DNA from: Felis catus
Lineage: Eukaryota
NCBI RefSeq assembly: GCF_018350175.1
Contig: NC_058368.1
Span: 90,522,001 to 90,586,000 of the forward strand
DNA: 64,000 nucleotides
Direction of reading: 5' to 3'
The position numbers were made by a program, and so were the translations under genes. The notes beneath the pieces were generated by a model. That model ran no database searches. It saw only the letters and a list, made by a program, of their open reading frames with translations, and was not told the origin of the DNA. Positions 1-64,000 of this stretch are shown in pieces. The number at the start of each line of letters is the position of its first letter. The first letter of the stretch is position 1.

Positions 1-459
1 GCATGCCGACTTCACCTGCCTGTCTCATGGCTGAAACTGGAGCTTTGTGGGCAGCTGGTATCCCCACAGTTTTGTTCCACTGTCCAAAGCAGAGCAGAGC
101 AGACATGTCTTGAGTGAGATTTAAATGGGAAAAGGTTATTTTTCAAGTTAAAATTTAACATTTCAAGACTTTTAGATGTGAATTAATAGAAGTGCTGGAA
201 AGGCCAGGCCAGAAGAGGTTCTGCTATAAACCAACCATGTTACCACAGACAAACTCTTTCATCAATTTCAGCATTTTGTGGCTTATGAAATGGTGTCAGG
301 CAATCTAGACGATCACTATGGCCCCATTGCAGCTACAGTGGTCTACGTTTCTCCTACCATTTAGACAGGATCACAGATTATTGAAATTATGAGATCTTAG
401 CCAACATTTGGTTGTTTAGGCCACATGGAATGTATGAAATGCTGCACTCCAAGACTCAC

Positions 460-649
460 CAGTCATCCGGTTTGACAGCATCAGGATCTGGTATTTTTGG
501 TCTTTCATCCCAGTCCTCAGGCTTCTGGTCATCTGGGTCCTCAATTTCACGTGAAGGATTTACAGAAGGAGTCATGTCGTTTAGCAAATTTCCACTATTG
601 ACAACAGATTGGTCCACTAGTATTTCAAAACTATTATCTGGATTCAGGA
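460..649 (-). CDS. CANX: Calnexin coding exon 8 (190 nt; [25 protein letters not shown]...[22 protein letters not shown], start of P-domain); gene continues beyond the left edge
   Basis: Calnexin P-domain repeats KPEDWD/KPDDW; AG acceptor at 651-650, GTGAGT donor at 459; phase continuous with exon 7. Confidence 0.97.
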
Positions 650-2035
650 CTGAAAAAATTAAATGCAATTTTAAAAAGTTAATTAACCACTCATTCCCCA
701 AGCTCTCTTTACACAACAGAAGATCATATTTCTAACAGAAAACAGAAGCACAGAGTAATGACCTCAGGGCATTAGAGTAAGAACATGGTCTTGAAACTTT
801 AAGCAAATTAACCCACTCTTCCTTAACTATAATTCATAAACACTAGTTCCTCAGAATTTTAAAATTAAAACATAATGATACATAAAATTTAAAACACCAA
901 AAGACTTCAATTATGGACATTAAAAACAGCAAAACACCAAAGGTATATAAACTGATGCAATGATGATCCGATACAAATGGTTACACACCAGTCAACAGGC
1001 AAATAAGTTTATTTATTATAACCATCCCCCCAAGTGGAAAAAGCCCTCTTCCTCATTTTTTGAATTGGTACTACCGCCATCTATGTTACTAAAATTTCAA
1101 AGTACACAAGTTTTTTATTTTATGCATAGAACCACATGTCCATTTATGGTTGTACTTTTGGAGCCCAGTAGAATTTTAAATCCATAAAGGTATCTCAAAG
1201 GAGACTTCCTCTAAAGCCCAGATCCTACACCTAAATCTCTCCCAGGCAGCATATCCAGAATACTATGGAAATCAAGCAGCAACCACTCCGCTGTCCTCAG
1301 TAATGACCAAGACCAGCAATGTCAGCAGTAGTATGTACTCACGGAGAGCTGCTGCTGCTTTTGTGAAGTTAAGAGAACAAGTGAAATATAGCACCTTCAA
1401 TTTTTAATAAAAAAAAATGACACGTGTTTATACACATACAGCCAAACATATGTTACAATGTTGATATTTCAAATAATTTTAAACATCTTTTGTTTTGCTT
1501 ATTTCCAGCTTTTGAATTCCACACTGAGTATGTATTACTTTTGTTACAAATAAAAAAAGTTACTATATTCTTTAAGAAAAGAGGCATGTCTATATACGCT
1601 CAAACCATCAGGAAAAACTTCATTAAAACAAAAGATGCAGTCCAAACGATTAAATTCAACTGTCTAGGTGTTGGAGCATCCAAAGTTCAACTGACAGATA
1701 ATTTGAAAAAAAAAGTACATATATTTCTACTGTGTCCTATCATTTAACATGTTATCAACAAGAAAATAATGACAAGAAAACGAGGGGAATCAGCAAAGCT
1801 CTTTATGGAACACGAAAGATCACTCTGAAAATGTCTCAAACCCCACTTCTCAATTCAACCTACGGGAGGAGAAACCTTTTTTTTTTAGTGATGAGAGGTT
1901 AAGTTCTTTACACCACTACGATATTAAGTCAACAGAAACTCTTACTTGCAGGCTTGGGTCTCCTCCAGGTGTACAACCTTTAAATTAAAAAGATGATAAA
2001 TGCTATCACACCCCCAAATTAATGCATATTCTTAC

Positions 2036-2228
2036 TTAATGTATAAAGATGTGTTTTCTTATCAGTAAAATAGGTCTTTAGATCTGCATCTGGCCTCTTA
2101 GCGTGCTTTTCTTCATATACACCCGTTTTGGGGTTTTTGTGGCGGAAGATGAAGTGCAATTTATAGTCTTCTCCACATTTATCTGGACCAAACATAATCG
2201 TATAAGGGGTCTTGTCGTGGAACTGATC
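2036..2228 (-). CDS. CANX: Calnexin coding exon 7 (193 nt; [34 protein letters not shown]...THLYTL)
   Basis: Calnexin/calreticulin signature [11 protein letters not shown] and GTAAG splice sites. Confidence 0.97.
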
Positions 2229-2441
2229 CTTCAGAAACAAAAATGAATTAGTTTAAGTGACTCAGTCAAAGTGTTCAAAAGCAAACTTTCAAAGTGTGAT
2301 ATTTCCTCTAATAAAATCCCAGTAAGTTTTTGGCACCTTAAAGAAAAAACATTCATTTATGAGGCTTATATAGCTACCAAAGAAAAAGAAACTTTACATG
2401 AGAATATATGAAACTGCTTTAAAAAACAAAACAAAACAGTA

Positions 2442-2671
2442 GGGGCACCTGGGTGGCTCAGTTGGTTAAGTGTCCAACTTCGGCTCAGGTCATTATCTCA
2501 CAGTTCGTGAGTTCGAGCCCCACATCAGGCTCTGTGCTGACCGCTTGGAGCTTGGAGCCTGCGCTTCAGATTCTGTGTCTCCCTCTCTCTCTCTGCCCCT
2601 CCCCTGCTTGCACTCTGTGTGTCTCTATCTTAAAAATAAGCATTTTTTAAAAAAAAGTTAAAAAAAAAAAA
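2442..2671 (+). mobile_element. Can-SINE (SINEC_Fc-like); one example of dozens across the window
   Basis: GGGGCACCTGGGTGGCTCAG head, B-box GTTCGAGCCC, (CT)n tract, A tail. Confidence 0.9.
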
Positions 2672-3296
2672 GTCAAACTGGTGCAGTCACTCTGGAAAAC
2701 AGTATGGAGGTTCCACAAAAAATTAAAAATACAACTACTCTACGACCCAGCAATTGCACAACTAGGTATTTATCCAAAGGATATAGGTGTGCTGTTTTGA
2801 AGGGGCACATGCACCCCAATGTTTATAGCAGTACTATCAACAACAGCTAAAGTTTGGAAAGAGCCCAAATGTCCACTGACGGATGAATGGATAAAGAAGA
2901 TGTGGTATATATATATACAATGGAGTATTACTCGGCAATCAAAAAGAATGAAATCTTGCCATTTGCAACTACATGGATGGAACTGGACAGTATTATGCTA
3001 AGTGAAATTAGTCAGAGGAAGACAAAAATCATATGACTTCACTCATATGAGGACTTTAAGAGACAAAACAGATGAACATAAGGGAAGGGAAACAAAAATA
3101 ATATAAAAACAGGCAGGGTGACAAAACATAAGAGACTCTTGAATATAGAGAACAAACAAAGGGTTGCTGGAGGGTTTGGGGTGGGGGGGCTAAATGGGTA
3201 AAGGGCATTAAGGAATCTACTCCTGAAATCACTGTTGCACTATATGCTAACTAACTTGGATGTAAATTTAAAAAATAAATAAATTATTTTTAAAAA
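2672..3296 (+). mobile_element. 5'-truncated carnivore L1 (ORF2 end plus 3'UTR) in a CANX intron
   Basis: ORF 2819-3001 [31 protein letters not shown] is the L1 ORF2 C-terminus; G-rich 3'UTR and A-rich tail. Confidence 0.9.
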
Positions 3297-3807
3297 GTAA
3301 TGCATATACCTATAGCTAGTTACTGCTTCTTTCATAAAACAAAGAAATAAGTTTGCCAAAACTAAAAATTACCTAGAACAGAAATCAGGACAAGATAGAA
3401 TGGCTTTGAAATTCACATTTCAAATAAAAAGCAAAGAAGTGTCAAAGTCATTATTCCCAATCCTCTAAATATTTCAAAAGCAGGAGAGGTCTTTATTTAC
3501 ACAAGTGTAAACAAAACTTTCCTTTTCTCTAAGATCCTTAAAAGATAACTGTGTGGGCGTCTGGGTGGCTCAGTTGGTTGAGTGTCCGACTTCAGCTCAG
3601 GTCATGATCTGCCAGTTTGTGAGTTCGAGCCCCATGTCAGGCTCTGTGTTGACAGCTCAGAGCCTGAAGCCTGCTTCAGAGTCTGTGTCTCCCTCTCTCT
3701 CTGCCCTTTCCCCACTCATGCTTTGTCTCTCCCTCAAAGATAAACATTAAAAAAAAAAAAAAAAAGATAACGGTGGGTGGTCCCATAAGGAAACAGGAAG
3801 TACCTAC

Positions 3808-3889
3808 CAGGTTGAGTTCTGGGGTTTTGGAAAGCAGTTTCACATAGGCACCACCACATTCTATTCCATTTTGGAAATTAACCTCATAC
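3808..3889 (-). CDS. CANX: Calnexin coding exon 6 (82 nt; [27 protein letters not shown])
   Basis: Signature [11 protein letters not shown] and GTAGGT splice sites. Confidence 0.97.
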
Positions 3890-4431
3890 CTAATTTCAAA
3901 GAGAAAAGCAGAAAACCATAAGCCATTTTGAAAGATCAAATTTCTTAATTTACTTCCCCTTTCCCCCAATCTTGGTCACATATTTTATCACAGGTCATAC
4001 GTTTATCCTTAAGAAAAATTCCATCTTCTATTGCTTTTGAAGATTTTTTTTTTTTAAGTAAGCTCTATGCCCAGCATGGGGCTTGAACTCACCACCCCGA
4101 GATTAAGAGTCACACCCTCTACCAACTGAGCGCCTCATCTTCTTTTGTTTTTGAATGACTACTCAATACCCCCCACCAAAAATAAGTAAAATAAAACAAA
4201 ACCTTAATGCAGATTCCCACTGAACACTTTTTACAAAACCCAGAAGTTCATTTGATATTAGGGGAAAAATAACAAAGAATTTATTCAGCAGGAAAAATAT
4301 ACTGGATTATAGGATGTTTAATACACCCCAAACCAGCTACTAGAACATACAATTATTCTCATAATTCTTTAAAATACAGTAATAATGTTCTGAGATCTAG
4401 GAAGTTTCTATCAAGCAAATGTTTCACTCAC

Positions 4432-4573
4432 TGAACAATGAGAGGCTTAGTATCAAACAGGAAGGGCTTGTTCAGTTTCGCGGAGATGGCATGATGCTTG
4501 GCCCGAGACATCAATACAAGTCCTTTATCACCTGGAAGCTTTGTTTCCTTCATTTCATCTACCTCCCACTTTC
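4432..4573 (-). CDS. CANX: Calnexin coding exon 5 (142 nt; [46 protein letters not shown])
   Basis: Manual minus-strand translation; CAG and GTGAGT splice sites; phase consistent. Confidence 0.96.
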
Positions 4574-5023
4574 CTGCAAGACATCAGAAAAAACTCCAGG
4601 TATTCCTTAATTATACCTTTGAAGATCTCTTAAATGGTAACAGACAAAACCCCAAGTTAAGTCTATCATGCTGGCAAATTTTTACCATATTCCATTTACC
4701 TATGAGAGCTGGTCTATTAAACATACACACATTTAACAGGTATTAGGATATGGTTTTTAAAAACCTGTAGCATATTCACTTCATCAACGCCTAGAAAGAC
4801 CTTCCACTTCCAACTGACAGTACCACAGGTGATAAACTACCTCTCCATTTTATGGTATGAAACAGTCAACAGGTCTAATCCTATGAACACACAGACAGCA
4901 AAACTCCCAAGGAAAAAATCTTAAAATGTACACATATTCCTTTCAAACTAGCCTTAAGAGATACTATGGAAACAACATGTGAAGCCTCAATTTGCTCTTA
5001 CATCTACATCAAATGGAACTCAC

Positions 5024-5082
5024 CATCATATTTGGCAATTTCATCATCAGTGTCCTCTTTCTTGGCTTTGGATAAAATCCAC
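5024..5082 (-). CDS. CANX: Calnexin coding exon 4 (59 nt; WILSKAKKEDTDDEIAKYD)
   Basis: Manual translation; TAG and GTGAGT splice sites. Confidence 0.95.
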
Positions 5083-5240
5083 CTATAATTAAGAAGACAA
5101 ACCCCCAAATGAAGATGTAAAGGACAGCTGGCCTGTGAAAAGAATCAATGGAAATACTAACAAAAGCAAGATCTACCCAGGTCTTTGTAGCCTATTTAAC
5201 CACTCTACTTTGTTTGACTTTTATTTTTTATTTATTTGTT

Positions 5241-5289
<49 letters not shown>

Positions 5290-5952
5290 CACATGCTCCA
5301 TGTGCAAACTTAGAAGACAGAGAGAGAGGGAGACAGAATCCCAAGCAGGGGGGGACCCTAGCTGGCTCAGCTGGAGAAAGCATGCAACTGTCTGAGCCCC
5401 ACGTTGGGTATAGAGATTACTTACTTACAAATAAATAAATTCAAAAAAAAAAAAAAAAAAAATCCCAAGCAGGCTCTGAGCTGCTCAACTTGGGGCTCAA
5501 TCTTAAGAACCATGAAATCATGGCCTAAGCCAAAATCAAGAGTCAGACACTTAACTGACTGAGCCACCCAGGTGCCCCTCTTCAACTTTTAAATCTGCCA
5601 CACAAATAGTAATACATTGAATTCAACTCACAAACCTGTTAAAAAAAAAAAAAAAAAAAAGTACCAAACCCAGGAAACAATTCCACTTTTTTTGAGACTT
5701 AAGAGAAAAAAATTTTTCAATTCAAAGAACAATACATAGGGTCGAGGGAAAAAGAGAAATGGAAATTAGACCCACATGCTCTAAAAAAATTTTCTAACTG
5801 GGCATGTTCTAAATTTTCCTAAAACAGCACAAACACTGGGGACATAAAATAGACATTTCACTACATGAAATGCTATGCAAAAAGGAATCCATTATCACAT
5901 CTTACTTATGTGAGGTTTGCCTCCAAGATGTTTTCCCCTAAGAGACACTTAC

Positions 5953-6026
5953 CCTGACAGAGTTCCTCTGTCAAAGGAATCAGCAAAATACACTTCCCCT
6001 GTTGGAACCGGAGCTTTGTAGGTGAC
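5953..6026 (-). CDS. CANX: Calnexin coding exon 3 (74 nt; VTYKAPVPTGEVYFADSFDRGTLS)
   Basis: Manual translation; TAG and GTAAGT splice sites. Confidence 0.95.
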
Positions 6027-6281
6027 CTATGTTTAATATAAAAATGAGACTCAAGAATTGAAATTTGCAGCACTATTCCCTTCTTAGTAGGATTTGCTTT
6101 TAATTATCCCAAATTTTTATAGCAGGCCCTCAATCCAATGTATAAAAAATTTATCATTGGCAAGATATACAAAAGGCTACTATTTTTAACTCAACTTCCC
6201 TTTGGAAAAAGGTCCAAATTTACCTTCATCCTTTGATTATCTCAAGAAGTAAAACAAATAGATTCAAAGACCACTTCAAAC

Positions 6282-6455
6282 CTTTGGAGACGGAGGAGCA
6301 CTGGTATCTGGTTTTGATTTTGAGTCTTCTACCTCTTCAATAACATCATCGAGGTCGTCCTCAATATCAATCATATCATCATCATGGCCTTCGTGAGCAT
6401 GAACAATTGTCGTTCCAAGGACCAGTAACATACAAAGCAACCACTTCCCTTCCAT
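6282..6455 (-). CDS. CANX: Calnexin first coding exon (exon 2, 6282-6458; ATG at 6455; MEGKWLLCMLLVLGTTIVHAHEGHDDDMIDIEDDLDDVIEEVEDSKSKPDTSAPPSPK)
   Basis: Signal peptide plus acidic N-terminus of calnexin; acceptor AG at 6460-6459; GTTTGA donor at 6281. Confidence 0.96.
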
Positions 6456-7832
6456 GATCTACATATAAAAAAAGTAAAGTAAGTTAAATGTATCACTTCC
6501 TTTTAAAATCTTTGTAAAGAGGGGCACCTGGATGGCTCAGTCTGTTATGTGTCCAACTTCAGCTCAGGTCATGATCTCGCGCAGTTCATAGGATGGAGTC
6601 CTGCATTGGGCTCTGGGCTGACAGCTCAGAGCCTGGAGCCTGCTTCGGATTCTGTGTCTCCCTCTCTGCCCCTCCCGTGCTCGTGCTCTGTCTCTCTCAA
6701 AAAATGAATAAACATTAAAAAATAAAAAACTAAAAATTTCGTGAAGACCACTAACCCCTCTCTTATTTAAAATTAAGGCATTCAAGGGGCACCTGGGTAG
6801 CTCAGTCGGTTGAATCTCCGACTTCCGCTCAAGTCATGATCTCACCTTGAGTTCTAGCCCACATTGGGCTCAGTGCTGACAGCTCCAGGCCTGGAGCCCG
6901 CTCTGGATTCTGTCTCTCTCTCTCTGCCCCTCCCCCGCTCATGCTTTGTTCTCTCAAAAATGAGTAAACACTAAAAAAAAATTTTTTTTTTAATTAAAAC
7001 TTTCAAATCAGAGCCAGAACAACTTAACCATGACTATTTCATTTTACAGGTAAAGAAAGTGAGCCAGAGAAATCAAGGGATTTTCCTAAAAATCAGTCAG
7101 TTAAAAGATTCAATTTCAAGAAAATTTCAAAATGAAACTCAAAACGATTGTTCCCATATATAATATCATGTTGGCCACCGACCTAGGGTGTCCAAATGCA
7201 ATTTCAAACTAGCTTTTTGCATTTATAAAGAGTTTGACAATGGGCAAAAATCTCTTTCACATATTAATTTACAATTTACAATGACATGGTAACAGAAGAG
7301 CTAATCAGCCTCACATTAAAAAGTTAATAGAGATATTGTTCCAAGATCATCAAGTTTAGATAGAGCTTTTTAACTAGTGTTTTAAGGCTCACCAACAAAA
7401 ATACTAAGCCAAGGACCAGCTACTTTTATCTCTTATTTTTTAAACACTTAAATGTATTATATCAGGCTGTCATGGCTGGTAGTGGGTCCTCTTTCTAAGG
7501 ACCACAGATCTAAAGATATAAAAGCTGAGCCACGTGGATGCACAGCATGATTTAAGAATATATAGTACAGAGTTTTAATTGTGCCAGATGAAAAGAGTTC
7601 TAGAGATGGAAGGAGGTGATAATTGCACAAGAATGTGAATATACTTTATGCCACAGAACTGTACACTTAATAATGGTTAAGATTTAAATCTTCAACAGAA
7701 ATTAATTTTTTAAAAAAGAGAGTAAATCTTATGTGTTTTTAAACCACAATAAAAAACTCAAGGAAAAAACCTGAGCTTAATATTTTTGGTCTCTTGTTTA
7801 CAATAAAGACTTTTATTTCTCAGGCAAAGTCC

Positions 7833-7917
7833 AAAAAAAAAAAAAAAAAAAAAAAAAGAAAGAAAGAAAAGAAAAGAAAAGAAAAAAAGAAAGAAAGAAA
7901 GAAAGAAAGAAAAAAAC
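7833..7917 (+). repeat. Poly(A)/(AAAG)n simple repeat
   Basis: Direct reading. Confidence 0.9.
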
Positions 7918-9188
7918 TGAAGGAGCTCCTTCACAAACTTCAAATGGCCCCAATACACAACCCTGGCTGCCATTTTGACCAGTTAAGCTCCTAGAAAAAA
8001 CATAAATCAATGTACTCTCATGTTGAATTTAATGCCAATTCCTTACAAACTCTGTAATCCTTTAGTGTAACTCAACACATAGAACTAAATTTTCATGCGT
8101 CATTTCCTGGTATTTCTTTTATTTACGCATCTTAGGACTGTGTTCCCAAAATGAAAGAAGGTAAAGTAGACTGGATTCTTAAATGTTTAGCATCTAGACA
8201 ATGCAGAAAATACAAGTATTAATAAAACCATCCATAACCTTTCCTAGGACTGGATTAGTTTTTAGAAAAAACTCAGTATCAACATTCTGCTACAGTCTCT
8301 TATATACTTAAAAAATGCCAGTAATCACTCATTTATTCACTGGAAAGACCTCTATTTTATGCAATCAAAACAATATACAATGGTATAGCAGTACTGCTTT
8401 GATTTACAACTATAAGGGAATTCTGTGAAAGTAAACAGGCTGATTCAACCCTTTTATCTAAATCAATTTTATAGAACTCCTAAGTTCTCTCTCATACAAA
8501 CAATGCTATAAATGGGGATTAGATCCCCAGCAAAAAGCTATAAAACCAAATTAGCCCTAAACACAGCTAAAGCAACAGCTTTATGGCTACAGCTTTTTTT
8601 TTAAATTTTTTTAAATGTTTATTTATTTTTGACAGAGAGCATGAGTGGGGGAGGGGCAGAGAGAGAGGGAGACACAGAATCTGAAGCAGGCTCCAGGCTC
8701 CAGGCTCCAAGCTGTCAGCACAGAGCCTGATGCAGGGCTCGAACTCACAGACCGTGAGATCATGACCTGAGCCAAAGTCGGTTGCTCAATCGACTGAGCC
8801 ACCCAGGCGCTCCTGGCTACAGCTTTTTAAAAGTAAACAAAATGTGGTTAAGACTAGTAGTAATTAAAAGTACAAAACAGGGGTGCTTGGTGGCTCAGCT
8901 GCCTAAGCTTCCAACTCTTGATTTTGGCTCAGGTCATGATCTCACGGTTTCATGAGATCAAGCCCCCACACTGACAGCTCGGAGCCTGCTTGAGATTCTC
9001 TCTTCCTCTCTCTCTGCCCCTTCCCCTCCCCTCACACTCTAGCATGCTCTCTTAAAAAAGTACAAAACCAATGGATTACTTAGGACTAAATAAGTACTGG
9101 TGCTGGAACACTCTTTTCCAAGGAAAAAAGCTAATTAGGGAGACAGTCTGGTAGGCTAACTACTCACCTTTAAAAAAGGTAGGACTGA

Positions 9189-9222
9189 ATCGCTTCTCGG
9201 CCTTTTGGCTAAAATCAAGTGC
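9189..9222 (+). pseudogene. 3'-truncated (tailless) U2 snRNA retrocopy, about nt 1-34
   Basis: ATCGCTTCTCGGCCTTTTGGCTAAAATCAAGTGC matches the U2 5' end with 2 mismatches; flanked by 14-bp direct repeat AAAGGTAGGACTGA (9175-9188 and 9223-9236). Confidence 0.92.
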
Positions 9223-9276
9223 AAAGGTAGGACTGATTTTTATTCCTCAATAATTTTTAATTTGTTGATATATTGT

Positions 9277-9666
9277 TGCTATGGACTGAACCGCATTCCC
9301 TGGCCACCCCCCCGCCCCAAATCTGTTGAAGCCCTAACAACTTCCAATGTGACTGTATTTAGAAACAAGACCTTCAAAAATTAAGGTTACTTAAGAGGTC
9401 ATAGGGTAGGGGCCCTGGTCCAGTGGAATTGGTATTCACATAAGAGGAAGAGACACTAGAAGCGTTCATGCACAGAGGAAAGTCCACATGAGGACACAGT
9501 GATGGCAGCTCTCTGCAAGCCAATAAGAAAAGTCCTCACCAGAAACCAATCCCGACAACCACCTTCATCTTGAGACTTCCAGCCTCCAGAACAGAGAGAA
9601 AATAATTCCCTCCTGTTTAAGCCCTGCCCTTAGTATTCTGTATGGCAGCCCAAGCAGACTACAACA
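9277..9666 (+). mobile_element. MLT1-type MaLR solo LTR
   Basis: TGCTATGGACTGAA start, internal CTTCCAGCCTCCAGAAC, ends TATGGCAGCCCAAGCAGACTACAACA. Confidence 0.7.
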
Positions 9667-9698
9667 GCTGTCCTCAGGTTTTTAAGTATAATGTAATG

Positions 9699-9861
9699 CA
9701 GTGCTTCTCAAACTTACACAGACATCAGCATCACCCAGGGGTGAAACAGATTGCTGGGGTTCATCCCGAGTTTCTGATTCTGTCCACACCTGAATTTTAC
9801 CTAACTAGTTCCAGACGATGCTGAGGCTGCTGGTTCAGGAATCACACTTTGAGAACCACTG
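9699..9861. mobile_element. MER5A-like hAT MITE
   Basis: Terminal inverted repeats CAGTGCTTCTCAAA / TTTGAGAACCACTG around about 160 bp. Confidence 0.75.
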
Positions 9862-10899
9862 CTTAGGGTTTATGAATAATCCATCTGTGCTTCGTTTTCC
9901 AGGATATAAAACATTTTCATATATATTGTTCATGTAAAACCTCCCGTGAGGTATTACTCTTTTATTTCACACATTATGAATGAAAACTAAATGAAATTAA
10001 AATAGCCTACTTATTACCACAACTAATAAGTGAGACTCAAAGAATTCAAATCCTGTATTTCTATTACACTGGACAAAGTGTTACTACGCAGTTGAAACTG
10101 ACAGAGTATAATGAACAGAAGACAGGAAGACTAAGGCAGGAAGAGCTAGTAGGGAGTGATCTGGAACAGGGGGGTTCAGGTAGGGTTAGTGAGGAAGGAG
10201 CGACTGCAGAACAGTTAGTCCCAGATGTGGACCAAGGAGCATGGGGAGAGAAGGCATCTGCGTCACGGAGGCAGAATGGTCCCACTGAAAGGAAAACAGT
10301 TTTCAGGTAGCAGAAGGCTACCTGTCCCATCAGGAACAACAAAGAAAATCTCTAGCAAACTTCAGAAAATGCACTTCTCCCCCACTGCCATCTCCTCTAC
10401 ACTCTGAGTTGCAGAACCTGGTTTTTTAGGTAAGAGAAGTGTGCGGGAACTCATCGGTCACTTTCACATTATCCAGAAGGTCACGAAGCCTATGAGGAAT
10501 CGGTATGGCCAAACCACAATGCTCACAGCTCTTACGTGCCCTCATGAGCCTCACCCACTGCCAGCTTTACATATACTGCCTTAACACCAGTAATCTGCCA
10601 GTACTCCCGAGAAAATGCTACGGCCAATAAGTCCATTCTAGTTCCCACAATCACTATTAAGCATCCTTAAATGTTCCAAGTTCTGTCAGAGACTTGTCCA
10701 TACTCACAAACAATTCAGCAATGTATATGAAGGTGATCTTAATTCTCTGTTTTGTTAATGAAAATCCAACATTACCAAGACAAAAAATTCCCCCATCTTA
10801 TTTCAGTCCCTCTGCCCACACTCTTTATATCAAATGGAATCCAAAGGTAGCACTGACTGCCTGGGTATTTACATAGGATGTTGGCACTACTATGCTTTC

Positions 10900-13800
10900 T
10901 AGAAGAAAACAGGAGAAAATTTAGGTGATCTGGGGTTGGACAATGAGGTTTTACATACAATATCAAAAGCAAAATACATGAAAGACCAATTGGTAAGCTG
11001 GGTTTTACTAAAATTAAAAATGTCAAGGGGCACCTGGGTAGCTCAGTTGGTTAAGTGTCTGACTCCTGATTTCAGCTCAGGTGGTGATCTCATGGTTCAT
11101 GGGTTCCAGCCTCACATGGGGCTCTTGCTGACAGCACAGAGCCTGCTTGGGATTCTGTCTCCCTCTCTCTCTCTGCATCTCCTCGACTCGCACTCAAGCT
11201 CTTGCTCTCTCCGAGAACTTCAACTCTGAGACTTAAAGAACTCAAACTCACCAATAAGAAAATAAACCAGCCAGTCAAAAAATGGGCAAGAAATCTGAAC
11301 AGATACTTCACCAAGTGAAATATTCAGATGGAAAACAAACATACGAAAAGATGCTCAATATAATTTGCCAGTAACTGCAAATTAAAACAAGATACCACCA
11401 TGCACCTATGAGAATGGCTGAGATAAAAAAAAAAAAAAAAATGGCAAGGATGTGAAGCAACAGGAGCTCTCACTCATTGCTGGTGAAAATGCAAAATCGT
11501 ATACCCACTCTGGAAGACAGTGTGGCAATTTCTTACAAAACTAAACATAGTCTTACCATATATTCGGCAATCATGTTTCTAAGTACTTACCCAAATGATC
11601 TGAAAGCTTACAAGTGCCCAAAAACCTGCACACCAATATTTCTAGCAGCTTTATCCATAACCACCCCAAACTTGAAGAATCTAAAATATCTTTCAATAAC
11701 TCTATGAATAATAAGCAAACTGCAATGCAACATTATTCAGCAATTCAAAGAAATGAGTTATCAAGCCATAAAAAGACATGGATGCATTTTAAACGCACAC
11801 TGCTAAGTGAAAGAAGCCAGTCTGAAAAGGTGACAGGCTGTATAATTCCAATTAGATGACATTCTGAAAAAAGCAAAACTACAGATACGGTAAAAAAAGA
11901 TCAGTGGTTACCAGAGGTTTGGGGAAGGCAGTCAGGTTGAACATGTCAGCATCAGGGATAATTTACACAGTGAGACTACTCTGTAGGATGCTATAATTAT
12001 GCATACATAACACTATGCATTTGTCAAAGCCCATGAACCTTCACAGCACAGAGTGAATCAAAAGTATGAAAATTTTTAAAAAATCATTTAGGAGGTCGAG
12101 TGATCCAAGGATAGCATGCAGATGTGACAATCTGTGTTACGCATATATTAAACAGCCTCATCGAAAGGGGTGGAGGGAGACAATGCCGACCTATGTAACT
12201 TCAGAAACAAGTGGGGTGTGTAAACTTGACTGTACAAAAACATTTTTCTAGCTGGTGAGTTATTTCCTATGCGTGTACTGGCTAACAATTCTGACACCGC
12301 TATATGTGTACACTGGAACTGAACAAGTGAGTATTTGGGTGGTGGATGGTGGGAGCCACTTTTCATTGCTGGGTGTGGGAATTTACCGATAAGAAAAAGC
12401 CAGAATACTCTATATGGTAATGGAAGACAGTCGGAGACATCAGCACAAACTCATGTTGTGCTTAATTTACAGAAGATTACACATAGTAGTATTTATAGAT
12501 ATGTGCATATATACCCATTAGTATGCACACACTTCCTTGATGTGACACTTGCGAGGACCTAGAAGAAACTATACCCCGGTACAATAAATACACCTAATAC
12601 CAAGATCTTGGGGTTTTGTTTGTTTGTTTTTACATTTATTTATTTTTGAGAGAGAGAGAGACAGCACAAGTGGGGGAGGGGCAGAGAGAGGAGACACAGA
12701 ATCCGAAGCAGGCTCCAGGCTCCAAGCTGTCAGCACAGAGCCCGACGCAGGGTTCGAACTCACAAACCGCGAGATCATGACCTGAGCCAAAGTCGGACGC
12801 TTAACCGACTGAGCCACCCAGGCGCCCCTAGATCTTGTTTTTTTTTTTTTTTTAATTTTTTTTTTTAATGTTTATTTATTTTTGAGACAGAGAGAGATAG
12901 AGCATGAACGGGGGAAGGGCAGAAAAAGAGGGAGACACAGAATCAGAAGCAGGCTCCAGGCTCTGAGCCATCAGCCCAGAGCCCAGCGCAGGGATCGAAC
13001 CCACAGACCGCGAGATCGTGACCCGGGCTGAAGTCGGACACTTAACCGACTGAGCCACCCAGGCGCCCCTTAAAGCAGGCTTCATGTCCAGTGTGGAGCC
13101 CAACGCAGGGCTTGAACTCATGACCCTGAGCTCAAGACCTGAACTGAGATCAGGAGTCAGACATTTAACCAACTGAGCCACCCAGGGGCCAACCAAGATC
13201 CTGATTTTTAAAACCACTTCCAAAAAAAGGGGGATCCCTTGGAGAAATGGCCAACTCTAGGATTGGGGCAGGAAGTACACAAGATAAACCTGGGACATCT
13301 TGCAGTGCCAGAAAAAAAAAATGTTCAAAAAAGAAAACAAAACTAAAATACCCATAATGATGGCAGGGTATGTCAAAAGAACACAGGAAAGAGTGCCCAA
13401 TGGCCAAAGCTGGAACAGCATGAGCAAAAAATAAGTGGTACTGGATAATACCCCAAAGTATAAAATAGATGCCCATGGATCTATACTGATACAAATATAT
13501 GGGTAAAAAAATAAATGGGGGAGGAGAGCCTAATTCCCCACTCCTAACGTGTGGGCTGCACATAGTGATGTCCTCCTAAAGAGAACAGTATGGGAAGGGG
13601 GAAAGAGAGAGGAACTTTCCACTGGAGAAACGTGGCAAACACTGCCTCACCCAGGTGATCAAAGTCAACATCAACAGTGACAGGTCAGGTTGGTAGCATG
13701 TACACTGGATACAATATGATGAAAGAAAGGACTTTAACCTCAATGGTTTTCCTCCCAAATACCCCCAGTCTAGTCATGAGGAAAACAACAAACAAAATCC

Positions 13801-14150
13801 CAATAGAAGGATATTCTACAAAAAAACCTAACGGTAGTCTTCAAAAACCTCAGGGTCATCAAAAATAAGGAAAGTCTGAAGAAGTATCACAGCCAAGGAA
13901 AGCCTAAGGAAACATGAGTAAATGTAATGTATCCTGGAACAGAAAAAGGACAGTGGGTAAAAACAAAGGAAAGCTGAATTAATGATGAACTTTAGTTAAT
14001 ATTTATGTATTAATATCGGTTTGTTAATTGTAAATTATAGTAAATATACTCTATTAACAGTAGAAAAAACTGGGTATGCGTCATCTGGGAATTCTCTGTA
14101 CTATTTTCATTATTTTTCTGTAAATCTAAAGTTGTTCTAAAAATTAGTTT
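10900..14150 (+). mobile_element. Old L1M ORF2 end and 3'UTR interrupted by several SINEs
   Basis: Degenerate L1 ORF2-like peptides (11477-11859) and L1M 3'UTR-type sequence; boundaries approximate. Confidence 0.65.
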
Positions 14151-14246
14151 GTATATGTATGTGTATACATACGTGTATATATATAAACACGTATGTATAC
14201 ACACATACATACACAACCACGTATATATACACATACATATATATAA
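14150..14246. repeat. Degenerate (TA/CA)n microsatellite
   Basis: Direct reading. Confidence 0.8.
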
Positions 14247-17200
14247 AAGGATGTTCTACTATTATGCCTCAAATGGTTGATCTCCCTCCTAGGGCTGAAA
14301 TGTACTACAGGAATCTAGTCTAACTCCCCTTTTTGAGAAGAAACTGAGGGCCAGACATTGACTTGCCACAAATCAGTTATTGGCAGAATCAGATCAGAAG
14401 TCAAGGTTCCTACCTCCCAGTGCAGTGCGCCCTTCCTGGTAATTCTACAAATGCTTTCGTCTTAAAGACATGAAGTGATTTTTCACATAGTTTAACATCC
14501 AAGAGGATTTCAGAAGAGGATTTCAGGGGTGTTTTCTCTCTTTTTAGGTCTTCATTTGTCTTTACGCTGACAGAATCCTAAGTAGAGTGCACACTTCTAT
14601 TATCACTTTGTTTTTCTGTTTCTAAGATTATCCATGTGAAATACCTAACAAGCAGCTCAGGAGCAAAGCAATAACACTTTTAGAGAATAGACAGCACACC
14701 TCTCCTCAACTTCCCCAAAGTCACAGAGCAAGTGGACCCTGTATTTGGAAGGCCCGGCAGTAAAAGTGAATTAAGAATTTACCTTTAAACCGAGAAACAT
14801 TTTTCTCTAGTAAAGAAACATTGACCATGTTTCCTAAAATTCTCTTCTACTTCACAATTCATGTTAACATACATTAGCTCGAGGGCAAGGCTTCTCACAT
14901 TCCCACATGCCGTAACAGCAAATTCCTCCCGACCCATACTTTAAGCCATTATATTCTTAGAGCACTTCATTTTCCTGTTTTCTTTCAGGGACCATCTTCT
15001 CTCCCTCTCTCTCATAATTTTTTATCATTCCAAGGCCTTACCTTAAACTCTACAGCAAAGCCCCTCTGAGCCAGGATGCAAATGCTAGATGAATGTATAA
15101 CCCATAACTAGGTTACTCAGTGCTACATGAAGCCTCACAGTAGGTCCACTTAAATTCCTATCTTGGTCAAACTACAATCACTACAGGCATGGACCTCCAG
15201 GACAGCCAGCAATTAAAAAACCAAAGCACAAATATGAAAATCTTTTAACATCTATGAGTCTACTGAAGTGGACAACCGTCTCAAAAATACCTTTAGGTTA
15301 CATACAAATATGAATTTTGTGTGGCTCTGCCATAGGATAATGAAAGCAAAGACCAAGTCAATAAAACCAATACTATGGGGCCAACACCAAGACCAAAGCT
15401 TGATCTAAAAGTAAAACCTACAACATCTAGGTTCTAGAGAAATCAACAAACTGCAGATCCTTCAAATAGTCAATTGGGCTTATAACAAAAGCTGGGTGGC
15501 AAAGTTCAAAGATTGTTTTCTGGGGGCACTTGGGTGGCTCAGTCAGTTAAGCGTCTGACTTCAGCTCAGGTTATGATCTTGTAGGTCATGAGTTCAAGCC
15601 CCACATCGGGCTCTGTACTGACAGCTAAGGGCCAGGAGTCTGCTTCGGATTCTGTGTCTCCAACTCTGTCTGCCTCTCCCCCACTCACACTGTCTCTAGC
15701 TCTCAAAAATAAATAAACGTAAAAAAAAAGGCTGTTTTCTGGCAGCCAGAGGCTTAGACTGGGAATTCTGTATTACAAAGGGGTTAAAGGAAAAAATACA
15801 TCTGATATACATTAGAAAACCTGGCTTGTGTCAGACCCTAAAGCAATATTTATTGCTGACATTAAACTCCGTGAGTGCTAACTATATACCAAGTATGAAA
15901 AGAAGTCAGTAGTCTCTAACCCTCAGGAACTCAATCTACATAATATGGTTGTCCATAAAGTCTGGAAACATAAGGAGCCAGGGAATTAAAAACAAATCCA
16001 GAAAAGGGGCGCCTGGGTGGCTCAGTCGGTTAAGCGGCCGACTTCGGGTCATGATCTCATGGTTTGTGGGTTTGAGACCTGCATCAGGCTCTGTGCTGAC
16101 AGCTTGGAGCCTGAAGCCTGCTTCTGATTCTGTGTCTCTCTCTCTATCTCTGCCTCTCCCCTGCTCATACTCTATCTCTCTCTCAAAAATAAAGATTAAA
16201 AAAAAATTTTTAATCCAGAAACATAAAAATTTTTTATAGATTTAAAGTGACCTTAATGTCATTATATATACTTGCCTGTGTTTTCAGAGTGTGTGAGTAT
16301 ACTGTAGTATTAGTTCTACTAATCAATTTTGGGGGGTTTTGGGGTCAATATCAAAATAAACTCGTAATATTACAGACTTTTATTTATCTAACTTGCAAAG
16401 CAGGCACACAGCTTGTTAGCACTGCTTAAGACTCATGCTAGTATTTTCTTTCCATAAAAAACAATGCCAGGGGAGCCTGGAAGGCTCAGTTAAGCGTCTG
16501 ACTTTGGCTCAGAGGTCATGATCTCACTGTTCATGAATTTGAGCCCCGTGTCGGGCTCTGGGCTGACAGCTCGGCTCTCAAAATCTCAGGGACAGGAGTC
16601 TTTTAAAAGCACTTAATCTACTCACTTTTAATACTTCAATCCATTCTTTTTAACTTTTAAGCGTGAACACATCTTGAATTCTAGAGATGGAAATTCCCTA
16701 TTTTTAAGCTGACGAATCAGAAAATTAATTCCTGACATCCAAGGCAATATAGTGTATGTGGTGGTATAACCTGTCAAGTCGGAGAAACCTGGGCTCCAGA
16801 CTCTCCTGCTCCTCTCTGTGGCCTTGCAGCTGACTGAACTTCCAGGAGTCTTCTTTCCCTATTTTATAGATGTGGGTAATAGTACTACTGGCTGAAAGGC
16901 TTGCTGTGAAAACAGAAAAAGATAATACAAAGTCTATCAGAATCCAATACTTTATAGGTATATGCAAATAGTTTGTTCTTTGATACACAGTACAACCAGA
17001 GTGAATACACCTTCAATTCTCATCCTAGACCAATAGGTCTAATATGTTTGCTTATTCCTCCAATGTTTTTCAGCAAAGCTGAATAATTTTGCATAGCAAG
17101 AAAAACCTGCTTTCCACCAAGTACACTGTAGGATTTCTTCTTTAACTCTTCCTTGCAATGGTGTCTATACAATTTTCGCATTGGTATATAGAAATGTCCA

Positions 17201-20200
17201 TGTTTATCTGTGATTTTTTTTCCTGCCCTGTCATCAATCACTTCTCTTCATAAATTCTCTAAAAGTTAATTGATTTTTGGTTAATTATAATTCTGTTCCC
17301 AGCACACATTGTGAAAAAAAACAAACTATACACAACAATGTACATGAAACTTCAATTGAGCACAAAATATCCTATTTAACAGAAACAGACACATGCTGCA
17401 CTGAATTTTAGCAAATCCGGACAACCACTTGGATCAACTTTAGGAATGGGTAAACACTAATGGAATATTAAATTTCGGGACTCATGGGTGGCTCAGTCAG
17501 TTGAGCATCTGACTTCAGCTCAGGTCATGATCTCGTGGTTCGTGGGTTTGAGCCCCAAGTCGGGCTCTGTGCTGCCAACTCAGAGCCTGGAGCCTGCTTC
17601 GGATTCTGTGTCTCCCTCGCTCTCTGTCCCTCCCCACCTTGTGTTCTGTCTCTCTCAAAAACAAACTTACATAAAAAGATTTTTTTTTTTAATTTCTACC
17701 CTGTAATACACGAACTTTTATCCTCAATAAAGACCTACTTAGAAAAAAATCTTTAAAACAAATGGAGACTTACATTATTTTTTAGTTAATTAAATTTACA
17801 TTTTTATATTTTATCTTTTTAAGTCTATTTTTTTCCTAGGAAAGAGAGTATTGGTCTGGGGCGCCTAGCTGAGTTGGTAGAGCATGTGACTCTTGACCTC
17901 AGGTTCATAAATTTAAGCCCTATGTTGGGCATAGAACTTATGTTAAAATATATATATACATACAAAATATATATATGCATATACACACACATACATGGTT
18001 TTCTTTTCTTGCGAAGTTTTTGTCTGGTTTTAGTATTAAGGAATACTGGCCTTACTAAATGGGTTAGGAAGTATTCTCTCCTATTTTCCAGAAGAGTTTG
18101 TGAAGTTAATTCTTTCCTAAGTTTCTGACAGAATTCACCAATGAAGACACTTGGTTCCAGGCTTTTATTTGTGGGAATCTGTTTCTCAAAAGTTAGGGAA
18201 TGTCAACCTTAATTCTTGTAATCCATGAGAAACTAAAAGAAGAACAGAAGAAATCCCCGGGAAGGGATTATTTGTCTCTTCATTCAAGTTGAGGAAGTTC
18301 TTTGTATTCTCAGTTTGTTGAGTATTTTTATCATGAAAGGGAGCTGCATTTTGTCTAATGCTTTTTCTGTGTTTACTGAGATGCAGTTTTTGTCCTTCAT
18401 TAATGTAGTGTGTTACATTCATTACTGTATGTTGAACCAACCTTGCATTCCTGGAATAAATCCCAGTTGGTTATTGGGTAGTGTCCTTTTAACATTGCTG
18501 GATTCCATCTGCTACCATTTTGAGGATTTTTGCATCTATTTTCACAAAAGATGAGGTCTACTGGGGCTCTTGGGTGGCTCAGTAGGTTACACATCGGACT
18601 CTTGGATTTCGGATCAGGTCAAGATCTATAGTGTCTATAAATCTACAGATATAGAGCCCCACGTCAGGCTGGTGCTGACAGTTGGTGCTGGTATTAGGGA
18701 AGTTTGGCCTCACAGAATGAGTGGGAAGTGTTCTCTCTTCTATTTTTGGAAGAGTTTATGGATGACTGGTGTCAATTCTTCCTTAAGTATTTGGTAGAAC
18801 TAACCAGTAAAGCCACTTGGTCCTAGGCTTTTCTTTGTGGGACTCATCTTTTAACCTACTGAGCCACCCAGGCACCCCTGTGGACTCATCTTTTAAAAGA
18901 AGATATTTCAACTAATTCCTTTAATCCATAAGAAATTAGAAAGATGAACAGAAGAAATGACCTGGCTAATATTCTTGGTTGTTTAGGGGGGAAAAAAAAG
19001 TGATTTTTAAAAAGGCAGCATATAGGGGCGCCTGGGTGGCTCAGTCAGTTAAACGTCTGACTTCAGCTCAGATCGTGATCTCATGGTTCAGGAGTCTGAG
19101 CCCCACGTTGGGCTCTGTCCTGACAGCTCAGAGCCTGGAGCCTGCTTCAAATTCTGTGTCTCCCTCTCTCTCTGCCCCTCCCCTGCTCGTGCTCTCTCTC
19201 ACTCTCTCTCTCAAAAATATTTTTCTTTAATTTAAAAAGGCAGTGTATAATAAGAAAGGAGGCAGTCTTTCTTTCATGTAGGTTATCCACTCATCTATTA
19301 ATACACCCTTTTCAAAATTTAAGTCTTATAGGTCTTAGGTATCTTTGGTTATCTAATTTAATCCTCACAAGAACCCCAGGAGGTTCAATCACCCTCAGTT
19401 GACACGTGAGAAAAATAAAGCTAAGTTACATAAACTGTCCTAAGTCACAGTTAGATATACAGTAATGTTTATGAGTGGGAACTCAGAAGTCACAATCCCT
19501 CCTCGACTACCCAATAACTTGGCACACTAAGTCAACTACTAACCTCGGGGCCCCAGTTTCTTCACCTCTTAAATGAGAGCACCACCACCATATACTTCTC
19601 AGGATCATTGTATGAACAAAATGCACGTAGAAAGTGCTTATGACAGTGCCTAGTTTACAGTATGTACGCATGACATCAGCAGTGATTTCTACTAGTACTA
19701 GGTATTGCCCAGTGAGATCATTTAAGTTTCAATGGTTCTAAAACTCCGAGTTTTAAGGCAAATGAGAAATTTTAAATCTTAGATTGGAAAGGAACCAGTT
19801 AAAAGGAACTCGATTCCAGGCAGGCACAGATGAACAATTTTACTAGTACTTTTTATACCTTCTGATTGTATTACACATGCATCCAGTCAAAAAGCAAAAG
19901 CACTAAGGTGGGGCAGGGGAACACATAAAATGTGGTCTTTATTTAAAAATATATCTCATTCAGGGGCGTCTAGGTGGCTCAGTTGGTTAAGCGTCCGACT
20001 TCAGCTCAGGTCATCTCACAGTTCATGAGTTCAAGCCCCGCGTCAGGCTCTATGCTGACAGCTCAGAGCCTGGAGCCCGCTTGGGATTCTGTGTCTCCCT
20101 CTCTCTCTGCCCCTCCCCCGCTTGTGCGCTCACGCTCTCTCTCTCAAAAATAAACGTTAAAAAAATTTAAAAAATATATATATCTCATTCATTTAAAAAT

Positions 20201-22488
20201 ATAGAGAGAGTACCTTGTTTACAGTTTTAAATTTTGTTTTTCACTGACAGGAACATTATAATCCATTTTTCCATAGCACTTTCTTTTTGCTATAAACCAA
20301 GTATGTTTAACATGTGAATACTCAAAACACATTGAAGATTCTCTAAATTCTTTAAAAAAAAAATTCTCCAAATAGTTTTCACAGCACACAGTTAAGCTTA
20401 ATTTAAAAGTACATCTGTTGCAGTTAAAAAAGCATCCAACCAGCACTTTCCTGACAAAGTCCTACAGTAAGCTATACAGGTTACAACTATGTTCAGTGCA
20501 CTTTTACTTTGCTTCGGAGTCATTATGAGCTGAATTTGCACACTATTCAAAGTAGTTCCTGGTTCCCCATCTCATTTGTCCCTCCCCGTAGCCCCCTAAT
20601 TGGGGGTGTGGCATCCAGGAGAGTTCCCATTTCCATTTTAAAGATGTGGAAACCAAGCTAGTTACCTAAGCTAGTTACCATGATGGGCCTCGAATTCAAG
20701 ACTCTGCATTCTGCTTCCAACTGTCACTTTATCCCTTAGGCTATCTAGCAGGGCAAAGTGAACTCTAATTAAAGGATGCAACAGCACGATTGCCAAAACG
20801 GCAGCAACAGCCTCTGCCCAGACGTTTACCTCTCATGGTTCTTGGAAGATAACCTGTTAGTTGAACTGTCTGTCCTGTTAAGATAAGTTAGGTGGAGACG
20901 GATGAGAACACCCATTTTCAGATAGGTCAGAAAATCTGTTGTTGTGGGGCACATTCACTCCAACACACAGTTCACTCTGGGCTTCTCATGATCCAGTCAC
21001 TAGGCTTGTTGGCTTATGTACCCTGGCTGGTGCAAAGGAGAACTCCCACACAGTGCTTTACCTCTGTTCCAAGTCCACTCTAAGTACAATTACAGCAAGT
21101 GTACAACATGGCAGTGATTCTATTCAAGACCCTCAAAAAAAATTTTTTTAATGCTGAAGAGCTAAGATACAGAATGATTTCAAAAATCAATACAATTCTT
21201 CCCTTAAAAACAACCAGCAACAAAACCCAAAAAACCTCTACTCGTTAAAAAATTAAAATGTTCCATTTCCTAAATTAGAGGTAAAGAGACTTAACCTTGG
21301 CTCACCTTAGTCCTCAGTTTAACTTCCCTCAACCACCATTCACTTGTGCCATACCCTGCAGTTAACTCTCTAGATCCAGTTCTCCCCCCCCCCCCCACCC
21401 CATTGCTAAAAATGTAACTTCAGGTACTGGGAAACAGGACTTAACCAATTCAAACAGCAGGATGTCAGTGTAGTGGACCAACAGCATTCCGACTATAATA
21501 ATTTATTGCAATCATTATTTATCTGGCAGTTAATACAGGGTTATCAATGTGTCTTCTCTGTCTTATTTTACACACATCTCAATTTAACTCTAACGACTCC
21601 ATCAGGTACTATTATGCCCATTATTTGGGGAGAACTGGGGCACAAAGGGTAAGTAAATTGCCCAAGTTCACACAGCAGCAAATGGTCCATAAAAGACTTG
21701 AACCAGGGCCTTAACCTTAAGCACTACACCAAAACTGCCCTGCCCTCAACTATAATCCCAAACGTGATCATAAAATTAATGGCATGACCTTGGGCCAGTC
21801 ATTTCATACCTCTGGGTCTCAGTTTCCTCCACTATAATACAACCTACCCTAATTAAAAGCAGGGGCTTTCCTGCTTTTAATGTCCGGTGAATTTCCGACT
21901 GGATTACTCCCCACCCCCAAATAGGTGTGTATGTTAAGACTGAAGTTCTTCAACCACGGCGTGTTCTAGCACATTCTCCATAGTCTTCGGGGTGCTAGGG
22001 TTCAGTCTTCGCTTTGCGGCTTTATTTTCCAGTATTGAACCTGTAATGCTAATCCTAAACATTCTCTCTCGTTCTGGTACTACATTTTCCCACTGCTAGG
22101 AGTACCGACTAGGCCTGATCCCACCCCAGACCTTTACCGGCTATTCCAACCCACCCCGCGGTTTCCCAGGTAGCCAGGAAAGGCCTTAGAAAGCCCTAGA
22201 AGCAAAGCCATAGGAAGAAGTTGGCTACCCAGAGGTCAAGGGAGGCTTCAGGGCACCTGCCACGCCTCCCGACCCCGGCAGCGCGGCCTCAGCCTGGCTC
22301 CCCAAACCAAGCGGCCCCGGTTAGGGCCTCGTCCCTCACGACTAGCGCGTCTGCCGAGGCCTGGGCCCTAGAAACCCAGCCCGACCCCCTCGGCCCCGGC
22401 CACGCCCGGCCCTTCGGCGCCGCACCGCGCACCCGGGCCCCCCGAGGTCCTCATAGGCCGGAGGACACGCGCAGGCCTCCTGTCTCAC

Positions 22489-22700
22489 CTCGAGTTTTAC
22501 GGGGACCGCCGGCGGCGCCCGCGCCTCCACCCGCCCGCACACCTGGCCCCGCGCTGCAGTGGAGACAGCGGCAGAAACGGCCCGACCGTCACGTGCCGCA
22601 GAACCAAGAGGCCTCGGCTACCGCTGCTGCCGCGCGAGCGAGCCCCACCGCGCAAAGCCCGGCCCTGCGTCCGCCCCTCGCTCCTGAGTAGCTACGGACG
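22489..22700 (-). other. CANX: CANX non-coding exon 1 (5' end approximate), followed by an intron of about 16 kb
   Basis: CpG-rich segment ending in donor GAG|GTGAGA at 22489/22488; resembles the CANX 5'UTR as recalled from other mammals; TSS not determinable from sequence. Confidence 0.75.
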
Positions 22701-22798
22701 GCACCAAGTCCCGCCCCCCCGCGCAAGCTCCAGGGTTCGGTTGGTCGGTGAGGCCATCGCTCTAGGCACCTTCCCATACGCCCCCTAGGGCTATTCTT

Positions 22799-22817
22799 CG
22801 TGGAGTGTGGGGATTGG
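22799..22817 (-). promoter_or_regulatory. ER stress response element (ERSE) CCAAT-N9-CCACG
   Basis: Minus strand reads CCAAT CCCCACACT CCACG, an exact consensus with 9-nt spacer, upstream of CANX exon 1. Confidence 0.75.
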
Positions 22818-23959
22818 CTAGGAGTGAGGCAGGAAGTGGCTGTTGGTTGGGTGGGAGAGAAGGGGGAGGAACAGCAGCGGAATAGGGAACCTCGGGCGCG
22901 CGCACCCTGGGGCGGGGCCGGTCTGGCACGCGTTCCCGCGCCCGGTTGTCCTGGTGCCTTAGTGGGCCAGTTGCCCGATGTTTCATTCCCGTATCTTTGG
23001 CTTCTTCCCCGCCGGTGCCTGGACCTAGAACCCAGGATGGGCATCCCGTTCACTTTGCTTAGGGGGCAAATGACAGCCGGCAGAAGGAGTGGGAGATCGG
23101 CTGAGCCTTTGGGAAGGGCCAGTTCCCAGAGGCAGCATGTGCGGGGATCAGATGGAACCCCTCACCGGCTTCTTTGGCCCGGCCTGAAGTTGACTGCACA
23201 GCTCTGGGTAACCAGGCACCACCGTTCCTGCAGAGTCATCTCTCTGGGCGCAGCAGCCTGCGGCCGCCTCCTTACCCAACACACAGTCCAGAATACTATA
23301 ATCCAAGGTTATTTCCACTTTCAGTTTGTGATGTTTCCTTAAATAAGATTAAACATAAAGGCACAGAGACTGACGGCAGGATTGAGAGAAAAGGATAGTG
23401 CAATGGAAAGATTTCAGACACACCACAATTTTTATAACCCACTTTAATATGTTGAAGAAATGGAAATGGCCAATGGCTTTCCTAGACCTTTTTGGGTCCT
23501 GGTCTCTGACTTCCATTTGTTTGGATACCCAAAGGCTGAATCTTAGGATGGAAAAAAATTGGAATCAGTAGATGTATCACCTATCCCAAGAACCAGCATT
23601 ATTTCCTCTTGCCACTTTTAAGGAGAAGAGAAGGGTCAGAGTTTGGTGTTTGCATAAACTTAACATTCTCCAATTCTTCACCCCCCAAATCTATGTAAGA
23701 GAATTTTATAATATAAATTATAATTTGTGCTCTGTCTCTCTCTCAAAAATAAATAAACACTAAAAATTTTTTTCAAAAAAGGAGTGTGCAGGGAGATGGT
23801 TTAGGTTTTAGATCTGGATTTTAGATTTAGTATGATTCCAGGGAGATCTGAAAGACTATGAGGCCAGTTGGGAAACCAATTTTTGCCGTTGATTTAAGAG
23901 CAGGATTAGGGAATGGCAGGGTGTGTAGAAACATGAGCATTGAATGTTTGTTTGTTTTA

Positions 23960-24178
23960 TAAACTTTCTTTTTTTTTTTTAATTATTTTTTTTGGGACAG
24001 AGAGAGACAGAGCATGAACGGGGGAGGGGCAGAGAGAGAGGGAGACACAGAATCGGAAACAGGCTCCAGGCTCTGAGCCATCAGCCCAGAGCCTGACGCG
24101 GGGCTCGAACTCCCGGACCGCGAGATCGTGACCTGGCTGAAGTCGGACGCTTAACCGACTGCGCCACCCAGGCACCCG
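23960..24178 (-). mobile_element. Young Can-SINE inserted in the tail of an older SINE
   Basis: CpG-rich near-consensus body; 18-bp TSD GAATGTTTGTTTGTTTTA (23942-23959 and 24179-24196). Confidence 0.88.
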
Positions 24179-24649
24179 GAATGTTTGTTTGTTTTAATGT
24201 TTATTTATTTATCTTGAGAGAGAGAGAGAGAGAGAGAGAATCCCAAGCAGGCTCCACGCTGTCATCAAGGAGACTGACACAGGGCTTGAGCTCAGGAGCT
24301 GTGAGATCAGGACCTGAAAATCAAGATTCAGACGCTTAACCCACTGAGCCACCCAGGCACCCCAAGCATTTAATGTTAATGCTGAAAAATGGCCCAGTGG
24401 ACTCAGGAGGCTAGGGAAAGAGAAGAATCAAAGCTAACGCTGAAAGTCTGAGCTTGGGTGACTGGAGATGAACTGTAAAGGCCCTCAGAAGAGGGAATTC
24501 AAGCTTGGCTGAGCCTGAGGATCCTGTCTGGGCCCAAGACAGAGCGGGACAGGAGATCCTGCTAAGAGTCCTGATGTGGATTTTTTTTTTTTTCCAAAGC
24601 CTAATGTTCTTCAAAGGATGAAGCAAAGGGCAAAACACTGAGGAATGAG

Positions 24650-25065
24650 ATTTTTTTCCCAATTTGAAAGCAGTCACTATTGATTAACTGACCAGATTAC
24701 ACAAATCATCATTGTAGACACCTCAGTTCATCCTACTAAGTTTGCCAATCTGGTCATCCCTGTTGCCAACATCTCCATCTTCTACAAAGTGGGTGGTCTT
24801 TCTCTTCATCCCACTCATGAAGAAGATAATTTGAAGGGCGACAAGGAATTGTTTGCTTCTTTGAAGTGTTTTCCAACAGTATATAGATCACCCAAATCAG
24901 AGTCTGCCAAGCAGATGATGCCATATTTACCAAGAGATGGAGCAATCCAAGTGTTATCTGTCAGGGTAATTTGCTCCTTGTTGATCTTTCCATAACACTT
25001 GTGGATCCATTCATTTTCTGACTTAAGGCTCATGTACTTCATATGCCAATATATGGTCCCACAAA
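24650..25065 (-). pseudogene. RPL7: 5'-truncated processed pseudogene of ribosomal protein L7
   Basis: Peptides [45 protein letters not shown] and KTTHFVEDGDVGNRDDQI..RMN* match the RPL7 C-terminal half; frameshifts, no introns, 3'UTR and short A tract. Confidence 0.9.
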
Positions 25066-26944
25066 TGAAAGGTGAAAAGGAAGCTTTTATTTTTATTTTA
25101 ATTGTTTTAATGTTAATTTATTTTTGACACAGAGAGAGACAGAGACAGAGCCCAAGCCAGGGAGGAGCAGAGAGGGAGCCACAGAATCTGAACCAGGCTC
25201 CAGGATCCGAGCTATCAGCAGACCCCAACATGGGGCTTGAACTCGTGGGGCTTTAACTCGTGGGGCTTGAACTCACCAACCGCGAGATCATGACCTGAGC
25301 CAAAGTGAGACGCTTAACCGACTGAGCCATCCAGGCGCCCTAAAAAGGAAGCTTTTAAATAACATATGTATATTAGTTTTCAAAAAAGAATCATATAAAT
25401 GTGGGTGCCTGGCTGGCTCAGTCGGTACAGCATGTGACGCTTGATCTCGGGGTTGTGAGTTCAAGCCCCACAATGGGTATAGAACTTCTTAAAAAATCAC
25501 ATAAAAGTCTGCTTTTTGTGTTTCATTTTTAAAAATAAAATATATGTTTGGGGAGCCTGGGTGGCTCAGTTGGTTGAGCATCAGACTTCGGCCCAGGTCA
25601 TGATCTCGCAGTTCGCGAGTTCGAGCCCCGCGTGGGGCTCTGTGCTGACAGCTCAGAGCCTAGAGCCTGCTTCGAATTCTGTGTTTCCCTCTCTCTCTCT
25701 GCCCCTCCCCTGCTCATGCATGCTCTGTCCTCTCTCTCTCTCCCAAAAATAAGCATTAAAAAAAAGTTTTAAAAATAATAAAAATAAAAATAAATAAAAT
25801 ATATGTTTATGAGGCACTTGGGTGGCTCAGTCAGTTAAGCGTCCGACTCTTTATTTCAGCTCACGTCATGATCTCATGGTTCCTGAAATCGAGCGCCGCC
25901 AGTGGGGCTCTGCACTGACAGTGTGGAACCTGCTTAGGATTCTCTCTCTCCTTCTCCCTCTGCTCCCCACCCAGCTCACAGTCTCTCTCTAAAACTTAAA
26001 ACAGCTAAAAATAAAAATAAAAAATATGTTTCAAACGCACCATAAACAAAATTGTTGAAAACTTCTGTCCTTCTGTGCTTCTTATGACTTAACTTGCCTC
26101 TCCACCTTACCTGCGAAGCCGCCCTCACCCTTGCTTACCCCCACCTTCCTTTGCCGGAAAGAGAAAGGGGGCACATAGCCAGAAGGAGCACTCTCCATTC
26201 CCATCCTGTTCTGTCTTGCTGGTTAGGCTAGTAATGATCATTTCTGTGCACCTACACTAATCTAGCAGTGTCAAATTGAGAAGGGAAAAAAAGTACATAA
26301 ATAGAGTGCCTGGCTGACTAAGCCCATAGTGCATGCCACTCTTGATCTGCCAGTCATGAGTTCAAGTCCCACGTTGGGCGTAGAGTTTACTTTAAAAAAA
26401 AAGTGGGGTGTCTGGGTGGCTCAGTCCGACTTCAGCTCTAGTCATGATCTTGCAGTTTGAGAGTTCGAGCCCCACATTGACTCTGTGCTGACAGCTCAGA
26501 GGCTAGAGCCTGCTTCGGATTCTGTGTCTCCCTCTCTCTCCTTCACAAATAAATAAACATTAAAAAAAATGAAAAGAAAAAAAAGTACTGGGGTGCCTGA
26601 GTGGCTCAGTTGGTTGAGCCTCTGACTCTCAATTTCTGCTGAGGTCATGATCTCACAGTTTCATGAGTTCGAGCCCTGCATCAGGCTCTGCACTGACAGT
26701 GTGGAGCCCGCTTAGGATTCTGTCTCTGCCCACCCCAACCCCGCCGCCTCTCCCCCGCTTGTGCACTCTCTCTCAAAAGAAATATATTGAAAATAAATAA
26801 AAAATTAAAATTCAACTTTATTGTACAGTTTCGTGATTTTGAGAAATGTACAGAACCATGTAACTACTATCATAGTGGAGATCTAGAACATTTCCATTAC
26901 CTCAAAAGGTTCCTCTGAAGCTTTTTCTTTTCCCCTTAAACCAA

Positions 26945-29310
26945 ATGTGGGGTGCCCTCTTCTGACACTAATTGTGATGTCTTTTTCTGACAACACTTCA
27001 GTCAATTCAATTCAATTCTGACATCAACTACCCAGAGTTAGTGTCAGACTTCACAGGTTTAAGGGTTCAGTCCCACAAGACTGCCCCCATTTCAGATGCC
27101 AGCTGTAAATAGGGTGCCCAGACTGCCACATGTCTGCCTGGTTGGCTACAAATTTAGGGGTTTCCATCAAAACCTTAGAGGAGAAAGCAGGAAAAGACCT
27201 CTCTGACCTCAGCCATAGCAATCTCTTACTCGACACATCCCCAAAGGCAAGGGAATTAAAAGCAAAAGTGAATTACTGGGACCTTATGAAGATAAAAAGC
27301 TTCTGCACAGCAAAGGAAACAACCAACAAAACTAAAAGGCAACCAACGGAATGGGAAAAGATATTTGCAAATGACATATCGGACAAAGGGCTAGTATCCA
27401 AAATCTATAAAGAGCTCACCAAACTTCACACCCGAAAAACAAATAACCCAGTGAAGAAATGGGCAGAAAACATGAAAAGACACTTCTCTAAAGAAGACAT
27501 CCGGATGGCCAATAGGCACATGAAAAGATGTTCAACGTCGCTCCTCATCAGGGAAATACAAATCAAAACCACACTCAGATATCACCTCACGCCAGTCAGA
27601 GTGGCCAAAATGAACAAATCAGGAGACTATAGATGCTGGAGAGGATGTGGAGAAACGGGAACCCTCTTGCACTGTTGGTGGGAATGCAAATTGGTGCAGC
27701 CACTCTGGAAAGCAGTGTGGAGGTTCCTCAGAAAATTAAAAATAGACCTACCCTATGACCCAGCAATAACACTGCTAGGAATTTATCCAAGGGATACAGG
27801 AGTACTGATGCCTAGGGGCACTTGTACCCCAATGTTTATAGCAGCACTCTCAACAATAGCCAAATTATGGAAAGAGCCTAAATGTCCATCCACTGATGAA
27901 TGGATAAAGAAATTGTGGTTTATATACACAATGGAATACTACGTGGCAATGAGAAAGAATGAAATATGGCCTTTTGTAGCAACGTGGATGGAACTGGAGA
28001 GTGTGATGCTAAGTGAAATAAGCCATACAGAGAAAGACAGATACCATATGGTTTCACTCTTATGTGGATCCTGAGAAACTTAACAGAAACCCATGGGGGA
28101 AGGGAAGAAAAAAAAAAAAAAGAGGTTAGAGTGGGAGATAGCCAAAACATAAGAGACTGTTAAAAACTGAGAACAAACTGAGAGTTGATGGGGGGTGGGA
28201 GGGAGGGGAGGGTGGGTGATGGGTATTGAGGAGGGCACCTTTTGGGATGAGCACTGGGTGTTGTATGGAAACCAATTTGACAATAAATTTCATATATTAA
28301 AAAAAAACAAATTTAGGGGTTCCCATGATCACTCCTTGCTCAGGTTCAATAATTCACTAGAACAATCCACAGAACTCAGGACAGCATTTTTTAAAGTTGT
28401 TTTGTTTTGTTTTGTTTTGTTTTTGGAATCTCTACACCCAATATGGGGGCTCAAACTCTCGATTCTGAGATGGAGAGTTACCTGTTCTTCTGGCTGAGCC
28501 AGCCAGGTGTCCCCAGTACTACTACTGGTTTAGTAAAAAGGATTCAATTCAGGCACAGCCAAATGGAGGAGATACAGGGGACAAAGTATGGAGAGATAGG
28601 GTGTGTGTGGAGTTTCCATGCTCTCTCTAGGGGAAGCTCCCTCTAGGCATGCCAAACCCCCTGCCCTTGGATGTGTTAACCTAGCCACAAGCACTCTGAA
28701 CACCATTACTTAAGGTTTTTTATGGAGGTCCCAAAACACAGGCATGATTATTGAAATCATTGACCATCGGTGACTGCACTCGATCTCCAGTCCTTCTTCC
28801 CTTCCTAGAGGTCCAGAGTGGAGTTGAAAATTCCAACCCTTGGGGCCCCTGGGTGGCTCAGTTGGTTAAGCGTCTGACTCTTGATTTTGGCTCAGATCAT
28901 GATCTCACGTTTAATGGGACCAAGCCCCACATCAGGCTCTGTGCTGACGGTGCAGAGCCTGCTTGGGATAATCTGTCTCCCTCTCTCTCTGCCCCTCGTC
29001 CACTTATGCACACGTGCACGCGCTTTCTCGCATGCGCATGCACTCAAATAAACTTAAAAAAAAAATTAAGAAGAAAATTCCTACCCTCTAATCTCTTGGT
29101 TTGGTTCTTCTAGCAACCAGCCTCTAACCTGAAGCTGTCTAGGGGTCCACCAATAATCACCATATTAGCATAACCTCAGGTGTGGTTATGAGGATTATTA
29201 AGGGGTTATTATGAATAACAAAAGACACTCCTATCACTCAGGAAGCTCCAAGGGTTTTAGGAGCTCTGCACCAGGAATCCAGAACAAGCACTAATTTTTT
29301 ACTATACTAC
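26945..29310 (-). mobile_element. MER21-like ERVL LTR split by an L1 and SINEs
   Basis: CAATTCAATTCTGACA...GGGTTCAGTCCCACAAGACTGCCCCCA motif; homologous to the copy at 33520-34910; strand and boundaries approximate. Confidence 0.6.
27163..28306 (+). mobile_element. Young 5'-truncated cat L1 with uninterrupted ORF2 C-terminus (stop 28074) and 3'UTR
   Basis: About 300 open codons of L1 ORF2 ([26 protein letters not shown]); 15-bp TSD ACAAATTTAGGGGTT (27148-27162 and 28307-28321). Confidence 0.95.
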
Positions 29311-31063
29311 CTTTCCCGCGTACCTATTCCCAGTCCATCCCTACACCAGCTTCAGGCAAAAGCTGATTTGATTTCAGTTACTATAGACTTGTCTTTTCTA
29401 GAGCTTCATATAAATAGAATCATATGGTATATAGTGTTTTGTGTCCGGCTTCTTTCACTCAACAGATTGTCTTGAGATCTTCATGTATACAGTTAACATT
29501 TATCACTACTTTGTTCCTTTTAATTGCTGAGTAGTATTCCATTGTATGAGCATGCCACAGTTCATTTATCCACTCACCAAGTAACAGACACGTGGGCTGT
29601 TTCCAATTTGGGGCTAGAGTGTCTAAATGGCTATGGGCTCTTTGTACAGATGTATGTTTTAATGTTCTCTTACTAACCTAACATCTTCATTTTTTCTTGG
29701 GTTACTACCACAATTCGTACTTTCATCTTCCTGTTGCCTCCTGAGAAAGACTGTGAGGTAAAGTTTTGTTGAAATCTTGCACATCAAAAATGTCTTATAG
29801 GGGCACCTGGGTGGCTTAGTCAGTTGAGTGTCTGACTTTGGCTCAGGTCATGATCTCACGGCTCATGAGTTTGAGCCCCATGTCAAGCTCTGTCCTGACA
29901 GCTCAGAGCCAGGAGCTTGCTTGGGATTCTGTGTCTCCCTCTTTCTCTGCCTCTCTCCCACTCATGCTCTGTCTCTGTCTCTCAAAAATAAATAAACGTT
30001 AAAAAATTGTAAGTCATATAAAAAATAATAAATGAAAAAAGTAAAAATGTCTTTATTCTACCTTTACATTATTTTTTAAAACTTGATTGAAGTATAATTC
30101 ACACACCATAAAGATTATCCAATGTAAATAAATGATTTTTAGTAAATTTATAGAATTATAAAACCACTATCATAATCCAATTTTAGGATATCTCAGCCAC
30201 CAAAAACTGCCCTTGTGCCTGTTTGCCCAGCCAACCCCAGGTAGCCACTGAACTGCTTTCTCCCTCTATTGATTTCCCTTTTCAAGATATTTCATACAAG
30301 TGGAATCACACAACATGTAGTTTTTTTGTATCTGACTTCTTTCTCATAGCATAATGTTTTTGCAGTTCATTTGCCTAGTAGCGTGTATCAGGAATTCATT
30401 CCTTTTCATTGCTGAATAATATTCCATTGCATGGATATACCACCTTTTGTCTCTCCGTCGAACAGTTCCTGTGCATTTAGATTTCTTCCAGGTTTGAGCT
30501 ATAATGAGTAATGCTGCCATGAATGTTTGTATATAAGTTTTTATACACACATTTCTTTTTCTCTTGGGTACTACATAGAACTGCTAGCTTAAGTGGTAAA
30601 TGTATACTGAACTTTTGAAGAAATTGCCAAATTGCTTTCCAAAGTAGCTGTTCTTTTTCACAGTCCCATGTAGGAGGGCTTCAGTTCTTCACATCATTGC
30701 CAACATGTGCTATTGTCTGTCTTTTTTATTATAGCCGTTCTCGTGGGTGTGCGGTAGTGTCTTGCTGTGGTTTGTTCCAAATCCAGTGAGCCCCCTCTGG
30801 CAGTGAAGCTGTTGGATGGCATAGCCTGACCAGTCATGGGCTGCTGCCGAGCTGACAAGTGTGGGGGAATGTGAGCAGCCCCAGGCCAGAGTGCCACAGA
30901 CTCTTACTGTTCTCACCCAGAGTTCGGTGGCTTTTCATGGATAAATTCTTTTCAATTTCTCATTTGCTTTTGGTCAATTTCCAGAACCCTAACTGGTTTT
31001 TTAGATTTCTTTTTTTTCTCCAGTTATTGTTTAAATTTATTTAAATTTTTTATTTATTTTTTA

Positions 31064-32366
31064 AATTTACATCCAAGTTAGCATATAGTGCAACAATGAT
31101 TTCCGGAGTAGATTCCTTAATGCCCCTTCCCCATTTAGCCCATCCCCCCTCCCACAACCCTCCAGTGACCCTCTGTTTGTTCTCCATATAAGTCTCCTAT
31201 ATTTTGTCCCCTTCCCTGTTTTTATATTATTTTTCCTTCCCTTGTGTTCATCTGTTCTGTGCCTTAAAGTCCTCATATGAGTGTAGTCATATGATATTTG
31301 TCTTTCTCTGACTAATTTCACTTAGCATAATACCCTCCACATAGTTGAAAATGGCAAGATTTCATTCTTTTTGATTGCTGAGTAATACTCCATTGCATAT
31401 ATATACCACATCTTCTTTATCCATTCATCCATCAATGGACATTTGAGCTCTTTCCATACTTTGGCTATTGTTGATAGTGCTGTTATAAACATTGGGGTGC
31501 ATGTGCCCCTTTGAAACAGCATACCTGTATCCCTTGGATAAATACCTAGTAGTACAATTGCTGGGTTATAGGGTAGTTGCATTTTTAACTTTTTGAGAAA
31601 CCTCCATACAGTTTTCCAGAGTGGCTGCACCAGTTTGCATTCCCACCAGCAATACAAAAGAGGTCCTCTCTCTCCGTATCCTAGCCAACATCTATTGTTG
31701 CCTGAGTTGTTAATGTGAGTCATTCTGACAGGCGTAAGGTGGTATCTCATTGTGGTTTTGATTTGTATTTCCTGGATGATGAGCGATGCTGCGCATTTTT
31801 TCATGTGTCGATTGGCCATCCGGATGTCTTCTTTGGAGAAGTGTCTATTCATGTCTTTTGCCCATTTCTTCACTGGATTATTTGTTTTTTGGGTGTTGAG
31901 TTTGATAAGTTCTTTATAGATCTTGGATACTAACCCTTTATCTGATATGTCGTTTGCAAGTTTCTTCTCCCATTCCGTCACTTGCCTTTTAGTTTTGCTG
32001 ATTGTTTCCTTCGCTGTGCAGAAGCTTTTACTTTGAAGAGGTCCCAATAGTTCATTTTTGCTCTTGTTTCCCTTGCCTCTGGAGATGTGTTGAGTAAATT
32101 GTTGCTGCGGCTTAGGTCAAAAGAGGTTTTTGCCTGCTGTCTCCTTGAGGATTTTGATAGCTTCCTGTCTTACATTTAGGTCTTTCATTCATTTTGAGTT
32201 TGTTTTTGTGTATGGTGTAAGAAAGTGGTCCAGGTTCATTCTTCTGCCTGTCACTGTCCAGTTTTCCCACCACTTGCTGAAGAGACTGTCTTTATTCCAT
32301 TGAATATTCTTTCCTGCTTTGTCAAAGATTAGTTGGCCATACGTTTGTGGGTCCATTTCTGGGTTC
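31064..32366 (-). mobile_element. 5'-truncated carnivore L1 (ORF2 3' part plus 3'UTR)
   Basis: ORF 31322-32047 is the L1 ORF2 C-terminus; same 3'UTR type as 2672-3296. Confidence 0.93.
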
Positions 32367-33519
32367 TTATTCTGTTTTTTTTCCCTCCAGTTTTATCACT
32401 GTTTGGTGGGGGAGAGAATTTGCTGATCTCCTCACTTCACCGGAATGCCACCCTCATAGACTTTTAGTTGAATATTTTTTCCTCTGTATGTCTTCTCCAG
32501 ACATTTGTTTATTTCTGTTTGCTTGTGTTGGTCTCTATGTTCTACATTGCAAGGGACATTTGCCTTGTCTGCACATTGGAATCACTTGGGCATCTTTTCA
32601 AATCCCAGTGCCCAACTGCAACCCCAGAAGATTACATCAGAATCAGATGGTTAGACATCTGAGATTCAAAATAGTTATAAGCCATTGAAAAATAAAAACA
32701 ACAAAGTTTTAAAAAGAAAAAATAGAAATTAATAAAGTATAAAGAAAAAAAACCTAGAGGTGCCCAGCCGGCTCAGTTGAAAGAGTATGTGACTCTTGAT
32801 CTCAGGGTCATGAGTGCAAGCCATGGGTGTAGAGGTTACTTAAAAATAGATAGACCTTTGGGGCACATGGATGGCTCAGTCGGTTAAGCTCTTGACTTCG
32901 GCTCAGGCCATGATCTCAAAGTTCCTGAGTCTGAGCCCTACATCAGGCTCTCTGCTGTCAGCATGGAGCCCACTTCAGATTCTCTGTCTCCTTCTCTCCC
33001 TGCCCCTCCCCCCACTCCTGCACGTGTGCTGTCTCTCTTTCAAAAATAAACATTAAAAAATAATGCGCCTGGGTGGCTCAGTAGGTTAAGCATCTGACTC
33101 TCGATTTCGGCTCAGGTCATGATCGCATGGTTGGTGAGTTTGAGCCCTGCGTTAGGCTCTATGCTGGCAGTGCTGAGACTGGTTGGGATTCTCCCTCTCT
33201 CCCTCTCTCTGCCCCACCCCTGCTCATGCTCTCTTTCTCTCAGAGTAAATAATTAAACTTAAAAAAAATTAAGCTTTTTAAAATAAAATAATAAAATTAA
33301 TAAATAAACTTTTTTTTTTTTTTTTTTTTTTGGAGAGCACAAGCAGGGGATAGGGACAGAGAGGGAGGACAAAGGATCTGAAGCCTCTTCCACACTGACA
33401 GGCTGACAGCAGTGAGTCTGATATGGGGCTCAAACCCATGAACTGCGAGATCATGACCTGACACTCAACCAACTCAGCCACCCAGGTGTCCCAATAAATA
33501 AACTTTTAAAATAAAAACA

Positions 33520-34629
33520 ACCCCTACTCTCTCCTATGTTTCCTCTTTACTCACACCACTACCATGCTCCTACTTCTGACACTAGATGTGTGGGAGTTTT
33601 CCCCATACCACACAATTCTGCGACATTAGCTGGCTGTCCTACCATTTAATTCAATTCTGACATCATCTACCTGGAGATCGCTACTGTCAGATCCCACCGG
33701 TTAAGGGCTCAGTCCATGAGACTGACCACACTTCAGATGCCAATCACAAGGAGTAGGTCCCCAGGTTACCCACAATGCCTCTCCAACTTGGCTCCAGATC
33801 AGGGGTTCTCATGATCCCCTCCCCTTGGATTTGGTTATTTGCTAGAACAGCTCCCAGAACTCAGGGAAACCCTTATTTATGTTTACCAGCTTATTAAAGG
33901 ATATGATGAAGGATATAGATGAACAACCAGATGAAAGGATACATTGGCTGAGGTCTAGGAGGGCTCAGAGCAAAGGCATTTCCATCCTATGCCATTGTGG
34001 GGGAGTCATCCTTCTGGCACATGAATGAGTTCACCAACCTGAATCCCACATTTTGGGGATTTTTATAGAGGTTTCATCACGTAGGCATGATCCATCATTA
34101 ACTCCATTTCCAGCCCTTCTTCCCTTTCTGGAGAATGGCGATGCAGCTGAAAATTCCAAGCTTCTAATCATGGCTTGGTCTTTCTGGTGACCAGCCTCCA
34201 TACAGGGGCCCACCAAGAGTCATCTCAGTAGAACAAAAGACATTGCTATTACCAGGAAATTTCAAGGGATTTGGAAACTCTGTATCAAGAATAAGGGTCA
34301 GGGTACCTCGTGGCTCAGAGGTTTAAGCGTCCAACTCTTGATTTCAGCTTAGGTCATGATCCCATAATCCTGGGATCGAGCCCCAGGTCAGGCTCCACAC
34401 TGAGCAGGCAGACTGCTTAAGATTCTCTCTCTCTCTCCCTCTGCCCCCCTCTGCCCCACTCACATGCATGCATGCATGCACACACTCTCTCTCAAATAAA
34501 AAAATGTTCTTAATTAAATAAATTTTAAAAATAAGGGTCAAAGACCAAATATTAGAGCAAAGCATACTTAGTGGTACTCTTATCACTTAGGAAATTAAAA
34601 GGGTTTTATTATTTTTTTAATGTTTATTT

Positions 34630-34667
<38 letters not shown>

Positions 34668-34910
34668 ATGAGTAGGGGAGGGGCAGAGAGAGAGGAGAGA
34701 GAATCCCACATAGGCTCTGCAGCTGTCAGCAAGGAGCCCGATGTGGGGCTTGAACTCATGAACTGTGAGATCGTGACCTGAGTCAATGTCGAGTCAGACG
34801 CTTAACCAACTGAGCCACCCAAGTGCCCCTAGAAGGTTTTTAGAAGTCCTGTGTCAGGAATTTGGGGGGTGGGGTACAGACAGTATATACATTTTCTATT
34901 ATTTCATGAT
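33520..34910 (-). mobile_element. Second MER21-like LTR, interrupted by SINEs
   Basis: TTCAATTCTGACATCATCTACCTGGAG...GGTTAAGGGCTCAGTCC motif shared with 26945-29310; boundaries approximate. Confidence 0.6.
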
Positions 34911-37900
34911 ACCAACAGAAGAGAAGGAACACCTCTTGCTTATAATAGAATGCTTAGGGCCTCCTGACAAATATGAAGTGAGCCCTAGGCTCCATGCTGT
35001 CAGCACAGAGCCCGAAGCAGGGCGCAAACTTAGGAACATGAGATCATGACCTGAGCTGAGATCAAGAGTTGGACACTCAACCAACTGAGCTACCCAGGCG
35101 CCCCCTCAAATTAACATTTAAATAGGACAACAAAAAATGTTTTTTTTTTTTTTCTGCTGAAAATAAGCACTATGTGGCCTGTGATCTGGTCCCAAGTGCC
35201 CTCAAGACAGATGTTTTAAATAAAGCTCAGCTGGCACATGTTCTGTGCAATGATATGATGCACATTCTCAGCCTACTTATGACTCTTCAGAAAGACTTTG
35301 ATATCTCCCACTCCCCAGCGGAGCTCAGCGTTCCCATGTCTGCCTGCTTGCCTTGCCCACTCCTTAGCCTCCTCCACTCAGGCCTAGATGCAGACTCAGG
35401 TTTGGTGGTGCTTCCTGGTTACAATGCAGTTATCTAGAGCAGATAGAACATGCATTAGCATTTTTCCAGTTTTTTTTATTAAAACAGAAAATTCAAACAT
35501 TTTTTCATATAGAGGACTTGCAGATTCCAAAGAACATGCGTGATGGCGTGCCTGGGTGGCTCAGTCAGTTGTGTCCAACTCTTGGTTTTGGCTCAGGTCT
35601 TGATCTCACAGTTTGTGGTTTCAAGCCCCGCATGGGGCTCCGTGCTGACAGCTCAGAGCCTGGAGTCTGCTTCAGATTCTGTGTCTCCTTCTCTCTCTGC
35701 CCCTCCCCTGCTCACTCTCTCTCTCTCTCTCTTTCGAAAATAAATCTTGAAAACAAAAACAAAGACCATGGATGAGACTAATTTTAAGGCACAATGGCTT
35801 CAGAGCAGCATGGGAAAGAGGGCAGGAGTATAGTCACCTTTAAACCACTACCCTGGCCTGCCCTGCGTGCTACACCCCACCCCACAGCTGTCACCACCAA
35901 GCTCAAGAGGACGAGTGAAGAAACTAAAGAAGAAAAAGCCCGGGGCGCCTGGGTGGCTCAGTCAGTTAAGCGTCCAACTTCAGGTCATGATCTCACGGTT
36001 TGTGGGGTTGAGCCCTGCGTTGGGCTCTCTGCTGTCAGCACAGAGCGTGTTTTGGATCCTCTGTCCTCCCCTCCATCTGCCCCTCCCCTGCTCATGCACT
36101 CCCTCTCAAAAATAAATAAAGATTAAAAAAAAAAAAATGAAAAAGCCCAAGGGAAGGATAAGCCACAGAGCAGATGGGCATTCTTTCCTGCTTAATTTGC
36201 TCTTCCATAAAAAGTCACCTTGCAGAAAAGGGAGCAAATAACCAAATATACAAAAATGGAGGTGCCAAATGAAGCTTGTGCATTCTTTATAATGGTGTTC
36301 TTGTGTTCTGTACCATCTGAATGACTTTTATCAAGTTTTATACAGATGCAGAATTCTTTTTTTGTACGGTATGTTGGCACAGAGAACGCCTCATTGTTTT
36401 GGGGAAGGGCAAATGTCACACTAACAGAGTTATCTCAGGAACCAAGTGAAATAGCCACAGGGCTGAAAACAAGAGTTTGTGTCCTTGGTTTTGGGAGTAT
36501 TCTTCTCAGTTGCCAAGAGAAGGGATTCACTGACATTCACAGCCACTGTGGCATTTGCCTGTGGTGTGAGGAAACAAAAATTCATTTTTTAGGTCCTCTT
36601 CTCCATTCCTTTGTGCCCTTAGAATGAACTTTATGTCCTTAAACTCAGACGTGTTGGTACCTAGCACTCCTTTCCTTGGGGGCTCCAGGTCTGGTCTTTT
36701 CAGGGATGACATGGGCACTGAGTTCCCTAAAAAAGCCAGGAAGCAATGTTTTTTTTTATTGTGGACCTTAAATTCTGCAGTTTTCATGACATTTCCTCAA
36801 AATCAAGGTCTGCTTGTGAAAGGAGTTAACATGTTAATTGTTCCTCATTTACCTAAACTTCTCCCATTTAAATAATCAAGTAAAAATTTCCTTGGGTTTT
36901 AGGGTGCCTTGGTGGCTCAATTGGTTGAACATCTGACTCTTGATTTTGGCTCAGGTCATGATCTCATGGTTCCTGAGATGAACCTCTGAGCTGGGCTATG
37001 TGCTGACAGCATGGAGCCTACCTAGATTCTCTCTCCCTCTCTCTCTGCCCCTCCCCCTCCTCTCTCTGCCCTTCCCCTGTGCACGCGTGTGGGCACACTC
37101 TCAAAATAAACATTAAAAACAATAATAAAAATAAAAGGTATCATGGGGCTCCTGGGTGACTCAGTCAGTTAAGCGGCCCACTTTGGCTCAGGTCATGATC
37201 TCGCAGCCCGTGGTTTTGAGCCCTGCGTCGGGCTCTGTGCTGACAGCTGGGAGCCTGTAGCCTGCTTCAGATTCTGTGTCTCCCTCTCTGCTCCTCCCCT
37301 ACTCATGTTCTGTCTCTCTCTCTGAAAAATGAATAAATGTTAAAAAAAAAAGTATTAAAGCCCATTTGTTTTAGGAAAAACATTACTTAAACCTTTTCAA
37401 CTTTCAGAAAAATCTACATGTTTCTGAATATGGGCTCAATTTTAAGTTCTACCTTAGTGTAATATTTGTTTCAGAAGTGAGACAATGAATATGTTATTGA
37501 GCCACAGGGGGAAAAAAACCTCCTGATCTTAATGTGTATCAACAGCCATCAAACACGTTCATATTCGGGGCCCCTGGGTGACTCAGTTGGTTAAGCATCA
37601 GACTCTTGAACTGTGAGATCAAGCCCTGAGTCGGGGTCTGAGATAACAGTCTGATAGGGATTCTTGGGATCCTCTCTGGGGATTCTCTCTCCCTCTCTCT
37701 CTTCCTCTCCCCTGCTCTCTATCAGTCTCTCTCTCAAAATAAATAAATAAACTTAAAGAGAAGACTTCCTTGGGTTTTATAGCTTTCCCTTTTTTTGTAA
37801 GGAAATAAGGGAAATTGAAAGTTTCTGTATACCATGGCCACCCATGACCTGCATGAAATGCTGAGATTGCTAATGAAAATTAGCCTTAATAATATCGACA

Positions 37901-38079
37901 CAATTTGGAGAGAGATACAGAGGGAATGAATCACTGGCTTGATTAAAATATTCCTGGGCTCTGATTCCATGTCCATCAGACAACCTTCTGAGGGCTGATT
38001 TGAGCTCTCAAGTGTCCTCGTGATAGGAAGAGAGAGCTTTGAACAGTGAGCATGAGGGTTTATTTGTGGAAACTGACAT

Positions 38080-38630
38080 TCTAATTCTAAAATTAGGATG
38101 GAAATTCAATTATATAGAATTCCAAAGGACCTAGAAAACCAAAGCGATCTTTAAAGAACATTGTTGGAAGATATATACTACCAGATATGAAGACTTACAA
38201 TAATTAAGCTATAATAATTAAGAAAATATGGTATTGGTACAAGAATAAAGATCAATGGAAGAGAACAGAGAGCCCAGAAACAGACATTTGGACATAGTCA
38301 CATGATCAACAAGAGATGGGACTGCAACTAGGGAGGAAAGGCTAGTCTTTCTATCATTGGTGCTAGGTCAAATTGACATCTATATGGAAAAAAAATCAAT
38401 TCTCACCTCACACTGTACACAAAAATTAACTCAAAATGTAGCACAGACCTAAATGTAAAGCCAAAACCACAAAACCTCCAGAAAAAAACAGAGGAGAAAA
38501 TCTTAGTGACCTTAGGTTTGGCAAAGAATTCTTTTTTTTTTTTGGCAAAGAATTCTTAAATAGGACACAAAAAGAATGAAACAAGAGAAGAAACTTGATA
38601 AGCTGGACTTTATAAAATTAAAAACTTTTA
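38080..38630 (+). mobile_element. Old L1 ORF2 fragment
   Basis: Degenerate L1 ORF2 sequence (TATGGTATTGGTAC, CACAAAAATTAACTCAAAATG, GACCTAAATGTAAA). Confidence 0.65.
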
Positions 38631-39526
38631 CTTTGAGGGGCGCCTAGGTGGCTTAGTCCGTTAAGCATCCAACTTCAGCTCAGGTCATGATCTCATGGTT
38701 TGTAAGTTCAAGCCCCATGTTGGGTTCTGCGCTGACAGCTCAGAGCCTGGAGCCTGCTTCAGATTCTGTGTCTCCTTCTCTCTCTGCCCCTTCCCCACTT
38801 GCACTCTGTCTCTCTCTCTTTCAAAAATAAACATTAAAAAATTTAAAATAAGGGGTGCCTGGGTGGCTCAGTCGGTTGAGCATCCGACTTCGGCTCAGGT
38901 CATGATCTCACGGTTCGTGGGTTCGAGCCCCGCGTTGGGCTCTGTGCTGATGCTCAGAGCCTGGAGCCTGTTTCTGATTCTGTCTCCCTCTCTCTCTGCC
39001 CCTCCCCTGTTCATGTTGTCTTTGTCTCGAGAATAAATAAACATTAAAAAATTTTTTTAATTAAAATAAATAAATGTCATTTATTGTCAATTATACCTTA
39101 ATAAAACTGTTCAAGAAGAAACTTTCCCAGGAGGTGACACTACCTGCTTGCTCTCCTCCAGGATGTGAGCTTCTCTGGAGCTGGGTCCAACTCCCTGGAG
39201 GGCCATGCAGGAGGGTGAATTAATGGGGAGGCCTGTGGAAGAGGCCCTTGAGGTCAGGAACGCCAAGCTAGGTGATGGCAGTCAACTTGGGCGTGCTTGG
39301 CAGGTAATACCTTCCATTTTCCCAACACATGGTGCTTGTCCTTCAAACAGGCCCAGCTCATCCCTGCCTCCAGCCCCCAATCTTCATGTAGCTCAGATGT
39401 CCTCATCATTTAGGTCTTAGCATGGATGTCAAGTACCTTTACTGAACACCATGTCCTCAGGTCATTTTCTGTATTTCTCTATTTTCTTTTCCTTTTTTTT
39501 CCCCATTGTATGCACCACAATTAAAC

Positions 39527-39569
<43 letters not shown>

Positions 39570-40833
39570 GGGGGGAGCACAAGTAGGGGAGGGGCAGAGA
39601 GAGGGGGACAGAGGATCCGAAGTGGGCTCTGCACTGACAGGCTGACAGCAGTAAGCCTGAAGTGGGGCTCGAACTCACAAACTGTGAGATCGTGACCTGA
39701 GCTGAAGTCAGACACTTAACTGACTGAGCTACCCAGGTGCCTCTCACAATCAAATTCATTTAGTTATTTAAAAAAATTTTTTTTTAATGTTCATTTATTT
39801 CTGAGACAGAGAGAGACAGAGCATGAGTAGCGGAGGGGCAGAGAGAGGGGAGACACAGAATCTGAAGTAGGCTCCAGGCTCTGAGCTGTCAGCACAGAGC
39901 CCAACGTGGGGCTCGAACTCACAGTGAGATCATGACCTGAGCCGAAGTCGGACACTCAACTGACTGAGCCACCCAGGCACCCCTCATTTAGTTATTTTTT
40001 TTAACATTTAAGTTATCTCTACCCTCAACATGGGGCTCAAACTCATGAGCCCAAGACCAAGAGTTGCATGCTCTATCAGCTGAGCCAGCCAGGCGTCTCT
40101 CTTTTCATTTTTACTATTTATCCTCTTCCTCTCTCCTCTATGCTGCTGGGGCCCCAAAGATCCCTTTTACTGGTGATGCACCCACCTCATACATGCGTTA
40201 AGTGCTGGCTGACAACTCACAGCTGCCCTGGCCAATACATCACGGGAAATGAAGGGTAGGAGAGAAGGGAGAGGGTGTTAAAAACTTGCTTTCTTGTGGT
40301 AAGGAGGCCTAACTGTGCAATTTATGCAGTTACTTATGGGATGGGGCTGAAACTAGTTTCCAACTGAGGCCACTCTCCTGCTTACTTTAGTTTGTTGCCC
40401 CGCCCTGCCCTGTTTCCCCCATCCCTTCTTCTGGAAGCACTTCCCCAATAAATCACTAAGCAAGAATTCTCATCTCAGTCTCTGCTTCCGGGAACCTGAC
40501 CCATGACACCCAGACACTAGAAACTATCTTGTTTTTGTTTTATTGTTTGTTTTAGGGACTTATCTTGTTCAATCAGTCCCTTACATCAAATTCCTATCTC
40601 TGGCTCTGCTTCTAAACCTCCCCCCACACACCCCCACTATAGTTTGATCAGAGAACATCTCCTTCACTTCTGTACAACCACGCCTGGAACACAGCAGACA
40701 ATAACTGCCGAATATGGGAAGAGCCCAGGGTCTGTTTTACAGCTAGACCGTGTGCACCCCTTCTGTCCCAGGCTGGCCCAACCTGGAGGCATTGTGAGTC
40801 ATAGCTGGTGGACAGCAGCTTAGTGGTTCAGGG

Positions 40834-40883
40834 ATGGGGCCAGGCCTGGGAGAGCAGCTTGGCACCTCCGACACATCCTCCAG
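40834..40883 (+). CDS. CBY3: Predicted CBY3 first coding exon (MGPGLGEQLGTSDTSS plus AG)
   Basis: gggATGg Kozak context, CAG|GTGAGG donor; phase 2 joins in frame to the acceptor at 42074. Confidence 0.55.
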
Positions 40884-41997
40884 GTGAGGCACAACATGCA
40901 GTGAGCATTACTGGGAAAGGGCCCTCTGGGATGACGCAGCCTTAAACATGGGCCTGGCTGCACATCTCAGGCTCTCTTTGGGCTTTCAGAGAGATGATGC
41001 CCTGAGCCAGATCTAGGGGGTAGTACCACCCCTTCAGCCCAGCTGTGTGCGAGAGGAATAAGTATGTGTTGGATTGATGAAGGCATGATAGAGTTCTATC
41101 CCTTTTCACCCTCCTGGAGAGAAGAGGAATTTAAAAGAGAACACATAGCCCTCTTCCCATTTAATAGAGTCAGCACTTACAGGCGCTGGCAGAGACAGAG
41201 AATGAAACTTGTCTGTTATCTGGACTTTAGCTTCCTTGAGGATGTAGTCCACTTGGGAGAAAAGTCATGTGTAGTCTGCATAACCTCTATGACTTTGAAT
41301 TCTAAGCATAGGTCCTAGCCCATGGCACAGGCCCCCAAGATGTCACTGAGCATAATGCACCACTGTCACCTACATACACATCTGGGTTCCTAGCTGGACC
41401 AGTAGCATCTTGAGGGCAGGCACAGGCTAAGAACCCCTGCCCAGACCAAGCCTGGCCCAGAGCAGTTTATAAAATAACTGAACGTGGCAATAATGCCTTT
41501 GTTTATTTTAGACATCCTACAAAATACTTTCCTGAATCCAGACCTAGCCCTGGCTTTGTCATCCAGCAGTGCCCTCTTATCCACAGAATGAAGTTTATGC
41601 CCTGGTCCCCTTTCTAGCGTCCTCTTCTATTCCCAGCCGAGTCCCCTACACAAACCCTACTCCAAACTCTTCCTTACATGGGGAACATGCAAGCTGTGCC
41701 TGGCTCTTCACTCTGCCTAGAGGTTCTCCATTGTCCGCCCTCAACCTACATGGCAAAGTCCTGCTCAACTTTTAAGTACCTGTCTCTATTGTTCCCTTCT
41801 CCTGGGACAGCAATCCCTTCCAGCAGCCTGTCCTATGCTCAGAAAGCAAGGGATATGGTCCTTCATCCACATTTTGTCTCCTGGTCCTGACACACAGTGG
41901 TCTTTGGAGAAGGTAGTTTCAGGAGATTGCTGTCAGTGCCAGTGTGCAGGGATGGGCTCCTCAGCGACCAGCACCCTAGTGCCAGCCTCAGAGCTAA

Positions 41998-42762
<765 letters not shown>

Positions 42763-42765
42763 CGC

Positions 42766-42771
42766 AATAAA
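42766..42771 (+). terminator. CBY3 polyadenylation signal AATAAA
   Basis: Three nucleotides after the stop codon. Confidence 0.7.
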
Positions 42772-44199
42772 GCCCGTGCGGCGCACGCGCATTTCGCTCC
42801 TCGCTGCCGGCCCGGCACCTTCGTGGGCAGCCAAGTGGGGTCGGCTCGGGCTCGCGACCTGCGGGTAGGGACCATCACTTAGTGCGCGTTAGTGGACGGG
42901 TGACTCAGCCGGCAGCCCGTCTCGGGAGGGCGCGATAGGGCCGTGGAGGAAGGTGTGTGTGCGGCCCGCTGGGAACGCGGGGTGGGAGCCAGGCTTGCAA
43001 AGGGCAGTGCTAGGGGAGGGAGGAGTGGAGTGGGCGCGAGGATGGCAAGCAGGGGTGAGCAGTGGCGTTCTTGGCCCAAGGAACGGAGGACGAAGTCGGG
43101 GAGACAGTGAAACCTTGGGAGCTCAGCGATGCAGGGTGCGGTGAGGTGGTCAGGCGGAGAGGGTCGGGGACCTCGCTCTTGGCTCCCCTGGTTTAGAGGA
43201 GCGGCGCGGGCCAGAGGGTTTCAGCCTGAGTCCGGAGTATGTGTATTTTACGAAGCTTTCTCGAAACTGGGCCTCAGCCTCTCCCAGCTGCTGTGTGGCT
43301 TTTGGCGGGTAGCTTCTCCGTTACAGGTCTCCTTTCCTCCTCTGTAGAATAAAGGGTTTGTTTCACCCGGGGTGCAAACAAGCACTCTCCAGAGCTAAGC
43401 CTGTAACACAGATAGGATTTGCTCCACCCGCGTTGTTTAAAAGTTTTGCATTAGTTGTCAACATTAAAAAAATTTTTAATATTTATTTATTTTTGAGAGG
43501 GGGGAGGGACAGAGAGAGAGGGAGACACAGAATCCGAAGCAGGCTCCTGGCTTGCTTTCAGCACAGAGGCCGAGGCAGGGCTCCAACCCACCAATGAGAT
43601 CATGACGTGAGCCAGTCAGTCGCTTAACCGACTGAGCCCCCCAGGTGCCCTTAGTTGCCAACATTTAAGAATTTGGAAATTTCGTATTAAAAATCCAGAT
43701 TTCCTGTGCTCTCAAAGAGACTTGGCCATCCTGGACCTTCATTTTGTCCTACAGCAGTGGCCTTGAGCTGAATCGTGGCTGTTACCTCCTGGTGAGTTTC
43801 ACTCCTTTCTTCTGGTAGGTGTCTGATTTTGCTCTCCTCCTAGATCCATTTTGGATCGGGGACATGGGGGGTCTCCTTCCCCCAACCCCTATACACACAA
43901 AGTATAGTAGAAGGTGCTTCAGGGAGTGTGTTGTACTTGTGGTTGATGTAACTGCACAACAAAAGGTGGTGACACCAGTCCTTGCAATCTGTAACCTTTT
44001 CCCTGGAATGTAGACAGGGCATTTCAGCAACCACTGAAACCTGAGAGTGTGGGCCCTTTTCCCTAGGGCCAGGTAATACCTGTGAGAGAAGTGAGTGTCC
44101 TGTCTCCACCTAACTTTCCTTCAGGAGTAGACTAGGGATTACTAAACAGCTACTTTGATAGATGTTTTTCTGTGGGTTTGTTTTTGTTTTGTTTATTTT

Positions 44200-44438
44200 T
44201 TTTTTTATTATTTTTTTTTAATTTTTTTTTTTTTTAACGTTTATTTATTTTTCAGACAGAGAGAGACAGAGCATGAACGGGGGAGGGGCAGAGAGAGAGG
44301 GAGACACAGAATCGGAAACAGGCTCCAGGCTCCAAGCCATCAGCCCAGAGCCCGACGCGGGGCTCGAACTCACGGGCCGCGAGATCGTGACCTGGCTGAA
44401 GTCGGACGCTTAACCGACTGCGCCACCCAGGCGCCCCA
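44200..44438 (-). mobile_element. Young Can-SINE inserted in the tail of an older SINE
   Basis: Near-identical to the 23960-24178 copy; 14-bp TSD GTTTTGTTTATTTT (44186-44199 and 44439-44452). Confidence 0.88.
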
Positions 44439-47400
44439 GTTTTGTTTATTTTAAATGTTTATTTTTGAGAGAGAACACATGTGCATGAGCAGGGGAGGAG
44501 CAGAGAGAGAGAAGGAGACAGAATTCGATGCAGGCTCCCCACTGTGAGCACAGAGCTGGAAGCGGGGCTCTATCTCATGAACCCTGCCAGGTCATGGCCT
44601 GAGCTGAAGTCAGATGCCAGACTGAGCTACCCAGGCGCCCGACTTAACAGCTACTTTGTACAAAGATGTGGACTTATTCAATCAGGAAAACAACACAAAA
44701 CATGTCATTAGACACTAAGTTTAAAACATTTTGAGCAGTGCTTTTTTTTTGTATTTTAGTAATTCTGTGTATACATTAATGTAAATTAAATAAAAAATAT
44801 TTAAAATAGTTATGATGAAATCAATTTTCCTTTTAAAATAATTAAGAAAGGGGTGCCTGGTTGCTCAGTCAGTGAGGTGTCCAACTTCATTCAGCTCAGG
44901 ATCTCATGGTTTGTGGGTTTGAGCCCTGCATCAAGCTCTATGCTGACAGCTCAGAGCCTGGAGCCTGCTTCTGATTGTGTCTCCCTCTCTCTCTGCCCCT
45001 CCTCTGCTCATGCCCTGTCTCTCTCAAAAATTAATAAATGTTAAAAAAATTTTTTAAATAACTAAGAAAGGGGCACCTGGCTGACCTAGTCGGAAGAGTG
45101 TGTGCTCTTGATCCAGAGATTTTGAGTTTGAGCCCCATGTTGGGTGTAGAGATTACTTAAATAAAATATTTAAGTAAACAAAATGAAGAAAAAATATATA
45201 CAGACAAGGAAATGGAAAGGGAGTCAAAATGATAACACCAGAAAAAAATCAAGCCCAAAATAAGGTGCTAATGGAGAAACCATACTAAGTGAGAGATGCC
45301 AGACTCAAAGGGTCAGATATAGGATTCTCTTTATATAGTATACCCATAATAGGCAAATCCAGAGAGACAGGAAGCAGATTGGTGGTTACCAAGGGCTGGT
45401 GGGGGGGGGGGGAGGTAGGATTTGGGAGGAGGCAGTGACTGCTTAGCAGGCAAAGGGATCCCTTTTAAAGTGACAAAAAATGTTTTGGAACTGTTTGGTA
45501 ATGGTTGTACAGCACTGAATGCTCTAAAAGCCACTGAATTGTACACTTCAGTGAATTTTGTGTTACGCGAATTTTACCACAGTAAAAAAAAAAAAATTTT
45601 TTTAAGAAAGTGCTTTACATAAAAACATGAAGTAGGGGTGCTTGGGTGGCTCAGTCCATTAAGCGTCCAACTTAGGCTCAGGTCATGACCTCACGGTTTG
45701 TGGGTTTGAGCCCCCTGTCCGGCTCTGTGCTGACAGCTCGGAGCCTGGAGCCTACTTCGGATTCTGTGTCTCCCTCTCTCTCTCTCTGCCCCTCACCCAC
45801 TCACACTCTGTCTCTCTCTCTTTCAAAAATAAACATTTTTTAAAAATTAAAAAAAAGAAACATGCAGTAAAACGACATGAGTTGTAGGGAAACAGCTAAA
45901 ATCATAACAATGATCCAGGAATGCCTAAAGTTTAGGGAATATTGCTTTGATCAAAATACTTAACAATAAAGTAGCTGCGCTGACAGACCACAGCGGCAGG
46001 CAGGCAGGGAGCCCCATGTTTAGGGAGAGGCCATCCAAGTGGAGAAAGGGCCGGAAATAAATGCAGCAGGATGATATTTTGAGATATCTGACTTTGTTCT
46101 TCCTGCTATGGAATTTCAGCCCCTGACTGAGGCAGCCAAGTGTATTGCCCCAGGGAAGGATGTGACAAGAGCAGAAAGCTTGCACAAAGGACTCTTTGTG
46201 GCTTTCACCTCCTACAGCTCAGAACTCTGGGGATCAGAGCTTTGCAGAAAAATATTTTGGGGCTTGAAGAGGGAGGTCAAAGAGGCCGCAGATTTGTCTA
46301 CAGCAAGAGGAAAGATGAAGGGAAATGGGAGCAGAGAAGCTGGTAGGTCTCCCATCTTGGAAAGAAAAAATTCCTTATCTTGACCCTACATTACTTTCCA
46401 GCTACTGCCCCATTTCTCTGCTTCCCTTTATAATGAAACTCCAAGAAGTTTCCTGTATTCACTGTCCTCCCCTCGCTCCCCTTTGCTCTTTCCTCCCCTC
46501 CCTCTTTGCTCTGCTCTCTGTCAAAGATGCCATCACCCTGCTATGTTGCTTTGTCCTTTGCCCATTGTCCATCTTCACCTTGGCCGATCAGCATTTCAGG
46601 CAGTTGAGGCCTCCTCCTCCTTGAAACACTGTCTTCACCTGGCATGGGGGAGGGAGGCACTGCACTCTCCTGATTTGCTTCTTCCCTCACACCGTTCCCT
46701 CCTTCTCAGTGTCTGGCTGATTTTACTCTCACTTCCTTCAGGTATCTGCTTAAAATTTTTTTTATGTTTTTATTTTATATTTGAAAGAGAGAGCAAGCAG
46801 GGGAGGGGCAGAGAAATGGAGACAGAATCTGAAGCAGACTCCAGGCTCCGAGCTGTCAGCATAGATCCCAACATGGGGCTTGAACTCACAGTGACATCAT
46901 GACCTGAGCTGAAGTCAGATGCCTAACCAGCTGAGCCACTCAGCCCCTAGGTATCTGCTTAAATGTCATCTTTTCAGTGAAGTTTTCCCTGATGACTCTA
47001 TTTTTTAAGTGTTTTTTTTAGAAGTTTTATATATTTATTTTGAGAGAGAGGGAAAGCGACCAGGGGAGGGCCAGAGAAAGGGGGAAAGAGAGAGAATCCC
47101 AATCAGGCTCTGCACCATCAGCGTAGAGCCCAACGTGGGGCTCAATCTTAGGAACCATCAGATCATGACTTGAACGAAGTCAAGAGACAGACGCTTAACC
47201 TACTGAACCACCCAGGGACCACCCCTCCCCGCCCCCCCACCATGTCTCTATTTAAATGAGCATGTGTTCTCCCCAGCTGAAACCAGACCAGCACAACTTA
47301 CCCTTCTTTCCTGTTTTGTTTTCTAACACCTGTTACCATTTGATAGGCTGTATATTTTATTGTCCTTCTCCCCCCCCCCCCCCACCTCTTACCCCACCAC

Positions 47401-47512
47401 CACTACTAGGACACAAGCTCCATAGAGCTGTTATATTCTCTCCTGTATTTCAGTGTAGAAAAGTATTTAATGACACTTATTAGGACCTCTGAAAATATTC
47501 CTAGAATGAACA

Positions 47513-47959
47513 TGAAAGAGCGGACCTAGGCCGGCCAACTCCATTTTGTTCTGTGTCCTCCATCTTGAGTGACTACGTCCCTGACATGGCCCCCTTTCCC
47601 GGAAAACCACAGAAAGAAATTCCCCTTCAAACCTCAGACCAAGCCTCTTCCCCTTGAGTAACTTCCGGCTCACCCGTTCAAACCTCCCATTCAAACCACG
47701 CCTGGCAACCTGCGCAACAGGACTCTGACCCTTCCCCAGCCAATCGGCTAAGGCCATGACCATTACCCCGCCAACTGCCCCTAGATCCCTATAAAACCTT
47801 TGTGCTTTTGAAACTCGCTCTCTCTCTCCCTGGCATCTCACCGCTGCATCGGTGCAGGTAGGGGATTGAGCTCGAGCTAGCTCGAGTAAAGGCTCTTTGC
47901 TTTTGCATTGGACTCGGCTCCCTGGTGGTCTTTGGAGATCACGAATTCTGGGCATAACA
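47513..47959 (+). repeat. 5' LTR (447 bp): CCAAT 47740-47744, TATAAAA 47790-47796, variant poly(A) signal AGTAAA 47885-47890
   Basis: TGAAAGAGC...GGCATAACA, homologous to 54742-55177. Confidence 0.95.
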
Positions 47960-47961
47960 TT

Positions 47962-47979
47962 TGGGGGCTCGTCCGGGAT
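47962..47979 (+). other. Primer binding site, tRNA-Pro
   Basis: TGGGGGCTCGTCCGGGAT, the MLV-type Pro PBS, 2 nt after the LTR. Confidence 0.95.
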
Positions 47980-48346
47980 CCCCAAGACCCCCAAGGGACC
48001 CCCCGACCCAGAGAGCCTGACTGGCCATGGTTAGTGTCTGTTCGTTCCCTGTCTCTTCTCTGTGAGCTCATTTCTGAAATTCTGGTAGTGCCCGGTGCAG
48101 TCTAAGTGGACGCACTGGAGGACCTCGGGCCAGGAGTTTCAGAAGACGTTCCGATCCTCCCTTCTGGAGGAAAGTGGATTCCCCTCAAAGGTCTGAGACG
48201 AGGTGGGTCGCTCCCGCCGGTCAGTGTGAGGCCGTCGTCTAGCTTTCAGTTTTGCTTCCACGGAGTTGGAAGAGTTTCTAGGGGCCCTCTGTTTGTCTGT
48301 TTCTGTGTTTCTCTGTTTTTTTCTGTGGACTTACTGGACGGACGTT

Positions 48347-49943
48347 ATGGGACAGACTCAGACTACTCCTCTAAGTATTATGATTGATCACTTTAAGGAT
48401 GTCAGGGGAAGAGCTAACAACCTCAGTGTGGAAGTCCGAAAGGGTCGGTGGCAGGTTTTTTGTTCTAGCGAGTGGTCAGCTTTCAATGTCAGATGGCTGC
48501 CAGAGGGAACCTTCAAGCTCCCTACCATCCACCAAGTCGGGTATCATCTCTCGGCCTAAGATGGGCCATCCTGATCAGCTTCCTTACATTATCACTTGGC
48601 AGGACCTTGTAGAAGACCCACCCTCTTGGCTTAAGCCCTTCCTAGCCCTATGCCCTCTGGAGCCAAAACACATTCTCGCTTTGCAGGGGACAGAAAAGAA
48701 GGAGAACAAGAAAAGTCTTACCCAGCTTTCAGCACCCCTCTACCCTGTCCTACAAGGGGGGACTGAAGAAGAATTTTTCCTCCCCCGTATAACCCCCCTA
48801 GGATGCCGGAAGAACACCATCCTCCTCCTCTGGGGGAGACAGATGCTGTTCCGAGAGCAGGAGGCGGAAATGCTCCAGTGGGAAGCCCGCCCTTTACCAG
48901 ACAAAGGGCTCAGAGGGAGCAATCCGTCTCCGCCGCCGACTCCACTATTCTGCCCCTGCGAGCCACCGGGCCCCCAGATGCGGAGGGGAATCAGCCCTAT
49001 CACTATTGGCCTTTCGCCACTAGTGATCTCTACAATTGGAAAGCTCAGAATCCTAAGTTTTCCAAGAAACCAACAGGGCTTATTGATCTGTTAGACTCTG
49101 TTCTTTTTACCCATCAACCCACATGGGGCGATTGCCAGCAGCTTTTGCAGGTCCTGTTCATGACTGAGGAAAGAGAAAGAATCCTCAATGAGGCCTGAAA
49201 ACTAGTTCCGGCACAGATGGGAATCCCACCACCAACCAGGCTCAGATAGATGCCTCCTTCCCCTTAACTCGGCCCCAGTGGAATTTCAACACGGCAGAAG
49301 GTAAGGAGAGGCTCGGGGTCTACCGCCAGACTCTAATGGGGGGTCTCCAAATGGCTGCTAGGAAGCCAACCAATTTGGCCAAGGTAGGAAATGTGCAACA
49401 GGAAAAAGATGAATCTCCTGCTGCCTTTTTAGAACGGATCATGGAGGCATTCCATACCTATACCCCCATGGATCCAGAGGCTCTGGAAAGCAAGGCAGCT
49501 GTTATCATGGCCTTTGTAAACCAATCGGCCATAGACATTAGGAAAAAATTACAAAAAACAGATAGACTAGGAGAAAAAAAGTCTGCAGAACTTACTGGTG
49601 GTAGCCACAAAGGTATATAATAACCGGGAGCCTCCTGAGGATAAGCAGGCTCGCGCCATGGTGGCTGCCAGCAGTAAGCAGACTCGAGACCTGGCCAGAA
49701 TACTACTAGCTACCACTGCTGACTTCCCCGAGGAATGAGACTGCTGTCTCCGGCAGCTGGCGGACAACTCAAGAGGAGGTAAAGGAACCACCAAGGTGGG
49801 GGAGGCAGAGGCTGCAGAAAGATCAGTGCGCATACTGCAAGGAGATAGGGCATTGGGTCCGAGATTGTCCGAAAAAGGCCAGCGGGAAGGGAAGCAAGAC
49901 TGATCGGGTAAAAGTCTTAGAGCTAGATGAACTGAGTGATTAG
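48347..49943 (+). pseudogene. gag: ERV gag (disrupted)
   Basis: [10 protein letters not shown] matrix start, [25 protein letters not shown]-like QEKDESPAAFLER, zinc knuckle [14 protein letters not shown]; several frameshifts and stops; TAG at 49941-49943. Confidence 0.93.
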
Positions 49944-52890
49944 GGGAGTCGGGGTTCAGACCCTCTCCCTGAGCCCAGGGTAACTCTTAAAGTGGAGGGG
50001 ACCCTGGTTGACTTCCTTATCGACACTAGAGCACAACATTCGGTCCTCCACACCCCACAAGGAAAGGTAGCCAACAAGAAGTCCTGGGTACAAGGGGCAA
50101 CTGGTATGAGCCAGTATTCATGGACTACCCGAAGAACGGTAGATGTGGGGACAGGATGGGTATCCCACTCTTTTATGGTAATACCGGAATGCCCCTACCC
50201 GCTGTTAGGACGGGACTTACTGACCAAGATTGGAGCTCAGATAACTTTCAGACAAGGGGGGCCTCAGGTCACCGATGGCAAGGGCCACCCCATCCAGGTC
50301 CTGACCATGAAACTAGAGGATGAATACCACCTCCACAAGGAGGCACTCTCGAGAGAGGATAATATAGACAGATGGCTACAAGAATTCCCCTTGGTTTGGG
50401 CAGAGACGGGGGGGGGGGGGGGATATGACTAGCCGCTCACAGGACCCCGGTCCTGGTAGAGCTCAAGCCAGGAGAAGGTCCGGTAAGAATCAAACAATAC
50501 CCCATATCTCAGGAGGCCCGGAAGGGGATCCAGCCACACATCTGGAGACTACGAAGCCTAGGGGGACTAGTTCCTTGCCAGTCTGCCTGGAACACTCCCC
50601 TACTGCCGGTCAAAAAGCCTCACACAAATGACTATCGACCGGTACAAGACCTCCAGGAAGTAAATAAGAGGGTCACGGACATATACCCAACTGTTCCCAA
50701 CCCATATACTCCTTGGCACCCTCCAGGGTCTGGTATACTGTACTAGATTTAAAGGACGCCTTCTTCAGTCTGCCGCTGGCACCCCAGAGCCAACCCTTGT
50801 TTGCCTTTGAGTGGCATGATCCAGAGGAGGGCTACAGTGGGCAACTCACCTGGACACGGCTGCCTCAGAGGTTTAAAAATTCGCCCACCATCTTTGACGA
50901 GGCACTACACGAGGGCCTGGGTGAGTACAGAAAGGAGCACCGTGGCCTCACCCTCCTACAGTACGTAGATGACATCCTGATTGCTGCTGACATAGCCAAG
51001 GACCGTGAGTGAGGGACCCAGGACCTGCTGGCTACCCTGGGGGCCTTGGGATACAGGGCAACCGCGAAGAAATCTCAGATATGCAGGGAGAGGGTAAGTT
51101 ACCTGGGATACATCCTGGAGGGCGGACAGCAGCGGTTATCAGATGCCAGAAAAGAAACTGTCCTAAAGATCCCTACTCCCAACTCCCGAAAGGAAGTAAG
51201 GGAATTCCTAGGATCTGCCGGCTACTGCTGCCTCCGGGTTCTGGGTTTTGCTGAGATCGCCAGGCCCCTATATGAAGCTACCAAAGAGGGGAAAACATTT
51301 AAATGGACTGAAAAAGAAGAAACTGCCTTTAATCAGTTGAAAAAGGCCCTCCTAAGTGCCCCAGCCCTGGGCCTGCCAGACATTACGAAGCCCTTCCATC
51401 TCTTTGTAGACGAACACAAGGGAATAGCAAAAGGGGTTCTAACTCAAGCCTTAGGCCCTTGGAACCACCCGGTGGCTTACCTGTCCAAGAAGCTAGACCC
51501 AGTGGCTGCCGGCTGGCCGCCATGCCTAAGAATTATTGAGGCGACAACACTCCTAGTCAAGGACGCAGACAAACTGACCCTAGGACAGGAGATCTGGATC
51601 ACGACCCCACACGCCATTGAAGGGGTCCTGAAACAGCCTCCTGATAGACGGATGAGTAACACACTTATGACTTATTACTAGAGCCTCCTACTCAACCCTC
51701 CATGAGTGCAGTTCCACCCCAGTGCGGCCCTCAATCCTGCAACCCTGCTGCCCGACCCTGACCTAGATGCTCCACTACATGACTGTGTGGGGACCCTGGA
51801 GCAAGTACATGGATTCCGGACGGATCTGACCGACTGGCCCCTCCCTGATGCCAAGGCTACTTGGTTCACTGATGGCAGCAGCTTTGTGAGGGACAGACAC
51901 AGATTCACCAATAGGACACCAAAATAGAGCAAGTTATATCTGCTTGCAAGACCTGCCAACTCACCAATGCAAGAGCCACATCAAATAAAAAAGGAACCAG
52001 GCTCAGAGGCACCAGACCAGGAGCCCAATGGGAGGTCAACTTCACTGAAATTAAACCAGGAAAGTATGGTTATAAATATCTTATTATTTATAGACACCTT
52101 CTCTGGCTGGGTGGAGGCATACCCAACCAAGCATGAAATGGCTCAGACGGTAGCTAAGAAGCTACTAGAAGACATCTTACCCACGTATGGTTTTCCTGCC
52201 ATGGTAGGATCAGACAACAGACCAGCTTTTATCTCGCAGGTAATGCAGACAGTAGCCAAGGCTGTGGGGGCAAACTGGAAATTACATTGTGCTTATAGGC
52301 CCCAGAGCTCAGGACAGGTAGAAAGAATGAATAGAACCCTAAAAGAGACCCTTACCAAATTAACCATGGAGACTGGCGGGGACTGGGTGACTCTCCTACC
52401 GTATGCCCTTTACTGGGTTAGGAACACTCCTTACACCCTGGGTTTTACTCCCTATGAAATCATGTTTGGCAGGCTACCCCCTATTATTCCCAACCTTCGA
52501 GCTGAACTTCTTGCTGAGTTTAAAGATCAAGAACTTTTTCTTTCCTTGAGAGGGCTCCAGAGGGTGCACGAGGACATTTGGCCGCACCTCCGTGCCATCT
52601 ACGAGGCTGGCCCGACCCCGACACCTCATCAGTACAGGCTGGGAGACTGGGTCTACGTCAAGAGGCACCACTGAGAGACCCTCGAGCCGCACTGGAAGGG
52701 ACCCTACATCGTGGTGCTGACAACCCCCACCGCTCTCAAAGTAGACGGCATCGCGACCTGGGTCCATCACACCCACGTTCGGCCAGCGGACCCCTCCACG
52801 ATCCGGAAGGACTTCGTCACGTGATGGGCTGTCAATCGGGACCAACACAACCCGCTCAAACTCAGGTTACAGCACATTCGACCCACCTGA
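49944..52890 (+). pseudogene. pol: ERV pro-pol (disrupted, with internal deletion near 51900)
   Basis: Protease FLIDTRA (DTG mutated), [19 protein letters not shown] and YVDD (50962-50973), RNase H start WFTDGSS, integrase DTFSGWVEA and AYRPQSSGQVER; multiple frameshifts and stops. Confidence 0.94.
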
Positions 52891-53540
52891 TATTGGTAAT
52901 TCTGTTAGCTCTGCTTGTCACTGCTCATGCTGCTGAGAGTCCCCACGCCCCCCAAAACATCACCTGGCAGATCATAGACACCAGCTCGGGGACAATACTT
53001 AATCAGACTTCCCAGAGCCACCCCACAAATACTTGGTTCCCAGAACTTTGCGTAGACCTCCAAACTCTGCTCCCCTTGTCACCATATGCTCCCGGATTCC
53101 ATGCACAGAACCTTTATTTCTATGTCTGCCCCGGCCACTCTCGCTCGAGCACATGTGGGGACGCGGCTGACTACTTTTGTGCCTCCTGGTCATGTGTCTC
53201 GACGGGGCACATCTGGTGGACCCCACCACGCACCGGAGATCTCATTGTGGTAAAGCGGCCCAGTGGCCCCCGACCGCCATATGCCTGGGGGCGCGGTAAT
53301 CCCATAGTTATATCCTTTACAAGCCAAGGTAAAAAAACAACAGGATGGGAGAGTGGAAAAACCTGGGGACTCAGGATATATGACCGGGTTAGGCTGGGAG
53401 CCAAGGACAAGGGAACGTTATTTACCCTCCGAATGCAAGCGACTCCCCTTGCCCAGCAGTCCCCCACAGGGGTAGGACCCAACCAAGTACTAGTTCCCCG
53501 ACCTGCCCCCACCCGGACAGCCACTCCCAGAAACACCTAG
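52824..53540 (+). CDS. env: Open truncated Env ORF, 238 aa: signal peptide, receptor-binding domain and start of proline-rich region
   Basis: gtgATGg start; hydrophobic LILVILLALLVTAHA; SPH, FYVCPG, CGDAADYFCASWSCVSTG, GKTWGLR and GPNQVL motifs; TAG at 53538-53540. Expression not shown. Confidence 0.6.
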   Translation: MGCQSGPTQPAQTQVTAHSTHLILVILLALLVTAHAAESPHAPQNITWQIIDTSSGTILNQTSQSHPTNTWFPELCVDLQTLLPLSPYAPGFHAQNLYFYVCPGHSRSSTCGDAADYFCASWSCVSTGHIWWTPPRTGDLIVVKRPSGPRPPYAWGRGNPIVISFTSQGKKTTGWESGKTWGLRIYDRVRLGAKDKGTLFTLRMQATPLAQQSPTGVGPNQVLVPRPAPTRTATPRNT

Positions 53541-54709
53541 GCCTTGGCCACACAGCCCTCCACATCCCCTGTCCCCCGGAGGGGACACCGGAGCGTCACC
53601 CGCATCTCCTGCCCCAGGTCACAATTTACTATCTGATACAGACCCCTGTGGAGCACAGTTGTCGGAGCATACCAGGTACTAAACACTTCTAGACCTGACC
53701 TGACCACGTCCTGTTTGCTCTGTCTAGATGTCTGGCCCCCATATTATGAAGGTATTGCCATTAAAGGCAATTATACAACAGCCTCCAACTCTAGCTCCTG
53801 CAGATGGCAGCAGGCTACTGCAAGACTAATCCTCCAGGCGGTAACAGGGCAGGGCACTTGCATAAGCCACGTGCCCCCCGGGCAGTCACATCCCTAATGA
53901 AACCCTAACAGTCCCCAGGGAGACAGTGTATCTACTTCCCCCCGAAAATGCATGGTGGGCCTGTTCCAGCGGCCTCACTCCCTGTGTCCACTCCCAAGTC
54001 CTTAACTCCTCGAAAGAAGGCTTCTGCATACTCGTGTAGTTGATCCCCAAGCTAGTGTACCATTCGGGGGAAGAAATACTTAACAGGTTAGGCTCTACTA
54101 ACCCCCGAAGTAAGAGAGAGCCTATTACAACCCTAACTCTGGCTGCACTCTTGGAACTGGGATTAGCGGGGGCAGGGACTGGAATATCTTCACTCGTCAT
54201 CCAGGACAAAAACTATGGAACCCTAAGGGCAGCCATTGACTTAGACATAGAATTGAGAAATCAATTTCTCATTTACAGGAATCCCTTACTTCCTTATCGG
54301 AAGTAGTACTCCAAGACAGAAGGGGATTAGACTTATTATTCATGCAGCAAGGAGGACTATGTGCAGCCCTAGGGGAAGAATGTTGCTTCTATGTTGATCA
54401 CTTGGGGGTCGTAAAAGAATCTATGGCCCTCATAAGGGAAGGGCTGCAAAAACAAAAGTTTAGAGAGAGAACAATCTCAGTCCTGGTACGAGTCTTTGTT
54501 CAACTGGTCTCCCTGGTTAGCTACCCTCATCTCGGCCCTTGCTGGACCCCTCACCATCCTGCTCCTACTATTAACCCTCGGACCCTATATCATCAACAGA
54601 CCAGTTTGTCAGGGACTGCATAGGGGCCGTCCAACTAATGGTCCTCCGTGCTCAGTGCAAGCCCCTAATAACAGAAGAGGACAAAATAGAAATGCAGCTG
54701 GTCCCATGA
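53541..54709 (+). pseudogene. env: Remainder of env (SU C-terminus and TM), disrupted
   Basis: CLLC (from CWLC), RSKR cleavage site 54106-54117, [21 protein letters not shown] and CAALGEECC; stops and frameshifts. Confidence 0.9.
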
Positions 54710-54741
54710 TTGGGTCCATAAGCTACATGACAAGGGCGGAA

Positions 54742-55177
54742 TGAAAGAGCGGACCTAGGCCGGCCAACTCCATTTTGTTCTGTGTCCTCCATCTTGAGTG
54801 ACTACGGCCCTGACATGGCCCCCTTTCCCAGAAAACCACAAAGAAATTCCCATTCAAACCTCAGACCACATCTCCTCCCTTTGAGTAACTTCCCGCTCAC
54901 TTCAAACTTCCCGTTCAAACCACACCTGGCAACCTGCGCAAGGGGACTCTGACCCTTCCCCAGCCAATTGGCTAAGGCCACAACCATTACCCCACCAACT
55001 GCCCCTAGATCCCTATAACACCTTTGTGCTTTTGAACCTCGCTCTCTCTGGCATCTCACTGCTGCATCGGTGCAGGTAGGGGATTGAGCTCGAGCTAGCT
55101 CGAATAAAGGCTCTTTGCTTTTGCATCAGACTCGGCTCCCTGGTGATCTTTGGGGATCACGAATTCTGGGCATAACA
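54742..55177 (+). repeat. 3' LTR (436 bp): variant TATA TATAACA 55014-55020, AATAAA 55103-55108
   Basis: Homologous to the 5' LTR. Confidence 0.95.
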
Positions 55178-55179
55178 AA

Positions 55180-57380
55180 GGTCTACAGGACCAGGCACCT
55201 GAATCCCAGGGAGCAGATGGTGTCTGGCCTTTGTCATTGGCCCAGATGTCTGATCCCCTAGGAGGCAGGAAAGATGTGCTAGATGTGTTGGAACTTTTGG
55301 TTACATCTTATCAGCCCACCTCTGACTTTAGCCACAGCTATGGTAGATGCCTCCATGTACACTGCCTCGTTTCAAGTGTCTACTGTAGGTTTCTCTGCTT
55401 TTCTGCTTTAGGGCTTTCTCCTAAGCCTCAGGACCTCTCTCAACCATAGGCATAGCCTGGGAGTGCAGGTGAGTTAACGCCTTCTGAGGCAACCTTCAAC
55501 TCATAAGGGACAGAAGCCAAAATACACTTTGTTGAATTTTCCTTCTACTCTGTGTCATTCTCCCTCCCTCTCATTTCCTGGATTCACCTACCATATCAAC
55601 TGCCCCCAAGTTCTAGGCTCAGTCTCTGCTTTCATGGGGATTCAAGCTAAAACAGTAGGAAGTAGCAATGGAAGGGAGACTATAGGGATAGGAATCTAGA
55701 ACTGGCTCATCTACCATTCAGAAGGCAACAGCGACCTCCCACCACTGGGGTGGTGATAACCCCTAATCTGAAGCATAAGACTTTTCCCTTTGGTAGATTG
55801 GAATGAGATAGAAGTTGAAGGGAAAGCTTGGCTTATGAAGTAGCTTTGGCCCTTGAAAGATGGGAAGGCAACTGTAATTACAAGGATTATAGGGGTGGCT
55901 AGTTTTTCTAAACCTGCTTTAGAAACTTTGCAGAAGGCATGTAAGACTCAAGTTAGCCCACTCGACTGAGGGCACAATATGAAAGCCAGAAAGTCTCCAG
56001 AGGCAACGTAAATGCTAACTTGGGGCGCCTGTGTGACTCAGTCAGTTAAGCATCCGATTTCGGCTCAGGTCATGATCTTGTGGTTCGTGAGTTCGAGCCC
56101 CATGTCGGGCTCTGTGCTGACAGCTCGGAGCCTGGAGCCTGCTTCGGATTCTGTCTCCCTCTCTCTCTGCCCCTCCCTGCCTTTGCTCTCTCTCTCTCTC
56201 TCAAAAATAAAGAAAATTAAGACATACTTACTTTTTCAGCAAAGCGTGCTGAAAACTGGGCCCACAATTTAACCATAAGGGCAGCAGAGCTGTGGAGCAG
56301 ACCAGTGGATCCTCAACAAATTTCCTGTGCTAGAGTCAGGGCTTGAAGGGGACGGGGTGGGGGGGGGGAGGAGGGGGCGGAGGGAGGTGGGATCCTGAGG
56401 CCTGGGCCTGGCATGGGGTTGTTTGGGTGGATATATATAAGAATCTTGAGCCTGAGAGTCCTGAGCAGTAGCTGCTTCCTTGCCTTGATATGGAAGAACA
56501 GTCTAGTTTGCCTGGAGGCTATGCAGAGATCTCACTTGAGGTGAATGTCTTATGCAATAATGCTGATTACTCTCACCATCACCTCCGCTCATTGCCTCCA
56601 GACCAACAACTAGAATTGGGTCTCAGCATGGCCTCTGCAGTGAAGCACAGTCCCTACTCTAGGAGGAAATAGCTCAGTCACCCAAAAACTTGCAGGACAG
56701 GTCTGACTGCAGGGACTGGGGAAGCACACCCAGGGAGTGGATCTTCAAGGTACCAGATGGGGGTGGGATACAGAATATTGTCGAGCAAGTTGGTTGATAC
56801 GGGAGCATTTCCCATAACTGAAGACTGAAAGTGCTGCCAAGAACACCCAGAGCTTGTCCTAAGGTGCTTCTGGATGACTCCGGAAGTTTGGACACCGTGG
56901 TGGCCTCAGTCAGATGAGTTGGAGATGCCAGCATTGCCTTGGCTGAGTTTTAAAGAAGGGAACCAAAGGCTCAGGGGAGTGGGAATGTTAAAATGGCTTT
57001 ATTACATAAAACCAGAAGATCCACCATTTGACTGTTCTTTAGCAGCTGCCCAGAGGATGCTCCCTCCACTAAGGCAGTAGGGGATGAGACAGTGAAGGCA
57101 GCATTGAGTCATCTAGAAGCTGTTGGTGGCTGTCCCCTCTGGGCCAGAATTGACAGCAGGAGAGGCTGCCACGGAACGGGGCTTCCTAGTGCCATTGGAG
57201 ATGATGGGATTCTCGAGTGGCATTTAGCTATTCCGATGGTGATATGATTCTTAACAGCCAGAGGACAGAAGGGCCTTCTCACCACACTTTGCAGCAAGAC
57301 TGGAGTGGCCGCTAGGGGACGTCTTGCTTCTCAGAGCTCTCTGGCAATGCCATGGGTGTCCATGGGGGCAAAATTAATGG
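55180..57380 (+). mobile_element. Ancient ERV-L remnant: LTR16-like LTR ending about 55653, then degraded gag-containing internal sequence with a SINE at about 56021-56215
   Basis: LTR end GGCTCAGTCTCTGCTTTCATGGGGATTCAAGCTAAAACA; peptide WPQSDELEMPALPW..FKEGNQRLRGVGMLKWLYY resembles ERV-L Gag. Confidence 0.65.
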
Positions 57381-57965
57381 GCAGCCAAAGGAGGCAGAGA
57401 GTGAGGTGCCTGGGTGGCTCAGTCGGTTAAGCGTCAGACTCTTGACACTCAGGTCATGATCTCACAGTTCCTGGGTTCGAGCTCCCTGTTGGGCCCTGTG
57501 CTGACAGTGCGGAGCCTGCTTGGGATTCTCTCTCTCCCTCCCTCTCTGCCCCTCTCCTGCTTGTGCTCTCTCTCAAAATAAATAAATAAACATTAAAAAA
57601 GAAAAAGGAGGCAGAGAGTGAGCAGTGTAGAAAACATGAGGGAGCAAGGAGAGACATGCACGCAGAGATCTGACAGTCTTGCAGTTTAAAATGCCTTCGT
57701 CTTCAGGCGTTATGTAGACACATCCGAGAGGAAGGAAAGGGAGATGGGACAGCTCCAAACTGAAGTTAAGTTTCCACCACTGCTGTCGAGTGGCGGGTTC
57801 GACATACAAATTAAGTTATGGGAAAACATTTACAAACCGCATTTCCTGCACCGCTGGAAATGTGGAGTGAGACATGGACTGGCTACAAATACCAACAAGG
57901 AAACCAGGGAATATGAGACGCTGAGAAATGTGACAGTGACAGACCAAATTCAGACCCTGTGGGCG

Positions 57966-58279
57966 TGTCTTAGTTCAGGCTGCTGTCAAAATACGGTATT
58001 TTGGGTGGCTTTAATTTCCACAACAGAAATTTGCTGGAGTTCAAGGTCAGGATGCCAGCATGGCCCAGGCGAGGGCTGTCTTGCAGAGGCCAGCTTCTCC
58101 TTGTATCCGTACATGGCAGAGAGCAGAGCAGGGAAGCAAGCTCTCTCGTGACTCTCATGAGGGCACTAATTCGTCATGAGGGCTCCATGTCATGATCCTG
58201 CTCACCTCCCTAAGGCCCCACCTCCCGATGCCATCACATTGGGGGTGGGGTTTTGCCACATGAATCATTTTGGGAGTGG
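57966..58279 (-). mobile_element. MLT1-type MaLR solo LTR
   Basis: TGTCTTAGTT..GGCTGCT start and CAGTCCATAACA end; internal CCTAAGGCCCCACCTCC..ATCACATTGGGGGT. Confidence 0.7.
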
Positions 58280-61200
58280 GGGACACACAGTCCATAACAG
58301 GATGCAAATGCTGGAATCCTAAGCAGGCTCAGCAGGAAGCAATGCTGAACCCAGGACCCCTACCTGTAGCCATGGCCCTCTGCACCTGAACCCACCCCAC
58401 CAGCCCAGGTGATGGATAGAAACTGGGGTGGTAACATCGGTCACTAAGAATGGTCAGTGGTTTCAGCTGGACCAGAAGAAACAGAAGGGGACGGTTAGGG
58501 GTGGTGGTTGTATAACAATGCAAATGTGGTTAATACCACTTCACTGTACACCAAAAAATGGTTAGGATGGTCAATGTTTCTGTCCTGTATATTTGTCACT
58601 TAGTAAAAAGGAGGGAAAATGGTTAGGGGTGACTGTGCTGAGAATGGGGTCCAGAACAGAATATTGGCCAGAGGAACGTAAGAAGCAGCACAGCTTTGAA
58701 GAGAAAAAACAGACCGTGTCTGAAAAGTTGCATCTTTCCAGAAAACAACCTGCAATTCCCAGAGCCAAGCGCTTTCGAGAACGTGTTTAAGATGAAAGGG
58801 GAGAGGGACAGATGTGACAGCTGAGTGAGCATAGATGGGGGGTCATGTGTCCAGGATGGCCAGGGCATTGGCCTTGGCATTGGCTAGGATGGTGCCTCCT
58901 GCCTTCTGTAGGGGACCCAGGTGGCCTGGGTGTTTCCCACAAAACCACCTGCTTGCCCTGTGTCTGTCTGGGAGCTAAGGGGTCACAGCCTCACCCCAGT
59001 TTTCTACTTTTCCTGTTTCCATCTGGCTCAGTGCCACACAGTTTCCCCATGAGCACTTTACCCTTGCTCCTGCCTCACCCCTCAGTTCCGACACGGGTGT
59101 GTCTCTTCTTTCAGATTCTTGGGGCCACTCCTACCAGGATTGACCCCCTCTCCAGTTCAGTCTGGGAGGCCATCCGTGCTCTGCCTTGCCTGCTGTTGAA
59201 TCTTGGACGCGTTCAGAATAAGAGCGAGATCACTCAGAAGCCTGTGCCCAAGATGTGCGTCTGCGCACATGTGGGACAGGAATACCACAGAAGCCTGTGG
59301 CAGCCAGAGGGGACTGGGCACAGAGCAGAGGCCCAAAGAACTTGCTCAGTCACGGGGAACAGTGCCAACAGGGAGTGAGGAGGCCTCACGTGGGACCCTG
59401 GGAAGCAGGAGTGGCTCTAGGGCTGTGACCAGCACCACTATCCCTGGAGCCACAGAGCAGGAGCCTTGGCCCCTGTACCCTCGGGAGTCACCACCCATCA
59501 GCCTGTCTGCTGCTTTCTGTCCCCTCCTAGTATATCGCACCTACAAAAATTTTAGCAATACTGTAATATCATATACTCAATTTGTTTTCAACTGGTCCGT
59601 GCCCTATCTCTGATCAGGCAGAGCTGAATAGAAGTAAGGGGACAGAGGGTCATGGGGACTCTGTGCACTCACCAGTGGGTGGACTGGGTGTAGACCTTAG
59701 AGACCCATGTCCTGGGGTTATGCCAGCAGAGTTACAACTCTCCAGGGAAAGTGCAAGACCAGTCAGTGGCTTGGTGTGTGGATGACCATGGACTGAGGCC
59801 TGTGTGTGGCCTGAAAACCAATAGCGATGGGACTGTGGAGCATGGCCCTTCACACCGTGCGCAGGCCTCTAAAGAGACACATCCACTGGTCACAATGTAT
59901 GGACATTTTTGGGTCCTGATTTTCAAACTAAAACAAACAAAAAACACCCCCCCCACACACACACACACCAAAACCGATAGAGGGGCGCCTAGGTGGCTCA
60001 GTCAGTTAAGCGTCCGACTCTTGATTTCGGCTCAGGTCATAATCTCACAATTTATGGGTTCGAGCCCCGAATTGGGCTCTGCACTGACAGTGCGGAGCCT
60101 GCTCAGGATTCTCTCTCTTTCTCTCTCTCTCTGCCCCTCCCGTTCTCTCTCTCTCAAAATAAATAAATTTAAAACCCTAACACAGAAGACAGTTGGGGAA
60201 AGATGAAAATAGGCTGCATATTTGATGATATTACAGAATTGTTAAATTTGTGTAGGCATGATATATAGGGGTTATGTTTTGTGTTTTTGAAATCCTTATC
60301 TTTCAGAGAGACTGAAATACTTACAGATGAAATGATGAGATGTCTGGAATTCATTTCCCAGTAGTCTAGGATGTGGGTTGGGTAAGTGGGTGAGAGTACA
60401 AATGAAAAGATTTGGTTATAAACTATTGATTGTAGAAGCTGGGTGATGGGTACCTGAGGGTTTGTCATACTATTCTTTCTAATTTTGTGTGGTGGATATT
60501 TTCCGCAATAAATTGTTTTCAAAAAGAAAAAGAGAAGCCTGAATTCCCCCGCCCCCTGTAACCATTTTAAAGAGATTTCATTAGTAATTACAAATCTCCC
60601 TTCAAAGAAAATACCAAGCCCAGCTGGCTTCATAGACAGGCTCCACCAAACTGTCAAGGAACAGATCATTTCGATCATAAAAGAACAAACTCTTCCAGAG
60701 AACAGAAAGAGAGAACGTCCCTCAGCTCAAGGCCATTATAACTGAGAGCAAAGCGAGACAAGGACTGTATGCAAAAGAGAGACACAGGCCATTCTCACCA
60801 GGAAAATAGAAGCGGTTAAATTCGCTCCTAAATAAAAAGATAAGTGCAGGGGCACCTGGCTGGCTCAGTCAGGAGAGCATGTAACTCTTTAAAAAAAATT
60901 TTTTTTTAACATTTATTCATCTTGAGAGACAGAGTGTGAGCAGGGGAGGGGCAGAGAGAGGGAGACACAGGATCTGAAGCAGGCTCCAGGCTCTGAGCTG
61001 TCAGAACAGAGCCCGACACGGGGCTCAAACCCACGGACCGTGAGATCATGACCTGAGCTAAAATTGGACGTCTAACCGTGACTCTTGATCTTGGGGTTGT
61101 GAGTTCGAGCCCTATATTGGGTGCAGAGATTAGTTAAAAATAAAATCAATAATACATTGGGGTGCCTGGGTGGCTCAGCTGGCTCAGCCTTTGACTTTGG

Positions 61201-61599
61201 CTCAGATTATGACCTCACAGTTCATTGGTGGGCTCTGTGCTGACAGCTCAGAGCCTGGAGCCTGCTTCAGATTCTGTGTCTTTCTCGCTCTCTGCCCCTC
61301 CTCCACTCACACTCTGTGTCTCTCTCAAAAATAAACATTAAAAAAAAATTTTTTTTCAGAAAAAAAATTTTTGAACATTTATTTATTTTTGAGACAGAGA
61401 GAGACACAGCATGAACGGGGGAGAGGCAGAGAAAGAGGGAGACACAGAATCGGAAGCAGGCTCCACGCTCTGAGCCATCAGCCCAGAGCCCCACGCGGGG
61501 CTCGAACTCGCGGACCGCGAGATCGTGACCTGAGCTGAAGTCGGACGCTTAACCGACTGAGCCACCCAGGTGCCCCCAAAAAATTTTAAATAAATACAA

Positions 61600-64000
61600 A
61601 ATAAAAATTTTAAGGATTGTTTATTATCTCATCCTATATTGTGAACAGTTGACTGCAGATATTCAAAGTATATGCTTTGATGAGTTTTTACGTATCTGTA
61701 TACCCACAAAACCATCACCACAATCGAGCTAATGAACACATTCATCACCCTCAAAGTTTCCTCATGCCCATTAATCCTTCCATCCTTCCCCTTCCCCAGG
61801 GCACCACTGATCTGCTTTTTATCATTATGGATTACTTTTCATTTATCAGAATTTTCTGCAAATGGAACAATACTGTATGTACTGTTTGAAAGCCTAATTT
61901 CTTTTACTCTACAAAATTGTTTCAAGATTCATCAATGATGTTAGGCACATCGACATTCCTTTTTATTAGTAGTAGTCTCTCATGTGGAAATACCACAATT
62001 TATCCATTCCTCCGTTGGTGGAAATTTGGGTTGTTCCCAGTTTGGGGCTATTGTAAATAAAGCTGCTGTGAACATTTGCATAAAAGCCTTTGTGTGGACA
62101 TGTGTTTTCATTTCTCTTGGGTATGCTAACTCTGTTTCAATTTTTGAGGAAGCCAGACTATTTTCTAAAGCAGGGACCCCATTTTACATTCCCAGTAGCG
62201 ATGTGTGAGGGTTCCAGTTCCTTTGTATCCTCACCAGTACTTGTAACTTTCTGTTTGTTTGTTTGTTTTAAATAGGCTTCATGCCCAACGTGGGCCCCAT
62301 GGGGCTTGAACTCACGATCCTGAGATCAAGACCCGAGCTGAGCTTAAGAGTTGGACACTTAACCGACTGAGCCACCCAGGCACCCCTGTTTGTTTGTTTT
62401 TTAATATACCCATCCTAGTGGGAAAGATCTCAAAAATCACCACCCCCATGAGGCACCTGCCTGATTCAGTCACTAGAGCATGCAACTATTGATCTTGGGG
62501 TTGTGAGTTTGACCCCCACATCAGGTGTAGAGATTACTTAAAAATCTTTAAAAAAATCAGGCTGTTATAATGAGATTGACGAGAAATCAATCTAACTCTA
62601 TACTGATTACGTTTTTTTAAATTTTAAAGTTTATTTATTTATTTTGAGAGGGAGAGACAGTGTGAGCAGGGAAGGGGCAGAGAGGAAGAGAAAGAGAATC
62701 CCAAGTAGGCTCTGCACTGTCATCACCGAGCCTGACTTGGGGCTTGAACCCATGAATCACAAGATCATGATCAGAACTGAAATTGACTCAGAAGCTTAAC
62801 TGACTGAACCACCCAGGCACCCCCTGATTAAGTTTTTTAGAAATTGTGTACACATTTACACATTTCTAAATACAAAAGTATGAAGCAAGATAGGTACCAA
62901 GAGGTCTATCTGCGCCCCTGTCCCTTCAACCCTCATGTTTCCTCCCCACTAGGTAAATGTTTATATTGATTTATTTCTCCTTCCATTTGAAAATATAAGC
63001 ATATATATTTGTACGTCCTCCCTTTCTTGGATGTTGTAGCATACTGTAAAATCTGTAAAACCCCCTGCTGTCTTCACTTAGTGACATTTCCTTGAGGTCA
63101 CACCTCAGCAGGACATAAGATACTCATTCTTTTTTATAGCTGTATTATATTCTACTGGGTGAACATAGCATAATCTATTCCACTATGAATTCAAAGTTTC
63201 TTAACTGTTTTTTTCTTTTTTTTTTAAATGTTTATTTATTTTGAGAAAGAGAGAAAGAAAGACAGCACACACCCACATGCTCGTGAGTGGGGGAGAAGCA
63301 GAGAGACAGAGATAATCCCAAGCGGACTCTGCACTGATAGCACAAGCCAGACGCGGGGGCTCAATCTCACACACCGTGAGATCAGGACCTGAGCCAAAAT
63401 CCAGAATCAGACACTTAACCGACTGAGCCACCCGGGCACTTCTGCTGTTATTTCTTTCTAAGACTGTGAAATTCACATAACATGAAATTTGCCATCTTAA
63501 CCAGCTTTAAGTGTACAGTCCAGTGGCATGAAGCACATTCACATTCTTGTGCAACCATCACCACCATCCATCCCCATAACACTTTTCATCTCGCAGAACT
63601 AAAATTCTGTACCCATTAAACATCCACTTCCCATTTCACTCCCTCTCCAGCCTCCCGACAACCACCATTCTACTTTCTGTCTATGATTTTGCCTACTTTA
63701 GCTACCTCATATAAAAGGAATCATACAGCACTTGTATTTTTGTGACTGGCTGATTTCACTTAGCATAATACCCTCAAGGTTCATGCACATTGTAGCACGT
63801 GTCAGAATGTCAGACACATTTTGTTTATCCACTGTCAATGGACATGTGAGTTGCTTCCACCTTTTGGCTGTTGTGAATAGTGTTGGTATGAACGTGGGGG
63901 TACAATTATCTTTTTGAGGCCCTGCTTCTAATTCTTTAGCATATATACCCAATGGGATTGCCGGATCAGATAGGAATTCCATGTCGGATTATTATTTAAA
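61600..64000 (-). mobile_element. Old L1M 3' fragments with interspersed SINEs
   Basis: ORF 63707-63982 ([36 protein letters not shown]) is a degenerate L1 ORF2 end; boundaries approximate. Confidence 0.65.

Follow-up and report, generated by a model that had tools for sequence, protein, structure and literature searches.

Does a decayed gammaretroviral provirus in the cat genome still encode a secreted, receptor-binding fragment of its envelope (Env) protein, or has one reading frame outlived its neighbors by chance? The question was raised by an earlier note on a 64,000-nucleotide stretch of Felis catus DNA (hereafter "the window"; all positions are counted within it), which proposed that a truncated env frame here specifies a soluble protein resembling Refrex-1 and FeLIX. 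Our analysis gives about even chances that the frame encodes such a decoy, co-opted from an FcERV-gamma6 provirus, older than the known examples, driven by a host promoter and kept by weak selection. A search of mostly non-subscription literature found no publication on this locus (the supplement of PMC9245640 was outside its scope). The features of the locus are listed in Table 1.

Table 1. Features of the CBY3 locus and of the provirus downstream of it
Feature	Position in window	Strand	Basis or remarks
CBY3 (Chibby family), last coding exon in open frame	41998..42762	+	Pfam PF14645, E 6e-36
Host exon, 37 nt, single-copy, no ATG	43755..43791	+	AG and GTGAGT flanks; one match in genome G000
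5' LTR, followed by primer-binding site	47513..47959	+	Poly(A) hexamer AGTAAA at 47885
gag, broken	48347..49943	+	2 stops and 5 frameshifts
pro-pol, broken	49944..52890	+	Stops, frameshifts, deletion of about 640 nt near 51900
env splice acceptor region, exon start 52551 or 52561	52534..52560	+	AG at 52549-50 and 52559-60
ATG-free stretch before env, CpG-rich	52551..52823	+	91 env-frame codons open in all four felids
Truncated env ORF, 238 aa: signal peptide, RBD, start of proline-rich region	52824..53540	+	Frame, domain matches, orthologs
Distal env remnant, broken; would be 3' UTR	53541..54710	+	6 frameshifts and 1 further stop
3' LTR, likely transcript end	54742..55177	+	AATAAA at 55103

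The provirus extends from 47513 to 55177, downstream of CBY3 and in the sense orientation relative to a host CpG island (about 42000-43250; CpG observed/expected 0.80) that surrounds the CBY3 frame. Host genes on both sides keep the expected order. A second CpG island at 22200-23100 is, judging by gene order, presumably the CANX promoter, and a motif roughly 19.8 kb beyond the end of the window (L069) we take as the beginning of an HNRNPH1-like coding exon. The primer-binding site is presumably of the tRNA-Pro type. At 47509-47512 / 55178-55182 a perfect target-site duplication is lacking, whereas all seven paralogs that could be scored show one, 4 or 5 bp long; its absence could be due to a small slip in the 3' flank. 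The two LTRs differ by a K2P distance of 0.063, or about 17 My at the substitution rate implied by Table S1 of PMC4643047. The 5' LTR hexamer differs from the AATAAA found in all 16 detected paralog hexamers, which would favor read-through of upstream host transcripts. Outside the env frame, the gag, pro, RT and distal env frames of this copy carry 18 stops and frameshifts in 1550 codons, and the pol deletion comes in addition. The initial description of gag, pro, pol and distal env as all disrupted holds for gag, pol and distal env, and fails for pro, whose 152 codons are free of lesions.

Eight FERV1 primers were tested out of the 20 in Table S6 of PMC4199695, and all eight match in order with 0-2 mismatches. 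The portions of PMC4199695 at hand equate FERV1 with ERV1-1_FCa, which those of PMC4643047 equate with FcERV-gamma6, related to MLERV1 of bats and MPERV1 of pangolins. Identity to the FeLV-B receptor-binding domain (RBD) is 30%, and other env families in the cat genome (G000) reach at most 48% over the C-terminal half of the RBD, so the earlier suggestion that the provirus belongs to neither ERV-DC nor FeLV is borne out. Among the 40 matches to the env frame listed in G000, 10 extend over 701-717 nt and 30 are limited to the first 263-293 nt. This agrees with the published pattern of a few old env-bearing copies and many with a common env deletion; 9 of 43 FcERV-gamma6 copies are given as env-bearing in the sections of PMC4643047 that we could use. 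The same sections report a family-wide env omega not different from 1, which weighs against co-option, and conclude that no copy has kept a functional envelope. A ranking of copies by summed identity was left unused because overlapping matches inflate it. The tree of the ten env-bearing copies is nearly a star, its terminal branches close to 0.045, so their decay has been largely independent. One sibling provirus lies 2 Mb away (L003/L031, G000:C1 at about 92.563 Mb); its env is open for 246 codons with the RBD whole, followed by deletions, and it may serve as an internal control or be another candidate. Among the env-deleted copies (L012-L030), 16 of 19 translated share the same 87-codon frame, comprising the signal peptide and about 50 residues.

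The env frame itself, the front third of the gene, is intact, as first described: 238 codons run from an ATG at 52824, in the context GTGATGG, to a TAG at 53538-53540, within a stop-to-stop frame of 338 codons open from 52524. Hydropathy alone gives one hydrophobic segment at about residues 20-37 and nothing after residue 40. The motifs (SPH at 39-41, sequons NIT at 45 and NQT at 60, GPNQVL at 218-223), the cysteines (positions 3, 76, 102, 111, 119 and 124), a Pfam TLV_coat match (E 1e-17) and sequence matches to the FeLV-B and Friend MLV RBDs (E 1e-21 to 5e-18) agree with the proposed layout of a signal peptide followed by a complete RBD. The predicted structure, of moderate quality (pLDDT 61.5, with a weak region at 112-133), matches the folds of the same two RBDs (E about 1e-10, 26-30% identity). 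Together, hydropathy, sequence and fold matches describe a signal peptide plus whole RBD lacking a TM anchor, and the stop falls, as had been noted, inside the proline-rich region, leaving a short stub. The FcERV-gamma6 RBD has very short variable regions; the cat domain lacks the cysteines that precede the NP motif in MLV, FeLV and the bat relatives, a point against the co-option reading.

Is one open frame of this length surprising? At the lesion rate of its other frames, 2.76 breaks are expected in the 238 env codons of this copy and none is seen (P0 0.063). The nine paralogs carry 2.73 breaks per 238 codons overall and a mean of 4.0 (range 1-7) in env codons 1-238; their frames from the env ATG are 189, 246, 79, 58, 107, 24, 13, 127 and 58 amino acids long. 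For at least one open frame among ten copies P is 0.17-0.49, and copy L003 is likewise open across the RBD, to about codon 233. Within one cat genome, the open frame is not beyond chance, and the earlier note's own caution on this point was justified. These numbers favor a neutral survivor, a reading that we consider a serious contender, somewhat short of even: host transcripts pass into an old acceptor and end in the 3' LTR, and the env frame has escaped lesions by luck, its protein having no selected role. A provirus lying sense-wise downstream of a host CpG island would, under neutrality, be expected to receive host transcripts at its old acceptor.

Other felids extend the comparison. A protein search finds cheetah and Geoffroy's cat gene models at 98% and, through their clusters, a leopard model. 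In all three the 238-amino-acid frame is open with an identical end (4 differences from the cat in cheetah, 5 in Geoffroy's cat, 10 in leopard), so that in these annotated models the frame and its stop are kept, over four genera with the cat, as the co-option proposal had required across Felidae. The three are the named species seen in a type of search to which broken or unannotated orthologs are invisible; no further orthologs appeared in it among longer proteins. Many more felids than these have been annotated. Orthology has two bases. The models of two species carry the gene name CBY3, and CBY3 lies upstream in the cat window. In addition, an integrase frameshift that is private to this copy among ten lets the cheetah and leopard models read through in one frame, a site that is split over two frames in 10 of 11 paralog loci and deleted in the eleventh. 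Orthology in cheetah and leopard makes the insertion older than the split between the cat and Panthera lineages, put at 10.8 My in the part of PMC4643047 seen.

Several other proteins were set aside. P0033 (20 differences, same end) is an apparent mosaic of a young-copy N-terminus and a leopard-like C-terminus and was dropped from the counts; P0009 (tiger) and P0004/P0050 were rejected as orthologs, being broken and resembling copies L006 and L002. The RefSeq entries XP_053075384/433/444, XP_045340750/786/860 and XP_053763560/577, labeled as felid "chibby homolog 3 isoforms" and, in leopard, "uncharacterized", are wholly proviral and likely misannotated.

How improbable is such survival? Leopardus diverged 8.0 My ago and Acinonyx 6.7 My ago. 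On the three foreign branches (P0034 and P0036 excluded from this statistic), the expected number of env breaks is 2.2-2.5 when scaled to the 12 amino-acid changes there, 3.7-4.3 when scaled to the other frames and 4.0-5.8 when scaled by time. The chance of no break accordingly ranges from 0.11 to 0.003 and is 0.08-0.11 under the conservative calibration; as evidence it is biased upward, because broken or unannotated orthologs cannot appear. The conservative value is compatible with neutral survival, for which it also counts that a sibling copy (L002-like, P0050) has a gene model too.

The dN/dS comparison suggested at the outset gives purifying selection a weak indication that falls short of significance in the paralog test. 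In three-copy comparisons, N/S in env is 0.85 for this copy versus 1.40 for paralogs (p 0.17) and in the RBD 0.71 versus 1.20 (p 0.27), a deficit with which neutrality is comfortable. Between orthologs, env has 19/714 changes versus 29/640 in the other frames (ratio 0.59, p 0.044), in pairs that share the window's branch and are thus non-independent; single-species tests give p 0.09-0.35. Counted as distinct changes among orthologs, env (about 16/238) is as dense as the frame upstream of it (6/91), and this off-frame viral stretch, equally open and equally variable, again fits a neutral history. The stop at codon 239 is found too in L009/L037, in another subclade; common ancestry of the two stops is rejected by the trees, so the site may be a hot spot, and its recurrence in an unrelated copy takes weight from its conservation. 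On the other side, the private amino-acid rate in the RBD is the lowest of ten copies (2.2 per 100 codons versus 3.6-18.9), and two CGA codons that have become stops in 3/9 and 4/9 paralogs are sense in all four felids. A neutral account needs jointly four open lineages, escape at these two recurrent stop sites, the lack of an upstream ATG described below and the lowest RBD amino-acid rate. The net signal of amino-acid constraint in these alignments is weak, and selection on the env frame is suggested, not shown.

We are also interested in how the frame could be expressed. One contig of run X2 has 29 letters before 52550 that match 43762-43790 exactly, joining the host exon of Table 1, which lies 1 kb past the end of CBY3 and 8.8 kb upstream of the env acceptor, to env at 52550/52551. 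The implied intron, from 43792 to 52550, is GT-AG and specific to this locus; the junction comes from one contig in 1 of 4 runs, and the 5' boundary of the exon (43755) is drawn from an AG alone. The acceptor tract predicted in the earlier note fares well: both AGs are present, and kept in 10/10 copies, the X2 junction falls at 52551, and no ATG intervenes before the env start. Gene models of the other felids use both acceptors with donors in gag and pol, near 49300, 50900 and 52240 in the RefSeq models listed above. The LTR-leader donors that had been proposed at 48029/48030 and 48202/48203 are unsupported, the sole junction seen being that from the host exon. No LTR-leader junction is seen in contigs over the env region, where such junctions show only as loose ends. 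The first donor brings with it an ATG (48027-29) that acceptor 52551 would place in frame with env and that occurs in 3/10 copies; the GT of the second (48203) is present in 2/10 copies only.

A search of sequencing runs gave 19 that contain the sequence, from 7 studies, none of them registered as RNA, which speaks neither for nor against transcription. The ORF is covered by contigs of three runs presumed to be RNA, one of which is labeled as a second organism; for none of them are differing letters listed. A raw poly(A) run (X23) contributes only 4 reads from 12.9 million records, which weighs against the co-option reading. An X4 contig continues for 1419 nt beyond 53700; if colinear, it would end at about 55119, shortly after the AATAAA of the 3' LTR. 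Contig depth increases at the acceptor in X2 and X10 and does not in X4; this was given no weight, since depth summed over contigs measures poorly and paralogs share words. Either CpG island is a candidate start of the host transcript. In the stretch between acceptor and env start, at least one ATG occurs in 8/9 paralogs and none in this copy, whose CpG density there is the highest among the ten.

Could selection act on something other than a soluble decoy? It might act on the RNA, with the env exon as acceptor and last exon of a CBY3-linked transcript, or on N-terminally extended proteins (the 342-492-amino-acid models, with an internal signal sequence). The 91 codons from acceptor to ATG are in frame and open in all four species, the gene models start upstream, the leader donor carries an in-frame ATG, and the CpG density and altered 5' LTR hexamer of this copy would fit a constraint on RNA. 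Against this, the model N-termini differ by species and isoform, being parts of gag, RT or integrase, which is what longest-ORF calling would produce, the observed host exon lacks an ATG, and the one at 48027 is confined to 3/10 copies. We regard selection of this kind as quite improbable.

The identical end of the frame in felids and the splicing of a host exon onto env suggest that cats likely make a secreted, virus-blocking decoy. Under the co-option reading, the FcERV-gamma6 provirus, in place downstream of CBY3 since before Panthera and Felinae parted, would be transcribed from a host promoter lying upstream of 43755. The 5' LTR, gag and pol would be skipped as this CBY3-side transcript is spliced to the env acceptor, and it would terminate some 2.6 kb farther on, within the 3' LTR. 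With its stop in the terminal exon, this transcript would escape junction-dependent decay. Translation would begin at 52824, the first ATG, and cleavage of the signal near residues 36-37 would release an RBD some 200 residues long that bears two N-glycans. The predicted RBD would likely be secreted, occupy a cell-surface entry receptor and block related gammaretroviruses, as Refrex-1 does through CTR1 and FeLIX through Pit1.

Truncated Envs of similar layout also occur outside the cats. P0006, P0007, P0010 and P0051-P0055 are truncated Envs of 255-257 amino acids counted from the env start with one aligned end, comprising six distinct sequences at 83-95% mutual identity; P0053/P0054 are from Pipistrellus kuhlii. 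Their shared frame and end count in favor of the co-option reading. If they are orthologs, an unbroken frame at such divergence would make them better candidates for co-option than the cat locus is. The closest relative not of felid type, at 64%, is the P0005 cluster (8 members, 220-276 amino acids), which ends at the close of the proline-rich region in 6/8 members; our guess is that it is the pangolin family MPERV1. The P0016/P0059 cluster (7 members, 221-244 amino acids, one of them on 59 contigs) combines signal peptide and RBD with a fixed end and is related to otter P0015. A broader scenario strikes us as rather unlikely: that a host-promoter-driven soluble RBD shared by all Felidae is older than any other RBD-only decoy of cats and one among several parallel captures (238 amino acids in cats, 255-257 in vesper bats, 276 in a third host) against the same receptor, from one cross-order virus. 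If true, it could help explain the family's shift from infection to retrotransposition in cats.

Should the decoy be real, all cat species have an antiviral or host-physiology protein that has gone unrecognised, filed wrongly in RefSeq under CBY3 isoforms and stemming from a family for which the literature reports no functional envelope. The Refrex-1/FeLIX theme would be extended from the Felis lineage to more than 10 My back, and the RBD would offer a natural means of probing for the receptor used by a virus that passed between cats, bats and pangolins. It would also make testable the idea that decoys, once captured, drive a retrovirus away from infection and toward retrotransposition. If the frame is neutral, the locus usefully cautions that in proviruses 15-20 My old an env frame of 240 codons can stay open by chance.

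How does the locus compare with known systems? In the main text of PMC9245640, as far as it was available, truncated Envs of 230-439 amino acids are secreted and antiviral, a range that includes the 238 amino acids of the cat frame, and Refrex-1 derives from ERV-DC7 and ERV-DC16 and interferes at CTR1. The cat locus resembles Refrex-1 in its signal peptide and RBD, its premature stop, the lack of TM and the lethal lesions downstream; it differs in belonging to another ERV family, in its insertion before the Panthera split and in having a host exon as the observed donor. FeLIX and Trunc-C4, the enFeLV products of 273 and 369 amino acids, interfere at fePit1 and serve as FeLV-T cofactors, according to the part of PMC11019853 available. 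They have the same architecture, and the predicted model of the cat protein shares the fold of the FeLV-B RBD (1LCS); the cat locus, however, has about 30% identity to 1LCS and much shorter variable regions, and it is at least 10.8 My old, whereas FeLIX dates to the ancestor of the domestic cat and the European wildcat. EnvV2-Fca (439 amino acids, SU and part of TM, ERV-V family, dN/dS 0.08-0.81 in the accessible part of 10.1101/2024.01.28.577663) is likewise a soluble feline ERV Env conserved across species; it is under clear purifying selection, whereas at the cat locus the signal is weak. Within FcERV-gamma6 (PMC4643047, PMC4199695), the locus belongs to the old copies that have env; the available passages of the FcERV-gamma6 paper consider neither secretion of a truncated product nor splicing from a host exon. 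The locus is thus a new candidate in the known class of soluble truncated Envs, from which it differs by its family, its age and its splicing to a host exon.
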